DNA of 64,000 nucleotides, taken from the NCBI GenBank assembly GCA_963798915.1, contig CAWCVB010000010.1, forward strand, positions 64,001-128,000. Reading direction: 5' to 3'. This DNA comes from an uncultured Gemmatimonadales bacterium. GTDB lineage: Bacteria; Gemmatimonadota; Gemmatimonadetes; Gemmatimonadales; GWC2-71-9. Within the stretch, counting starts at the first letter, position 1. Each line of letters begins with the position of its first letter. Made by a program: the position numbers and the translations under genes. Under the pieces are notes generated by a model that did no database searches, was not told the origin of the DNA, and was given only the letters and a program-made list of their open reading frames with translations. Shown piece by piece: positions 1 to 64,000 of this stretch.

Positions 1-1574
1 GTATGTGCCGGCAGTCAGCGCGACGTCCCCAGATTCGGCATTGGCCGTACCAGAGGCACCGCCGCCGCCCTTGGAGTCAACAGCACTGCTGAGTGCCGAG
101 AAGCTGGCATCGTAGAAGTAGACCCCCAAGTCTGCACCGTCGCTGATGTACGGCAGCTGGAACTTGATGGTCTGGTTGGCTCCCAGAACCAGCTTGTACA
201 ACCGGGCACCACCGCCAAAGTCGGCGCTCGCGTTGAAATCATATGGCGCGCCGTCCCAGAACGCCGTGGTGTCACCAACCGCCGGGTCGGTAATGCTCGG
301 AGCGGTCGCAAAGGCGCCCGTTCCCGCCAGGAACGCCACTTCGTCGGCGGTGATCGTCTGGTTGCTCGGCAGGTCGCCCATCTTGAACAGCGATACCAGC
401 CCGCTGTCGACGCTCATGTTGCCATCAACGCCAGGCTCAAAGAGGACCGAAGCGGAGTTGCTGTCCGCGGCGATGGTCCACGCGAGCGCCGGACGTCCAT
501 CGACCGCAAACGTGGATTTAGGTGAGAAGCGGAACAAGGCACTTCCGCCCGTGACCGTGACGAACTGGCCCACCGCTGGCGTATTGTCGGAAACTGCGGC
601 CTGGAACGTGTCCACCACCGCGCTCACGAGTGTGTCTTCCGACGTCAATGAGAACGTGAACGTCGGGTTGGCAGCATTGATGAGATTGGTGAAGGTGGTC
701 GGCCCGACGCTGTTCGGCCCCGCCTCCAAGTCCATGCTTGTGCCATCCCCGGCAATAACGAACCGCGGCGTCGGCCCGGCCGAGTCAAATGAAACTTCGG
801 TCGAGTCCGTGAAGATGACGCCGGCGGGCGCAGTGACCGTAATGTGCTCGCCCAAGGCCGGCGTGAGATTGCTGAAGGTGAAAGGCTGGGTTCCGGAAGG
901 GCTGTTGAGCGTGTCGCTGGCAGTAACTCCGAAGACCACGTTCTTATTGTATGTCAACGTGACATTGGTGAACTTGGCCGGCCCAAGGAGATCGGGCCCG
1001 GCATTGAAGGTCAGCGTGGTGCCGTCGGGCGCGACGCTGACGGGCGTCAATGTGTCGCCACCGAAAATCACCAGGGTGGAATCGGTGAACAGCAGGTCGG
1101 ACGTCACCGATGCGGTCACGACCTCACCCAAGGCCGGTGTCAGAGTCGAGAATGGAAAACTCTCGGCACTGTTGGGGGTCACCACCACCGGCACGTCCAG
1201 CGTCAGATCACCGCTGGTGATGGAAAATGACGAGTTGTCGAGCTCGCTGGTGCTCACCCAGACCCGAAGTTCCGTCGTGTTCGGGTTGAACACCAGGGTA
1301 TCGCCGTGGTAGATCGGCCGGAACGCCGAGTCGGCACGAACGCTGATGCCGGGTCCCACGGTCGAGATCGAGATGGGCTGCAGGACTGACGTGCCCTGCT
1401 GATCCACGACCCGGATGCGAACATTCTGGCTGTCCGTTCTCGAGACGAACACGACGGCGGGTTCGGCCACGATGTGGTCAGCCGATCCGGGACTGACCTG
1501 ATCGGGCTCGGTGCTGCATGCCCCGAGCGACACGTCACGGCGAGTAGAACAGCACCACGCAAGATACGATTCAT
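1..1574 (-). CDS. Secreted lipoprotein with ~3 tandem beta-rich (Ig/TIG-like) repeats; one frameshift near 1525; 3' end runs off window
   Basis: ATG at 1574 with GAGGTG RBS. Reads MNRILRGAVLLAVT then, after a shift, GACSTEPDQV (lipobox-like) and stays open to position 1. Repeats: FSTLTPALGEVVT..FTDST / FSNLTPALGEHIT..FTDST / SDNTPAVGQFVT. The + ORF 146..1312 is its antisense shadow. Confidence 0.65.
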
Positions 1575-1660
1575 GTCTGGCACCTCATTCCAATCGAAAT
1601 GTGGACACGCGCCCGGAGCCGCTTCGAGGCGAATGCTCACCCGCCGTGCCGGCAGGCGGG

Positions 1661-3132
1661 CTAGAAGGGGCTGTCGGAACCACCGGTAAAATCAATGCCC
1701 AGATAATGGCAGATATCCTGCACCGCCGCCTTACCCAGGATTTCCTTCCAGGCGGCAGCACCGTGCTCAGTGACAGTCGTTGGTGTAATCAACTGGTACG
1801 ACCCGAACCCGTTACGATCCGCAAAAATATAGTATCGCGGCTTGCCACGGGTGTATCGCCACACCTCATATGGCGGCGCGAAGCCAGTTGGCACCCGCGT
1901 GAGCTGGTCGGATGCCGCGCCATACTTGGCATAAATCCGGCCCCGGTCAGTCCGCCACCCCGGCTCCTGCCGGCCTCGTCCCAACCCGAAATGCCTGGTC
2001 CGCATAGGCAATGGCCTGGTAGAACCGCTCGCGCTCCTCATTCGCCGGCGTTTCCGGCTTGAGCGTCGAACTGCTTCCAGAAGGCCACCAGGAAGCGGCG
2101 CTTGGCACTCACCGACAATTTGTCGTAGCCGCGCAGCTCGTTCGACTTGGCAATCAGCAGCAGTGGCGCCTCCGCAGAATCCAGCTGCGCCTCGTCCATC
2201 GCCGCGAAGTATGCCTCGTCTCCCGCGGTCGCTACGCTGCCGGCGCTCATGCCGCCCCGAGCGCTGTCCTGCGCCAGTGTCTCCTGCATGCTGGCCATGC
2301 TGAACGGTGCCCGCCGCTCAATCCGCTGCCCATTGAGATCCAGCGTGACCACAAACTGATATCGGTCCTGGCGGAAGTCCATCAAGATCCAGCTGCCCCT
2401 GCAGCGTCCCGCCTCCTGCCGGCACCGGGACCGCCGATGGTGCTGTTCGGAAGAATGACTTTCCCCGACGAATCCACCACCGAAACCTGCATCGCGCCCG
2501 AGGTTTCGTCCGGTCTGTCCCGTGTAGGTTTCCAGCAGGTAGAACGCCTTGGTGCGCATCGGTGTCAGTCTGAAGCTCCACGGCTGGCACCAGGATGGTA
2601 TTTCCTCGCCGGATTTCGCCCGGCTGGGGCACGGTGTCGCCGTCGCCGGCCGTGCGCATGGCAGGCGACAACAGCAGGTCGCTCGCCGTCGGGCGGCGAA
2701 CTGTAGCCCAATGACCGCTGACATCCGTCTGCGCCTCCGTCCCGACACGCTGTCAGTCACGGTAACGTGCATGGTGTAGCGGCCCGCGACCACTGGAAAC
2801 TCCATCAATTCCAAGTCCGGTGGCGCCAGGCATCTTGCGCTTCGGTCGGGAACCCGCTTGCTCCAAGTCCACGGCTCCGCCAGGAGCGCAAGGCCGGTCG
2901 AGTCTGTCACCTGGGCACTCACGCTGTAGACCATGCTGCCCGTCGCCGGAACCACTTGCTGGTGCCTGCAGGAGCGAGTATGGCACACTCACGAAGACCT
3001 TGACCAGCGTCTGCGCATGCATCGGGCCGATAGTACCGGACGACCCGCATGCTCCAGCGAATCCTGGGCGCGAACTTCAGACGCGGGCCAGAGCGAAAGA
3101 AGCGCCGCCAGTGCCACCACTGAATGCAACAT
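1661..3132 (-). CDS. GWxTD domain-containing protein (frameshifted, reconstructed)
   Basis: Signal peptide MLHSVVALAALLSLWPASEVRAQ from 3132. C-terminal part has 'KRRFLVAFWK' and 'PGWRTDRGRIYAKYG...PPYEVWRY...YIFADRNGFGSYQL', the GWxTD signature. Split across several ORFs. Confidence 0.75.
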
Positions 3133-3268
3133 GCAACTGCCTCGGAATGAGTAGTTCATGGAGACCCGGCCGAGAGCCGACTGCTCGACAGCCTGCCATG
3201 CCGGTGCCGGCAATCGTGGCCGGCCTCCTGTATGACGCGCAACTCATCCCGCCTTGGACAAGAAGAGC

Positions 3269-3303
3269 GATGTGGCGGACGCGGGACGGCCGCCCGCCAC
3301 ATC
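3269..3303 (-). terminator. Hairpin downstream of porV-like gene
   Basis: GATGTGGCGG...CCGCCACATC 10-bp stem just after the stop at 3311, followed on the minus strand by GCTCTTCTT. Confidence 0.4.
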
Positions 3304-3310
3304 CCGGGTG

Positions 3311-4426
3311 TTACCAGCCGAGGCTGAAGGTGAAGAAGTTCGTTCCACCCAGGACGCCCATGTAGCGGAAGGCGTAATCCAGCCCAAGACTGAAGGTGCC
3401 GGTGTCGTAATTCAGTCCGCCACCGAGGGCCAGACCCTGCAGGCGCTCTTCATCATTGAGCGCCGTCTGGTTCACGGCGAGGTCCACATTGTTGGCCGGC
3501 GCGTAGCTGTAGCTGCCGCGCAGCGCAAATCCGAACGGGCTGCCACCGAGCCGATTGGTGGCGAACTCGCTGCCGAACGAGAAGCCCGCCTTGTTGCTGG
3601 TGACCTGGTTGAAATCACCCAGCAGCGAAAGGCGGCTGGTCTCCGCTGAAATCAGGTCGTAGGACAGGCCCACCCGGAAGGTGGTCGGGAGCGGGAAATC
3701 CTTGCTCCGGAACTGGCCCGGCTGATCGATGCTGGGGACCGGCTGCTCACCCTGGAGGGGCTCCCGTGGGATGTCCGCATTCAGGCCCGTGCCGCTGTAG
3801 CGCAGGTTGGTGCCGAGATTGGACAGGACGAAGGAGAACACTACCGGATGGTTGTTCAGCGAGGCATGGAAATTGGTGCCGAAGTCCACGGCGAACGCCG
3901 TACCGTGCGCGTCGCCGAGGTTGTCGGAAATCACCTTGCCCGTGATGCCGGCGGAGAAGCGGTCGGAGAAGTTCGACGCCAGCGTCATGCCGGCGAAGGT
4001 TTCCGTGACCGAGTACCGTGCGCCGGTGCCGTCTGGCTGATCCACGGTGTAGACCGGCTGGTCGCTGAAGCCGAAGGTGCCGAGCTGCACGCCGAACGAG
4101 CTGGTGCCGCCGTTAAATGGCAGCGCGAAGCCACCCCAGCTGTAGCGGGTGTCCGCCACATAGTTGTAGGTGCTGACCATGACACCCGGCCGGCTCATCA
4201 GCGCGGCGCCGCCCGGGTTGTAGTAGAGGGAACTCACATCGGTTGCGAGCGCAGTGAATGCGCCGCCGAGCGCGACGCCCCGGGCCCCGGCCCCAAGCAG
4301 CAGGAATTCTGCCGAGGTGGTCCCGTAGCCCGTATTGTCCGCGGCTGCCTGTGCTGCCAGTCCCGCCGGCAGCCCAGTCAGAAGCGCCGCGACCAGGGCG
4401 AAGCGTTGGGTGTTGAACTGACTCAT
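3311..4426 (-). CDS. PorV/PorQ family outer-membrane beta-barrel (T9SS-associated)
   Basis: Signal peptide; GTTSAEFLLLGAGARGVALGGAFTALATDVSSLYYNPGG N-terminal motif; ends in aromatic residue (FSLGW). Confidence 0.85.
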   Translation of the reverse strand: MSQFNTQRFALVAALLTGLPAGLAAQAAADNTGYGTTSAEFLLLGAGARGVALGGAFTALATDVSSLYYNPGGAALMSRPGVMVSTYNYVADTRYSWGGFALPFNGGTSSFGVQLGTFGFSDQPVYTVDQPDGTGARYSVTETFAGMTLASNFSDRFSAGITGKVISDNLGDAHGTAFAVDFGTNFHASLNNHPVVFSFVLSNLGTNLRYSGTGLNADIPREPLQGEQPVPSIDQPGQFRSKDFPLPTTFRVGLSYDLISAETSRLSLLGDFNQVTSNKAGFSFGSEFATNRLGGSPFGFALRGSYSYAPANNVDLAVNQTALNDEERLQGLALGGGLNYDTGTFSLGLDYAFRYMGVLGGTNFFTFSLGW

Positions 4427-4486
4427 AAGCTTCCATTCTCCTGGATGCGGGGAAGGACGGGCGAGCCGCCCTCCCCCTGCTGTGGG

Positions 4487-7400
4487 CTACTGGGCGAAGT
4501 TCACCACGGTAAACCGGCCGACTCGCCGCGCATCACCTGCTTCGATGTGATAGAAGTACACACCGCTTGCGACCACCTGGTGGTTCCGGTTCTGGAGGTT
4601 CCAGCTCTCGGTACCATCGCTCTGAGCCGAGTGGTGCTCCAGCACATCCACCAGCACGCCACTCGATGAGTAGATGCGGATGGTGGCCGCGTCGGGCAGG
4701 TTCACGAACTTGAGAATCTTGACGTCCGTGCTCTGCTCCAACTCATTGGTGATGTAGTATGGGTCCGGCACCGTATGCACCGCGTCGAGGTCCGCCAGCG
4801 TCGGAGCGGCAATCGTGTTGGTGGCGGTGAACTGCACACCGATTTCGGCGCCAACGGCCGAGAACGTCCGTGGAACCTCGAAGAATGCACCGGCATCGGT
4901 GACGCCTCCGACATAGCTACGCAGCGTCCAGACCGTACCGGCCGCCGGGAGTTCAGTGGCTCCCATGAGGAATGGGAAGCCCGGCATGTAGAGCCCGAAA
5001 CCGGTCTGGCCCGGCGGAGGAGCGGCCGCGATCTTGGCCGCTGTGTTGCCGATCTGCAGCGGCGCGATTGTCGCCGTCTCGACCAGACGGTATGGATCCG
5101 CGACCGCGTCGTCACCGCAATCCATATTGGTGGCCTGGAAGCCGCTGGCCACCTGCTGCGGCGCCGGCGTGACGCAGGCAAAGTCGCCCAGGGTCACGAC
5201 CCCGGTATTGCCGTCGATGCTGGCGTCGTTGCTGGCCGAGGCCGGCGTGAGGAAGCCCCAGTTGCCGCCGAACGCGGTGTCGAACGGCACCGGCACATTG
5301 TGGGTGATGTCAATGACCGAGTCCACCGTGCCGCCCGCGCCCCAGTAAAGCTTGAAGTCGGCCGCGCGCACTGCAGCCCCGAACATGCCGTTGAAGTCGC
5401 GGAAGCCCACGCCCGCGTAGCCCTGGAGATAGGCCATCGGGTAGTGAATAACCGAGATCCCCGGCAATTCGCCCGCATTGCTGAAGTCGGCGAAGCTCGC
5501 CGGACTGATAGCGTAGTTCGCGTTCGGATTATCCTGCGTTTCGTTGTCACCCACGAACCACCGCGGACCGTTGGCGGGGGACAGTGTCGGGAAACCGGTC
5601 GTCTGTGACCCGAACGCGTCCGAGCGGCCCCACTGGGAAGTGAAGTATTCGCCGGGCAGCGTCATCTGTACATTGCCGTACAGCGCGAAGTCGCTCGATC
5701 CGCCGAAACGACTGCTGCTGGGATCCAGCGCCGCGGCCTTGAAAGGCGTCCCGTCCGCCGTAGTAGGAGCTTCAGTAAAGTTCTGCAGGATCGGGACGGT
5801 GATGTGCGCCGTGCCAGCAGAAGACGTGGCCGTCAGGTAATACGTGTTCGACATGCCTTCCACGGCATTGCCCAGGCCGATGCTGTCCAGCCGGGCCGAG
5901 AAGGAGCCGGAACCCTTCAGCACCTCCGATACCGCGCCAACAAAGCTGACGTCCCACGCGTTCGCGGCCGGAAACGGCCCGCTGAACTTGCTGGTCGCCG
6001 GGTCAAAGGCGGGCGCCGGAGCATCGGGATTCAGGTTGGTGCCACGCCCGCTGATGAAGGGCTGCGTCGCGACGTCGCTCGCACTGTTGGTGGCGGCTAC
6101 GTGCGGCGTCACTGACTTGGTGATTCGCGCCGACTCGATACTGGACGGGCCTGACGCGAATGAGTTGACATCGAAGGCGGTGACCGCGTAGAAGTAACGC
6201 AGATTGTTCCGCACCCCGCGGTCCACGTACACGAACGGCACGCCGGTGTCAGCAAGCCCGGGGAAGCCGGAGTTGCCGCCGGTGATCACGGTGTCGGACT
6301 GGAGCGGCAGGATGGTCGCCGTGCCGTCAGCCAACTCGGCGCGGGAACCGGTCTTGACCTGGACCACTCCGCCCACTAGCGGAATATCACGCGAGTGCGT
6401 CCGCGCGACCCCGGGCTCGAACTCGGTCGAATCGTAGCCGGCCGCGCATCGGTCAAAGAGACCGATGTCGGGTGCGCACACGGTGAGTTCGGTCGCATCC
6501 GTTCCAGTGTTGGCCACGAAGCCAGAGAAGTCACTGATCGAGGTGCCGCCGTAGTCGAACTGAGCCAGCAGCGACAGCGAGCTGGGGGCGTCCACCCGGC
6601 CCCGATAGACCCGGTAGCCCTCCACGTCATACTGGCGATAGTTCGGGATCATACAGGTTGTTGACGACCGGCGCGCCACCACCCTCGGGCACGCTCATCG
6701 GGCTGCTGGCAATCTCGAAGAAGGGATCGCCCGTGCTCTCAGTCGCGGATGGACGCCAGAGCACCGTCACCTGGTTATCGCCCGGCACCAGGAAGAACTC
6801 CGGCGCGTCGGGCGCAAAGGCGAGCAGGAATCGGCTATCAAAGACCTGCTGGGCCACCTTGGCCTTGCCCAGCAGTGAGCCGGGCACCACGTTGTACTCA
6901 TCCTGCTGGGCAATGCCGTCGACGTTGGCGTCGCTGTAGCCCAGGAAACCCGCCAGCGAATCCACCATGTTCACGCCACCCGGCGTGGTCAGCGTGGTCA
7001 TGTCGGTGAACACGCGGGGATCGCCCGGCGTGAGATCGGTCGCGCCGCCCGGCGAGAACGAGGCCACCGCGACCGGCGCCGCGAAGATATACGCCACCGC
7101 GATCGAGCCAAATTCGCCCGGTGCCAGCGTCAGCGGCGTCGACGACTGGAAGAACCGCATGTCGGCCGCGGCCGTATTGTTGACGTAGCAGATGTGCGTA
7201 ACGCGTCGGGTCTCCCGTGGTGCACGGGGCATCGCCGGCCGCGTCGAGATGTTGCCCGACAGGTAGCGGAACAGCTGCGTGGTGTTGCGCGGATCGCCGA
7301 ACACGCCGCCGTTGATGGTGTTGCTGAACAACTGGATTGCGCCCGGCCCGGTCGGGACTCTTCAGGTACTTGACGCCCACGAATCCGACGCCCGGGAAGA

Positions 7401-8377
7401 AGGGCGGTGCGAAGATGCCGGGATCGAAGGTCCAGGTGTTCGGCTGCCCGAAGTCCTTCTGATAGGTATTGCCCAGCGCGAACGGCAGCTCGACCGTCGA
7501 GTAGTTGTCGCCGGCGCTGCCGACGTCCATGTCCGCGCCAAACGCCGCGAACATGTTCTCGATCGTATACCCTTCGTCCGGCAGGTCGACGCCGTACTCG
7601 GCGTTGTTCAGCGCATGAAACTGCTTGCGCCTTCTCCAGCAGGATTTCGCGCATGCTGGGCCGGATAGCCGCGTAGACCGCCGGATCCAGCGACGTCACA
7701 TTGTAGAAGGTGTAAATCAGGTAGACGATGTCCTGGTTACCGGTCGGATAATTCCAGCCCATGCCGCGGGTCTCGACCGCGATGCCCATGGGGTGCGGAC
7801 GGCCGCCGCCGGTGCTCGGATCGCCTTCCCATGACATCAGCCAGACATCGCCCTGTGAGGCGCTGACCCGGTTGCGGAGCACCGGGTAGAACAGATCCTC
7901 ACTGGCATCGCCACTGGGAACCAGCGCGGCGTCCGGCCAACTGGCCACATCGTCGGGATTGGTGGCGTTGTAGATCGGCTGAACTTCCTGGCCGTGCACG
8001 TTGTCGCCGCGAGCGTTGAAGAAGAACGCGCCCGTGGTGTCGCCGCCCCAGGGGTTGGCCGGCTTGCTCCCGCCGATGATACCGGCAAGCTGAAGACCGG
8101 TGTTGAACACGTACTGGTCGCCCGTGCCCTTGGGCCAGAAGCCGCCACCGATGGTGGAGGAGTTGGTGGAATCCACGCAGATTTCTCCGCTGGTGGATAT
8201 GCCGCAATAGACGCGGTTGATGGTGAACGCGCCCAGACTGCGCGCGAACAGCCGGAATCCGCTGCGCTTGACGCCCGGCTCGGGCTTGGCCGACGCCACT
8301 GACGGCGCGAACGCCGCCATGGCGAGGGCCAGGAGCCCGCCGAGCAGGACGCCCCTCGTACCGAAACGTGAGTGCAT
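4487..8377 (-). CDS. Large (~1300 aa) secreted protein with T9SS type-A-like C-terminal sorting domain (frameshifted, reconstructed)
   Basis: ATG 8377 with GAGAGGA RBS and signal peptide MHSRFGTRGVLLGGLLALAMAAFAPSVASA. FN3-like segment 'PGDNQVTVLW..YDVEGYRVYRG'. C-terminus VPDPYY...FVNLP..ATIRIYSSSGVLVDVLEH...WNLQNRNHQVVASGVYFYHIEA...GRFTVV. Pieced together from 4 ORFs. Confidence 0.75.
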
Positions 8378-8460
8378 CGTGCATCCTCTCCGATGAGAAT
8401 AGCGTAGGCCCCGGAGCCGGGAGCGCACCTGCGCGCCCACCGGCCCGGCACCCGTTGACC

Positions 8461-11400
8461 TCAGAAATTGATCTCGACTCCCAGCCGCGCCCGACGGCCG
8501 GTGCCCAGGAAGGCGTTCTCGCCCAACCCGGTCAGGTAGCGCGCCTTCGGCAATCTTGCGCTGCTCGTCCAGCGAGAACAGGTGGTCGCCATTGCCCCAG
8601 CGCTCTTCCACGCGCCGCAGGTAGATGCAGCTCGGCACGCCGCCTTCGATCTGCGGTGGTGACGTAATTGGCACATCCAGCCACGCCCTGGCCACCAAAT
8701 TGAGGTCGATGTCGCCGGTAGCGTCGTTGTAGATCGCGTTGGCCGTAGCTTCGTCCTGCCAGTTACCCAGGGTGGACTGGATCGACCGCTCCTCATTCAG
8801 GTTGTCCACGATGTCATTGGTGTTGATGAACACGCGGAGGACATTCTTGAAATTGAACAGATTGTCAACCTGCAGGTAGGTCGTCAGGTCCATGCCACCC
8901 AGGCCAAAGCCCTTGGTGAGCTTGATGTCGAACTGCTTGAAGGCCGGCAGCCGTGCGGCGTTATAGCCGCCCACGAACTGGCTCTGGATGCCGCAGGCCT
9001 GACCCGAGAGCACGCCCAGATTATCGCTGGCCGGCGTGCACTTGGTATACGCGGTGCCACTGGCGTAGCGGAAGACGCTGAACAGCCCGACGTTCTGGAG
9101 GACCGTGCCCAGCGCCGTTCCATCATGCCAGTCGCCCGGGAAGTTCACGCTGAAGGCACCCGCCAGGCTGTGTGGCCGGCTCTCGTTCGTCGGCGCGATC
9201 GCCTGCGGCGGCGGCTGGTTGCCGCCCGACAGCGAATTGATGATGCGCGAGCCGAAATTGATATAGGTCAGCGGGTCCGACCCGGTGTTCTTGGCTGAGG
9301 CGTAGCTGTACGACACCGTGCCGTTGAAGATCTGGCCGATCCGACGGTCCAGCCGGACGTCCACGCCGCGCGTGTTGCCAAAGTCCTCATTGGTCAGCAC
9401 CCGCAGGTTGTTCGGGCGAGTTGTTGCGGGTCGGGTTGCGACGGCTGACAAGGCGGCCCGCGACGTCGGCCAGCTTGTCCTTGTTGTAGGCCGCCACGTC
9501 CAGCACCATGTCGTCGCTGAAGGCATGCCGGATGCCGAACTCGAAGAGCACCGTCTTGGCGAAATCGAGGTCGGTGCCGAACACGTTGTTCGTATTGCTG
9601 AGCGTCAGGTCGCTGAAGATGCTCGTCAGCATGGCGCCGAAGTCCGGCGTCTGCACCTGGTGTGCATAGGACAGGCGGAAATTGGTCTTCTCCGTCACCG
9701 GGAAGGCCACCTGCACGTGCGGGCTCAGGTACGAGTGACGCTGGTCGGGCAGGAAGGCCACCAGCGGCAGGTCCTGGCCATTGACGTTGAACGTCTGGCC
9801 CTCGGCCCCGTAGCTCGAGAGGGCCGGATACTGCTGATACTGCCCGAAGGTCGGATTGGCCGCGCCCAGTCCCGGAAAGCGTCTGGATCGTGTCCAGCGA
9901 ATAGGGCCGTTCTGCGCGCGTGTTGTATACGTCGTAGCGCAAGCCGCCGACCACGACGACGTCGCCCAGGTCGAGCCGGTCTTCCACGAAGGCGTTCCAG
10001 TAGATGGGCTTCTCGATGTAGGCATCGGAGAAGATCTGAGTCGTCAAGCTGTGGCCGTAGAGCGCTGTGTTGTACCAGGTATGCTCGCCGCCCAGCTTGA
10101 GCCGGTTGTAGCGGTCAAACTGCCAGTCAACATTGGCCAGGGCCCGGAGGCGGTTCTCCCGGTACATCCGGAGCGTGCCGGTGGGTCCACCGGTCTCGCT
10201 GCTGCCCAGCGTGCCGTAGCCGCTGTTGCGGTAGGTGTTGACCGTATTGTACTGGTCCACGCGCGGCCAGGTCATACGGCGACCGTCGGCTGCCCTGCCG
10301 GTTGAACTTGTAGTTGTTGATGAGCTCCGAGTCCAGCGGGAACGACTTGAAGTCAAACATGAATCCGAGCGGCTGCACCAGGAACCCACCGAAGTTGTCC
10401 TGCGGTGGCCAGCGCGCTCTCGGGGGTGAGCGGTCCCTGCAATCCCCGATCCTGCTGATAGGAAAGGCTGGCATCGAGAGCCAGGGCGCGTTCAGCCGAC
10501 TTGGACAGGTTCTGGGTCCAGTTCATCTGGTAGACCCGGCTCCAGTTACGAAGCCCAAACAGATTGGACGGGTTGGAGTTGAGCGTGATCCCGTTCCGGC
10601 TCTGGCTCTGGCTACCAATGAACAACAGCGCGATGCGCGAGCCCACGCCGAAGCTGTAGTTCAGCTTGCCCTGCACGCCGTAATTGGACGACACATTACG
10701 GGAATTGCGGGCCCCGTTGCAGGACACACCGTAATTGTCGGCAATGTCAGGGTTGGTGCTGCCGGCAAACTGCTCGCACGTGCCCTGGTCCACCGCCAGG
10801 TTATACACATCCACGTACGACGTGTCGGACGTCTGGCTGCCCGGCGAAAGCGGCACCGCCACGGTGGTGTCAATGCCGGCGTACCGGAAGTTCGGATACA
10901 GTTGGGCATTCCGCCCGCCGAAGCCGTACCGGTTGCCTTCCAGGGTGCCTGACAGGTAGAACGTCAGGTCGCCCATCAGCGGGCCGCCGAGGGCGGCATT
11001 GATGCGGTTGAATCCGGTGCTGCTGGTGTTGGCGAACGGTTCGTCCGTCTCCCAGCCCAGGTGGCCACTAAACGAGGAGCCGCCGGTCTTGGTGACGATG
11101 TTCAGGATGCCGGACTGTGCGTTGCCATACTGCGACGAGCTGGCGCCAGTGGTGATCGATGCTTCTTCAAAGTCTCCCTTGCCGAAGTCAATCGAGTTGC
11201 CACTGACGTTCGAATTGGTGACCGTGCCACGGTTGCCTGGCGAGACCGGTACGCCATCGATATAGGTGGCCGCCTCGTCTGGCCGGCCGCCGCGAATGCT
11301 CAGCGTATTGCCACTGGCGCTCGCCACCACGCCCGGCTGCAACGCCAGGGCCTGGTTGATGCGATCCACCGGCAACGCCGCCGTGAAGTCGCCGCTGATC

Positions 11401-11825
11401 CGCTGCTTGGTCGTGACTTCGTCACGGGGCACCAGCGGCTGCGTGGTGGCGACGGTGATGTCGGGCAGTTCAACTGTCGTGGCCGGGAGGCTGAAGTCCT
11501 GCGTCAGCGTCTGGCCGGACAGGACACGCACGCCCTCCGTGCGCATGGCCCGGTAGCCGATGAACGCGGCACGCATGGCGTAGGTGCCGGAGGGCACGTT
11601 GTTAATGAAGTAATACCCCTGCGGGTTGGTGAGCGCGGAGAACGCAGTGCCGACGATCGTCACGGACGCGTTAGCGATGGGCGCGCCCGCCTCATCGTTA
11701 ACCCGGCCCTCGACCTTGCCAGTTGCCTGGGCCTGGAGCGCTGATGCGCCCACCACCAGAGCAACTGCGGCAAATGCGAACGTACGCGCTGCGCGAGCGA
11801 AGGCCCTGACACAGCTTTGCTTCAT
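8461..11825 (-). CDS. TonB-dependent receptor with N-terminal carboxypeptidase-regulatory-like domain (frameshifted, reconstructed ~1120 aa)
   Basis: ATG 11825 with GGAGGA RBS. TGKVEGRV..GAPIANASVTIVGT; plug LALQPGV...IRGGRPDE..YIDGVP; GGLRYD; LSPHVQVAFPVTEKTNFRLSYAH; C-terminal RRARLGVEINF. Confidence 0.85.
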
Positions 11826-12288
11826 GGAAACGTCCTCCAAAGGCGTGAACCTGCTTGGTACTGCCAGCTTGGAGCGGGGGAAGGCCTCCCCCTGCGGGCA
11901 CAACTACATCATGGGCCGCCAGCGAGAGCTGACGGACAGTATGTACCGGCGGATTGTTGAGACCGTGGCCGAATGCAAACTGTTGATGCCTTTAGAAATG
12001 CCAGAACGGAGTCCGGTCCGAAATGACCGGTCAGCTAATATGAAACGCGCCGGAACGCGTGTCAAGCAATTGTCACGGCCCATGCTCCGGTTCGTGACGT
12101 CCGCGTAACCCGCTGCAACTAGCCCGGTTACCCTCTGGAACGGAAGGCCGACCGGGGGGACCGGCTCCCGCACGGCAAGTCGAAGCGACTCACCTGAACT
12201 GCATCGTGCAACGCAAATGATTGCCTAGACTAACGTGATTCAGGTCACTTGGAAAGGGGTCGATTTGGGCCAGGCCGCCGGCCCGGTG

Positions 12289-13456
12289 TCAACCGGACCT
12301 GATAATCAACATCTGCTGAGGTTGCTCGGGCGTCACCACCGGCCCATTCTGACCCCAGTACATGTTGACCTCGCTGCGCATCCCGAATTCGCCGGCAAGG
12401 TAGATCCCGGGTTCCACCGAAAAACCGACGCCCGGCATCAGCAGCCGGTCGTCATGGGTTTCATAGTCGTCCAGGTGCGGACCGCTGCCGTGAAGGTCCC
12501 GGTCAATCGAGTGTCCCGTCCTGTGGACGAAGGATTCGCCAAACCCAGCTGCCTCAATGACTTCGCGCGCGGCGCGATCTCCGTCAGCCCCCCGCACCTC
12601 ACCGCCTTCACGGGCCCGCTCCTGGATCATGCGCGCACGCCGCATCCCGGGCCCGCCGCACCGTGTCCCAGACCCGGACCACCCGCTCAGGTGGGGTGAC
12701 CCCTGAAAACCCCATCCAGGTCTGGTCGGCGAAAACCGTATCCAGTGACTTGCCTGCCCACAAGTCGAGGAGAATGACCTGATTGGGATCCAGGGTCAGG
12801 TCCTTGCCGGCAACCGGCTCGTAATGGGGATTGGCCGCATTCGGGCCAAAGCCGACGATGGGCGGATGATCAAAGACCAGCCCTGCGGCATGGATCGCCC
12901 TGACGACTCGCTCCTGGAGCGCACTCTCGGTGAGCCCGGTGCCCGGCTGCTCCACCGCCCAGCCGAGGGCTTCATTGGCCACCTTCCTGAGCACCGCCGC
13001 TGCAAAACGGTGATCCTCCAGCTCGGTCTGGCTCCACCTGGCCGCCATTGATGTCACCAATTCGCCCGATGGTACGATGGTGGCGCCGAGGCGGGTGAGG
13101 AGCTGCACCACACCCCAGGGGACCCGGTCCAGGTACGGCACGGCGTCGTCCGGAGAGATCTCCATCGCCAGCGTCTTGCCTGCCACGATCGTGCGAAGCG
13201 CGTCGTGCAGCTCCTCCCATCGGGCGTAGGGCATCACGATGCCTTCAAAATCGGCAAACGGCTGCAGCTCGATCCGGTGCACGATCGCGACCGGGTCCCC
13301 TTCGCGGGGAAGCAGAACGAAGAGCCGCCTGGTGCCCATCCCCGAGATGCCCAGGACCCGGGAAACCACCGGGTTCACCCCGTGAAAGTCGAACAGCAGC
13401 CAGCCGTCGGCCCCGGCGCGCTGCAACCCGGCAGCCAGCGCTTCGCGATCGATCAT
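12289..13456 (-). CDS. M24 family Xaa-Pro aminopeptidase (frameshift near 12630)
   Basis: PNAANPHY, LLDLWA..FADQTW, HRTGHSID, FSVEPGIY..GEFGMRSE metal-binding motifs across two ORFs. Confidence 0.85.
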
Positions 13457-14055
13457 TCGTAGTCCTCCACCGGCGCTCCACGCCAGACACAGTCGGGGTC
13501 GCCCCGGCCCCGGCAGGCGACATGATACAGGACGCCTTCGAAGCCGGCGATGAGTCGAAGCAGTTCGCTGAAGGACGCTCCATAGAACCCGCAGGCTTCA
13601 CCGCCCGGACAGGCGCGAATCGACAGCGGGTCGCCCAGCCGCACTTCGGCTTCGGCCTCCGGAAACCGAAGCTCGGCTCCGAAGGTTTCTTTCATGATGG
13701 CGGCGGCTCCGCGCCTCGCCGCGGGACCGCCCAGCCGGGCACGTGCACGAGCGAATGACGAGGCCGCTTCGTAGCGCGCGGCCCGACGTCCCGCATCGGC
13801 AAACACCAGATCCGCGTCCGGCCGGCGTCCCACGAGGCGGAAGACGCTGACCGCCTCCTCCACCTCCACCCGCTCGGCGCGCGTGACCTGTTCCTGGTAA
13901 CGGCGGATCTGGGCAGCCACCGTGCCCGAGAGTCCCAGGCGCCGGGCGCCGAGTTCGGGCGAAATATCGCTGAGACCGTCCGCCAGCGGCGTGTCGAGGT
14001 TGCGAATGGCTTCCAGCAGGCTGAGCGGAACGGCAGCGGGAACGTCCGACGGCAT
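13453..14055 (-). CDS. V4R-domain hypothetical protein
   Basis: C-terminal C..Y...F..L....HVACRGRGDPDCVW V4R-like pattern; 4-bp overlap with the peptidase gene. Confidence 0.6.
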   Translation of the reverse strand: MPSDVPAAVPLSLLEAIRNLDTPLADGLSDISPELGARRLGLSGTVAAQIRRYQEQVTRAERVEVEEAVSVFRLVGRRPDADLVFADAGRRAARYEAASSFARARARLGGPAARRGAAAIMKETFGAELRFPEAEAEVRLGDPLSIRACPGGEACGFYGASFSELLRLIAGFEGVLYHVACRGRGDPDCVWRGAPVEDYE

Positions 14056-14107
14056 CGCGCGTGACGGCGTCAGGGGAACTCCGGCGCTGAGAGAGACGGT
14101 TGGAAGA

Positions 14108-14205
14108 CTAGACGGCTAGACGGCTAGACGGCTAGACGGCTAGACGGCTAGACGGCTAGACGCGGGAAAATTAACCGGCTAACCCACCAGCCGTCTAACC
14201 GTCTA
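14108..14205. repeat. 8-bp tandem array (CTAGACGG)x~7 with two inverted copies (CCGTCTA) downstream
   Basis: Read directly: 14108-14162 and 14191-14205. Confidence 0.9.
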
Positions 14206-14215
14206 CTTTTCCCGC

Positions 14216-14785
14216 ATGACTACTTCGACGGGTAACGAACGGACCGCGTTCGAGCAGGAAGCGCTGGCTCACCTCGACACGCTCTACCGGGCCGCGCTGC
14301 GGTTCACCGGGGATCCCAGCCGGGCCGAAGATCTGGTACAGGACACCATGTTGCGGGCGTTCAGGGCATGGACCAGCTACCGTGCGGGTTCCAACGCCCG
14401 CGCGTGGCTGCTGACCATCCTCCGCAACACGTTCATCAACGACTACCGGCGGTCCCGCCGCGAACCGGTGGCAATGGACCTGGACATTGCGGAATCGCTG
14501 GCGTTGCCAGACCCCGCGCGCGACAGCGATCCGGAAGGAGATTTCTTCTCCCGGATCGTTGACCAGAAGGTGCTCGATGCCGTTGACCATCTTCCCGTCG
14601 AATTCCGGGAAGTGCTGGTGTTGAGCGATATGGAAGGCCTTGCCTACGCCGACATCGCCGCCATGCTGGACATCCCGGTCGGTACTGTCAAGTCGCGGCT
14701 GTTCCGGGCACGGCGCCAGTTGCAGCGGGTGCTCTACGACCACGCGGTCGAGATGGGCTACATCCGCGCGAGGGAAGAGGTATGA
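14216..14785 (+). CDS. ECF sigma-70 factor (SigH/SigR-like)
   Basis: AEDLVQDTMLRAFRAW, NARAWLLTILRNTFINDYRR, YADIAAMLDIPVGTVKSRLFRAR. Confidence 0.92.
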   Translation: MTTSTGNERTAFEQEALAHLDTLYRAALRFTGDPSRAEDLVQDTMLRAFRAWTSYRAGSNARAWLLTILRNTFINDYRRSRREPVAMDLDIAESLALPDPARDSDPEGDFFSRIVDQKVLDAVDHLPVEFREVLVLSDMEGLAYADIAAMLDIPVGTVKSRLFRARRQLQRVLYDHAVEMGYIRAREEV

Positions 14786-15033
14786 GCGAGGAACGAGTCA
14801 ACTGCCGTGAGGCGCTGGAGCAGCTGCAGGATTACCTGCATCGCGAGGCGACGCCCGAGCTGGCCCGGCAGATCGAGCACCACCTGAAGGTGTGCGCGCC
14901 CTGCCTGAGCCATGCCCGCTTCGAGGAAAATTTCCAGGCGCTGCTGGGCGCCACGGCTTCCGAAATCCGCTGTCCCGACACGCTGCGCCAGCGTATCTGC
15001 GAAGCCCTCCGGCGCGCGAGCAACGAGGGCTGA
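14782..15033 (+). CDS. Zinc-binding anti-sigma factor (zf-HC2/ZAS, RsrA/RshA-like)
   Basis: C..A...L.DYL..E and HLKVCAPC (HxxxCxxC); overlaps sigma stop. Confidence 0.88.
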   Translation: MSEERVNCREALEQLQDYLHREATPELARQIEHHLKVCAPCLSHARFEENFQALLGATASEIRCPDTLRQRICEALRRASNEG

Positions 15034-15818
15034 TGAGCCCGCCGGCCGCCGTCGCCGCGGCCGGCGCCCTGGCCCTGGTCTCCGCACGGCTCCGCCTGCT
15101 GACCACCGGCGGAGGGGTCGCAGCGTTCGTGGTGGGCCTGCTCGTGCTGCTGTCGACCGGCTGGGTGGGCGGCGCGGTCCTGCTCGCCTTCTTCGTTCCT
15201 GCCAGCCTGGTGTCCCACCTTGGCCGGCCTCCGGCCGCGGGTCTCGATCCCAAGGGAGAGCAGCGCGGCGCCGTGCAGGTGCTGGCCAATGGGCTGGCTC
15301 CCGCTGCCGGTAGCACTCTGGCTGCACTGAGCGGCGCGCCTCAGCTGGCCTGGGTGATGCTCGTCACGGGCCTGGCAGTCGCCGCAGCGGATACATGGGG
15401 CACAGCCCTGGGGAGCTGGAGTCGCCGACCTCCGCGCCGCCTGCACGATTGGCGCCGTGTGCCACGGGGCGCGAGTGGCGGCGTCTCCGCGATGGGCTCC
15501 GCCGGTGCTCTGGCTGGCGCCACTCTCGTCGGGCTGGCCGGCACACTGGGGCCGCCGGGCCAGCCGGTCCTGGCGGCCGTTATCATTGGCATGGCAGGCA
15601 TGTTCCTGGACGCCATCCTGGGTGGAGCGGCGCAGGGGCGGTTCCATTGTTCGCGCTGCGACCTGCCGAGCGAATGGGCTCGGCACCGTTGCGGAGCGGA
15701 CACTCTTCACGTGGGAGGAATCCGATGGCTCAACAACGATGCCGTGAACGCCATCGCAACGGCGGTGGGCACGGCGGCCGGCATCGGCTGGTGGGTGCTG
15801 TCCGCGCGTTGGCCGTGA
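15033..15818 (+). CDS. DUF92 integral membrane protein
   Basis: PKGEQRGAVQVLANG, AADTWGTALG, GASGGVSAMGS, DAILGG..Q, WLNNDAVN. Confidence 0.85.
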   Translation: MSPPAAVAAAGALALVSARLRLLTTGGGVAAFVVGLLVLLSTGWVGGAVLLAFFVPASLVSHLGRPPAAGLDPKGEQRGAVQVLANGLAPAAGSTLAALSGAPQLAWVMLVTGLAVAAADTWGTALGSWSRRPPRRLHDWRRVPRGASGGVSAMGSAGALAGATLVGLAGTLGPPGQPVLAAVIIGMAGMFLDAILGGAAQGRFHCSRCDLPSEWARHRCGADTLHVGGIRWLNNDAVNAIATAVGTAAGIGWWVLSARWP

Positions 15819-16231
15819 TGGTGCTGGCCGCCTGCAGTTCACCCGAGACAACCGCCCCGTCGCAGCAGGCTCCGCCGCTGGATTTTCCGGCCGGGAGCTC
15901 CGGCGGCGGACAGGTCAATGAAACGTCGGCACTGGTCGGCACCTGGCAGAGATTTGACGTGTTCTCGCCCGATAGCGGCGACGACCTCGTCACCCAGACC
16001 ACTCAGTGGCAGTTCGATGCCGCCGGCGGCTGCCAGCGCGTGATCACGACAACGTCTGCCGTGGAAGGAATTCCTCGCACCACTATCCGGGATTGCACTT
16101 TCACCCTCGGCGTCCAGGAGATCACCTTGAGCTGGAGTGATGGCGCCGTGCAGACCTTCACGCTCACCTTCGCCGCCTTCGACCCCGACCGGCTGGTCCT
16201 GGATGGCTTCGAGTATCAACGACTCAGCTGA
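15791..16231 (+). CDS. Lipoprotein, lipocalin-like fold possible
   Basis: Lipobox VLAAC; 'LVGTW' motif; start codon uncertain (GTG 15791 or ATG 15818). Confidence 0.6.
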   Translation: MGAVRALAVMVLAACSSPETTAPSQQAPPLDFPAGSSGGGQVNETSALVGTWQRFDVFSPDSGDDLVTQTTQWQFDAAGGCQRVITTTSAVEGIPRTTIRDCTFTLGVQEITLSWSDGAVQTFTLTFAAFDPDRLVLDGFEYQRLS

Positions 16232-17426
16232 TGTCCTGATTGTCGGGGCCGGTCCGGCCGGTGCCGCCAGCGCCATCCTGCTCGCGCGCGCCGGCTGCCG
16301 GGTCGCCCTGGTGGACCGCGCCCACTTCCCGCGTCCAAAGCCCTGTTCCGAATTCATCAGTCCTGAGGGTGCCCGGGTGCTGGACCGCCTGGGTGTCCTC
16401 GAGACACTGGAGCAAGGCGACGCGGGGCAGCTCGATGGCGTCACCGTGCACGCCCCGGGCGGCAGCCGGCTCACCGGCCTGTTTGCGCAGGCCGCCGTCC
16501 TGCCCTGGCGCGGCTCGGGTCTGAGCATCCGCCGTACGCTGCTGGATACTGCCCTGGTGGACGCTGCCCGGCGGGAAGGAGTTGCCGTCAGCGAAGGTCT
16601 GGCCTGCACGCATCTGCTGCACACCGGCGGCGCGGTCTCCGGGGCGAGCTTTCGTGACGCTGCTGGAGAGGAGCACCAGATCCGCGCCCGCCTGACCGTC
16701 GGGGCGGATGGCCTGCGCTCCCGTGTGTCGCGTGGCATTGGCTTGACCCGGCGCGGCCGGTTACGCCGCTACGCCTTCACCACCCATATGCGCCACGTGC
16801 GAGTGACTCCAGGACAGGCCGAGATGTTCGTCTGGGGCGATGGCTACGGCGGCATCAATGCGGTTGGCGGTGGGCTCACAAACGTGGCGCTGGTGGTCCG
16901 AGCCGAGGCGGCGGCGGTTGCGCGCGGTAATCCGGCCGGATTTCTCGAAGCGCAGTGCCGGCGCGATCCACGCCTGCGTGCGCGGCTCGAGGACGCGGTC
17001 GTCGCCGCTCCCGTCTTCGCCACGGGACCGTTTGACGTCAGTGCCACCCGGGTGACGGCGGACGGGGCTGTACTCGTGGGTGACGCCGCCGACTTTCTCG
17101 ATCCATTCACCGGCGATGGAATTGTCAGCGCATTGCGCGGCGCAGAATTCCTGGCGGCTGTCGTTCCGGCCGCGCTGGATGGCACCGGCAGTGTACGCGC
17201 GAGCCAGCTCGAGCCCTACCGCCGGGCCCGTCGCGCCTTCATCGGCAAGCGCACCGTCGCCCGCCTCATTGCACACGCGATGAACTTTCCCTGGCTGTTC
17301 GACCGGCTGGTCGCCCGCCTCGGCGGTCGCGCGAACATGGCACACACCCTGGTGGGCGTGACGGGAGAGTTCGTCCCGGCGTGCGCCGTACTGAACCCTG
17401 CCTTCCTCGGGCGCCTGGTCTTCTGA
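16203..17426 (+). CDS. FAD/NAD(P)-dependent oxidoreductase, geranylgeranyl-reductase-like
   Basis: DVLIVGAGPAG, FPRPKPCSEF, VGADGLRS, LVGDAADFLDPFTGDGI. Confidence 0.88.
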   Translation: MASSINDSADVLIVGAGPAGAASAILLARAGCRVALVDRAHFPRPKPCSEFISPEGARVLDRLGVLETLEQGDAGQLDGVTVHAPGGSRLTGLFAQAAVLPWRGSGLSIRRTLLDTALVDAARREGVAVSEGLACTHLLHTGGAVSGASFRDAAGEEHQIRARLTVGADGLRSRVSRGIGLTRRGRLRRYAFTTHMRHVRVTPGQAEMFVWGDGYGGINAVGGGLTNVALVVRAEAAAVARGNPAGFLEAQCRRDPRLRARLEDAVVAAPVFATGPFDVSATRVTADGAVLVGDAADFLDPFTGDGIVSALRGAEFLAAVVPAALDGTGSVRASQLEPYRRARRAFIGKRTVARLIAHAMNFPWLFDRLVARLGGRANMAHTLVGVTGEFVPACAVLNPAFLGRLVF

Positions 17427-17911
17427 TGACGCCACCTCCCGACGCCAGCCCGTCGCTCTTCCGCGAGTTGCTCGGCCGCTTTGCGACCGGCGTCACCGTC
17501 ATCACCGCCACGAGCGACGACGGTGCGCCGCGCGGGATGACGGCAAGCAGCCTGGCCTCCGTGTCCCTCATTCCGCCGTTGATTTCCGTCTGCATCGAAC
17601 ATGACGCCGACCTGCACGACCTGCTGCATCAGGCGCCGCGATTTGCCCTGAACATCCTCGCCGAGGACCAGGAGGAGCTGTCCCGCCGGTTTGCCGGCTC
17701 GCAGCTGGCATCGTTTGATGGCGTGGGCTATCACACCAGCGAGAACGGCCAGATTCTCCTGGATGGCGCCGTGGCGCACATCGAGTGCGAGCAGACGGCG
17801 GCGCACGATGCGGGCGACCACACCATACTGATCGGCCGGGTGATCGGCGGCGGGGCGCGCGATGCCCGGCCCCTGCTCTACTTCCGCGGCGGATACGCCT
17901 CGCTCGGCTGA
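17426..17911 (+). CDS. Flavin reductase family protein
   Basis: FRELLGRFATGVTVIT, GMTASSLASVSLIPP, AGDHTILIGRV, PLLYFRGGY. Confidence 0.92.
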   Translation: MTPPPDASPSLFRELLGRFATGVTVITATSDDGAPRGMTASSLASVSLIPPLISVCIEHDADLHDLLHQAPRFALNILAEDQEELSRRFAGSQLASFDGVGYHTSENGQILLDGAVAHIECEQTAAHDAGDHTILIGRVIGGGARDARPLLYFRGGYASLG

Positions 17912-18600
17912 TGGGCCTTACCCTGAATCCTGCCGGCGCGGAACTGCTGGATCGCCCCGATGCCAATCCTGGCCTGGTCCGCCAGTCGCTCCAGAATATT
18001 GCGCGGGCCAACCGCTGGTTCGGCGGAAGCTGGGCCGTACGGTGGGGCGTTGGACGCGCCCTGGCCTCGCTGCCGCCGGGGACCCGGCTGCTGCTGCTCG
18101 ACGCAGGCGCCGGTGTCGGCGACCTGGCCGGCGAAGCTGAGCGCACTGGCCGCCGCCATGGCATGGCGCTCACCGCCTGGTGTGTCGATCGCCACCGTGA
18201 GGCCGCTCGGCTGGCGGCCGCCAATGCGCATGTGTCGCTGCAAGCGGATGCCGGCGATCTCCCGCTGCCCGCCCGCTCCGTCGATATTGTCCTGCTGAGC
18301 CAGCTGCTCCATCACTTCAGCCCGTCGTCCGCGGCAGTGCTGCTCCAGGAGGCCGCTCGCGTGGCCCGTCACAGTGTCATCGTGGCCGATCTGCGGCGCT
18401 CTTGGCTGGCAGCACTGGCCTTCCGGTTCGGCGCTCGCCTGCTTCGGTTCGACGCTGTCACCATCGAGGACGGACTGACATCGCTCCGCAGGGGCTTCAA
18501 TCGTGATGAACTCGCTGCAGTGTTCGCGGCTGCCGGACTGCAGGCAACGGTGACGCGCCGGCCCGGCTGGCGTCTCGTCGCGCTGGCAAGCGTGGCGTGA
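17911..18600 (+). CDS. Class I SAM-dependent methyltransferase
   Basis: ELLD, NIARANRWFGG, LLDAGAGVGD, DIVLLSQLLHHF, DLRRS, DGLTSLRRGF. Confidence 0.85.
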   Translation: MGLTLNPAGAELLDRPDANPGLVRQSLQNIARANRWFGGSWAVRWGVGRALASLPPGTRLLLLDAGAGVGDLAGEAERTGRRHGMALTAWCVDRHREAARLAAANAHVSLQADAGDLPLPARSVDIVLLSQLLHHFSPSSAAVLLQEAARVARHSVIVADLRRSWLAALAFRFGARLLRFDAVTIEDGLTSLRRGFNRDELAAVFAAAGLQATVTRRPGWRLVALASVA

Positions 18601-19088
18601 GAACGGTGGATGAGTGCCATATCGCCGCCCCGGTCGAGGCGGTCTTCAGCGCAGCCTGCGAGGTTGCCGCCTGGCCTCGCCTCCTCTCGCACTACCGCAA
18701 GGTGACCGTGAAGCCGCACGAGGCGGACGGCAGCGCCGAGGTCGAAATGGCCGCGTGGCGCCCGTTCGGCCTGGGTCGATGGCCGGTCTGGTGGGTGGCG
18801 GAGATGAGGATCGATGACCCTGCGAAGACGGTGACCTACCGCCACATCAGGGGAATCACGACAGGGATGGATGTCGTCTGGCGGGTGGTGGCTGGCGAGC
18901 ACGGGACCGACGTCTCCATTGAGCACACCTGGCGCGGGCCTGGCTGGCCCCTGATCGGGCGAGTCGCCGCGGACATGGTCATCGGTCCAGTATTCATTCA
19001 CGGAATAGCGTCGCGTACCCTGGCCGGGCTTGCGGCGGTGTTGGAGACGCAGGTCCGCCATGGCGAGATCGCCGTGCGGCAACGGTAG
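18597..19088 (+). CDS. SRPBCC/START polyketide cyclase-dehydrase family protein
   Basis: IAAPVEAVF....V..WP..L.HYR, TYRHIRGITTGMDVVW. Confidence 0.8.
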   Translation: MRTVDECHIAAPVEAVFSAACEVAAWPRLLSHYRKVTVKPHEADGSAEVEMAAWRPFGLGRWPVWWVAEMRIDDPAKTVTYRHIRGITTGMDVVWRVVAGEHGTDVSIEHTWRGPGWPLIGRVAADMVIGPVFIHGIASRTLAGLAAVLETQVRHGEIAVRQR

Positions 19089-19112
19089 GGCCGGCTCGCG
19101 GGCCGGCCCTAC
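19085..19112 (+). repeat. GTAG-type REP-like palindrome overlapping TAG stop
   Basis: GTAGGGCCGGC-TCGCGG-GCCGGCCCTAC, perfect 11-bp stem. Confidence 0.6.
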
Positions 19113-19142
19113 GCATCCACGTTTGGAATCAGGAATCCACAG

Positions 19143-20387
19143 ATGACCGCATTACGCCGCGTCGTTGTCACTGGCATCGGGGCAATCACGCCCATCGGCA
19201 TCGGCCGGAGCGGATTGACGGCCGGCCTCCGGGCCGGCCGGTCTGCCGTCCGGCCAATCACCAGGTTCGATCCCGCTCCCTTTCATTCCCAGATCGCCGC
19301 TGAAGTGACCGACTTCTTCGCCAACGATCACATCGAGGCGCGGAAGGTCAAGCGGCTCGACCGCTTCTCGCAATTCAGCGTCGCAGCGGCGCGGCTCGCG
19401 CTGACCGACGCAGAGCTCGATCTGGGCCGCGAAGATTCTGACCGGGTCGGTGCAATGATGGGCACCGCACTCGGCGGCGTGGCACACGGCGAGGCGCAGT
19501 CCCGGAAGTTCTATGCTGAGGGGCCGCGAGCCGTGGACCCGGGCCTGGCCCTCACGGTCTTTGCCGGCGCGGCAAGCTGCAATATCGCCATCGAATTCGG
19601 GGTCTGCGGACCCAATGCCACCAACGGCATGAGCTGCGCTTCCGGAACGATCGCGATCGGCGAGGCATTCCGGGCCATCGCCCTGGGGGATGCCGACGTG
19701 ATGATCGCGGGCGGCGCCGAGGCGCCGCTGGCCCCGCTGTGCTTCGGCGCGTTTGCCATCATCCGCGCCATGTCGACGCGCAACGATGACCCGTCCCATG
19801 CCAGCCGGCCATTCGATGTGGCGCGCGACGGCTTTGTCATGGGAGAAGGCGCGGCGATCCTCATTCTTGAGGAACGCTCCCGAGCCATCGCGCGAGGCGC
19901 CCCCATCTACGTTGAACTCTGCGGCTATGGATTGACCAACGATGCCCATCACATGACGGCGCCTCGTCCCGATGGCCGGCAGGCCGCCCGCGCCATGCGG
20001 CTGGCCCTGGGGCACGTGGCGCCAGCCGAGGTTGGTTACGTCAACGCGCATGGCTCCTCCACGCCGCTCAACGATCCTACCGAAAGCTCCTCGGTGCGGC
20101 AGGTATTCGGTGACCACGTGGCGGCACTGCCGGTCAGTGGCACCAAGGGCTACTATGGCCACGCTCTCGGCGCGAGCGGCGCCATCGAGGCGGCCATCTG
20201 TGCCCTGGCGAGCCGGGAGCGCTGGCTGCCGCCGACCGTCAACCTGGACGTGGCCGATCCCGCCTGCGACCTCAACCATGTTCGCGGCGCGGGACAGGAT
20301 GCCGATCCCGAGTACCTGCTGAGCAATTCCTTCGGCTTTGGCGGCATCAACGCGGCCCTGCTGTTTCGCCACGCCGACGGCCGCTGA
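19143..20387 (+). CDS. fabF: Beta-ketoacyl-ACP synthase II-like ketosynthase
   Basis: RRVVVTGIG, catalytic GMSCASG, DGFVMGEGA, NAHGSST, KGYYGHALGA, SNSFGFGG. Confidence 0.88.
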   Translation: MTALRRVVVTGIGAITPIGIGRSGLTAGLRAGRSAVRPITRFDPAPFHSQIAAEVTDFFANDHIEARKVKRLDRFSQFSVAAARLALTDAELDLGREDSDRVGAMMGTALGGVAHGEAQSRKFYAEGPRAVDPGLALTVFAGAASCNIAIEFGVCGPNATNGMSCASGTIAIGEAFRAIALGDADVMIAGGAEAPLAPLCFGAFAIIRAMSTRNDDPSHASRPFDVARDGFVMGEGAAILILEERSRAIARGAPIYVELCGYGLTNDAHHMTAPRPDGRQAARAMRLALGHVAPAEVGYVNAHGSSTPLNDPTESSSVRQVFGDHVAALPVSGTKGYYGHALGASGAIEAAICALASRERWLPPTVNLDVADPACDLNHVRGAGQDADPEYLLSNSFGFGGINAALLFRHADGR

Positions 20388-20453
20388 GCGCTTGTCCCTC
20401 GGCCCGGTCGCCCGTAGATTCGCCCCGACTCAACCTTCTCGCGAGGTCACTGC

Positions 20454-21158
20454 ATGCGCGGTCTCAGTCGTCGGTTCGTCGCCGAGATGCTCGGCACATT
20501 CACGCTGGTGTACTTCGGCAGTGCGGCGGTCATCGCCAATGCCTATCCGGGGGCCGGCTTCGGGCTGCTCGGCATCGCACTGGTGCACGCACTGGCTCTT
20601 TCCATCGGCGTGACTGCGACCATGAACATTTCGGGCGGCCACCTCAACCCGGCCGTGACCATCGGGCTGCTGGCCGGCCGGCGGGTGGACTTCACGACGG
20701 CCCTGGTGCATCTCGCCGCGCAGGTGGCGGCGGCGCTGCTGGCAGCCTTGGCGCTCAAGGCCTCATTTCCGCACGGCGTGGCCAAGGTCGTCGGCTATGG
20801 TGTGCCCCAGCTCAACATCAACATCTCCATGGGCCAGGGCATCTTCCTGGAGGCCATCGGCGCCTTCTTCCTGGTGAGCGCGGTGTACGGCACCGCCGTC
20901 GCGCCGACCGCCCCGAAGGTGGGAGGCTTCGGCATCGGCCTCTCGCTGGTCTTCATCATCATGGCCCTCGGCCCGCTGACGGGTGCCGCGGTGAACCCGG
21001 CACGCGCGTTGGGACCGGCAATCGCATCGGGACAGTGGACCGCCCAGCTTGCCTATTGGATTGGCCCCATCCTGGGCGGAGTGCTGGCGGCGCTGGTGTG
21101 GGAGTTTTTCCTGATGGGCCGGCGTGGTGAGGAAGAGCACCTGAGGGCTGAAGGCTGA
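20454..21158 (+). CDS. MIP family aquaporin
   Basis: ISGGHLNPAVT and VNPARALGPA (two NPA motifs). Confidence 0.93.
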   Translation: MRGLSRRFVAEMLGTFTLVYFGSAAVIANAYPGAGFGLLGIALVHALALSIGVTATMNISGGHLNPAVTIGLLAGRRVDFTTALVHLAAQVAAALLAALALKASFPHGVAKVVGYGVPQLNINISMGQGIFLEAIGAFFLVSAVYGTAVAPTAPKVGGFGIGLSLVFIIMALGPLTGAAVNPARALGPAIASGQWTAQLAYWIGPILGGVLAALVWEFFLMGRRGEEEHLRAEG

Positions 21159-21232
21159 AGGCTGAGGGCTGAAGGCTGAAGGCGAGAAGGTGCGCTTTCA
21201 GCCTTCAGCTTTTTGCCTTTGGCTTTCAGCCC
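21141..21232. repeat. Inverted heptamer arrays (CTGARGG)n / (CYTTCAG)n between convergent genes
   Basis: Read directly; overlaps 3' ends of aquaporin and ccmD-like genes. Confidence 0.8.
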
Positions 21233-21332
21233 GCACCCTCATCCCCAACCTCACCCAGTATCCCACCAGCACCACCGCCGTGATGACATAGGCCGCCACC
21301 ATGTATCCGCCGTTCTGCGGCGTCTCATGCAT
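21198..21332 (-). CDS. ccmD: Heme exporter protein D-like small membrane protein (44 aa)
   Basis: MHETPQNGGYMVAAYVITAVVLVGYWVRLGMRVR...: Y-V-x-AY motif, one TM helix, basic tail, directly after ccmC; absent from ORF track. Confidence 0.65.
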   Translation of the reverse strand: MHETPQNGGYMVAAYVITAVVLVGYWVRLGMRVRAESQRQKAEG

Positions 21333-22035
21333 CGGTGTTTCCCTCCAGTTCCGTCTCGCGCGATCTCGCCAGCAGGCCCAGCCCGTAACGGGTGGTCACG
21401 AAGCCCACGAAGAGAACCAGGTCAACCAGGAACGCAATCAGCAGCGTCTGCAGCATTGAATCCGGCAGCGATGGCGCGCTGGGCTTGAGCACCACCGGCA
21501 TGGGATGAATGGTCCGGAACAGGTAGACGCTGAGATGCACGAACGGCACCAGCAGGCACCCCAGGATCGCCACCACCGCACCATAGCGTGCCCGCTCGTC
21601 CGGATCGGCAATTGCCGCCCGGAGGGAGAGATAGCCGACAAAGAGGAAGAACAGGAACAGCGTAAGGGTGAGCCGCGCATCCCATTGCCACCATGCGCCC
21701 CAGATCGGCTTGGCCCAGAGCGGACCGGTCGTCAGCATCACGATGCTGAACACCACCCCGACCTCCGCCGCTGAGGACGCGAACAGGTCGAGGCGCTCAT
21801 CCCGCAGCCAGAGGTAAAGCGCGCTGGTGATGCCAACGATGGAGAAGACGAGCAGCGACGTCCAGGCCGCGGGAACGTGCAGGTAGAAGATTTTCTGGGC
21901 CAGGCCCTGGCTGACTTCCATGGGCGCATACCGCTGGGCCAGCAGGTAGACGCCCGCCAGCAGCACCAGGCCGATGGTCGTGATGACCCGGCCCCGGCGC
22001 GCGATCGTGAGCCCACGGACTCTCTCGGCGATCAT
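21325..22035 (-). CDS. ccmC: Heme exporter/cytochrome c biogenesis protein CcmC
   Basis: IFYLHVP, TGPLWAKPIWGAWWQWDARLT (WWD motif), RTIHP. Confidence 0.92.
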   Translation of the reverse strand: MIAERVRGLTIARRGRVITTIGLVLLAGVYLLAQRYAPMEVSQGLAQKIFYLHVPAAWTSLLVFSIVGITSALYLWLRDERLDLFASSAAEVGVVFSIVMLTTGPLWAKPIWGAWWQWDARLTLTLFLFFLFVGYLSLRAAIADPDERARYGAVVAILGCLLVPFVHLSVYLFRTIHPMPVVLKPSAPSLPDSMLQTLLIAFLVDLVLFVGFVTTRYGLGLLARSRETELEGNTDA

Positions 22036-22712
22036 TCGTCGGCCACCGCGGGAAAAATGAGAATGGAGACTGTCACGAACACCACGTCGTACACGGCGAG
22101 TAACCTAAGCCAGCCATACACTTCGCTCAACGGACGATCCGCGAAGAGTCGTGCCGTCACCTGCACCGCGCCGATCAGTGGCGGAAGCATGAACGGCAGC
22201 AGCAGCAGCGGCAGCATGAGTTCGGCGAACCGGGTGCGGACCGCCATGGCGCTGAACAAGGTGCCCACCGCGACGAACCCCACCGTGGCAAGCACCGTCA
22301 CCAGCGCGATCGGTCCCAGAATGTGCCAGACCGGGCGGTTGAAGAACACCACGAACAGCGGCAGCGCCACGAGCTCGACGGTAAAGACAAACGCAAGGTT
22401 GGCCAGCAGCTTGCCCGTGAAGATGGCCTCTCGCGCCACCGGAGCCAGCCGAAGCAGGTCGAGGGCCGCGTGCTCCTTCTCCATCCCGAACGCACGGTTC
22501 AGCGTGGTCATCGCCCCGAAGGCGAAGGTGATCCACAGCGCGCTTGGCGCCAGGTCCGCCAGGCCAAGGCGGGTCGGGTCCCGGGCAAAGTTGAACACCA
22601 CCAGCACGAGGGCCGCGAACACCAGTGCCGACGTGAGCGCCGTCCGATTCCGGAACTCGACGCGCATGTCGCGTCCGGCAAGCGCCAGCGCCGCCCGCAG
22701 CGCCTCAACCAC
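22032..22712 (-). CDS. ccmB: Heme exporter protein CcmB
   Basis: RDMRVEFR, LNRAFGMEKE, GKLLAN, LMLPLLLLPF..P; between ccmA and ccmC. Confidence 0.88.
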   Translation of the reverse strand: MVEALRAALALAGRDMRVEFRNRTALTSALVFAALVLVVFNFARDPTRLGLADLAPSALWITFAFGAMTTLNRAFGMEKEHAALDLLRLAPVAREAIFTGKLLANLAFVFTVELVALPLFVVFFNRPVWHILGPIALVTVLATVGFVAVGTLFSAMAVRTRFAELMLPLLLLPFMLPPLIGAVQVTARLFADRPLSEVYGWLRLLAVYDVVFVTVSILIFPAVADE

Positions 22713-23421
22713 TGCGCAGCGGCTCGAGCAGGAGATCCATGGTGGCAGCGCCGGCCGCACTGGGCTCGTCCAGCACGATCCTGCCCGCCCGCAGGCCGAC
22801 GACACGGGTCGCCACCGCCCAGGCTTCGGCGGGCTGGTGCGTCACGATGATCGTGATGCAGCCATCGGCCGCCGACGTGGTGATGAGGTCGCGCAGCGCG
22901 CCGCCGGCCAGCGCATCGAGACCGGTGAACGGTTCATCCAGCAGCAGCAGTCGGGGACCATGCAGCAGGGACCGGGCGATCGCTGCGCGCTGCTGCATGC
23001 CCCGGCTCAGCGCGGGGGGGCGGTCGTGCTGTCGGCCGGAGAGACCGGCGCGACCAATTGCCTCCTGCGCGACATCGCGTGGATGCGAAAGTCCGTGCAG
23101 GCGGGCGGCGAAAGTCAGGTTTTCGAGCAGGGTCAGGTCGTCGTGCAGCCAAGTCTGGTGCGCCACGAAGCCGATCGAACGGCGCGAGGCCGGGTCGCCG
23201 CTGCGCACCTTGCGTCCGTCCAGCAGCACTTGACCGCGGGTCGGGCGGGCCAGACCGGCGAGGCAGCGCAGGAGCGTCGTCTTGCCGGCGCCATTCGGTC
23301 CGACCAGCAGCAGCGTCTCGCCGGCTTCGGCCATAAGCGAAACGCCCGCCAATGCGCGGCGGGCGCCGAATGCACGCTCAAGGTCGGTGGCGGCGAGACG
23401 TGACCCCTCAGAGGGCCGCAT
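22705..23421 (-). CDS. ccmA: Heme ABC exporter ATP-binding protein CcmA
   Basis: GPNGAGKTT, LSRGMQQR, LLLDEPFTGLD. Confidence 0.85.
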   Translation of the reverse strand: MRPSEGSRLAATDLERAFGARRALAGVSLMAEAGETLLLVGPNGAGKTTLLRCLAGLARPTRGQVLLDGRKVRSGDPASRRSIGFVAHQTWLHDDLTLLENLTFAARLHGLSHPRDVAQEAIGRAGLSGRQHDRPPALSRGMQQRAAIARSLLHGPRLLLLDEPFTGLDALAGGALRDLITTSAADGCITIIVTHQPAEAWAVATRVVGLRAGRIVLDEPSAAGAATMDLLLEPLRSG

Positions 23422-23776
23422 CAATGCGGGCGCCGAGCTCGTCGAGGCGGAAGGGCTTTACGATGTAGTCGGTATAGGGAACGTCGAGCAGCTGCAATTG
23501 GGGCTCGATGCTGAGGAACGCGGTCGCAATGATCACGGGCAATTCCGGCTGGGACTGATGGATCTCGCGAAGCAACGCCACACCGTCAGTGTCGGGGAGA
23601 CGCATGTCCAGGACAGCAACATCTGGCGTCTCTTCGGCCAGGCACGCCAGCGCTTCGGCGCCCGAAGTGGCAAACGTCAGATCGTACCGTGAAGAGAAAA
23701 ATCGCTTGTAATGATTACGGAGGGCGGGTTCATCCTCGACGATCAGGATGTGCCGCCGAACCGGACGCTCAGCCAT
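23408..23776 (-). CDS. Single-domain response regulator
   Basis: ILIVEDE, VLDMRLPDTDG, IATA, YIVKPF. Confidence 0.88.
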   Translation of the reverse strand: MAERPVRRHILIVEDEPALRNHYKRFFSSRYDLTFATSGAEALACLAEETPDVAVLDMRLPDTDGVALLREIHQSQPELPVIIATAFLSIEPQLQLLDVPYTDYIVKPFRLDELGARIDAAL

Positions 23777-23929
23777 ATCGGGAACCCGGGACCGGGCATA
23801 TGCTCCACGTTCTGGACGCCGAGCGGATCGCAGCGGCGCCAGCCATCGTGCAACATTAATGGAAAGGATCGGCATCGTCCACCCGTTGTGGGTCGTGGGT
23901 CACGGGTCGTGGGACGTGGGCCTCATGAC

Positions 23930-24244
23930 TCACGTCCGTCCCGGCTCCAGTTCGAAGAGATCGGCCAGCTTGGTCAGGGCCAGGAGAAACCGGAGCTCAT
24001 CGTTAGGATTCCGGAGCACCACCGGCAGCCGTCGCCGGGCAGCATGGCGCTGCGCCAGCATGAGTGCTCCGAGTCCGGCCGAATCCACGGTCCGGGTCCC
24101 GGCAAGTTCAATTACGAGCGGCCCATCCCCCTCCGGAAGCGCATCCAGGGCTTCCACGGCGGCCCGCAGAAATTCGACGCGGGTATCGAGGCCCAGATTG
24201 ACTGGGGCCGTAAGCGCACGCGCTTCCATCTGGCTGGCCTTCAC
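23930..24244 (-). CDS. STAS-domain anti-sigma antagonist
   Basis: LVIELAGTRTVDSAGLGALM, LLALTKLADLF; GGAGGT RBS before GTG 24244. Confidence 0.85.
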   Translation of the reverse strand: MKASQMEARALTAPVNLGLDTRVEFLRAAVEALDALPEGDGPLVIELAGTRTVDSAGLGALMLAQRHAARRRLPVVLRNPNDELRFLLALTKLADLFELEPGRT

Positions 24245-24590
24245 GCTACCTCCCAGGCCCGATGAAAGCATCGCGCTGATCCTGCAAGCGCGGCCGGTCT
24301 GCGTTCGGCACCGAGCTATCCTGCGGCATACTTCCTGTGCCGTCAGGACCTCTGGTTTTGCGGCCCCGGATTACTCCGGGTGTGCTCTTATCGGGCAGAT
24401 CAGATTGTCTGCGTCCGCAAGTGCGGGCGCACCGACCCTGAAGGCGAGACCAGTGCCAGCATCGTAATCTATTGACAGGCAAGGGATTGCAAGCGGTCCA
24501 TGCGAGAAGTTGCAGATCGCTCCGCCGCAGCGTGCGGCAGGAATTGGAGATTCGCACTAGTTTCCCTGCTTCCTCACCCCGACGCCGATC

Positions 24591-26537
<1,947 letters not shown>

Positions 26538-26545
26538 GGGGCCGC

Positions 26546-28492
26546 CTAGATCTGGATTTGCGCCCCCAGCTCGACCACCCGATTGGGCGGCAGCCCGAAG
26601 AAGGCCGTCGCCGAGCGGGCATTCCGCGTCATGACCACGAAGAGCCGCTTCCGCCAGTAGGTCATCCAGCGATCGCCGGCCGCGCCGCTGGCCCCGTGGC
26701 GGAAATGCGTGGCGATCAGCGTCTCCCGCCCAAGAAAGAACGAGGTCTGCATGATGCTGACCAGCCCCGGTGAGCCCTTGATGTCGCCGTCATCAAGCCG
26801 TCGGAGGACGGCCGGCACATTGGGCGTTTCCATGAAGCCGGTGCGCACAATAACCTGGAAGAAGCCTGCGCCGAGATCCCGGCTCTCGATGCGGTCGCGC
26901 TCGTAGACCGTCGGTACTTCCTCGGTGATGACGGACATGAGAATGACGCGCTCGTGCAGCACCTTGTTGTGCTTCAGGTGGTGCAGCAGCACCGGCGGCG
27001 CCACACCGGTGGCGCTGGTCATGAAGACCGCGATCCCGGGCACACGGGCGGGCTTGCGCCGCTCGATGTCCTGCAGGAAGAGCGAGAGCGGGAGGCTGTT
27101 CTGCTGCACGATGTCGCCCAGCTTGTCCCGGCCGCGTTTCCAGGTAGTCATCAGGGTATAGACCGCAGCCGCAACGGCCAGCGGGAACCAGCCACCTTCC
27201 TCGATCTTCACAATGTTTGCCGAGAAGAAGGCAACGTCCACGACCAGGAACAGCCCGGTCAGCAGCCCCGCATTGAGGCGGCTCCAGTGCCAGCGGTCCC
27301 GCGCCACCCGATGAAACAGCAGGGTGGTGATGATCATGGTGCCGGTCACGGCAATGCCGTATGCCGCGGCCAGATTGGACGTGTTCCGGAAGCCGAGCAC
27401 CAGGAGGATGCAGGCCACGCCCAGGGCCGAGTTGACTTCGGGAATGTAGATCTGGCCAACCTCGGTATGCGAGGTGTGCACAATCGTGACCCGGGGACTG
27501 TAGCCGAGTTGCACGGCCTGCCGCGTGAGCGAGAAGGCGCCCGAGATGAGCGCCTGCGATGCGACGATCGCGGCGAACGTCGCGATGACAATCATGGGGT
27601 ACTGGAACCAGCCCGGCACCAGTTCGTAGAACGGGTTGACCGCCAGTGCCGGGGTTTCCAGCAGCATGCCCGCCTGGCCGAAGTAGTTGAGCAGCAGCGC
27701 CGGCAGCGCGAGGCCGAACCACGCCACCCGGATGGGGCGCTTGCCGAAGTGACCCATGTCGGCGTACAGCGCCTCACCACCGGTGACGACGAGCACCACC
27801 GCGCCAAGGATCAGGAAGCCCGCGAGGCGGTCCCGAATGAACAGGTCAATGGCGGCCCACGGGTTGAGGGCGGCCAGCACGCCCGGGTGCATGGCGATGC
27901 CGCGCACGCCGAGGCACGCGATCGACACGAACCAGACGATCATGACCGGGCCGAAGAAGCGTCCGATCCGCGCCGTCCCGTGGCGCTGGAACCAGAACAG
28001 AGCTCCCAGAATCATGGCGGCAATCGGGATGACCAGGTGCTGGAGCGCTGGCGCCTTGACCCGCAGGCCTTCCACCGCCCCCAGCACCGAGATCGCGGGC
28101 GTGATGACGCCGTCACCGTAGAGCAACGCGGCGCCGAACAGGCCGATGCTGATCAGCACCCAGTGCCCCTTGCCCCGTCCGCCACGCGGGCGCACCAGTG
28201 CCAGCAGGGCAAGGATGCCACCCTCGCCCCGGTTGTCGGCCCGCATGACAAATCCGATGTACTTGAACGAGATGACGAAGGCGAGCGACCAGAACACCAA
28301 TGAGAGCACGCCGAGGATGTTGTCGGGCGTCGGCGGAATGCTGTGATGTCCGGTGAACGCTTCCTGCAGCGCGTACAATGGACTGGTCCCGATATCCCCG
28401 TACACGACGCCGAGCGCCCCGAGCGAAAGTCCGGCCAGGGCCTTGCCGGTAGGATGCTCCTTCTCGTGAGCGTGACTGACGGAGTGGCTCAC
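26546..28492 (-). CDS. kup: KUP/HAK/KT potassium transporter
   Basis: LGVVYGDIGTSPLYA, DNRGEGG, YGDGVITPAISV, EALYADMGHF, RVVELG. Confidence 0.95.
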   Translation of the reverse strand: MSHSVSHAHEKEHPTGKALAGLSLGALGVVYGDIGTSPLYALQEAFTGHHSIPPTPDNILGVLSLVFWSLAFVISFKYIGFVMRADNRGEGGILALLALVRPRGGRGKGHWVLISIGLFGAALLYGDGVITPAISVLGAVEGLRVKAPALQHLVIPIAAMILGALFWFQRHGTARIGRFFGPVMIVWFVSIACLGVRGIAMHPGVLAALNPWAAIDLFIRDRLAGFLILGAVVLVVTGGEALYADMGHFGKRPIRVAWFGLALPALLLNYFGQAGMLLETPALAVNPFYELVPGWFQYPMIVIATFAAIVASQALISGAFSLTRQAVQLGYSPRVTIVHTSHTEVGQIYIPEVNSALGVACILLVLGFRNTSNLAAAYGIAVTGTMIITTLLFHRVARDRWHWSRLNAGLLTGLFLVVDVAFFSANIVKIEEGGWFPLAVAAAVYTLMTTWKRGRDKLGDIVQQNSLPLSLFLQDIERRKPARVPGIAVFMTSATGVAPPVLLHHLKHNKVLHERVILMSVITEEVPTVYERDRIESRDLGAGFFQVIVRTGFMETPNVPAVLRRLDDGDIKGSPGLVSIMQTSFFLGRETLIATHFRHGASGAAGDRWMTYWRKRLFVVMTRNARSATAFFGLPPNRVVELGAQIQI

Positions 28493-28920
28493 GCCCGAGC
28501 GCCTGCCAGACGTCGCAAGTCCAGGATGGACACCAGGAAGATGAGAGTGATGAGCACCGCAGAGCCCACGCACCACCGGCAGATGGCGTGGATGACAAAG
28601 AGTTCGAGCGCCGTCAGGTAGAGGGCAAACAGAGTGCCCGCTCCGGAGAGCCCGGCCAGCCAGCGACTCGGCCAGCGCGCGAACTCGAGCGCCGGGCGGG
28701 CGGCCGCGAGGGCCAGCGCCAGCAGCACCAGATAGCCCAGCAGGCCGATGAGTGAGACCTCGACGCCAAGAAACCGGCTCCATGGTGACAGCTGCACCGT
28801 CTCGCAACTCCCGGTACCGCAGACCATGGTGCCAATCCGGCCGATCTTGTACAGATAGAGGTAGGCGGCCAGGAAGACACCCCCGAGCGCCAGCACGGCC
28901 GCAGCCATGCGATACTTCAT
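28489..28920 (-). CDS. Vitamin K epoxide reductase (VKOR) family protein
   Basis: CGTGSCETVQLSPWS, AICRWC. Confidence 0.9.
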   Translation of the reverse strand: MKYRMAAAVLALGGVFLAAYLYLYKIGRIGTMVCGTGSCETVQLSPWSRFLGVEVSLIGLLGYLVLLALALAAARPALEFARWPSRWLAGLSGAGTLFALYLTALELFVIHAICRWCVGSAVLITLIFLVSILDLRRLAGARA

Positions 28921-29600
28921 TGTGCGGACTTGGCCGCAGTCAGCGAATCCACCAGCTGCTTGAGCTGGTCATAGCTCATCGCGTTGTAGAGGCGGCCTCC
29001 GATGAGAAAGGTGGGCGTGCCGTTCACGCCCAGCGCCACTCCCTCCTGATAGCTCGCCTCGATCCGCCCGGCGAAGCGGGCCGAGGTCATGCAGGCGTCA
29101 TACTTGTCCACGTCGAGCCCGATGATATCAGCATACTTCCGGAACTGCTTTTCGGCCCCGCCGCCCGACCAGTCGGTCTGGCCCTCGTACAGGAGCGTGT
29201 GCATGGGCCAGAACTTGCCTTGCTCATTGGCGCAGGCCGCGGCATGATCGGCCAGGCGCGCGAACGGATGAATGCTCGAGAGCGGAAAGTCGCGATACCG
29301 CCAGCGGACCTTGCCGGTCTGGATCAGTCGCGCGCGGACGTCTGGAAAGGTCACGATGTCGTAATTGGCGCAGCCGGGGCACTGGTAATCGGCGTATTGC
29401 GTGATCTCGACCGGCGCCGAGTCGGAGCCCAGCAGGTAGCCCCGGAATCCGGCTGTGTCCGACGGGAGCACCACCACGTTTGCCGGGATGCTGGTTGTTG
29501 ATCGCCTGGACATCTGCCAGCCGAGAAAGCCGAGACCGATGACCCCCACCGCGCCGATCGTAAGATAGAAGCCCTTCATTCCGTTGGGCGCTGCCGCCAT
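28917..29600 (-). CDS. DsbA family thiol-disulfide oxidoreductase
   Basis: YADYQCPGC, RDFPL, GVNGTPTF. Confidence 0.9.
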   Translation of the reverse strand: MAAAPNGMKGFYLTIGAVGVIGLGFLGWQMSRRSTTSIPANVVVLPSDTAGFRGYLLGSDSAPVEITQYADYQCPGCANYDIVTFPDVRARLIQTGKVRWRYRDFPLSSIHPFARLADHAAACANEQGKFWPMHTLLYEGQTDWSGGGAEKQFRKYADIIGLDVDKYDACMTSARFAGRIEASYQEGVALGVNGTPTFLIGGRLYNAMSYDQLKQLVDSLTAAKSAQ

Positions 29601-29881
29601 GGTTCGTCATCCTCCGGCTCATCAGTGAGAAAATCCGGCTCTCGGGTCGCTTCATCGACGATCCGACGATTGTCCGCCGTCTCGGGCGTGTCGTAGGTCT
29701 GCCGCACTTCGTAATGAAACAACTCGCTGCGGAGCTCGCCCATCAATCGGAGCAATTCGGGAACTGCCGCGAGCAGTTGATCGTTCTTCTCAAGTTCGGT
29801 AATGCGTCCCGACAGCCGCCGCAGCAGTTCCTTCAGTCGTTCGGCCCGGTCCTTGCCATAGATTTCGTCGTGTTCGGTCAT
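29576..29881 (-). CDS. Hypothetical helical protein
   Basis: MTEHDEIYGKDRAERLKELL...; overlaps DsbA start; coding-like composition. Confidence 0.6.
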   Translation of the reverse strand: MTEHDEIYGKDRAERLKELLRRLSGRITELEKNDQLLAAVPELLRLMGELRSELFHYEVRQTYDTPETADNRRIVDEATREPDFLTDEPEDDEPWRQRPTE

Positions 29882-30016
29882 GGGATCTACCGCCTGATGG
29901 GCACCAAATGTAACCGAACCGGGCAGAAATCGCCGTTTCCCACTCGTTTGCACCAAAAGGTGCAACCTCACTATATTGCGGCCTCGAATCATCAGTCTCA
30001 AAGAAAAGGAAGGTGC

Positions 30017-30283
30017 ATGAGCAAGAAGACGAATCGACGTGCAATGCCCTCGGCGTCCCCCTCGGTGTTCGAGCAGGCCCGGGACGAGTTATTCAGCCAT
30101 ATCCTCCGCTGCGGCGTCATCGACGCGCTGCCGGAGCACCAGAAGGACTGGTTCGACGATACCATGGGGTATCTGACCGACCGGTACGAGGAGCTGACCG
30201 CCGAGGAATTGAACCAGCTGCGTGTGCTGGGTGAGCGCTACTGCCAGCCGGTGCGCCGGGCCGAGCCCGTCGGCACCGCCTGA
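30017..30283 (+). CDS. Small hypothetical protein
   Basis: AGGAAGG RBS; MSKKTNRR...FEQARDELFSHILRCGV...; followed by strong hairpin. Confidence 0.7.
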   Translation: MSKKTNRRAMPSASPSVFEQARDELFSHILRCGVIDALPEHQKDWFDDTMGYLTDRYEELTAEELNQLRVLGERYCQPVRRAEPVGTA

Positions 30284-30303
30284 CACTCGCCACGATCGTC
30301 GAA

Positions 30304-30351
30304 GGCCGGTGAAGCCGGGGCGCGACCCGTTGCGCCCCGGCTTCACCGGCC
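30304..30351. terminator. 20-bp perfect-stem hairpin between convergent genes
   Basis: GGCCGGTGAAGCCGGGGCGC-8nt-GCGCCCCGGCTTCACCGGCC. Confidence 0.75.
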
Positions 30352-30354
30352 GCT

Positions 30355-30795
30355 TCATTTCCGGCCCGGAAACCATCGCGTCCGCCATCCCACGGCAAGG
30401 CGCACGCCTCCGCCCAGTCCCGCCTCCACTATCCAGCCGTGCGAGGCCCCCGGATTGGTCTCTGCCCCCACGATCAGTTCCAGATAACCGCGCGTGGCGT
30501 TCTGCTGCTCCACCGCCAGGCCACCGCCGCCATACATCCCCACGCCATGCAGCAGCCCCGGGTTGAGCAGAAAGTGTCCGGTCAGCTCCGCACGAGCGCC
30601 GACACCTCCGGCCCGTCCACCGAGCGCGGCGGCCAGGTTCACGCGAGTTCGATGGGTGACGCGCAGCGCACCAACAATGGCGCCACCGACCAGCGACGAG
30701 TCGCGAAGCAGCGCGAGCGTCTCGATCCCGAACTCCCGCGGCGCCTGCGCGGAAAGCATCGCGGGGAGCATGAGCAGGGTAAGCCAGGGAATCAC
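30355..30795 (-). CDS. Small exported protein, possible beta-barrel
   Basis: Signal-like VIPWLTLLMLPAMLSAQ; alternating strands (YGGGGLAV, WIVEAGLGGGVRLAVGW); start uncertain. Confidence 0.55.
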   Translation of the reverse strand: MIPWLTLLMLPAMLSAQAPREFGIETLALLRDSSLVGGAIVGALRVTHRTRVNLAAALGGRAGGVGARAELTGHFLLNPGLLHGVGMYGGGGLAVEQQNATRGYLELIVGAETNPGASHGWIVEAGLGGGVRLAVGWRTRWFPGRK

Positions 30796-30864
30796 GAAGA
30801 GACGAAGAACACGAAAGCACGAACGGTGGCCAATTCGTGTTTTCGTGCCCTTCGTGTATCCGTG
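30793..30864. repeat. Inverted 8-9-bp periodic array (CACGAA..)x4 / (..TTCGTG)x4
   Basis: cacgaagagacgaagaacacgaaagcacgaa ... ttcgtgttttcgtgcccttcgtgtatccgtg. Confidence 0.7.
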
Positions 30865-30865
30865 C

Positions 30866-31273
30866 CTACACCAGCTGGATTTCATGCGTCACGGCGATGT
30901 CCGGCGCGAGCGATGCCAGCACGGAACAATATTTTTCGACGGAGAGATTGACCGCGCGTTCAGCCTTGAGCATGTCCAGCCCCTCGCCGGCGATCTCGAA
31001 GACGTAGTGCATTTTTTCGAATCGGCGCGGCTCGCGTTCGCGGCGTTCCCCGTGGGCGAGCACCCGCAGCGACGTGAGCGTCACGCGCATTTTCTCCAGG
31101 ATCAGCACGACATCGGTCGCGGCACACGCGGCACCGGCAAGCAACAGTGCCACCACGGGGCTGGGTGCCTCCTTGGCGTTGCCATCCAGCAGGATGGTCG
31201 GACGGTCAGGGGCGCCGCCGCGGAAGCGCAGCTCCCCTTCCCAGGCGATTTCAGCATCGCGTGTCAGGCTCAT
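30866..31273 (-). CDS. OsmC family protein
   Basis: SPVVALLLAGAACAATDVVLILEK, LSVEKYCSV. Confidence 0.88.
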   Translation of the reverse strand: MSLTRDAEIAWEGELRFRGGAPDRPTILLDGNAKEAPSPVVALLLAGAACAATDVVLILEKMRVTLTSLRVLAHGERREREPRRFEKMHYVFEIAGEGLDMLKAERAVNLSVEKYCSVLASLAPDIAVTHEIQLV

Positions 31274-31295
31274 TGTCGGTTTCCCTGTGACAGGA

Positions 31296-31853
31296 TCAGT
31301 GCCCAAGCGGGTGGCGCGCGCTGGGGGCAGCACGCTGGTAGTCCCAGATGGCGTAGAGCGCTACGGCCGTCGTGGCCCAGGCCATCGGCCTCAGGTAGCT
31401 CGAGTTCAGCAGAAAGGCGAGCAGCGTGAGGACCTGCGCCACGGTCACCGCCTTGCCCCCGGCGCGAGCGGGAATCGCCGCCGGCCGGCCACCGGCCATG
31501 GTCATGACGAAGGCCACGGCCGCTACGATATCGCGCAGCAGGACACCGCCAATCTCGAACGGTTCCAGCCGGCCGGAGAGCGCCACCACGGCGAAGGCGC
31601 ATCCCATGAACAGCTTGTCGGCGAGCGGGTCGATAAATGTCCCGAAACGCGAGGCTCCGAAGCGCCGCGCGATGAAGCCATCAAGCAAGTCACTGGCAGC
31701 GGCACCCGCCAGAATGACCAGCCGCACTGCCTGACTGGGCACCAGCAGAAAGCCCAGCGCCATGGGAATCCGGAGGATACTGAGGATGTCCGCCACAGTG
31801 ATGCGACGCTCTTGCTCGCCCTTCCGGGCCGGACTAGCTTCTGCCAACTTCAC
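31296..31853 (-). CDS. CDP-alcohol phosphatidyltransferase family protein
   Basis: SDLLDGFIARR.GASRFGTFIDPLADK. Confidence 0.88.
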   Translation of the reverse strand: MKLAEASPARKGEQERRITVADILSILRIPMALGFLLVPSQAVRLVILAGAAASDLLDGFIARRFGASRFGTFIDPLADKLFMGCAFAVVALSGRLEPFEIGGVLLRDIVAAVAFVMTMAGGRPAAIPARAGGKAVTVAQVLTLLAFLLNSSYLRPMAWATTAVALYAIWDYQRAAPSARHPLGH

Positions 31854-31946
31854 CCTCGCGGGTCATGGAACGTCGCTCATGACGACCTGTCGTGAGCGTG
31901 CCGAGCGACAACGATACCCGTGTCCGGAAGTACTCTTCAAGGCGGG

Positions 31947-32264
31947 ATGCGCGCCGTGGCCTGGACACAGCATTTTGGCGAACTGAACGACCTGCCGCCC
32001 CTGCGGCTCGGCGACGCAGACGCGCTCGGCGCGGTGCTTGTCGCCGCAGCCGGCGCCATGGGCATCTCTCCGCTGGGTGCGCCGGTGGTCCGGGCGGGCG
32101 GCGAGAACTGGGTCGGCGCGCTGGTCTGCACCGATGCGCACATCATCCTGCACGCGCTGCCCAATGACCGCCGCTGCATCGTCAGCATCGTGGGACGTGA
32201 CGCCGCCATGGTGACCCGTGGCCTTGAGGTCATCAGCCGCCGGCTGACGACCGCCGCCCCGTAA
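31947..32264 (+). CDS. S-adenosylmethionine decarboxylase-like protein (degenerate cleavage site)
   Basis: L.DADAL..VLVAAA.AMG.S.L...V...G.NWVGALVCTDAHIILHALP resembles the SpeD/SpeH fold; ESH is replaced by DAH. Confidence 0.5.
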   Translation: MRAVAWTQHFGELNDLPPLRLGDADALGAVLVAAAGAMGISPLGAPVVRAGGENWVGALVCTDAHIILHALPNDRRCIVSIVGRDAAMVTRGLEVISRRLTTAAP

Positions 32265-33294
32265 GCTCCCATACCACCGCCCGGACCAGCCCGCGCGCGG
32301 CCAGCAGCAGCGGCGAGCCTCCCGAGAATGCCCCGGCAATTGCATAGAGCATGGCTGGCGGAAACGGCGCCTCCCCGGCGATGGCATAGACCGGGTCCCA
32401 CCGACCCGGCCGAAGCCGCGCCTTGAAGCGGTCGAGTCCGGCAAAGTTATAGAACCGTCGGCCATGCAGTCGGACCCATCCGAGCGCAAAGCGAAGCCAC
32501 AAGGGTTCGTGGCCTTCCACTCCTGCCGGAACATGGGCCGACAACGGTGCCAGACCCAGCGTGACAAACTCCGAATCCTCGCTCGCAAATGCCCGCATGG
32601 CGGCATCCACCAGTCGATCGGTCGTGCCATTGACCGCCCCGCTACCCCGAACGAACTGCTCCACCAGCCATCCACGTCGCGCGGGCACCGGCGAGGCAAT
32701 AAGAAAGGCGATCATGCGTTGCGACCGCCGCGCCACGAAGACCCGGCGACCCGCGAGGCGCGAAAGCGTCTCGGGCTCGACCAGAAAGTGCAATGGCGGC
32801 AGGCCCCGCGTGGCGAGCCACTCGGTCAGGCAGCGCCGGAGTTCCGGATGCGCTTCGGCCAGCGCCACCGGCCATTCCTCCACCACCACGCCCTTGTTGC
32901 GCGCGCGATTGAGCTGTGCTCGTACCGACGCGTGCGACCGGCAGATCTCCCCCCAGCGCCGGGGATCCCAGACGGGCTGAGCACCAAGCACGGCCATCGC
33001 ATGACTTGGCGAGTCGCGATAAAGTGACTCGAGCCTGGCCTCGGCACCGAAATAGCAGACCCGCAAGCCCGCCTCGCGCGTGGCCTGCTCAAATTCCGCC
33101 GCCACACTTGCCAGCCGGAGCAGTGGCGCCACCGGCGACCCGGCCACCACGCGTACCCCCGCCGCCTCGACGTACCCGACGACAGCATCACCCGATGCGC
33201 TGAACCAGTGGCTGATACCCGGATTCACGATCTGATACGCCGTGGCATTCCAGCCATGCTCGAGTACCAGGGCGCGAGCACGCTCGAGAGTCAT
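32233..33294 (-). CDS. DUF2156 / MprF C-terminal-like aminoacyltransferase domain protein
   Basis: [52 protein letters not shown]. Confidence 0.8.
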
Positions 33295-33716
33295 CCCCTG
33301 GGCGGCTCGGTGCTCGATGCGTCAAACTCGAGCGAAGCGGAGTTCAGGCAATAGCGCAGCCCGCCGGGCGCGGGGCCGTCGGGAAAGACATGCCCCAAGT
33401 GAGCGGCGCAGCGGCTGCAGTGCACTTCGGTACGGGTCATCCCCAACTTGCGATCGGTGGCGGTCTCGATGGCCTCGCGGCTGACCGGGTCCGTGAAGCT
33501 CGGCCAACCCGTACCGGAATCGAACTTGGCGTCGGAGGCGAACAACGGCTGGCCACAGCCAATACACCGATACATTCCTTCCACCTGGTTGTCCCAGTAC
33601 TTGCCAGTGAAGGCTGGCTCCGTGCCGGCTTGGCGGGTCACACGATATTGATCAGGCGTCAGTCGCGCTCGCCATTCGTCATCGCTCAGGTGCTTCCAGT
33701 CTGGACTGTCAGGCAT
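33291..33716 (-). CDS. msrB: Peptide-methionine (R)-S-oxide reductase
   Basis: [48 protein letters not shown]. Confidence 0.95.
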
Positions 33717-33755
33717 CAGGACCTCAGGGGTTCGTCGGGCATCCATGGCACACAT

Positions 33756-36407
33756 TCAGGTAGTGAGTTCCGTTCGGGCGTGTGATGCACTCACCGGCGC
33801 GCGCCTTCCGCGCACCATTCCCTCCGCTGCCACGCCAGAGCGAAGAGCATCAGCGGCCGTGGCCTGCACCTGCGCCGCGGTCACTTCCCGGAAATGCGAC
33901 CCGGGATCATCCAGTTCCGCCAGCCCGTCGCCAATCATCCATGCCTCAAGGATCTCGCCCGCCACGGCGCCAGCACTCTGGCGGCGTACCCGCGTCTGCC
34001 CGTCGAGGTAGCGGATGGCACGCTGAAGCTCGTCCGCCTCCACCGGCTCAGTGGCAAATCGATCAAGTTCCTCGAGCATGGCGACCCTGGCCTCGTCCTC
34101 CCGCTCGGGAGAGGTGGCGATGTAGGTGACCAGTGCCCCGGCGCGTCCACGCTGCCAGGTGCTGAGCAGGACGGTGTAGGCCAGCGACCGCTTGTCCCGC
34201 AAGGCCTCAAAGAGACGGCCGCCGAGCCCACTCGCTATCGCGGCCAGCACGGTGGCAGCGTGTCGAGCCCTGTCCCGGCGCGCCGGCCCCGGGAACAGCA
34301 TTGCAAACGCCGTCTGGGCGCGGTCGCGCTCGACGATGCGCTGGCCTCGAGTCTCAAGTAGCACGCCCGCATCGCCGCCGGCGCCAGCGTCCCGTGCCGG
34401 CAAGTCGGCGAAGACGGCGCTAAGTCGGTCGGCCAGCAGGCTTTCATCGCCATCCCCCACCGCGACGATTACCGGCCGGGACTGGCTGCGTGCATTCGCG
34501 AGCCATCGCCCGGCGTCGGCTGCCTCGAAGGTAGTCAGGGTCTCGACGGTGCCATGCAGCGGAAGACCGTAACCGGCATCGCCGAATCCGGCCCGAAACG
34601 CCAACTCGAACGGATAGGTGAACATGTCGTCAGTGGACTGCCGTACCTCCTCGATCAGCAGGTCGCGCTCCCGGCGGACCGCTTCCTCATCGAAGCGTGG
34701 CGCTTCCAGCACCAGCCTGAGGAGTTCGGCGCTGCCCTGCGCATGGCGACCCAGCACACCGGCGCCGAAGCCAAACCAGTCCGACGCGACCACGGGTGAC
34801 ACCGACCCGCCCTGTGACTCAAAGGCATAGGCAAGCTGGCGCGCGTCCAGCAAACCGGCGCCGCGAACTGCCGAACGGACGGCGAGCGCACCCAGGCCGG
34901 CCTCGCGCGGCGCATCGAACCGGGTCCGCGGATAGTAGAGACCCAGCGACACCAGTGGTACGCCCGGCTTCCGCCGCACCAGCAGGTCCGCCCCCTTCAG
35001 CGCGACGTGAAGCACACCATGCTCACGCTCGCGCGGCGCCGCCGGAGCGGCTGCGTGCAATGGGGGAGCCCAGCGCGGTACCAGCGTCGACGGAATGCCG
35101 CTCCCGCGGAACGCCTGCGCCAGGCGATCGGTCGTCAGGTCCTCGCCATCCTCGGTCGGCAGGTAGACCACACCCGCCACTGCGCCGGGATCGAGATAGC
35201 GCTCCGCCACGGCCCGGACTTCATCCACCGTGACCTGCTCGAGCCGCTGGTAGTCGCGGTCGAGCAGCGCCGTGTCTCCCAGGGCTTCGACCGACGCCAG
35301 CGCCATGGCGTGGCCTTCCATCCCTTCCAGCCGGCGGGCCCACTGGTACTGCAGCAGTGCGCGCGCCCGATCAAGGTCCTCACTGGTCGGCCCGGTGCTG
35401 GCCAGGCGGCGCACCGCTCCACCGATGCCGTCGAGCGCCTGGCCCACCCGAGCCGGAGGCAAGTCGGCGCCGATCGAGAAGATCCCGATTTCTGTGGGTG
35501 AGTAGTGGTAGGCGCCGACCCCCATGGCAGCACCAGTTTCGCGCAGCTGCTGGTACAGCCAGGCACCGCGGCCGGATGCCAGCACCGCCGCCGCGAGATC
35601 GAGGGGCACATTGTCGTCGTGGAGTGCGGGGACACCACGCCAGCCCAGAACCAGCTCCGCCTGCGCCACGTCGCCGCGCAGGGTTCTCACTCGCAGCTCG
35701 TGATGGGGCGGCTCCTCGGGCGATTGGTCAATGGCACCCGGTGCTGCCACCCAATCGCCGTAGCAATCCATCGCCAGGGACAGCGCGCCCTCGACCTCGA
35801 TGTCACCCACGATGGAGACGATCACCCGGCTCGGCACATATCGAGAACGGTAGTAGCCGACGACGTCGCTTCTGGTGTACCCGCGCAACTGCTCCTCGGT
35901 CCCGATCCGCCACCGGCGAATGCGGTGGCGGTCGAACATCACGCCGTTCAATGTTTCGGCCGCCACGGCCGACGGCGAGTCCAGTTTTCGCTTGGCTTCC
36001 TCAATGATGACCTGCAACTCACGGCGCAACTCGTCGGCATCGATTGCCGAGTTGCGGAGGGCGTCGCTCTGGATGGCTAATGCGCGGGCCAGACCCTCGG
36101 GCGGGAGTACGACGTAATAGGCGGTATGGTCGTAGGCCGTGTGGGCGTTGACGTAACCGCCCAGCGCCTTGGTCTCTCGCGCCACCACTCCGGGCCCGCG
36201 CGTCGCTGTTCCCTTGAAGAACATGTGCTCGAGGACATGCGAAATGCCGACCTGGTCGTCCGGCTCATCGAAGAAACCGGCGTTCACATGCGTGACCACC
36301 GCGACCGCGGGGGCCGAGGCGTCGCGCAGCGCCAGGATGGTCAAGCCATTGGGGAGAACAGTGCGCCGGAGACCGGCGGTCCAGCGAGGAGAGGGAGCGG
36401 TGGTCAT
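33756..36407 (-). CDS. M16 family zinc protease (pitrilysin-like, fused two-subunit type)
   Basis: LPNGLTI, GISHVLEHMFFKGT (HxxEH), NAHTAYDHTAYY, LFEALRDKRSLAY. Confidence 0.92.
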   Translation of the reverse strand: MTTAPSPRWTAGLRRTVLPNGLTILALRDASAPAVAVVTHVNAGFFDEPDDQVGISHVLEHMFFKGTATRGPGVVARETKALGGYVNAHTAYDHTAYYVVLPPEGLARALAIQSDALRNSAIDADELRRELQVIIEEAKRKLDSPSAVAAETLNGVMFDRHRIRRWRIGTEEQLRGYTRSDVVGYYRSRYVPSRVIVSIVGDIEVEGALSLAMDCYGDWVAAPGAIDQSPEEPPHHELRVRTLRGDVAQAELVLGWRGVPALHDDNVPLDLAAAVLASGRGAWLYQQLRETGAAMGVGAYHYSPTEIGIFSIGADLPPARVGQALDGIGGAVRRLASTGPTSEDLDRARALLQYQWARRLEGMEGHAMALASVEALGDTALLDRDYQRLEQVTVDEVRAVAERYLDPGAVAGVVYLPTEDGEDLTTDRLAQAFRGSGIPSTLVPRWAPPLHAAAPAAPREREHGVLHVALKGADLLVRRKPGVPLVSLGLYYPRTRFDAPREAGLGALAVRSAVRGAGLLDARQLAYAFESQGGSVSPVVASDWFGFGAGVLGRHAQGSAELLRLVLEAPRFDEEAVRRERDLLIEEVRQSTDDMFTYPFELAFRAGFGDAGYGLPLHGTVETLTTFEAADAGRWLANARSQSRPVIVAVGDGDESLLADRLSAVFADLPARDAGAGGDAGVLLETRGQRIVERDRAQTAFAMLFPGPARRDRARHAATVLAAIASGLGGRLFEALRDKRSLAYTVLLSTWQRGRAGALVTYIATSPEREDEARVAMLEELDRFATEPVEADELQRAIRYLDGQTRVRRQSAGAVAGEILEAWMIGDGLAELDDPGSHFREVTAAQVQATAADALRSGVAAEGMVRGRRAPVSASHARTELTT

Positions 36408-36502
36408 TCAGAAAGATAGGGGGGATGGGCGGATGCGGCGCGAGGACGACGATCGTCCGACGCGGTCATTGTGAGCGCCCATCCGCCTTCCCGCCTGCCC
36501 GG

Positions 36503-37618
36503 CTACGAAACGATTCTGATCACGCCGGCCGCGGCGCTGCCACGAACGAAGGCCTCCGGACTTGTGACTGGAATGACGACGCCGGTCTCGGTCTGGCCCC
36601 GACGCGCATGCCCCAGCATGAACTCGCTCAGCGACGCCGTCTGCCACTCACGCTCGGCATCCTTCATCTGCTGGAGAATCTCGTCCCAGGTTCCCCGCAG
36701 CAGGGTGCCGGCAAGGGTCATGACCTCGTGGACGCCACCATTGGGCGGGCGCCGCGGGGCATGCGGGTCCGTCAGCAATGCAGCGAAAAGTTCCAGCTGG
36801 GTCGGATCCCGCAGCGACCCATCAGGCTGCTGGGCTTCCACCTCCGCGAGGAGCATTTCCAGCGCATCGGGTTCGGCCGTGATCTGCTCCAGCCGGGACA
36901 TCCAGGGTTCGAGCTCGGGATCGTCATCCGGCAGGCGGTACACACTCCGCTTCAGTTCAATGACACGCCAGAGCGCCAGCTCATCGAAGTGGTCCTCGGG
37001 GCGGGTGCGCTCCAGGTGATGCAGCGCGGCATCGCTCTCGCCGCGGTCGTACAGCATGTTCGCCAGGTAGATCCGCGCTTCAGCGAAGTCGGACTCCAGG
37101 GCCAGCGCGCGCCGAAGCCAGTACAGGGCATCGCCCTCCCGGCCCAGCCGGTGTGCCGCGTATCCGATCGACGCCGCCGCATCGGACGAGTCGGGATGCA
37201 CCTGGCTGGCGAGCTCGAAGAACCGATGCGCCGGTCCGGTGAGTCCCTCCCGAAAAAGAGACCGGCCAACCTGGAGCATCAGGTCATGATCGTCCGAAAA
37301 ACCGAGATCAAGGATTCGTTCGAAGGCACGGATCGCGCCGGCGCGATTGCCGAGTCGAAGCAAGGTCTCGCCCATGCCGGCCAGTCCATCCTCGTGATCC
37401 GGATCGAGCGCCAGCGCGGCTTCGAACGCACGCCGGGCCCACGCGATGTCCTCGCGCGCGAGGTAGGCATAGCCGAGACCGACCTGTAATTCGACCGCGT
37501 GGGGATAGAGCACGAGGCCTTCGCGAAGCACGGTCAAGGCGTCGTCGTAGCGTCCCTCGTTGTACAGCTGGTGGGCCTGCTCGTCAAAGTCGTCGGAGCT
37601 GCGAAAGGCATCCGACAT
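36503..37618 (-). CDS. Tetratricopeptide repeat protein
   Basis: Multiple TPR-like helices (LGYAYLARE..WARRAFEAALALDPD); GGAGG RBS. Confidence 0.85.
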   Translation of the reverse strand: MSDAFRSSDDFDEQAHQLYNEGRYDDALTVLREGLVLYPHAVELQVGLGYAYLAREDIAWARRAFEAALALDPDHEDGLAGMGETLLRLGNRAGAIRAFERILDLGFSDDHDLMLQVGRSLFREGLTGPAHRFFELASQVHPDSSDAAASIGYAAHRLGREGDALYWLRRALALESDFAEARIYLANMLYDRGESDAALHHLERTRPEDHFDELALWRVIELKRSVYRLPDDDPELEPWMSRLEQITAEPDALEMLLAEVEAQQPDGSLRDPTQLELFAALLTDPHAPRRPPNGGVHEVMTLAGTLLRGTWDEILQQMKDAEREWQTASLSEFMLGHARRGQTETGVVIPVTSPEAFVRGSAAAGVIRIVS

Positions 37619-37725
37619 CGGCGGGGCCTCCAAGGGTGGGAAGGCAGTGGGCTGTGAGGTATGGGCTGAAGGTAATGGGCTGAAGGCTACAAGCTGAAGG
37701 GAGCGGGTGGAAGGCTTCCCGGCCC

Positions 37726-37770
37726 TTGACGTGGAGCGCGACCCATTTAATTTACCGACCAGTCAGTTAC
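37726..37770 (+). promoter_or_regulatory. Sigma70-like promoter with imperfect palindromic TetR operator
   Basis: TTGACG-16nt-TAATTT followed by ACCGACC/AGTCAGT imperfect inverted repeat just upstream of tetR. Confidence 0.5.
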
Positions 37771-37785
37771 TTAGGACGTTTCTTG

Positions 37786-38457
37786 ATGGAACCAAAACCC
37801 GATTCCCCAATCCCCTGCTCCCGTGAACCACGCTGGCAGCGCCGTCCCGAGGACCGCCCCGACGAAATCCTGGCCGCGGCACTCCGGATCTTTGGCGAAC
37901 AGGGCTACGCCCGCGCCCGGATCGAGGACGTGGCCCAGCTCGCCGGCGTGAGCAAGGGCACGCTGTACTGCTATTTCGATTCCAAGGAAGCGCTGTTCCG
38001 CGCCATGGTCCGCAAGCATATCGTGAGCCGGCTGGCCGATTTCCAGGCCAAGCTCGACACCACCGATGCCTCATCGACTGACCTGGTGCGCAGCTTCATC
38101 GCCGCCATGTGGCATACCCTGATCGACGACCGCATGGTGGACATCACCCGGCTGGTGCACCACGAACTGGTGCAATTCCCCGAACTGGCCCGCTTCTATT
38201 CGGACGAAGTGATCCTGGCGACGCGCCGCACACTCGAGGGCGTCATTGCGCGGGGCGTCGAGCGGGGCGAATTCCGGCAGGTGAAGCACGGCTTCGGCAG
38301 CCGGGGCACCCAGATGCTGCTGGTGCACGCGGCGAAGCTGCAGAGCTTCTTCGCCATCCATGATCCGGACGCGCTGAATGACCAGGAAGTCGTGGAGGGC
38401 GTCACCGATCTCATTCTGAACGGGCTGGCGGCCCGCCCTACCATCCCAGCACCATGA
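37786..38457 (+). CDS. TetR/AcrR family regulator
   Basis: EILAAALRIFGEQGY...IEDVAQLAGVSKGTLYCYFDSKEALF. Confidence 0.93.
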   Translation: MEPKPDSPIPCSREPRWQRRPEDRPDEILAAALRIFGEQGYARARIEDVAQLAGVSKGTLYCYFDSKEALFRAMVRKHIVSRLADFQAKLDTTDASSTDLVRSFIAAMWHTLIDDRMVDITRLVHHELVQFPELARFYSDEVILATRRTLEGVIARGVERGEFRQVKHGFGSRGTQMLLVHAAKLQSFFAIHDPDALNDQEVVEGVTDLILNGLAARPTIPAP

Positions 38458-39770
38458 CTCGACACTTCACGCTATTCGCGCTTGCGCTGCTTGCGGCGGT
38501 TTCACCGCTTGCGGCCCAGACCGCCGGCACCACGCTGCCGGTTCCCTTCACGCTCCAGGACGCCATGCAGCTCGGGCGGGACCACGGCGTGGCGGCGGCA
38601 CTCGCCCGCCTCAACGCCCGGCTGGCCGAGTCACGCGTGGGTGAGCGGCGCGCTGACCTGCTGCCCAGCATCAACGGCGGGGCGACCTTCGCGCGCCAGA
38701 CCACGAACCTCGACGAGTTCGGCATCAGCGAATTCACCGGCGTGACTGACCCGTTCAACATCTGGCGACTCACCCTGGGTGGCAGCCAGACGATCTTCGA
38801 TGCGGCCGCACTGACGCGTGTGAGTGCGGCGCGCGACAGCGCCACCGCCGCCGGACTCGACGCCCGCGCCGCCGGCAACCTGGCCGCCGCATCCGCGGGC
38901 GTGGCCTACCTGCGCTACGCTGCGGCGCTCGAGACGGTGCAGGCGCGGGAAGCCGACAGCACCATCGCGGCCGCGCTCTACCAGCAGGCCCGGGATCTCC
39001 TCGAGGCCGGGGTCAGCGCCGCCATCGATGCCACCCGGAGCGAGGTCGCATTCGCCGCAGCCCGCACCGACCTCGAGCTCGCACGGAACCAGCGGGATCG
39101 CGCGCGGCTTGATCTGACCCGCGCGCTCTCGCTGCCTCCAACCATTGCCATCAGCATGCCTGACTCGCTGACGAGCATCGCCGCTGGACTGCCGAGCGAT
39201 CCGGATTCGGCGGTGGCGCTGGCCTTTGCGCGTCGCGCTGAACTTGCGGCCGAAACGGCGCGCACACGCGCCATCTCCCGGAGCGCCACCGCCATACGAC
39301 GCGAACAGCTGCCATCCCTCGCCGTGCAGGGTGCGGTGCAGGAAACCGGTCCGGACCTCGACCAGTTCTCCAGCGTGTGGCACGTGGAGGTCGGGGTCAA
39401 GGTCCCCCTGCTGGACGGGTTCCGGCGACAGCGGCGGATCGAAGAGCAGTCGTTGCGGCTGGATGCCCAGCGCCTGCGGCAATCGGATCTGGAAGTGCGC
39501 GTCGCCACTGAAGTGCGGAGCTCGTTGCTCGATCTGTTGTCGGCACGGCAGCAGGTCGGTCTCGCCCGCACCCGGCTCCAGCTGGCGCAGCAGGAACTGA
39601 CGCAGGCACGGCAGCGTTTTGCCGCCGGCGTTGCCGGAACGGTCGAGACCTCGAACGCCCAGAGTTCGGTCGTGGCCGCTCGCAACGGACTGATTCAGGC
39701 TCACGCTGCGCTTGGTACCGCTGAAGTCGGCGCCATGCAGGCCATGGGCCTCCTGGACAATGCACAATGA
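38454..39770 (+). CDS. TolC family outer-membrane efflux protein
   Basis: Signal peptide, TLQDAM, LLPSING, VKVPLLDG; operon context. Confidence 0.88.
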   Translation: MTRHFTLFALALLAAVSPLAAQTAGTTLPVPFTLQDAMQLGRDHGVAAALARLNARLAESRVGERRADLLPSINGGATFARQTTNLDEFGISEFTGVTDPFNIWRLTLGGSQTIFDAAALTRVSAARDSATAAGLDARAAGNLAAASAGVAYLRYAAALETVQAREADSTIAAALYQQARDLLEAGVSAAIDATRSEVAFAAARTDLELARNQRDRARLDLTRALSLPPTIAISMPDSLTSIAAGLPSDPDSAVALAFARRAELAAETARTRAISRSATAIRREQLPSLAVQGAVQETGPDLDQFSSVWHVEVGVKVPLLDGFRRQRRIEEQSLRLDAQRLRQSDLEVRVATEVRSSLLDLLSARQQVGLARTRLQLAQQELTQARQRFAAGVAGTVETSNAQSSVVAARNGLIQAHAALGTAEVGAMQAMGLLDNAQ

Positions 39771-39788
39771 ACTTTTCATGGAATCATC

Positions 39789-40901
39789 ATGGCAACTGAC
39801 GTCCTGAACGGCTCCGACATCGAGCGCGAGTCGACCAGCACTCGAGAGCCGGCTGCGCCGCGGGCGCGCCGCCGCTTCAATCCATTGCTCATCGTCGTGG
39901 TTATCGGCGCCCTGCTCCTGACCTTTGGCCTGAAGCGATACATCTACGGGCGAAGTCACGAATCCACCGACAACGCGCAGGTAGATGGCCACATCACGCC
40001 CATTGCGCCCAAGCTGGCCGCCTTTGTGGCCCGGGTCATGGTCGAGGACAACGCGCGGGTACGCGAGGGCGATACCCTCGTGATCCTGGACGACCGTGAC
40101 GTGCGGCTCCGGCTGCAGCAGGCGCAGGCCGAGCTTGCCACGGCGCGTGCGGCAGCGGGCACCCGGGGCCTGGGCCAGGCCGAAGCACAGTTGAATTCCA
40201 CGCGGGCCGCGGCGGCGGGCTCCAGGGCCAACGTGACGGCCGCCGAGGCCGCTGTGCGTCAGGCGGATGCCGACCTGGCCCGTTATCGCGGCCTCGCGGC
40301 CAAGCAGATCATCTCGGCCCAGCGACTCGATGCCGCCGAGGCCGCTGCGCAGGCCGCGCACGCCAACCTGGAGGCGGCTCGTCGCCAGGCTTCGGCGGGT
40401 GGCAGCAACGTGACGGCGGCCGCGGCCAATGTGCGGGCGGCGGATGCGCGTCTGGCCGCGGCGCAGGCGGCCGTGGACAACGCCGAACTGCAGCTCTCCT
40501 ACACGGTGATCACGTCGCCGGCCGAAGGGGTCATTGCCCGCCGCAGCGTCGAGCCGGGTGAGCTGGTCCAGGTCGGGCAGCAATTGATGGCAGTGGTGCC
40601 CGATACGGGCATCTGGGTCACCGCAAACCTGAAGGAGACCCAGTTAAAGGACGTGACTCCCGGAGACTCGGCGGCGTTCTCGGTCGACGCCTATCCCGGC
40701 GTCGTCTTCCGCGGAGCGGTCCAGAGCCTCTCGCCGGCCACCGGAGCGCGCTTTGCCCTCCTGCCGCCGGACAACGCCACCGGCAACTTCACCAAGGTGG
40801 TGCAGCGCGTGCCGGTCCGGATTGACGTCGAGAATCCGGGAGCGGCGGAGCACCCGCTCCGGCCGGGCATGAGCGTCGAAGTCACCATCTCGACGCACTG
40901 A
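39789..40901 (+). CDS. EmrA/HlyD family membrane fusion protein
   Basis: ESTDNAQVDG, FALLPPDNATGNFTKVVQRVPVRI, LRPGMSV. Confidence 0.93.
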   Translation: MATDVLNGSDIERESTSTREPAAPRARRRFNPLLIVVVIGALLLTFGLKRYIYGRSHESTDNAQVDGHITPIAPKLAAFVARVMVEDNARVREGDTLVILDDRDVRLRLQQAQAELATARAAAGTRGLGQAEAQLNSTRAAAAGSRANVTAAEAAVRQADADLARYRGLAAKQIISAQRLDAAEAAAQAAHANLEAARRQASAGGSNVTAAAANVRAADARLAAAQAAVDNAELQLSYTVITSPAEGVIARRSVEPGELVQVGQQLMAVVPDTGIWVTANLKETQLKDVTPGDSAAFSVDAYPGVVFRGAVQSLSPATGARFALLPPDNATGNFTKVVQRVPVRIDVENPGAAEHPLRPGMSVEVTISTH

Positions 40902-40903
40902 CC

Positions 40904-42490
40904 ATGGCGACCCTGGCACTGCCCGCCCGGCCCGCTCCACGGGACCGGGCGGAGATCTTCCGCTTCCGCTATGTGATCGCCTTTGCCGTGGTGCTGGCCA
41001 GCATGCTCGAGCTGGTGGACACCAGCATCGTCAACGTCGCGATTCCCCATATGATGGGCAATCTCGGCGCCACGATCGAAGAGATTGCCTGGGTGAGCAC
41101 CGGCTACATCGTGGCCAACGTGATCATCCTTCCGCTCACTGGCTGGCTTTCGGACCGCTTCGGCCGGCGCAATTACTACACCGGCTCGATCATCCTCTTC
41201 ACCGGTGCGTCGTTCCTCTGCGGCAACGCCCATTCACTGGAGTGGCTGGTGGGCGCGCGAGTGCTGCAGGGCATCGGCGGCGGCGCGCTCATTTCGACCG
41301 CACAGGCCATTCTCTTTGATGTCTTCCCGCTGCACGAGCGGGGCAAGGCGATGGCCATCTTCGGCATGGGCGTGATGGTGGGGCCCACACTGGGACCGAC
41401 GCTGGGCGGCTGGATCACCGACAACTATTCGTGGCCCTGGATCTTCTACATCAACATCCCGCTCGGCATTCTGGCCGCCATCATGACGTGGCGCTACGTG
41501 CCCGAACCCGAACATGAGGTGGACACGAGCACGCCGGTTGACTGGGCCGGACTGGCGCTCCTGATCCTCGGCGTCGGCGCACTTCAGGTGCTGCTGGAAC
41601 GCGGCGAGGCACATGCATGGTTCGAGTCACGCGAAATCGTGGCGGAAACCCTGGTCGCTGGCATCGCGATCATCGCCTTCTTCTGGCACGAATGGACCAC
41701 CGACCACCCGGTGGTGAACCTTCGCATTCTCCGGAACCGCCAGCTGTTCGCCGGAACAGCCTTCGGGCTGGTCCTTGGATTCGGGCTGTATGCCAGCGTC
41801 TTTGCCCTTCCGGTCTTCCTGCAGACCCTGCTTGGCTATTCGGCCTGGGACACCGGCCTGGTCATTCTGCCGGGGGCCATCGCGAGCGCGCTCACGATGG
41901 CGATCGTGGGACGGCTGAGCAACAAGTTCGATGCCCGGGTCCTGATCCTGATCGGCGTGGCGCTCTTCATGTGGTCCATGTGGATGCACTACCACTTCAC
42001 GCTCGACATCGGCATGGGTGATCTCTTCTGGCCCATGGTCTTTCGCGGGGTGGGGCTGGGCTTCATCTTCGTCCCGCTGTCACAGCTGGCGGTAGCCGAT
42101 CTCAGGCCCAGCCAGCTGGGGCAAGGCACCGGCTTGTTCAACCTCTCCCGGCAACTGGGCGGCAGCTTCGGGATTGCAGTTGCCGCGACCCTGCTCACCC
42201 GTTTTACCGAGCAGAGCCGGGAGGCCTTGCGGGCTCATCTCGACATCAGCGAGCCGGCAACCCGCTCCTGGCTGGGCGGGGTGACGGCACGCATGCAGGC
42301 CCTGGGCGGGTCCGCCTCGGAGGCGCGCGAGCGGGCCATGACGCTGATCGAAGCCACACTGCACCGGCACGCGAGCATGATCGCGTTCGAGAAGGTCTTC
42401 CTGACGATGGGCCTGGCGTTTCTGGTCACGCTTCCGCTGCTGTACCTCTTCCGGACCGGGAAGACGATGGGCGGCCCGCCGGCGCACTGA
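40904..42490 (+). CDS. DHA2 (EmrB/QacA) MFS efflux transporter
   Basis: LVDTSIVNVAIPHM, GWLSDRFGRR, GPTLGPTLGGWITDNYSWPWIFYINIP. Confidence 0.94.
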   Translation: MATLALPARPAPRDRAEIFRFRYVIAFAVVLASMLELVDTSIVNVAIPHMMGNLGATIEEIAWVSTGYIVANVIILPLTGWLSDRFGRRNYYTGSIILFTGASFLCGNAHSLEWLVGARVLQGIGGGALISTAQAILFDVFPLHERGKAMAIFGMGVMVGPTLGPTLGGWITDNYSWPWIFYINIPLGILAAIMTWRYVPEPEHEVDTSTPVDWAGLALLILGVGALQVLLERGEAHAWFESREIVAETLVAGIAIIAFFWHEWTTDHPVVNLRILRNRQLFAGTAFGLVLGFGLYASVFALPVFLQTLLGYSAWDTGLVILPGAIASALTMAIVGRLSNKFDARVLILIGVALFMWSMWMHYHFTLDIGMGDLFWPMVFRGVGLGFIFVPLSQLAVADLRPSQLGQGTGLFNLSRQLGGSFGIAVAATLLTRFTEQSREALRAHLDISEPATRSWLGGVTARMQALGGSASEARERAMTLIEATLHRHASMIAFEKVFLTMGLAFLVTLPLLYLFRTGKTMGGPPAH

Positions 42491-42493
42491 GGA

Positions 42494-42609
42494 GGTCAAC
42501 GGTCAACGGTCAACGGTCAACGGTCAACGGTCAACGGTCAACGGTCAACGGTCAACGGTCAACGGTCAACGGTCAACGGTCAACGGTCAACGGTCAACGG
42601 TCAACGGTC
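42494..42609. repeat. Perfect heptamer tandem array (GGTCAAC)x16
   Basis: 42494-42605 = 112 nt = 16 copies, plus a partial copy. Confidence 0.97.
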
Positions 42610-42677
42610 GCGCGAATATGCTCCCGGATGCGATGATCCGGTACTGTAGCTCTCGCATGCACCTGCCACAGTAGGGC

Positions 42678-43037
42678 ATGGGGAACTACCGCGCGCTCGA
42701 TGCCTGGCAGGCCAGTCGCACCTTGGCCGGGCTCACGTACCGGGCGACGGAGCGGTTCCCGCCTGCCGAGCGCTACGGCCTCACGGCCCAGATGCGACGC
42801 GCCGCGGTCTCGATCATGTCGAATATCGCCGAGGGAGCGGGTCGAGGCAGCGACGCCCAATTCCGTCCCTTCCTGCAGATTGCTCGCGGCTCTCTCCATG
42901 AACTCGAAGCCCAGACCATCCTGGCGAGCGACCTGGCATTCGGCAGCGAGGCTTCACTCGCCGAACTGACTGAGGCGACCCGCCAGACAGCCCGACTCCT
43001 GCACGGCCTGCTCCGCTCACTAAAGAACGCCCCCTAG
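42678..43037 (+). CDS. Four helix bundle protein (23S rRNA IVP / Avd-like family)
   Basis: YRALDAWQAS, FPPAERYGLTAQMRRAAVSIMSNIAEGAGR, FLQIARGSLHELEAQ. Confidence 0.93.
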   Translation: MGNYRALDAWQASRTLAGLTYRATERFPPAERYGLTAQMRRAAVSIMSNIAEGAGRGSDAQFRPFLQIARGSLHELEAQTILASDLAFGSEASLAELTEATRQTARLLHGLLRSLKNAP

Positions 43038-43038
43038 C

Positions 43039-43076
43039 GACCGTCGACCGTTGACCGTCGACCGTCGACCGTCGAC
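43039..43076. repeat. Heptamer array (GACCGTY)x5, reverse complement of the 42494 array
   Basis: gaccgtc gaccgtt gaccgtc gaccgtc gaccgtc gac. Confidence 0.9.
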
Positions 43077-43079
43077 TCA

Positions 43080-44708
43080 CTATGCCTCTCTCATGAACGA
43101 ATACCGATAGTCCACTGGCGGTTCGAAGGTTTCCTTGATGCTGCGGGGCGACACCCAGCGCATCAGGTTGAGGATCGAGCCGGCCTTGTCGTTGGTGCCA
43201 CTGGCACGGCTGCCGCCAAAGGGCTGCTGGCCGACTACCGCACCGGTGGGTTTGTCATTCACGTAGAAGTTGCCGGCCGCATGCATCAGGGCCATGCGCG
43301 CCTCCTCCACTGCGGCACGATCCTGCGAGAAGACCGAACCGGTGAGCGCATACGGGCTGGTTGCGTCCACCAGCGCCAAGGTCTCCTTCCACTTGCGGTC
43401 AGCGTAGACGTGAACCGTCAGCACCGGCCCGAATATTTCCTCGCACATCAACCGATAGGATGGATCCGCCGCCTCGATGAGGGTGGGCTCGATGAACCAC
43501 CCCTCCCGGTCGTCGCTGCCTCCACCCGCCAGGACCGTCACGCCGTCATCCTTGCGCGCCTGCTTCAGGTAGCCGGTGATCTTCCGGAACGCCTTTTCGT
43601 CAATGACCGCGCCCATGAAATTGGTGAAGTCGGCCACGTCGCCCATGGAGATCGTATCCATCAACGCCACCAGCTGCTTTCGAACCCGGGGCCAGAGCGA
43701 CTTGGGAACGTAGGCGCGCGACGCCGCGCTGCATTTCTGGCCCTGGTACTCGAACGCACCGCGCACCAGCGCCACACAGAGTGCATCCACGTCCGCACTG
43801 GCATGGGCCAGTACGAAATCCTTGCCGCCGGTCTCGCCCACGAGCCGGGGATACCCGCGGTAGTTCGCAATATTCTCGCCGACGGTCCGGAAGAAGCTCT
43901 GGAAGACCGGAGTGGAGCCAGTGAAGTGAATCCCGGCGAGGTCTCGATGCGCGAGGAGCGCCTCTGAAATCTCGGAGGCAGGACCGGGAACGAAGTTGAT
44001 CACGCCCGGCGGCAGGCCGCATTCCTCGAGCAGGCGGAAGAAGTGCCAGTTGCTGAGCGTCGCCGTGCCGGCCGGCTTCCACACCACCGTGTTGCCGAGG
44101 ATTGCCGGGGCCGTTGGCAGGTTCCCGCCGATCGCCGTGAAGTTGAACGGCGTTATGGCGTAGACGAAGCCCTCGAGCGGACGATACTCCATCCGGTTCC
44201 ACACCCCTCGGGCACTCGTGGGCTGCTCGGCGTAGAGGCGCTCCGCGAAGTGCACATTGAAGCGCAGGAAATCGATCAGCTCGCAGGCGCTGTCGATTTC
44301 CGCCTGGAAGGCGGTCTTGCTCTGGCCCAGCATGGTCGCAGCGTTGAGTACCGGACGCCACGCACCCGCCAGACGATCCGCCGCCTTCAGGAACACCGCT
44401 GCGCGATCCTCGAATCGCCAGCTGGCCCACTCCCGCTGCGCCGACACTGCCGCGTCAGCCGCATCGGATGCCGTCCGCTTGTCGGCCCGGTGGACATTCG
44501 CCAGGACGTGGTCGTGGCGATGCGGACAGGTGACCTGGATCGTGGCGTCGCCGCGACGCTCTTCGCCGCCGACCACGACCGGGATATCGGCAACTTCGCC
44601 CGCCATCGCATGCAGCGCGTTCTTGAGTGTTGCACGCTCGGGCGAGCCGGGCGCGTAGCTCAAGACCGGCTCATTCTGGGGCTGTGGAATATTCGGTACA
44701 CTGGCCAT
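43080..44708 (-). CDS. pruA: L-glutamate gamma-semialdehyde (P5C) dehydrogenase
   Basis: NEPVLSYAPGSPER, EIDSACELIDFLRFN, GETGGKDF, FEYQGQKCSA, NDKPTGAVVGQQPFGG. Confidence 0.94.
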   Translation of the reverse strand: MASVPNIPQPQNEPVLSYAPGSPERATLKNALHAMAGEVADIPVVVGGEERRGDATIQVTCPHRHDHVLANVHRADKRTASDAADAAVSAQREWASWRFEDRAAVFLKAADRLAGAWRPVLNAATMLGQSKTAFQAEIDSACELIDFLRFNVHFAERLYAEQPTSARGVWNRMEYRPLEGFVYAITPFNFTAIGGNLPTAPAILGNTVVWKPAGTATLSNWHFFRLLEECGLPPGVINFVPGPASEISEALLAHRDLAGIHFTGSTPVFQSFFRTVGENIANYRGYPRLVGETGGKDFVLAHASADVDALCVALVRGAFEYQGQKCSAASRAYVPKSLWPRVRKQLVALMDTISMGDVADFTNFMGAVIDEKAFRKITGYLKQARKDDGVTVLAGGGSDDREGWFIEPTLIEAADPSYRLMCEEIFGPVLTVHVYADRKWKETLALVDATSPYALTGSVFSQDRAAVEEARMALMHAAGNFYVNDKPTGAVVGQQPFGGSRASGTNDKAGSILNLMRWVSPRSIKETFEPPVDYRYSFMREA

Positions 44709-44755
44709 GAGGTCCTGTCCGGTGGGTGTGCCTGTGATGTCGGACGGGAATTATA

Positions 44756-45038
44756 GCAGGACGGGCAGGACGGGCAGGGGGTCGTCAGTCGTAGGTCGTC
44801 AGTCGTCGGTCGTCGGTCTGCGAGCTCTGTCATCCTGAGCGACGCGAAGGATCCACTCACCAGCGTCCGGACCCGGACCGGTAGATCCTTCGGCCGCTTC
44901 GCGGCCTCTGGATGACACCTGCCACGGGATCCACCTCAGGCATTGTCGCCGCAGGCGACACGCGCCGAGCAGCGGCCTTTAGTCGCGTGAGGACGAGTCA
45001 CCTCGCCGTCTCGCCCGCCCTGCCCGCCCTGCCCGCCC
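44756..45038. repeat. Composite intergenic repeat region with nested palindromic element
   Basis: GCAGGACGG repeats, (GTCGTCR) heptamers, TGTCATCC..GAAGGATC..GATCCTTC..GGATGACA (44828-44917), (CCCGCCCTG)n. Confidence 0.65.
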
Positions 45039-46093
45039 TACCGATACGCCCGCACCGCCGTTGCCTTGAACGAGGCAAACACCACGGCGCCTGGCGCGAG
45101 TCCCAGCGCCTGGGCTCCGGCCGGCGTTACCTCCGCGACCAGTCGCGGCGCCGTCGCCAGTGCTACACGGATTCGCTCGCCGTGGGGCGGCTCGGGTGCC
45201 AGTTCCGTCACCTCACCGCGGAAGATGTTCCGGGCACTACCCTCCGGAGCAGCGCGGGACAGCACAATCGCGGTCGGCGGGACGACAGCAAATACATCGC
45301 TCGCTCCGCCTGGGTCCACGACGGTCAGCCGGCCATCCCCGGCGTCCAGCTCAGCCAATCCTGATTCAGGCCGGCTGACGATGACGCCGCGGAAGAAATT
45401 GGCGCCCAGGAACGCCGCCACCGAGTGCGAGCGAGGACGGAGCAGCAGCTCGTCTCCCGTGCCGTGCTGGACCACCTTGCCCCGTTCCATCACCGCAATC
45501 CTGCTTCCGAGTGCCAGGGCCTCGAGCGGACTATGGGTCACCAGGAGTGTCACGCCCTGACGCTCGGCAATGATCGCGGCAAGTGTCGAACGCAGGGCCG
45601 TCCGATTCTCGGGATCCAGCGCACTGAGTGGTTCGTCGAGAAGCAGGAGCGCCGGCCCGACCGCGAGCGCCCGAGCCAGCGCGATCCGCTGGCGTTCGCC
45701 TCCCGAGAGGCCCGCAATTTCGCGACCGGCCAGGCCGCCCGCACCACAGCGCTCCAGCAGCTCGTCCGCCCGGCGCCTCCTGTCGCGACTGAGGCCGAAG
45801 GCGACATTGTCCCGCGCGTTGAGGTGCGGAAAGAGTGAGGCCTCCTGCGGGACCCAGCCCACCGATCGTTCGTTCGCGGCCCGGTGGATCGACCTGGCCG
45901 TATCGGCCCAGCGCTGCCCGTCCACCAGGATGTGCCCCTCGTCCAGGGGATCGAGCCCGGCGAGTAGCCGCAGGACGCTGGTCTTGCCGGCACCGCTGCC
46001 TCCGGCGAGCACCAGCGTGCCGCCAGGTGGCAGCTGCAGCTCGGCTTCGAGGTCGAGCGCCCCGTGACGCCTACACAGTCGCGCGTCGAGCAT
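45038..46093 (-). CDS. modC: Molybdate ABC transporter ATP-binding protein with TOBE domains
   Basis: GGSGAGKTS, LSGGERQRIALARAL, LLLDEPLSALD, LGLAPG..VFASFKATAV. Confidence 0.85.
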   Translation of the reverse strand: MLDARLCRRHGALDLEAELQLPPGGTLVLAGGSGAGKTSVLRLLAGLDPLDEGHILVDGQRWADTARSIHRAANERSVGWVPQEASLFPHLNARDNVAFGLSRDRRRRADELLERCGAGGLAGREIAGLSGGERQRIALARALAVGPALLLLDEPLSALDPENRTALRSTLAAIIAERQGVTLLVTHSPLEALALGSRIAVMERGKVVQHGTGDELLLRPRSHSVAAFLGANFFRGVIVSRPESGLAELDAGDGRLTVVDPGGASDVFAVVPPTAIVLSRAAPEGSARNIFRGEVTELAPEPPHGERIRVALATAPRLVAEVTPAGAQALGLAPGAVVFASFKATAVRAYR

Positions 46094-46886
46094 TCGCACC
46101 GGACGAGAATGGAAGCCACGCGCGCACGGCCACCAGCACGCCACCGGAGATAGCCAGCAGGAGGACGCCTGCCGCCAGTGCTGAGCCGAGATCCTGTTGC
46201 AGCGCCGTATAGACAGCGAGCGGCATGGTCTGGGTGCGGCCGGGAAGATTTCCCGCGAATGTGATGGTCGCGCCGAATTCCCCGAGAGCGCGGGCCCAGG
46301 CCATGACGGCACCGGCGATCAGCGACGGAGTGGCCAGCGGGAGCATCACGCGCCGGAACAGTGTGAAGACGCCGCAGCCCAGCGTCGCGCCAACCTCGAG
46401 CAGTTGGCGGTCCACGGCCCGCATCCCGCTGGCGGCGGCCAGCGCAAAGAACGGAAAGCCGACAAACACCTGGGCGATGATGACCGCGGCGGGCGTGAAC
46501 GGAATGCTCCAGCCAAGGGCGGTGACGGTCCGCCCCAGAAGCCCGGCGCGTCCGAAAGCGAGCAGCAACCCGAGTCCTGCCACGGTCGGCGGCAGGATGA
46601 GCGGAAGCACCAGCAGCGATTCGAACCAGTGCGAGGCACGCGATTGTGCCGTCGCCAGCCACCAGGCCACGGGAAGGCCGATGAGAACCACGATGCCAAT
46701 GGCGGAGGTGCTCGTAGTCAGACTGAGTACCAGTGCCTGGCGCACCGTGGGCTCAAGCAGCTTCTGCAGCAGGAGCGACGGCTGGACCGCCAGCAGCAGC
46801 GCCAGCACCGGCAAGAGCATGAAGCCCGCCGCGAGACCAGCCAGGGCACCGCTGAACGCGCGCCAGCCTGGGCTCCGCCACGTCAC
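46071..46886 (-). CDS. modB: Molybdate ABC transporter permease
   Basis: LPLILPPTVAGLGLLLAFG, WARALGEFGATITFAGNLPGRTQTMPLAVY. Confidence 0.9.
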   Translation of the reverse strand: MTWRSPGWRAFSGALAGLAAGFMLLPVLALLLAVQPSLLLQKLLEPTVRQALVLSLTTSTSAIGIVVLIGLPVAWWLATAQSRASHWFESLLVLPLILPPTVAGLGLLLAFGRAGLLGRTVTALGWSIPFTPAAVIIAQVFVGFPFFALAAASGMRAVDRQLLEVGATLGCGVFTLFRRVMLPLATPSLIAGAVMAWARALGEFGATITFAGNLPGRTQTMPLAVYTALQQDLGSALAAGVLLLAISGGVLVAVRAWLPFSSGANARRATV

Positions 46887-47713
46887 GGCGCGGAGGGCTC
46901 GCTGGAGGCTGGCAGCTCAAACCCGTGACGCCGAAGAACCGCCGCGCCCTTCTCCGACCTGAGCAGGGCGAGAAAGGTTTGGGTGTTGCTGCTGTCGCCA
47001 GGAGTCGTAGTCCGGGCAATGAAATACTGTGTCTTCACCTCGTGGGCGAAGGGTACCGCAAGCTCACGCAACGCTCCCGATGTATCCTGCAGCAGCTGCG
47101 CCCGATACAGAATGCCGGCATCCGCCTCGCCGAGCCGTAGCTTGCTGGCGACCCCGGCGGCCGACAATTCCTGGGAGACAACACCAAGCTCCACCCGGGT
47201 GGCAAAATCCTCACCGTATCCGGGCAGGCGAGCCAGTCGCCGCAACAGCAGGCGCGAATAGCGGCCCAGCGGCACCTGCGGCGCAGCCAGCACGATCTTG
47301 GCGCCCGGGGACGCCAGGTTGATCGGCGACTTGATGAAGCCGGCCGAACCCGACCGTGTGGACATCACCACCGCGAGGCTGGAGCCCGCGAAGGCATCCG
47401 CTGTTCTCGCCAGTCCCTTGTCCTGGGCCGTCTTCATCCACTGTTCATCGGCTGTGACAAGCAGGTCGGCCGTGCCACCCAGCTCCAGCTGGGACACCAG
47501 CGATGACGAGCCACCGCCATTGAGGCGGATGACCAGGGAGGAGTCCCGCGCTCGCATGGTATCGGCCAGATCCTGGAATGCGGGTACCAGCGAGGAAGCG
47601 ACAAAGATCGTAAGCGCGTGACCTGACGGGCTGCCACGCGATTCACCGCGACGGCAGGCCGTTGCCAGTGTCAAGAACAGCATCAGGACACGGGTCAAGC
47701 GGGAGGCATGCAT
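46883..47713 (-). CDS. modA: Molybdate ABC transporter substrate-binding lipoprotein
   Basis: Lipobox LATAC, FVASSL, GGSSSLVSQLE.G..ADL, VPLGRY, GEADAGILY. Confidence 0.85.
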   Translation of the reverse strand: MHASRLTRVLMLFLTLATACRRGESRGSPSGHALTIFVASSLVPAFQDLADTMRARDSSLVIRLNGGGSSSLVSQLELGGTADLLVTADEQWMKTAQDKGLARTADAFAGSSLAVVMSTRSGSAGFIKSPINLASPGAKIVLAAPQVPLGRYSRLLLRRLARLPGYGEDFATRVELGVVSQELSAAGVASKLRLGEADAGILYRAQLLQDTSGALRELAVPFAHEVKTQYFIARTTTPGDSSNTQTFLALLRSEKGAAVLRRHGFELPASSEPSAP

Positions 47714-47891
47714 TGGGCACCTGCCGAGTGGGAGCGCCGGCGAGATGGCGGGGTCCGCGTCATCGGCCGGGAGCGGACCATGGGTCTGGGAAGCGGTGGC
47801 CAGCAGCACGGGCGCACGACCACGCTGCCCTACTGGCGGCAACCGCTGCCTCCAAGCTAACATCTACCCGACTCATGAACCGGGACCATCA

Positions 47892-48287
47892 ATGAACCGA
47901 GCTTTCCTGCCGCTGGCCCTCATCGCCCTGCTCGCCGCCTGCCCCACCTACGACGAGTATCCCAAGTTGAGCGACCAGCGCGGCCTGGTGGACGCCGATA
48001 CCTATGCGCGCTACGGCAAGGAACAGGCACAGGCCATGGCCATTGCCAGGGAATACGGACATTTCCATCAGGGCGATACCCGGGCCGACTTGCAGGCGGC
48101 CGCTGAAAGCACGGTGGCCTACGCCCGAACTCTTCCGGACGTCACCGACATCACGGCGGACTCGCTGGGACATCGGGTGACCATTCAGTTCCGGAGCGGC
48201 TGGCGGACCATGGTGAACCCCATCGACGATGGCAAGCGCGGCAGCGACACCCCCAATCTTCCGGGAGCGGGCTCGGCCGGGCCCTGA
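47892..48287 (+). CDS. Hypothetical lipoprotein
   Basis: MNRAFLPLALIALLAAC lipobox; 1-bp overlap with cutA. Confidence 0.65.
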   Translation: MNRAFLPLALIALLAACPTYDEYPKLSDQRGLVDADTYARYGKEQAQAMAIAREYGHFHQGDTRADLQAAAESTVAYARTLPDVTDITADSLGHRVTIQFRSGWRTMVNPIDDGKRGSDTPNLPGAGSAGP

Positions 48288-48613
48288 TGCCGGCCGCCGA
48301 GGTTGTCGAGGTCCGCACCACGGTCGCACGTCGGGAGGACGCCGACCGGCTCGCGCGGGACGCCGTCGAGGCACGGCTCGCGGCTTGCGCCCAGGTGATC
48401 GGCCCGCTTACCAGCCATTATCACTGGAAGGGCGTTCTGGAGCGGACCGACGAGTGGCGCTGCAGCTTCAAGACGTCCCGACGTCGATGGCCGGACCTCG
48501 CGCAGTTCCTGCGCCAACGCCATCCATATGAATTGCCCGAAATCGTGATGCTGCCACTGACCGGCAGCGATGAATATCTCGGCTGGATCACGGACGAGGT
48601 AGCGGGCTGGTAG
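48287..48613 (+). CDS. cutA: Divalent-cation tolerance protein CutA
   Basis: RLAACAQV, SHYHWKG, HPYELPEI, YLGWI. Confidence 0.92.
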   Translation: MPAAEVVEVRTTVARREDADRLARDAVEARLAACAQVIGPLTSHYHWKGVLERTDEWRCSFKTSRRRWPDLAQFLRQRHPYELPEIVMLPLTGSDEYLGWITDEVAGW

Positions 48614-48682
48614 GGGCACGGCACGCCGTGCCCCTGCGACCCTCGACCCGTGACCCACGGTCCGCGACCCGCGACCCGCGAC
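48610..48682 (+). repeat. GTAG-type REP-like palindrome plus (CGACCCN) heptamer array
   Basis: GTAGGGGCACGGCACGCCGTGCCCCTGC overlapping cutA stop, then cgaccct cgacccg tgaccca cggtccg cgacccg cgacccg. Confidence 0.65.
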
Positions 48683-48698
48683 CACCCGGGGGCGTCCC

Positions 48699-50078
48699 AT
48701 GCATTCTCCCGCCACACCAGAACTGCTCTACCTGCTCTCGGGCGACGAGGAAGACTTCCTCGAGGCCTGTGCCGACCTGCGCCCGGCGGACATCGCTGAC
48801 GCACTGAATGAGCTCCCGGAGGAGGCGGCCGCCCGCATCGTGGCGGCGCTTCCCTTTCACCGGGCGGTCGAGGTCTTTGACGAACCCGAGCTGGAACGCC
48901 GGGGCCGTATCATTGCCAAGCTGGCGCAGGAAACGGCGGTTGCGCTGCTGGAAGCCATGTCGGCTGACCAGCAGGTGGAAATCTTCCGGGACCTGGACGA
49001 TGATGCGCGAAGCCGCCTGGAGCACGTCCTTGCCGCTCCCACGCGGGACGCACTCCGGCTTCTGCTCCGCTACCCGGAGACGACGGCCGGGGGCATCATG
49101 ACGACCGAGTTTCTCTCGGTCCCCTCCGGCTGGTCGGTCGGCCGCGTGCTGGAGCACATTCATGCCGTCGGCGACGCCAAGGAGACGGTCTATGCCATCT
49201 ACATCCTGGACGACCGCCAGCGCCTGGCCCACGTCGTTTCGCTGAGGCAGCTGATCACGGCGGAGCCGGAGGTCTCGGTGCTGAACGTGGGCGAGCGGCG
49301 CAAGCCGGTGACCTGCGGACCCTACACTGACCGGGAAGATGTGGCCCGGCTGATCTCCAAGTACAACCTGCTCGCCATTCCGGTACTCGATGATGCCCAG
49401 CGGGTCCTCGGCATCGCCACGGTCGATGACATCATTGACGCACTGGTGACCGAGCAAACCGAAGACGTGCAGAAGTTCGGAGGCATGGAGGCGCTGGACC
49501 AGCCCTACATGCAGATCGGCCTCGGCTCGATGATCCGGAAACGGGCTGGCTGGCTCTGCGCCCTCTTTCTGGGTGAAATGCTCACGGCCACCGCCATGGG
49601 CCACTTCCAGGGCGAGATCAACCGCGCCGTCGTCCTGGCGCTGTTCATCCCGCTCATCATCAGCTCCGGGGGCAACAGCGGCTCGCAGGCGACCTCACTC
49701 ATCATCCGGGCCCTTGCACTCCGGGAGGTCGAAGTGCGCGACTGGTGGCGGGTCGCGGTCCGGGAACTCCCCGCCGGGCTCGCGCTCGGGACCATTCTCG
49801 GCTGCATCGGGCTTGTGCGCATCCTCGTCTGGCAGTATTTCGGTCTATACGACTACGGCATCCATTACGGCATCGTCGCGCTCACGGTCTCCCTGACGCT
49901 GGTCGGTGTGGTGCTCTTCGGCTCGCTGGTTGGCTCCATGCTGCCCTTCGTGTTGCGCCGGGTGGGCTTCGACCCGGCCAGCGCCTCGGCACCGTTCGTG
50001 GCCACCGTGGTGGACGTCACCGGCCTCGTCATCTATTTCACCGTTGCATCGCTGCTGTTGAGTGGAACCCTGCTGTAA
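48699..50078 (+). CDS. mgtE: Magnesium transporter MgtE
   Basis: YPETTAGGIMTTEF, CBS pair, FIPLIISSGGNSGSQA, DPASASAPFVATVVDVTG. Confidence 0.95.
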   Translation: MHSPATPELLYLLSGDEEDFLEACADLRPADIADALNELPEEAAARIVAALPFHRAVEVFDEPELERRGRIIAKLAQETAVALLEAMSADQQVEIFRDLDDDARSRLEHVLAAPTRDALRLLLRYPETTAGGIMTTEFLSVPSGWSVGRVLEHIHAVGDAKETVYAIYILDDRQRLAHVVSLRQLITAEPEVSVLNVGERRKPVTCGPYTDREDVARLISKYNLLAIPVLDDAQRVLGIATVDDIIDALVTEQTEDVQKFGGMEALDQPYMQIGLGSMIRKRAGWLCALFLGEMLTATAMGHFQGEINRAVVLALFIPLIISSGGNSGSQATSLIIRALALREVEVRDWWRVAVRELPAGLALGTILGCIGLVRILVWQYFGLYDYGIHYGIVALTVSLTLVGVVLFGSLVGSMLPFVLRRVGFDPASASAPFVATVVDVTGLVIYFTVASLLLSGTLL

Positions 50079-50096
50079 CCTCGACTGGAGACACGC

Positions 50097-50816
50097 ATGA
50101 CTGACGCGACCGCCGCGCCCATGGCCAGCCAGCCCGGCATCATGGACTGTGCCGAGATCTACTACGCTCCCAGCAGCGTCTTTGAACGCCGCCGCCAGGG
50201 CAAGTTCGGCATTCCGCTGCTGGTCTATGTGGTAGTCATGATTGTGGTCTTCTTCGCCACGCGCGACTTGATGAAGCCCCTCACCGACCTGCAGTTCAAC
50301 AAGTCCATGGCGTCGACCATGGCCAAGAATCCTCAGATAACGGCCGAGAACCTCGAGAAGGGCCGGCAGTTCGCGACCAAGCTGGCGCCAGTGGGCGTCG
50401 TGGTCGGCTCGGCCGTCGTGCCCCTGATCGTCGGGCTCATCATCTGGCTGATTGCCAAGTTCGCCGGCGCCGGGCTGGGCCTCGCGCAAGGCATGGTGGT
50501 GGGCGTCTTCATGATGTTCCCTTCCATTGCGGAGTACATCCTCAATGCCATCCAGCTGGCGCTGATGGACGAGAGTTCGGTCACGACGACCTACAGTCTC
50601 AGCGTGGGACCCGCGCGATTCATGCACGACGCGTCACAGACCGTGCTGGCGCTGGTGGGACACATTGACCTGTTCACCATCTGGATGGCCTTCCTGGTCT
50701 ACCTGGGGGTCAAGGTCATCGGCAAGACCTCCACCGGCACGGCGGCCACCGTTGCCATCGTAGCGTGGGTCCTCGGCGCGCTGCCGGCGCTCGCGGGCGC
50801 CATCCGCGCCGGCTGA
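50097..50816 (+). CDS. YIP1 family membrane protein
   Basis: IYYAPSSVFE start, ~5 TM helices, DLFTIW..FLVYLG. Confidence 0.7.
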   Translation: MTDATAAPMASQPGIMDCAEIYYAPSSVFERRRQGKFGIPLLVYVVVMIVVFFATRDLMKPLTDLQFNKSMASTMAKNPQITAENLEKGRQFATKLAPVGVVVGSAVVPLIVGLIIWLIAKFAGAGLGLAQGMVVGVFMMFPSIAEYILNAIQLALMDESSVTTTYSLSVGPARFMHDASQTVLALVGHIDLFTIWMAFLVYLGVKVIGKTSTGTAATVAIVAWVLGALPALAGAIRAG

Positions 50817-50826
50817 GGGCAAGGCC

Positions 50827-51096
50827 ATGTCCAAGGCGACACTGATCACGGTGGCAGCCGCGGTTGCGCTCGGCGCGGTGCTCTACACGGGCACCATGTC
50901 GTCGCAGAAGGTCGAGTGCTTCGTGGTGGTGACCTATGCCGGCCGCACCGACAGCGCCACGGCTTCGGCTGCCGACCAGGGCGCCGCCGAGAACCAGGCG
51001 CGCACCACCGCCTGCGGCACGATATCGAGCGGGATGAACGATCGAATTGCGTGCTCCAACACTCCCCCGGCGCGAGTCCGCTGCCGGGAACTGTGA
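50827..51096 (+). CDS. Small exported protein with four Cys
   Basis: N-terminal hydrophobic segment; C..C..C..C pattern; coupled to next gene. Confidence 0.55.
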   Translation: MSKATLITVAAAVALGAVLYTGTMSSQKVECFVVVTYAGRTDSATASAADQGAAENQARTTACGTISSGMNDRIACSNTPPARVRCREL

Positions 51097-52430
51097 GGGT
51101 GCAGCTCCGCATCCCCCATCCGCTCGCGCTGCTGGTGGCGTGCATCCTGCTCGCGGGTGCTGCGACCTGGCTGCTTCCTCCAGGGCGATACGCCCGCCAT
51201 CACGACGACGTCACCGGCCGGGACATTGTCGTCGCAGGGACATATGCGCGGGTTGAGGCCGCGCCTGTCGGCCCCTTCGCTGCGCTGATCGCGATCCCCA
51301 AGGGTATCGGCGCGGCAGCGGATGTCGTGGCGTTCGTCTTTCTGGTCGGTGGTGCCTTCGCGGTCGTGGAACAGACCGGCGCGCTGCGACGCGCACTCCG
51401 GCGCCTCATCAGCGTGGTCGGCACCCGACAGGCGCTGGTCATTCCCATCATTTGTCTGGCCTTCGCCCTGGGCGGCGCGCTGGAGAACATGCAGGAGGAG
51501 ATCGTTGCATTCGTGCCCTTGCTCCTGCTGCTGGTGCGAGGGCTCGGTTTCGATGCGTTGACCGCCTGCGCCATGAGCGTGGGCGCGGCGTCAGTTGGCT
51601 CCGCCTTCAGCCCCGTGAATCCGTTTCAGGTAATCATCGCCCAGAAGGTGGCGCAGCTCTCGCCTGGATCGGGCGGAACATTCCGGTTGATCGTGCTGCT
51701 TCTTGCCCTCGGGCTCTGGATCTGGGGCACGTGGCGCTACACCCGCCGGAATCGCGTTGCCGCGGAGCCATTGGTGCTTCACCAGGAGAATGACGCGACG
51801 GGGTGGCGGCTGGACCTGATTCTGGTCATGGTCATCGCCACCCTGGCGATGCTGCCCATCGGTTTCAATGTTCTGGGGTGGGGATTCGACGAGATCTCAG
51901 CCCTGTTCTTCATCATGGGCGCAGTGGCGGGGCTGGTTGCCGGCATGGGCATCAGCGGCACCAGCGAAGCATTCGGCGAAGGATTCCGACAGATGGCGGT
52001 GGCGGCACTGGTCATCGGGTTCGCCAAGGCCATCTCGGTGGTGCTGGACCAGGGACAGGTGCTGGACACCATCGTGCATGGCCTCGCCACGCCACTTCAA
52101 GGGCTGCCGCCCACTGCTTCGGCCATCGCCATGCAGGGTGTGCAGACGCTGATCCACATCCCGGTGCCCAGCGTGAGCAGTCAGGCCGTGCTGACAATGC
52201 CGGTTCTCGTCCCCGTGTCAGACCTGCTCGGCATTGCGCGGCAGGTCACCGTATTGGCGTACCAGTACGGCGCCGGCCTCTGCGAAATCGTCACCCCGAC
52301 CAATGGCGCGCTGATGGCCATCCTCGCAGCCGCTGGGGTTCCGTTCGGGAAGTGGTTTCGCTTTGCCCTCCCGATGTACGGCTTGCTCATGCTGCTGGGC
52401 GCGTTGGCCATTGCGGTGTGGATGGTATGA
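51093..52430 (+). CDS. YfcC/DcuC-like (AbgT superfamily) transporter
   Basis: IPHPLALL, PPGRYAR, VNPFQVIIAQKVA, PSVSSQAVLTMPVLVPVSDLLG, PTNGALMAIL. Confidence 0.85.
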   Translation: MRVQLRIPHPLALLVACILLAGAATWLLPPGRYARHHDDVTGRDIVVAGTYARVEAAPVGPFAALIAIPKGIGAAADVVAFVFLVGGAFAVVEQTGALRRALRRLISVVGTRQALVIPIICLAFALGGALENMQEEIVAFVPLLLLLVRGLGFDALTACAMSVGAASVGSAFSPVNPFQVIIAQKVAQLSPGSGGTFRLIVLLLALGLWIWGTWRYTRRNRVAAEPLVLHQENDATGWRLDLILVMVIATLAMLPIGFNVLGWGFDEISALFFIMGAVAGLVAGMGISGTSEAFGEGFRQMAVAALVIGFAKAISVVLDQGQVLDTIVHGLATPLQGLPPTASAIAMQGVQTLIHIPVPSVSSQAVLTMPVLVPVSDLLGIARQVTVLAYQYGAGLCEIVTPTNGALMAILAAAGVPFGKWFRFALPMYGLLMLLGALAIAVWMV

Positions 52431-52433
52431 AGA

Positions 52434-52874
52434 CTATCTCACCAGCGCGTCGAGCACCCGTTCGTCGGCCAGTCCGGTATGCCGGCGCGACTCGGCGCCA
52501 TTCCGGAATGCGATGAGGGTGGGAATGCCTCGAATGCCGAACTTCCGGGCCGTGGCCGGGTTGGCTTCGGTATCGAGCTTGAGGACCAGAACCATGCCTG
52601 ATTGCCGTGCGGCAAAGGCGTCGAGTGCTGGCGCCATCATGCGGCAGGGGCCGCACCAGTCGGCATAGAAGTCGACGACCACTGGCACGGTCGTGCCGCT
52701 CACGACCTTGTCAAAGTCGCTGTCGGTCACCTTGATCGGCCGGTCCAGCCGAAGGGGCCGGTGGCACTCGGCACAGGTCGGATGCTCGCCGAGCCGGGCC
52801 ATGTTGACCCGGTTCAGGCGACCGCAGAACGGGCAGCGGGCCACGGCGTGGCGTGTGTCTGTTGCGTCGCTCAT
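52434..52874 (-). CDS. trxC: Thioredoxin 2 with N-terminal zinc finger
   Basis: CPFC..NR...CAEC, DFYADWCGPC, IRGIPTL. Confidence 0.92.
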   Translation of the reverse strand: MSDATDTRHAVARCPFCGRLNRVNMARLGEHPTCAECHRPLRLDRPIKVTDSDFDKVVSGTTVPVVVDFYADWCGPCRMMAPALDAFAARQSGMVLVLKLDTEANPATARKFGIRGIPTLIAFRNGAESRRHTGLADERVLDALVR

Positions 52875-52980
52875 CACATCTCCTGCGTACCTGTGGCCAC
52901 CGCGGGCCGTCTGCCCGGCATCAATAATGCATCTGGACCTGGGGAGGAAACATTCAGACCGAAACGCGGGTTCCTGAATC

Positions 52981-53406
52981 ATGAGTGAACTGACCATCCG
53001 GGAAATCGGGCAGGACGACGACTTCGCGCACTGGTTCCATGAACTGCTCGAAGCCGGAGCGGACGACGCAGCGGTCGGGCCCGCTGACGACCGTTATCTG
53101 GTGCTGTGCAACGAGATCGGGGACTGGATCGGAGGGCTGCGATTCTCCCTGCGTGGTGGCGTTGCGCAACTGATCGAGATTGGGATTGCCCCAGCGGCCC
53201 GGAGCCAGGGGCACGCCCACCGGCTGCTTGCGGCCTTCGAACGCCGCGCCACCGAGGACGGCGCCCATCTCGCTGAGTTCTGGACAGACGACTTTGGGGC
53301 AGAGGGGCTGCTCTCCGCCCTGGGCTGGCGCCGGGTGATGCTGCGCGATGCCTACCTGGGCGGCCGCCAGTGGCTGCTGCTCGAAAAGCCGTTGAATCAG
53401 GCCTGA
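52981..53406 (+). CDS. GNAT family N-acetyltransferase
   Basis: IAPAARSQGHAHRLLAAFE acetyl-CoA-binding-like motif. Confidence 0.75.
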   Translation: MSELTIREIGQDDDFAHWFHELLEAGADDAAVGPADDRYLVLCNEIGDWIGGLRFSLRGGVAQLIEIGIAPAARSQGHAHRLLAAFERRATEDGAHLAEFWTDDFGAEGLLSALGWRRVMLRDAYLGGRQWLLLEKPLNQA

Positions 53407-53515
53407 CCGCCAATCCGGCAGTCCGCCGGATTGGCCCCTCCGTTCCGTTCCGTTAGTATTCGGGCTGTACCTTGGCCGGCAATTTTGCCGGCTTCTTCCC
53501 GTGCCCGGGCGAACC

Positions 53516-54490
53516 ATGGCATTGAGCGATTCCGCGCGTCAGCTGCTCTCCAAAGTCGAGGTCCTCAAGGACCTCGAGGCCAAGGTGCGGCAGCTCATGA
53601 GCGTGCACGAGGAGAAGCGGGAGCTGTGGTTTCCCAGCGAACTTATCGGCCCGGAACCAGATGAATCGCCCGACACACACCGGGCTGAGTTGCGGAAGCG
53701 TGCCGAGGGCATTCCGGACGCCGTGCGGGCCGCGCTGGCGCTCAACCTGCTCACGGAAGAGGGCCTGCCGCATTTTCATCGGCTGCTGGCGGTATATCTG
53801 GACGATGACAGCTACTGGCGTTCATGGAACAACCTCTGGACCGCTGAAGAGGACCGGCACGGCCAGGTCCTGCACGACTACACCCGCGAAGCGGCCATCT
53901 TCCAGCAGCGCCGCCTGGAGGAGATGCAGTTCGAGTACCTCAAGGCCGGTTTCCATCCGGCGTGGGACCACGATCCCTATCGGGTATTTGCCTACACCAC
54001 GGTGCAGGAGCGGGCGACCCAGTTCTCGCACGCGGCCACTGGCCAGCTGATTGCCGAGTACGATGATCGGCTGTCGATGATCCTGGACCGGATCGCGCGC
54101 GAGGAGGCCCGGCATTTCGCGTTTTACCGCACGATCATGCAGGAAATCCTGGAACGGGATCCGGACCAGGCGCTCCAGTCCATGGTGCAGGTGCTGCCCA
54201 GCATTGACATGCCGGGGCATTCGATGCCGGGATTCCGCGAGATGGCCGACGTGATCCGGCGTTCGGGCATCTACGGCCCGCGGGACTACCTCCGCATTGT
54301 GCAGGAGCAGATCAAGTACTGGAAGATCGAGACCCTGGACGGGTTGTCGGAACTGGGGCAGAAGGCGCAGGAGAAGATCCTGGCGATTCCCGACCGCCTC
54401 CGGCGAGTTGCCGACGCGATCGAGACTCGCAGCCGCGCCAAGACATTCAGCTTTGACGTGGTCTTCAACCGGGAATTTGCCCTGGAATGA
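53516..54490 (+). CDS. Soluble diiron acyl-ACP desaturase
   Basis: NLLTEEGLPHF, WTAEEDRHG, YTTVQERAT, IAREEARHFAFY, IDMPG. Confidence 0.9.
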   Translation: MALSDSARQLLSKVEVLKDLEAKVRQLMSVHEEKRELWFPSELIGPEPDESPDTHRAELRKRAEGIPDAVRAALALNLLTEEGLPHFHRLLAVYLDDDSYWRSWNNLWTAEEDRHGQVLHDYTREAAIFQQRRLEEMQFEYLKAGFHPAWDHDPYRVFAYTTVQERATQFSHAATGQLIAEYDDRLSMILDRIAREEARHFAFYRTIMQEILERDPDQALQSMVQVLPSIDMPGHSMPGFREMADVIRRSGIYGPRDYLRIVQEQIKYWKIETLDGLSELGQKAQEKILAIPDRLRRVADAIETRSRAKTFSFDVVFNREFALE

Positions 54491-54927
54491 GGACTGCGCT
54501 TCTCGGGCTCGCCGTGGCACTTGCGGCCTGCGGCAAGCATGAGGCAGCCAGTGCCAGCGCCGGAGCACCACGAACCGCGGCCGATTCAGCCGAGGCCGAC
54601 GCCACTGCACTGGGCCGCGAGATCTACCATCTTCTCGACCTGGCCGCCGACTATCGTGGTTCGCACCGCAATCGCCTGCCTCGCTCGCTTCGACAACTCG
54701 GCACTGACAGCCTCACCGGCACCATCGCGCGGCGGGTCGACGCCCGCGGCAGCGACTTTGTTGCTGGAGCGGCGTTCCGTGATCCGACTGGCCATTACTG
54801 GACGTCATGCGAAGGCGAACTCAAGGTGCTGGAAGATGCGGTGATCGGCGCCGGGCGCTATACGCTCACCTGCACCTCTCCGAGCGGAGAGTCGAGGGAA
54901 GTGCAGGCCGGTGGGGCGCTCGACTGA
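54487..54927 (+). CDS. Hypothetical lipoprotein
   Basis: MRTALLGLAVALAAC lipobox. Confidence 0.65.
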   Translation: MRTALLGLAVALAACGKHEAASASAGAPRTAADSAEADATALGREIYHLLDLAADYRGSHRNRLPRSLRQLGTDSLTGTIARRVDARGSDFVAGAAFRDPTGHYWTSCEGELKVLEDAVIGAGRYTLTCTSPSGESREVQAGGALD

Positions 54928-54928
54928 C

Positions 54929-55507
54929 ATGCTGCCATGGATCTACCTGGGTCTTCGCATTGCCATTGCCGCCGCCTTTCTCTTCACGCTGATTGTCGCC
55001 GTCACCCATTGGCTGGTACGCGAGCGCAAGCTGGCCGCGTTCGGTGTCTGGGCCCGCACCGTCCGGCGGGTCAGCGATCCGGTCCTCCAGCCCATCGAAC
55101 GGCGGCTGGTGCGCTCGGGCGGCAATCCTCAGCAGGCACCGGTCTGGCTGGCCGGGCTCACGCTGATCCTTGGACTGGTTGCGCTGTGGCTGTTCCGCTG
55201 GATTGTCGGGACATTCGTTTCGCTCGTCTACCTGTCCCGGGGTGAGCCGCGGTTCTGGATCGCACAGTTGGTTCACTGGGCATTCTCCATCCTCGAAATC
55301 GCGATCATCATCCGGGTCATCGGCAGCTGGATCGGTGCGGGCAGGTACACCCGCTGGATGCGGCCGTTCGTGGTCCTCACCGAGTGGCTGCTCGCCCCGC
55401 TGCGACGGGTGATTCCGCCCTTCGGCATGATCGACATCTCACCGCTGGTTGCCTATTTCCTCCTGGTGATTGCGGAACGCGGGGTGATGAGTCTGATACT
55501 GTCATGA
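54929..55507 (+). CDS. YggT family membrane protein
   Basis: Two YGGT-like halves: VSDPVLQPIER and LTEWLLAPLRRVIPPFGMIDISPLVA. Confidence 0.88.
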   Translation: MLPWIYLGLRIAIAAAFLFTLIVAVTHWLVRERKLAAFGVWARTVRRVSDPVLQPIERRLVRSGGNPQQAPVWLAGLTLILGLVALWLFRWIVGTFVSLVYLSRGEPRFWIAQLVHWAFSILEIAIIIRVIGSWIGAGRYTRWMRPFVVLTEWLLAPLRRVIPPFGMIDISPLVAYFLLVIAERGVMSLILS

Positions 55508-55682
55508 GTCGCGGGTCGTGGGTCGTGGGTCGTAGGAGCGGAAGGTGGCACTTTCCTTCGCTCGCTCTGCTCCCTCAGGATGAGGAGTGCGATGGGTTCG
55601 ACCCCGCGTCTCGTGACCCTCGACCGCCGAGCCGCCGAGCCGCCGAGCCGCCGAGCCGTCTACCACCCACGACCCACCGCCC
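55506..55682. repeat. Inverted heptamer arrays (GGGTCGT)n / (ACGACCC) with inner (CCGCCGAG)x4
   Basis: Read directly between yggT and yggU. Confidence 0.7.
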
Positions 55683-55958
55683 ATGGCCCAATATCTTACC
55701 CTCCGAATCCTGGTCCAGCCTCGCGCCTCGCGCAGTGAGATCGTGGGTCCCCACGGCGACCATCTCAAGGTGCGACTCGCGGCGCCGCCAGTGGACGGCG
55801 CGGCCAATGAGGAGCTGGTGCGGCTGCTGGCCCGCGAACTGGGAGTCCCCCGCAGTGGGATCGAAATCGTGGGTGGGCTGTCCTCGCGCCGGAAGACGGT
55901 GAGGGTCAGCGGGGCACAACCGGATGCAGTGGAAAGAGCCCTCAGCCGTCCGCGCTGA
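55683..55958 (+). CDS. DUF167 (YggU) protein
   Basis: VQPRASRSEIVG.HGD.LKVRLAAPPVDGAANEEL, SSRRKTV. Confidence 0.92.
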   Translation: MAQYLTLRILVQPRASRSEIVGPHGDHLKVRLAAPPVDGAANEELVRLLARELGVPRSGIEIVGGLSSRRKTVRVSGAQPDAVERALSRPR

Positions 55959-55963
55959 CCGTG

Positions 55964-56045
55964 CTTTCAGCCTTCAGCTTTCAGCCTTCAGCCTTCAGCT
56001 TTCACCCTTCAGCTTTCAGCCTTCAGCTCTCGGCCCTCAGCTCTT
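55964..56045. repeat. Heptamer array (CYTTCAG)x~11
   Basis: Read directly; same unit as the 21141 array; between convergent genes. Confidence 0.85.
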
Positions 56046-56054
56046 CGCTGAAGC

Positions 56055-59012
56055 CTATTCCAGCGCCGCTACCTCCACCCTGATCCGATCCACATCGGCT
56101 CGCAATGAAGGTTCGGGAGTGGCGCGGAGCGCCAGGTAATGGCCGTACGCCTGCCGCGCCTCCGCCTTATTGCCCGTGAGCTTGGCGAGCCGGCCCTCCT
56201 CGCGGAAGAGCGTAGACAGGGCCACCTGAATCCGCTGCGCCCCCGCATCCGCCACCGGCGCGCGGCGCCGGACGGCAGCGAGGGCCTTGTCGTATTCGCC
56301 GCGCCTGGAATAAAGATCCGCCAGTGTCAGATTGCCGAGCGTCACCGCCCATGAATTCCTGAAAGGATCCAGTACACTGGGCGAGTCCAGCTCGGCGATG
56401 AGCCGAGCGGCTTCCGGGCTCCGCCGCGCAACGGCCAGTCGGGCCGGCAGAACCAGCAGGCATACGTCGCCCAGTTCTTCACGTTGCGGCCCTGTCGTCA
56501 GGCGCAGCCGCGCGATGAGCGGTGGAAGCTGATCCCACTGGTTGCGCCCTGCCCGCCAGAGGCCCACCGCACAGATCGCGAGTTGCTCCGCCAGATCGGG
56601 CGGCGTGCGTGCGTCATCCAGATTTTCAATACGCGCGGTGAGGCGAGCTACGGTTTCTGCCGCCAAGGTGGTGTCGCCATCCCAGAACAGTGCGGCGAAG
56701 ACCTGACTGAAATCGTGATAGAGTCCGGTGGCTTCCGCACCGGCGGCCATGCGCGCCACGCCGGCAGCTTCCAGTGGACGGCCACGATTGAGGGCGAGTT
56801 CTTCCCGGCGCTGGTAGGCCCGGACGAGATCGCCGGCAACCCCGGCCCGCCGCTGGAGCTCCGTGGTGGCATCCACCGCGTCCTCAATCCGGATCCCTTC
56901 CAACTGCGCGGCGGAGAGCAGGCGGTTGAGCGTCGCATCGGTCTGATCCGGAATTCTGGCATGGAACGCGGCCAGCTGGAGCGAGTCGCCGAGGGACGCC
57001 GCAATCAGCCAGCGATAGAACTCGGCAAGGTCACCATCAGTGTCCAGCGCCCGATACCGCGCGCCCAGCCGCCGCACAATTGCGGTGTCGCCAAGGCTGG
57101 CCTCGATGTCCAGCAGGTGGCCCAGCGCCGGCACATACGTCGAGTCTATCTCAAGCGCCTTGCGGTAGGACGCCGCTGCCCGGTCCCGCACCCCAGGCAG
57201 GCCGGCCCACGACTGCTGGTTCAGTACCCAGCCCAGCTGGAACCAGATGTCCGGGCGGTCAGGCGCGCGCGCTGCCACCGCATCGCAGATTTCGTAGTCG
57301 GAGATGGAATCTGGCACCGGCGTCGCTGCCAGGCGTCGGTCGAGACATGCCCCGAACTGCCGATCCAACGGAGGCAGGGTTGCCGCGCGTGATAGGAGCC
57401 AATCCGAAATCCGACTTCCCGCGGGGTCCTTCACCATCTCGCTCCCCATGATCAAGCCGACAGCCGCGAGCGTTAGCGAGGAGTCCTGGCTGAGTGCTTC
57501 CTTGTAATGCGCCAGCGCGACGCTGAACCTCCCGCTGGCAAAATCCTGCTCGCCCGCAATGAATGCGCGCGCCGCGGGGAGTGACGCATGCTGGATCATG
57601 GACAATCGCTCGTCAGGCTGACCGGCGAGCACTGCCATCAAGCCGGCTGCAACCCGGTCCGCGAGCGCCAGCAGACTGTCCCGGCTTCCGCTCACATTTG
57701 AAATTCGCGCCAGAACCCTTCCGTCGCTGGCGGCCTCGATCGTCGCCGTCACCGCCAACTGCTGGCCCGAGGTAAGCACCTGCCCGCGCAGCAGGCGCGG
57801 ACTGCCGAGCGCACGGGCGAGGGTGCTCATGTCACGAGCCCCCAGGGTGGCTGGAGTGAGTTTCAATCGGTTGAGCGCGGCCCTCACTGCCGAGGGATCC
57901 ATCGCCCGCGGCCCACCCAGGCCGGTGAAGCGGTCCGCCAGGAGATTCGACAGCGCCGACCCGGCTGAACTGGCGGCGGAATCGTCAGGGTCCGCCGCGG
58001 CGAGTGGAAGGATGGCGACGCGATTCATGTCAAGCGGGAGCCCGCGCGACCGGCGGGCCAGGACCTGCCACCCGATGAGCGTGCCAACCACCAGCAGCAC
58101 CAGCGCTGCCACCCACGGCCAGCGCTTGCGAGACGCAGGCAGTGCCGGGGCCATGAGCGAGGAACGGCTCCAGGCCTGGAATGACTCGCCTCGAAGCACG
58201 CGGGCAAGTTCGCCTGCGTCGGGAAACCGGTCGGCAGGATTCTTGGCCAGTGCCCGGTGCACCGCAGCCTCGATGATTTCCGGCACCGAGTCGCGGACGG
58301 CACGGATACTGGGCACCCGCTCGACGGCATGACGCGCGAAGACCTGTTGCACCGACGCGCCGGTGAACGGTGGCTCGCCCACCAGCATCTCGTAGATGAC
58401 ACATGCGAGACTGTACTGATCGGAGCGCCCATCCAAACGGGTCGAGCTTCCGATCTGCTCGGGGCTCATGTACATCGGCGTACCGACCACGAGTCCGGAC
58501 GACGTCAGCACTGCCTGGTCCTGCTCCAGCGCGTGCGCCAGACCGAAATCCGCCACCAGCGCGTGGGCGCCGCTCAACAGAATGTTGCCGGGCTTGATGT
58601 CCCGGTGCACCACACCCTGATGGCCGGCGTACTCCAGTGCGTCGGCGACTTCCGCGCCAATCCGGAGCGCATCCTCGATGGCTAGCTGTCCTTCGCGCCT
58701 GATCCGGACCGCCAGCGATTCTCCCTCGACGACCGGCATGACATAGTACAACAGGCCATCCGCGTCACCGCTGTCATGCAGTGGCAGGATGTTGGGATGA
58801 TTCAGCCGGGCGGCCACCCGGATTTCGCGCAGAAATCGTTCGTGACCCAGCGAGGCGGCCAGATCGGGTGAGAGAGCCTTGATGGCGACTTCGCGCCCAT
58901 GACGCTCATCCCACGCCCGATACACGACCGCCATGCCGCCGCGTCCCAGCTCCCCCCTGACCGTATACCGACCGGCCAGGGCGGCGCCGAGCCGCGCTTC
59001 GAGTTCACTCAT
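56055..59012 (-). CDS. Hanks-type Ser/Thr kinase with TM segment and C-terminal TPR-like region
   Basis: LGRGGMAVVY, VAIK, HRDIKPGNILL, DFGLA, GTPMYMSPEQ; TM WPWVAALVLLVVGTLIGW. Confidence 0.92.
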   Translation of the reverse strand: MSELEARLGAALAGRYTVRGELGRGGMAVVYRAWDERHGREVAIKALSPDLAASLGHERFLREIRVAARLNHPNILPLHDSGDADGLLYYVMPVVEGESLAVRIRREGQLAIEDALRIGAEVADALEYAGHQGVVHRDIKPGNILLSGAHALVADFGLAHALEQDQAVLTSSGLVVGTPMYMSPEQIGSSTRLDGRSDQYSLACVIYEMLVGEPPFTGASVQQVFARHAVERVPSIRAVRDSVPEIIEAAVHRALAKNPADRFPDAGELARVLRGESFQAWSRSSLMAPALPASRKRWPWVAALVLLVVGTLIGWQVLARRSRGLPLDMNRVAILPLAAADPDDSAASSAGSALSNLLADRFTGLGGPRAMDPSAVRAALNRLKLTPATLGARDMSTLARALGSPRLLRGQVLTSGQQLAVTATIEAASDGRVLARISNVSGSRDSLLALADRVAAGLMAVLAGQPDERLSMIQHASLPAARAFIAGEQDFASGRFSVALAHYKEALSQDSSLTLAAVGLIMGSEMVKDPAGSRISDWLLSRAATLPPLDRQFGACLDRRLAATPVPDSISDYEICDAVAARAPDRPDIWFQLGWVLNQQSWAGLPGVRDRAAASYRKALEIDSTYVPALGHLLDIEASLGDTAIVRRLGARYRALDTDGDLAEFYRWLIAASLGDSLQLAAFHARIPDQTDATLNRLLSAAQLEGIRIEDAVDATTELQRRAGVAGDLVRAYQRREELALNRGRPLEAAGVARMAAGAEATGLYHDFSQVFAALFWDGDTTLAAETVARLTARIENLDDARTPPDLAEQLAICAVGLWRAGRNQWDQLPPLIARLRLTTGPQREELGDVCLLVLPARLAVARRSPEAARLIAELDSPSVLDPFRNSWAVTLGNLTLADLYSRRGEYDKALAAVRRRAPVADAGAQRIQVALSTLFREEGRLAKLTGNKAEARQAYGHYLALRATPEPSLRADVDRIRVEVAALE

Positions 59013-61371
59013 GCGACTGATCTGCCACGATGGGCCAACCCTCGGATTCGAAGAACGGATGGCATGCGCGGCCCGGCCTCTCCAGATCCTGCTCCAGCAG
59101 AGCAACCCCCAACCTTCCCTTGTACAGCGACAAGTGCCCTGCCGCACTCCGCGCAAACGGCTTGGCATCGCGCTCCAACAGCAGGCGAGCGCGGTCCAGC
59201 CAGCGGGCATCGCCGGTCATCCGGTGAAGCGCGAGCAGGGCATAGCTGCGGCCTGCCAGTCCGCAGCACAAGTCGGGAAACCGGTCCGGTGCTTCCCATG
59301 CGCTCCACCCGCACCGTTCGGCCAGAACCGCATATCGGTCATTCCGAGTCAACTGAAAGGCAATATTCCAGAGATGTACCAGCCCGGCCGGCCCGTTGCA
59401 CCACCCCGGAAGATCATGATGACTGCCAGTTCCGGGCACGTGGGGGAACTGGATGCCGCGGCCCCGAGGTTCCGCCAACCGTCCCAGCGTTGCCAGCGCC
59501 CGCGCGATGGCCTGAGAGGGTGCCTGCCGCGCAACCCGACACCAGCGGAGCATCGCGTAGAGCACTCCTCCCCAGCCATGGGCAATGCCGGCGTTGTCCA
59601 ACGGGCCGCCCGCTGGAAAGGACACGAATTCCGCCAGCGTCGCACCCAGCCGGCGCATCAGCTCCTCTCCCAGGGCGCGCAGCAGCACGCGCGATGGAGC
59701 AAGCTCGGCCGGAGCCGCCTCCAGCAGCATCACAGCGCCCAACAGCACGCCCGCAATGCCATGGCCCAGTTCAACCCGCGTCTCGGCGGCAATATCCAGT
59801 GCGCAGAAGCGCTTGATTGCAGCAGCCATCCGTGTGAGCTGGCCAGATGCCTGGGCGAGGTGCGCGTCCACCAGAATCAGGCCAGAACCAGTAAAATATG
59901 GCGTCACGCTGCCGGTGACATCCGCTTCCAGTCCTTGACGGGGACTCAGGAATGCGCCGGAGCCACGGCTTGCCTGCTTTGCGGTTTCGCACCAGCCGGC
60001 CGCCGCCGAGAGCAGTTCCGGCTCGTTGCGCAGGACAGCCAACCGGTACAACCCGAACGCCGTACCGGCCATGCCATGCATCAGCGAGCAGCGCGGCGCC
60101 CCGATCATGCGAGCCCACTCCGGTGGAGAGCGCCGAGCCAATGTGCGCAGCCACGCGTCTGCCCGACTTTGGGACTGGATACGCACCGGCGTGCCAACCG
60201 GCGGAACTGTGCAACTCGCCAACGCATCGGCGAAGTGGCGCACCGAGCGAAATCGATCCGAGGCCTTCTGTGCCAGGGCCCGGCCGAGCACCGCCTCGAG
60301 CCCGGGCCACGGTGCAGCACCGTGGGCGGCGAATGGCAGTGGCCGCGCTCTGGCCAGCGCCTGAAGCATCACCTCGCGGTCCTGGGAGTCTCCCACATGC
60401 GGGGTGCCTGCGGCCATGTGGTACAGGAGCGCTGCAAGCGCAGATTGCTCGCCCACGGCGGAGAGCGGCGGTGGGGAAGAGCCAGCCAGCATGGCTTCGG
60501 CAAACTGGGGATCGGAGTACGGCAGCACCACGCCGCGATCCACCGGCCGTCGTCCCGGCGTCTTGCTGCACCCGAAATCGAGAATCGTAATCCGGCCCTG
60601 AGCGCTCACCAGAAGGTTTCCGGCGTGCACATCCCCGTGCAACACGCCCCTCGCGTGGAGGCGCGCATAGGCGCGCGCGATGGAGACCAGCAGGTGGAAC
60701 AGCGGCGCGCGACCTGCATGACCGGCGCTTCGAAGCTCGCGCGCCCGTACCAATGGAGAGACTCCGCTGCGCCAGCCCATCACCAGAAATGGGCGGCCTT
60801 CGAGAGTGCCGGCAGACCTGAGTGCGGGAGCGCCACGGCCGCCCAGCAGTTCCAGCACATGCTGTTCCTGACGCAGGGCCCGACGCAGCCGGCGCTCGGA
60901 GCCGAGGCGGGCGATCTTCATTGCCACGACCCGCCCGCGGGAATCCCGTGCCTGATAGAGTTCGGAGTCTTCGAGCACCATCACATGGCGGACCACCACA
61001 AATCCGGCAATCCTCTCGCCCTTGTCCAGCGATGGCATGATACGGGAGGCATCGGGCGATCCCGCAGGCACCAGGAAGCGAGCCTCATAGCAATCGCGGA
61101 GCAGCGGGAATGAATCGGTCAGCGCCTGTTGCGGATCGCCATTGCTGCTGTGGGCGATGATCGCATCCGCGATGCGGGTAGGCGTCTGGAAGTGGCGAAG
61201 CAGTTCGGCAGCGTCCCGGCTGACCACTCTCGAAGACGCCCGGACCCGCGCCCGACCCAGCGCAAATCCGCCCTCCACGCGAGGCAGGCGCCGGCGCAGC
61301 CCGTCGGGAAGTTCGGCCAGCGGCGTCAGCAGGACGTCCCCGGGCAGGATCAGTGCGTCAGTGATCGCCAT
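59005..61371 (-). CDS. Kinase-LanC fusion (lanthionine synthetase C-like) with N-terminal RRE-like domain; no lyase domain
   Basis: Kinase VAMK, LHGDVHAGN, ILDFG. LanC GxxG repeats (SLMHGMAG, FTGSG, HGIAG, GIAHGWGG, WCNGPAG, LCCGLAG, LYKGRLG). Confidence 0.85.
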   Translation of the reverse strand: MAITDALILPGDVLLTPLAELPDGLRRRLPRVEGGFALGRARVRASSRVVSRDAAELLRHFQTPTRIADAIIAHSSNGDPQQALTDSFPLLRDCYEARFLVPAGSPDASRIMPSLDKGERIAGFVVVRHVMVLEDSELYQARDSRGRVVAMKIARLGSERRLRRALRQEQHVLELLGGRGAPALRSAGTLEGRPFLVMGWRSGVSPLVRARELRSAGHAGRAPLFHLLVSIARAYARLHARGVLHGDVHAGNLLVSAQGRITILDFGCSKTPGRRPVDRGVVLPYSDPQFAEAMLAGSSPPPLSAVGEQSALAALLYHMAAGTPHVGDSQDREVMLQALARARPLPFAAHGAAPWPGLEAVLGRALAQKASDRFRSVRHFADALASCTVPPVGTPVRIQSQSRADAWLRTLARRSPPEWARMIGAPRCSLMHGMAGTAFGLYRLAVLRNEPELLSAAAGWCETAKQASRGSGAFLSPRQGLEADVTGSVTPYFTGSGLILVDAHLAQASGQLTRMAAAIKRFCALDIAAETRVELGHGIAGVLLGAVMLLEAAPAELAPSRVLLRALGEELMRRLGATLAEFVSFPAGGPLDNAGIAHGWGGVLYAMLRWCRVARQAPSQAIARALATLGRLAEPRGRGIQFPHVPGTGSHHDLPGWCNGPAGLVHLWNIAFQLTRNDRYAVLAERCGWSAWEAPDRFPDLCCGLAGRSYALLALHRMTGDARWLDRARLLLERDAKPFARSAAGHLSLYKGRLGVALLEQDLERPGRACHPFFESEGWPIVADQSHE

Positions 61372-62464
61372 GCTGTCCCATCCCGCCGGCGGTGCCGACC
61401 ACGACCGGGCTCCAGCTTTCAACATCGACAGCATCCAGCGACACGCGATCCATCGCGAATCGCCACGCCGGGACGATGCAGCCGCGGTCTCGAGCGGCCT
61501 GCGCGAGCGCACTCGCGAGGCGCTGGGTGAGCCAGGCGCGCCAGCTCTCGTCGCCAGCCCAGGGCGCTGCGCGGCCGCGGCCTGCCGGATCCACACCCCA
61601 CGATATCAGCGCCGAGTCAAACAACTGTCCGGTGAACGGGACTCCCTGTGCTGCCACGCCGGCCAGATCACGGGAGAGTCTGCGGGCAGCCTGCAGCATG
61701 CCGCGCCGCGAACTGAAGTAGAGCACCAGTTTATCCGGCCGCAGAATGTTGTAGAGATCCCGTCCCACCTTCATCGAGATTGCACCGGCCACACGCGCAG
61801 CTGCGTGCAGCGACGGTCGCACCAGCTCAGGCATCGGACTCAGGTACAGCTTCCAGATCCTGCGGCCCGGACGAGGCAGCGGTGTACGGTCCCATGAGAG
61901 CCATGCGCCACCGGCTTCAGGGTCCGACGCCTGAAGCCGTGACCCGTGCGGCATGTCGCGCAGCAGTTCGCGCCCCAGCGCTTCCGCGTCGGGATACCGC
62001 TCCCGCCAGGCCGGCGTGGCCGGCAGCGTGTTGAACGCGTAGAGCAGCCGTGCCGATGCTGACACGTCCGGCAACTCGAACGCGGCGGTCTGCCGCAACG
62101 CGTCCAGCGAAAGCGTGGCCAGCGCCGAGGAGGGAGCGGGTCCGTCAGCGTTGGGGAAAAAGATCCGGTGTGCCGCGCCTCCGCTCACGTAACGCCGGCC
62201 CGCACGGATTTCGAGGACTCCATCCAGCACCAGCGCCTGAAGTGAGTGAATCGGAATCGAAGGGGGCGCCAGTCGTGGGTGCGCCAACTCGACAAAGAGC
62301 CGGGCGGTCGAGCGGTTCACCACCCGCGGCGCCCGGAAGTCTCCTGCCTCGGGAGTGAGCAGCCCACCGAACGCAGCGTGTGCCGCCTGGCGCACCAGCC
62401 ACGCCGGCATCGGCTCGGGCAAGGCCTCCGGCGCCAACAGGCGGTAACCTGGCGCGGCCCGCAT
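61358..62464 (-). CDS. HopA1-like putative phosphoSer/Thr lyase
   Basis: WKLYLSP, MKVG, RPDKLVLYF, GVPFT, ISWGVDP, ESWR.W...RLA pattern resembling HopA1/LanY-type lyases; sits between precursor and kinase-LanC. Confidence 0.65.
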   Translation of the reverse strand: MRAAPGYRLLAPEALPEPMPAWLVRQAAHAAFGGLLTPEAGDFRAPRVVNRSTARLFVELAHPRLAPPSIPIHSLQALVLDGVLEIRAGRRYVSGGAAHRIFFPNADGPAPSSALATLSLDALRQTAAFELPDVSASARLLYAFNTLPATPAWRERYPDAEALGRELLRDMPHGSRLQASDPEAGGAWLSWDRTPLPRPGRRIWKLYLSPMPELVRPSLHAAARVAGAISMKVGRDLYNILRPDKLVLYFSSRRGMLQAARRLSRDLAGVAAQGVPFTGQLFDSALISWGVDPAGRGRAAPWAGDESWRAWLTQRLASALAQAARDRGCIVPAWRFAMDRVSLDAVDVESWSPVVVGTAGGMGQHGDH

Positions 62465-62510
62465 TTTGGCTGAGTGACAGAATGATTTGGACACAGCGAT
62501 GAACGCGGCA

Positions 62511-62548
62511 CCACCCATCCGGCGCACCGGCGTGCGCCGGATGGGTGG
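62511..62548 (-). terminator. 17-bp perfect hairpin between precursor and lyase genes
   Basis: CCACCCATCCGGCGCAC-cggc-GTGCGCCGGATGGGTGG; no U-tract. Confidence 0.65.
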
Positions 62549-62566
62549 CTGAGCGTCGAGTGGTGG

Positions 62567-62779
62567 TCAGGCCAACGCGGCGTCGAGCTGGAGCCGCAGG
62601 TCCTTGAGACTTTCCGCGGCCAGGCCCTTGGGTTTGGGCTTCGCGGTGGTGTTGGTGCACGCGCCGCACTTGGTGGGCAGCTCGCAGTTATCCGCGCCGG
62701 CTCCGTTCGCCCAGGCCAGTTCGCCATTTTCCATTGCCTGCACTGGCATCATTATGTCCCTGCTCTCGAACCTGCTCAT
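62567..62779 (-). CDS. Putative RiPP (lanthipeptide) precursor peptide, 70 aa
   Basis: GGAGG RBS; CELPTKCGACTNTT Cys/Thr cluster; first gene of the lyase/LanC operon. Confidence 0.8.
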   Translation of the reverse strand: MSRFESRDIMMPVQAMENGELAWANGAGADNCELPTKCGACTNTTAKPKPKGLAAESLKDLRLQLDAALA

Positions 62780-62963
62780 GGTCAGCCTCCGATCGCGTAA
62801 TACTGCCCGGGCCCGCCGAGATGGCTGGTCCGTTCAAGGTCCGTTCTATTGAGAAAGGTGTGCCCCTTGGATATACCGGGCGACTTGAACGCCGTCAATG
62901 CCACCCTTGCCCGCCGGCCAATCCGGCGGTAAGTCACCTGCCGCCAAGCCAAGGGAGCCTGAC

Positions 62964-64000
62964 GTGGCCGACACCGCCTTCGAGGTCCATAGCATCGCCT
63001 TTGCCTATCCCGGCAATCGCGAGGCAATCCCGCTGCGCGCTCCGGCAACCAATCACCTGGTCAGCGAACACCCCGAATGGATCCGGAACGAGCGCTCGGC
63101 TCCCGTGGCATATGTGCGGGGCGCCCGGCCTCACGTTCAGGTGGTTTTCCGGCGCCAGGCGGGGCCAAGGAGGATCACCTGCGTGGTCGGTGCCACGGCG
63201 CGAGGCGCCACCGCAGGGGTGCAGGCCCGCCGTGTCCGGCTGGAGTTTGACCGAAGCGGCCTGTCACGGCCGGTGCGATTCCAGCTCTCGCGCACTTTGC
63301 CGAAGGTGGTCGGGATCCGACGGATCCGCTGGGCCTGGTTCCGGCTGGTAGAGGGGAAGCGCCTTCCCGCCGGCGGCTCAGCACATGAGATCTGCCTTGC
63401 GTGGAGGCGGCCACGACCGCCAGCCGACTGGGCCGGCCCCGATTCGTTTCCCCGCAGCCAACCGTGGGTCTATGTGCCACTCATGCAGTGGACCTGCGCC
63501 TGGGCCGCGGGACGGAATGATCCCAAGGCCATCTGCGACACCATCCTGCGCAAGCTCCCGGCTTCCGGCCTGCGCTACGCTCGGCCAGCATGGGACGTTC
63601 GGACCATGCTCACGGCGGGGGGCGGGTACTGTGGTGGCTGGTATCGCATGTTCCAGGCAATGGCCGGAGCCCAGGGTGTGGAGGTCAAGCGCCGTGCCTT
63701 CATGGTCCACTGGCAGAATGAGAGCCGGCAGCGGGCCCGATGGTGCGCCATCGTCGTGCAGCACGCAGGGATCAACCGCGACGCGGTGGTGGAGGCGCCA
63801 AGCACCTTCCATGACGTCCGCCAGCGGCCGGTGCGCGGCGCACCGGTGCGCGTCACCACGCGGGCGCGGTACCGCTTCTGGGGTGCGCCAGGCAAGGTGA
63901 ACGACGGCCACTGCCTCAATTTCCTTCGGTACAAGGGCGCCTGGCACCTGTATGATGCCTGTTTCCTCTCGGAGTCGGTCCGCCTGCCCGGCTTCTCCTT
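62964..64000 (+). CDS. Hypothetical protein with transglutaminase/papain-like Cys-His-Asp pattern (partial)
   Basis: AAGGGAG RBS, GTG 62964, open to window end; GGYCGGW...DGHCLNF...LYDAC; not in ORF track. Confidence 0.6.
   Translation, partial: MADTAFEVHSIAFAYPGNREAIPLRAPATNHLVSEHPEWIRNERSAPVAYVRGARPHVQVVFRRQAGPRRITCVVGATARGATAGVQARRVRLEFDRSGLSRPVRFQLSRTLPKVVGIRRIRWAWFRLVEGKRLPAGGSAHEICLAWRRPRPPADWAGPDSFPRSQPWVYVPLMQWTCAWAAGRNDPKAICDTILRKLPASGLRYARPAWDVRTMLTAGGGYCGGWYRMFQAMAGAQGVEVKRRAFMVHWQNESRQRARWCAIVVQHAGINRDAVVEAPSTFHDVRQRPVRGAPVRVTTRARYRFWGAPGKVNDGHCLNFLRYKGAWHLYDACFLSESVRLPGFS

Follow-up and report, generated by a model that had tools for sequence, protein, structure and literature searches.

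Three co-directional genes lie on the minus strand of the window, by which we mean the whole 64,000-nucleotide stretch that was analyzed and in which 755 open reading frames (ORFs) of at least 25 amino acids were found. They encode a Cys/Thr peptide, a stand-alone lyase candidate, and a kinase-LanC fusion protein (Table 1), and all three ORFs are present where the first-pass annotation had placed them. Longer ORFs are possible for both enzyme genes, up to 62527 for the 368-amino-acid protein and up to 61596 for the 788-amino-acid protein; the shorter starts were preferred because alignment with homologues supports them. With these starts the proposed overlap of the enzyme genes measures 14 nucleotides (61358 to 61371), and the closest relatives have an identical 14-nucleotide overlap. 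The motifs quoted earlier for the two enzymes (WKLYLSP, RPDKLVLYF, GVPFT, SWGVDP, ESWR, HGDVHAGN, DFG, GIAHG, WCNG, and CCG) are all in the translations, and homologues keep the majority of these residues without change. A GGAGG sequence stands 6 nucleotides 5′ of the peptide ATG. Five further features described below were absent from the first-pass annotation: the RRE-like domain, the Cys-Cys-Cys zinc site, the hairpin, the 985-amino-acid kinase-TPR gene, and the C-terminal peptide helix.

Table 1. Genes, protein domains, and RNA feature of the locus (positions in the window)
Feature	Coordinates	Strand	Basis or remark
Ser/Thr kinase gene, 985 aa, long TPR-containing C-terminal region	56055..59012	-	Possible fourth operon gene
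Kinase-LanC fusion gene, 788 aa	59005..61371	-	ORF; ATG at 61371, stop at 59005
LanC-type cyclase domain, residues ~428-788 of fusion protein	59005..60090	-	Pfam LANC_like, 7.3e-21
Hanks-type Ser/Thr kinase domain, residues ~126-410 of fusion protein	60142..60996	-	Pfam Pkinase
RRE-like domain, residues 1-125 of fusion protein	60997..61371	-	Model and Foldseek
Stand-alone phosphoSer/Thr lyase candidate, 368 aa	61358..62464	-	ORF; ATG at 62464, stop at 61358
Perfect 17-18 bp GC-rich hairpin, between peptide stop and lyase start	62511..62548	-	
Precursor peptide gene, 70 aa, Cys/Thr	62567..62779	-	ORF
Divergent gene, cut by window end	62898..63998	+	Homologue at same position in relatives

The hairpin has a fold energy of -49.3 kcal/mol (z -7.1), a stability that none of 200 shuffled sequences equaled, and no T run follows on its 3′ side. 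The related loci L001 and L003 have a hairpin in the corresponding position; its loop differs and its stem is shorter. We regard the hairpin as a candidate attenuator or transcript stabilizer that may determine how much precursor mRNA there is relative to enzyme mRNA, and it would probably favor the precursor.

Recurrence of the cassette and neighboring genes

A neighborhood survey of homologues, suggested by the first-pass annotation as a check, found the lyase-fusion pair in all 80 related genome loci, which come mostly from Acidobacteriota and Gemmatimonadota, and Cys-rich upstream peptides recur there as well. The fusion gene is directly 3′ of the lyase gene in every one of these loci (75 by ORF search and 5 contig-cut loci by tblastn), and an arrangement this constant is far above chance. 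Of 74 loci, 39 have the lyase stop and fusion start overlapping, and 34 have them 0 to 30 nucleotides apart. Apart from the two enzymes and the precursors of the cassette, only further kinases recur in the 80 neighborhoods.

One such kinase gene follows the fusion gene in the window. Its ATG, deduced from the ORF, overlaps the fusion gene stop by 8 nucleotides, and its product matches Pfam Pkinase (3.5e-47) along with weak TPR matches. An orthologue is found directly downstream and in the same orientation in L001, L003, L004, L025, and L055, and an extra Ser/Thr kinase of at least 400 amino acids occurs within 7 kb in 32 of the 80 loci. The divergent gene on the other side of the cassette had no match in Pfam and gave a weak lead to transglutaminase-core families, with scores of 0.79 to 0.80 that are below the tool's usable level. 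Homologues occupy the same divergent position in L001, L003, L022, and L025, and the gene may be an accessory of the Gemmatimonadota version of the cassette.

It had also been claimed that no LanD, transporter, or LanP is encoded nearby. This holds for the 14 kb downstream, while the upstream view covers 1.2 kb only. The downstream region contains housekeeping genes, and its MFS, ABC, MgtE, and DcuC transporters are of ordinary types. No flavoprotein was found in those 14 kb and none is recurrent among the 80 loci, nor is any exporter or protease family common to more than 10 of them.

The lyase candidate and the fusion protein

The 368-amino-acid protein consists of an N-terminal α/β region (residues ~1-180) followed by a C-terminal HopA1/OspF-type lyase core (~185-345). 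Of the two kinds of search that had been proposed for it, structure comparison found a phospho-lyase fold and profile models were silent, with no match among Pfam and NCBIfam models; its family profile likewise found nothing relevant among solved structures. The structure model (pLDDT 89.4) gave its best Foldseek matches to HopA1 (4rsx, E 8.8e-7) and LxmY (9dk2_B, E 1e-6), with further matches to the CuvL lyase domain, SpvC, OspF, and ThurKC. Ranks 1 to 28, and all matches with E up to 0.06, comprise only HopA1, LxmY, SpvC/VirA, OspF, and class III/IV lanthipeptide synthetases, and by Foldseek the predicted model has the α/β fold of the OspF/HopA1/LanL-lyase superfamily. It is about equally like the class IV lyase domain of CuvL, with which the lyase core shares 24 to 25% identity over ~150 aligned columns, and LxmY. 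The earlier description of the protein as HopA1-like thus stands as to fold, which is of the HopA1/LanY type, but not as to membership of the Pfam HopA1 family (PF17914): the protein itself has no match to that model even at E up to 10, and none of 39 members of the lyase family reaches the gathering threshold of 22.7 bits (best, 19.8), the sub-threshold matches in 8 of the 39 all falling in the C-terminal half.

Residues K205, Y207, S209, K232, R242, D244, and Y249 are invariant across homologues. Catalysis in the OspF/HopA1/LanL-lyase superfamily relies on a Lys base, a Tyr, and Lys or Arg residues that hold the phosphate and the enolate, and K205, K232, R242, and Y249 are candidates for these roles. 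The general acid of SpvC is His106, which has no obvious counterpart in the 368-amino-acid protein; a Tyr, Y207, comes two residues after K205, a correspondence judged by spacing and not by structural superposition. Judged by spacing only, the position of CaoY Arg187 appears to be Lys (K205), as in OspF and LanL. The spacing of K232, R242, and Y249 equals that of CaoY K219, R229, and Y236, of which K219 is described as essential and R229 was among the residues mutated (PMC9486802). The family comprises 1,613 clusters at 50% identity, with lengths of 358 to 474 amino acids among the best-scoring 150 listed, and is present in 260 species-level genomes, mostly of Acidobacteriota and Gemmatimonadota, so the cassette is no rarity. 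The predicted structure supports the view that the protein is a candidate phosphoSer/Thr lyase of HopA1/LanY-type fold.

The first 125 residues of the fusion protein are modeled (pLDDT 84.6) as four short strands followed by three helices, and this region is conserved in homologues of the fusion protein. Eight of its first 10 Foldseek matches are RiPP peptide-binding domains or enzymes carrying one, including TigE, PqqD, TbiB1 with leader, MccB, lasso B1 with leader, and TglHI; these matches are weak, with E values from 3.2e-3 (best) to 0.1 and query TM-scores of 0.41 to 0.57. The Pfam RRE models did not match the fusion protein, and the domain gave no alignment with the CuvL lyase domain. In the model, residues 1-125 have the winged-helix fold of an RRE, typified by a sheet of three strands ahead of three helices, like that of the RRE-dependent enzymes PqqD, lasso-peptide B1, MccB, TglHI, and LynD, and we predict a leader-binding role for them. 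LanB dehydratases of class I are known to contain RREs; to our knowledge, such elements have not been described for kinase-type lanthipeptide synthetases.

The first-pass annotation had seen a class IV-like Hanks kinase joined to a zinc LanC domain, and this reading is borne out by the Pkinase and LANC_like matches and by class IV LanL as the nearest class. The kinase domain matches Pfam Pkinase at 4.8e-9, and a match to APH (1.1e-10) is confined to 31 residues of the catalytic loop. All 29 sequences compared retain K152, E169, H245, D247, N252, and D265, and the closest relatives of solved structure are StkP, PknE, and PknB (~E 1e-31). The predicted zinc ligands of the LanC domain are Cys658, Cys702, and Cys703, the last two in the CCG motif, together with His598; H598, W657, C658, C702, C703, and G704 are invariant in the same 29 sequences. 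The closest solved structures to the LanC part by sequence are eukaryotic LanCL2 and LanCL1 (E 2.6e-34 to 3.9e-33) rather than a lanthipeptide cyclase; CuvL, a class IV enzyme taken as a whole, scored E 1.9e-19, these being whole-sequence scores of proteins of unequal length and not a phylogeny.

Precursor peptides

In the 70-amino-acid peptide, a leader motif at the N-terminal end (FESRDIMMPV) precedes a Cys/Thr core (C-E-L-P-T-K-C-G-A-C-T-N-T-T), which is followed by an amphipathic C-terminal helix (LKDLRLQLDAAL). The peptide is small, with a follower of only ~14 residues, and is 69% identical to its counterpart in L001 and 66% to that in L003, the ends being conserved and the middle variable. 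The three-part pattern matches 1 of the 755 ORFs in the window, the peptide itself, which is also the sole match in the window to a follower HMM built from acidobacterial precursors (E 0.0013).

Upstream peptides in the related loci have the same design, with an N-terminal leader motif, a variable core of Cys, Ser, and Thr, and a conserved C-terminal helix. Automated criteria recovered either a Cys-rich ORF of three-part design or a match to the follower in 63 of the 80 loci, and a precursor was recognized by eye in 15 of the remaining 17. The three-part pattern is specific (55 matches among 10,852 locus ORFs), and in the 52 loci matching it the precursor ORF ends 24 to 872 nucleotides before the lyase gene. 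Nearly all recognized precursors have several cysteines interleaved with Ser/Thr; the Cys-poor ones are those of L026 (no cysteine), L049 (one, read by eye), and L041 (two in the core). Related precursors have up to eight tandem core repeats and reach ~180 to 290 amino acids, with a conserved C-terminal coiled coil of 60 to 70 residues. Long coiled-coil precursors and the lack of a conserved protease or exporter are unlike classical lantibiotics.

Relation to known systems and proposed function

What defines a lanthipeptide class is the way its enzymes accommodate dehydration and cyclization. Like class IV LanL enzymes (VenL, SgbL, CuvL), the fusion protein has a Hanks-type kinase, with intact catalytic residues, followed by a zinc-type LanC domain in one chain. 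The N-terminal OspF-like lyase domain of LanL is missing, however, and an RRE-like domain stands there instead; the lyase is a separate 368-amino-acid protein of another sequence family, and the zinc ligands are Cys-Cys-Cys rather than Cys-Cys-His. The best-scoring NCBIfam model is that of LanL (NF038150), matched only at positions 191-798 of 851 with positions 1-190 unmatched, and the fusion profile aligns to residues 216-807 of CuvL. Membership of class IV was rejected in view of the lack of a fused lyase, the Cys-Cys-Cys site, and the score of 132.6 bits against a cutoff of 650. With class V LanK/LanY (LxmKY, CaoKY) and thioamitide TvaC/TvaD the cassette shares a free lyase candidate, of HopA1 fold by its model, encoded beside its kinase. 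Cyclization in class V is by LanX or spontaneous, often with LanD for AviCys, whereas the cassette has a LanC domain and, in the regions surveyed, no LanD flavoprotein. Assignment to class V was likewise rejected, as the cassette kinase is of the Hanks type, with StkP, PknE, and PknB nearest, and is fused to LanC. Class V is described in PMC10604976 and PMC11186320 with a separate aminoglycoside-phosphotransferase (APH)-type kinase and without a LanC domain.

Class III LanKC and class VI enzymes share the kinase-cyclase backbone. For class III, the invariant zinc cysteines, the lack of a fused lyase, and a LanKC model score of 73.8 bits (cutoff, 575), over the kinase region only, led to rejection. 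Class VI synthetases have a "truncated lyase domain." They are reported for streptococcal enzymes (PMC12328550) and were compared with the cassette by description. The cyclase domains of class III are characterized in PMC7268733 as being without zinc ligands.

In its CCG motif and three cysteine zinc ligands the LanC domain resembles those of ProcM-type class II enzymes (the "CCG" group). Dehydration by LanM involves a lipid-kinase-like domain, unlike the kinase and separate lyase of the cassette. LanCL1 and LanCL2, to which the LanC domain is nearest in sequence among proteins of solved structure, differ in being stand-alone proteins with a Cys-Cys-His site, as seen in the alignment. The CCG site of ProcM-type enzymes has been linked to promiscuous cyclization of many core peptides (PMC8524650; for the meaning of CCG versus CHG zinc motifs, see also PMC11251773), and this link fits the variable, repeated cores of the cassette precursors.

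Classes III, IV, and V are thus each departed from in part, in agreement with the earlier claim that the locus fits no standard class, and we found no description of the cassette in the literature, as the suggestion of an undescribed system would have it. We think it likely that the three genes form a cassette that subjects a ribosomally made peptide to lanthipeptide-type modification, with the dehydratase split between two proteins. We read the cassette as having an unclassified split architecture. The analysis shows the order and synteny of the genes, their domains and folds, and the conserved residues; the chemistry, product, and biological role are inferred. The RRE-like domain would bind the conserved leader motif at the peptide N terminus, as its predicted fold suggests, and the kinase, whose catalytic residues are intact, would phosphorylate Thr/Ser of the central core. 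On the basis of its modeled fold and invariant Lys, Arg, and Tyr residues, the lyase would then β-eliminate phosphate to give dehydrobutyrine or dehydroalanine, and the LanC domain, with its three-cysteine zinc site, may couple cysteines of the core to the dehydrated residues and so close (methyl)lanthionine rings. By analogy with LxmY on LxmK, the lyase is probably docked on the kinase; the LxmK/LxmY and CaoK/CaoY pairs are described as heterodimers (PMC12141560; PMC9486802). The conserved C-terminal peptide helix is a candidate second docking element or oligomerization element.

Instead of a secreted lantibiotic, the same enzymes could make a small protein that is stapled by thioethers, retains its C-terminal coiled coil, and has a structural or signaling role inside the cell or in the envelope, perhaps with neighboring Ser/Thr kinases. 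We hold this to be possible though somewhat unlikely. The length, repeats, and coiled coil of the related precursors favor it, as do the scarcity of shared exporter and protease families, the kinases within 7 kb of 32 loci, and the overlap of the kinase gene with the fusion stop in the window. However, Acidobacteriota and Gemmatimonadota are rich in Ser/Thr kinases, so the kinase adjacency may be partly chance, and the window peptide is short in both total length and follower. Lanthipeptide proteases and exporters are, moreover, often encoded elsewhere, according to PMC8960859. We think a broader proposal rather unlikely: that an RRE-kinase-LanC(CCC) fusion and a new free lyase family define a further undescribed class of lanthionine machinery, acting on leader-core-follower substrates with as many as eight tandem core repeats, whose products would be multi-ring thioether-stapled small proteins retaining the coiled-coil tail. 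In Acidobacteriota and Gemmatimonadota these products would have a structural or signaling cellular role connected with Ser/Thr kinases, and would not be secreted antibiotics.

Eukaryotic LanCL proteins add glutathione to proteins, and the LanC domain might similarly add glutathione or another small thiol to dehydroamino acids without forming intramolecular rings. Its better scores against LanCL2 and LanCL1 than against CuvL would fit this, as would the Cys-free precursor of L026 and the single-Cys precursor of L049, but that ranking spans proteins of unequal length and is not a phylogeny, nearly all recognized precursors interleave several cysteines with Ser/Thr, and the invariant CCG site is of the kind linked to ProcM-type lanthionine cyclization (PMC8524650); we consider such a reaction improbable. 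It is very improbable that a frameshift or assembly error has broken an ordinary class IV LanL gene in two here, or that the locus belongs to class V in the ordinary sense, even though LanL is the top-scoring model for the kinase-LanC part, the lyase has a LanY-type fold, and pipelines relying on LANC_like and Pkinase would call it class III or IV (PMC7268733). The two genes are separate in all 80 loci, across several phyla; the lyase has a family of its own, of the extent and lengths given above; the unmatched start of the LanL model corresponds to an RRE-like N terminus; and class V systems, as set out in PMC10604976 and PMC11186320, have their APH-type kinase as a separate protein and lack LanC. 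That a longer fused form was not found argues weakly in the same direction.

The proposed split-dehydratase cassette would bring together elements kept separate in the current scheme: a free lyase like that of class V, a kinase-LanC chain like that of class IV, a ProcM-like three-cysteine zinc site, and a leader-binding-type domain of other RiPP families. Acidobacteriota and Gemmatimonadota are abundant in soil, and their peptide chemistry is hardly explored. Pipelines described in PMC7268733 classify by LANC_like and Pkinase on one protein, so clusters of this kind would be filed as class III or IV and the lyase gene and long precursors missed. If the chemistry is as proposed, it raises the question of the purpose of large multi-ring peptides with a coiled-coil tail, and it would provide a compact two-enzyme system that may accept varied, repeated cores and be of interest for peptide engineering.

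The lyase-fusion gene pair and its conservation

In the window, which has a G+C content of about 65%, four genes run in one direction on the minus strand (table). The first-pass annotation had described co-directional genes for the 70-aa peptide, the 368-aa protein and the 788-aa protein, with overlapping enzyme genes. All of these are present, the lyase and fusion genes overlap by 14 nt, and every motif cited in support was found in the window translations. According to the translations, the fusion gene also overlaps the kinase-TPR gene, by 8 nt. The upstream-most possible starts lie at 62527 for the lyase ORF and 61596 for the fusion ORF. We adopted shorter starts for both genes because homologue alignments begin only there; the longer lyase start would fall within a perfect hairpin of 17 to 18 bp, located between the peptide stop and the lyase gene. 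The hairpin has a fold energy of -49.3 kcal/mol (z = -7.1), and none of 200 shuffles was equally stable. The two closest genome relatives carry a hairpin at the equivalent spot, with a different loop and a shortened stem. Scans of 55900-63000 yielded no promoter-like sites for sigma-70, fewer than in shuffles, and one site resembling an intrinsic terminator, within the fusion gene and below the shuffles; both scans are uninformative.

Features of the locus in the window and related features at homologous loci (L numbers, genome loci with lyase relatives)
Feature	Location	Strand	Remarks
Peptide gene	62567-62779	-	70 aa; GGAGG 6 nt 5' of ATG
Lyase gene	61358-62464	-	368 aa
Fusion gene	59005-61371	-	788 aa
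Ser/Thr kinase-TPR gene	56055-59012	-	985 aa, TPR-rich tail; stop at 56055
Divergent gene	62898-63998	+	cut by window end; conserved beside peptide gene at 4 Gemmatimonadota loci
Hairpin	62511-62548		
YggU-like gene	55683-55958		
TTCAGCC tandem repeat	55966-56046		11.4 copies, 79% matches
Repeat precursors	L012:6132-6980, L013:6021-6881, L016:2120-2905, L020:6222-6977, L038:3623-4726, L050:6141-6977, others		
Precursor with zero Cys	L026:2813-3067		
Divergent-gene homologues	L001:5157-6503, L003:2497-3789, L022:5273-6580, L025:5048-6514		about 430-490 aa

With each species represented by one genome, a scan gave 260 loci with a lyase relative, 80 of which were fetched. Judged by their record titles, these comprise 33 loci from Terriglobia-type Acidobacteriota, 22 from Thermoanaerobaculia, 9 from other Acidobacteriota and 8 from Gemmatimonadota, with two each from Bacillus, Alphaproteobacteria and Actinomycetota and one each from Chloroflexota and WPS-2. 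In the neighborhood survey that had been proposed as a check, the fusion gene was found directly 3' of the lyase gene at 80 of 80 loci. At 75 loci the gene directly 3' has the N-terminal domain, the kinase and LanC, as a single ORF in 70. At the other five the contig ends 758 to 2,288 nt past the lyase gene, and the start of the fusion was seen there by tblastn. The parts lie in adjacent ORFs, with kinase and LanC apart, at L031, L032, L047, L057 and L071, the last having its fusion gene in several pieces; such loci may reflect frameshifts, assembly errors or genuine further splits. The source of L032, Amaricoccus macauensis DSM 101730, has been cultured. Between the lyase stop and the fusion start there is an overlap at 39 of the 74 loci measured, a distance of 0 to 30 nt at 34, and 100 nt at one. 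When every locus ORF of at least 110 aa was clustered, the families present at more than 10 loci were the lyase, the fusion protein (clustered with other kinases) and the precursors, in addition to antisense shadows of all three; no exporter, protease or flavoprotein family occurred at more than 10 of the 80 loci.

Domains of the two enzymes

The lyase matched no Pfam, NCBIfam or PADLOC model, and its relatives form a large family annotated only as "hypothetical." A word-indexed search returned 152 proteins at E ≤ 0.001, and an exhaustive search returned 1,613 clusters (50% identity) at the same threshold, 1,156 of them at E ≤ 1e-30. Lengths in the best 150 clusters range from 358 to 474 aa, and no longer, fused forms were found in the search, which is weak evidence. 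When 39 members were aligned, 28 positions proved invariant, including K205, Y207, S209, K232, R242, D244 and Y249. Scanned singly, 8 of the 39 members gave weak matches to HopA1 (PF17914) and 4 to RamC_N, all in the C-terminal half and all below the cutoffs, the best sub-threshold score being 19.8 bits against a cutoff of 22.7. The lyase profile found no sequence of a solved structure at E ≤ 1; at E ≤ 10, it gave only two chance-level matches, a GGDEF protein and AMBRA1.

The predicted structure of the lyase was of high confidence (pLDDT 89.4, pTM 0.89). Foldseek matched the model to HopA1 (4rsx, E 8.8e-7), to LxmY, which is the lyase component of LxmKY, a class V complex (9dk2_B, E 1e-6; 20% identity over 190 columns), and to the lyase domain of class IV CuvL (8cav_B, E 1.1e-5; 25% identity over 146 columns). 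All other matches down to rank 28 were weaker and were to SpvC, VirA, OspF and the class III enzymes ThurKC, SalKC and PneKC. The suggestion of a HopA1-like lyase is thus borne out at the level of the modeled fold, through HopA1 and LxmY, but not by the Pfam HopA1 model, which neither matched the window protein nor scored any family member above its cutoff. The protein shares with LanY the feature of being free-standing, and its lyase core is about equally close to LanY and to the LanL lyase domain. In the relevant passages of one study, CaoY is described as requiring K219, its R229 and Y236 are counterparts of SpvC R148 and Y158, and LanY has Arg at the position of OspF/LanL Lys104 (PMC9486802). 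The spacing of K232, R242 and Y249 in the lyase family equals that of CaoY K219, R229 and Y236; K205 would occupy the Lys104/Arg187 position, as mapped by residue spacing alone. We conclude that the protein represents a new sequence family with a predicted phosphothreonine-lyase fold.

For the fusion protein, the search advised in the first-pass annotation recovered both expected domains: Pfam matched LANC_like (7.3e-21) and Pkinase (4.8e-9), along with APH (1.1e-10), which covers the catalytic loop only. The top NCBIfam model was LanL, at 132.6 bits against a cutoff of 650, over model positions 191 to 798 of 851. Homologues are named in databases "lanthionine synthetase LanC family protein" or "serine/threonine-protein kinase." When 29 homologues were combined into a profile that was searched against sequences of solved structures, query residues 126 to 745 aligned to class IV CuvL, starting at chain residue 216. 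The nearest solved relatives of the kinase part are the Hanks kinases StkP, PknE and PknB (E of about 1e-31). The LanC part had as its top solved-structure matches the eukaryotic LanCL2 and LanCL1 (E 2.6e-34 to 3.9e-33), with lower scores for bacterial lanthipeptide cyclases; these are sequence scores and not a phylogeny. Invariant in all 29 homologues are K152, E169, H245, D247, N252 and D265 of the kinase and H598, W657, C658, C702, C703 and G704 of LanC. Because C658, C702 and C703 are invariant, we predict a Cys-Cys-Cys ("CCG") zinc site, whereas that of LanC, LanL and LanCL is Cys-Cys-His. The CCG motif is presented as a hallmark of ProcM-like enzymes and linked to their promiscuity in the pertinent parts of two papers (PMC8524650; PMC11251773, section 3.2).

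Residues 1 to 125 of the fusion protein are kept in homologues. Pfam and NCBIfam scans of this N-terminal region gave nothing usable, nor did a protein atlas search with residues 1 to 125. Their model (pLDDT 84.6) has four short strands followed by three helices. Among the first 10 Foldseek matches, 8 were RiPP leader-peptide-binding domains or enzymes with one, including TigE, PqqD, TbiB1 with leader, MccB, lasso B1 with leader, and TglHI, at a modest strength (E 3.2e-3 to 0.1; query TM 0.41 to 0.57 for the first 10); ThcOx and a LynD-type heterocyclase ranked lower. We read the modeled domain as a putative RRE, occupying the place of the LanL lyase domain.

Precursor peptides and proposed processing

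A three-part ORF lies 5' of the lyase gene at almost every locus. It begins with F-x-V-[KR]-D-L-M-[IV]-x-V or M-P-K-[IV]-[KR]-D-L-G-[IV], continues with a variable core in which Cys, Ser and Thr are abundant, and ends with an amphipathic helix of the conserved form L-x-x-L-[KR]-x-Q-L-x-x-x-L, which in many Acidobacteriota is lengthened to a coiled coil of 60 to 70 residues. The first-pass annotation had made its reading depend on a Cys/Thr peptide at homologous loci, and precursors were indeed widespread there. A follower HMM detected one at 53 of 80 loci and the three-part pattern at 52, ending 24 to 872 nt 5' of the lyase gene; together they covered 63 loci. Of the remaining 17, 15 had a precursor recognizable by eye, one of them (at L002) interrupted by the contig start. 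The two left over are L028, which is truncated by the contig start, and L037, where none was seen. As a control, the pattern matched 55 of 10,852 locus ORFs and 1 of 755 window ORFs, the latter being the 70-aa peptide, which was also the sole window match (E 0.0013) of the follower HMM, whose training set left out the window. One of the 15 recognized by eye, at L026, has the leader motif and follower helix with zero Cys, its middle being a Pro-Asn repeat run.

Some precursors reach 180 to 290 aa and hold 3 to 8 tandem units with C-[TS]-D-C-[TS] and S-[IF]-C-G. Each core unit spans about 17 to 25 residues, of the type C-T-D-C-T-T-Q-A-F-S-I-C-G-T, and the units are flanked by the leader on one side and a coiled coil of 60 to 70 residues on the other. 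This repeated-core design is unusual among lanthipeptide precursors. Pfam found nothing above threshold in 8 long precursors, only coiled-coil-like noise, and Pfam and NCBIfam scans of the window peptide gave nothing usable. With its single core, C-E-L-P-T-K-C-G-A-C-T-N-T-T, and short follower, the window peptide is a minimal example of these precursors.

In classes III to V, as outlined in the sections concerned of three papers, a kinase phosphorylates Ser/Thr, a lyase of the OspF/HopA1 type eliminates the phosphate, and Cys is added at a LanC-type zinc site (PMC10604976; PMC9486802; PMC12141560). By analogy, the kinase domain of the fusion protein would phosphorylate Ser/Thr, the separate 368-aa lyase would eliminate the phosphate, and Cys addition would take place at the LanC-type zinc site of the fusion protein. 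Since the peptide has two conserved ends and the cassette two candidate docking modules, namely the putative RRE and the N-terminal ~180 residues of the lyase, bipartite peptide recognition is suggested.

In outline the cassette would work like classes III, IV and V; it lacks defining features of each, in agreement with the earlier statement that it fits no standard class. No description of a HopA1-like lyase adjoining a kinase-LanC fusion was found in full-text searches that covered the main text of largely open-access papers. Two statements come nearest. One, in the part of PMC4159009 about archaeal BLES03, concerns clusters with stand-alone kinase and lyase. In the other, an "L-CCC" synthetase combination with 8 predicted peptides appears in table 1 of PMC11251773, and section 3.2 of that paper covers it unnamed. 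We rate the cassette as a new synthetase architecture with a new precursor design among lanthipeptide-type RiPPs; it may have been published before.

Neighboring genes

Orthologues of the kinase-TPR gene lie directly downstream at 5 of the 8 Gemmatimonadota loci (L001, L003, L004, L025 and L055), the C-terminal region matching them at E 1e-77 to 1e-235. At 32 of 80 loci there is an extra Ser/Thr kinase of at least 400 aa, a raw count; in Thermoanaerobaculia it is mostly directly upstream in the same orientation. These extra kinases may be functionally linked to the cassette or may reflect kinase-rich genomes. A reading as antiphage defense was dropped: with PADLOC, both kinases had matches of a generic kinase type only (PD-T4-6 and mad6), and the lyase and the peptide had none.

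The divergent gene has no Pfam match. The protein atlas gave weak leads (0.79 to 0.80) to transglutaminase-core families, which, if real, would fit a leader protease. Past the kinase-TPR gene, 14 kb of sequence hold housekeeping genes. Where that gene converges with the YggU-like gene, a heptanucleotide tandem repeat of TTCAGCC separates the two ends.
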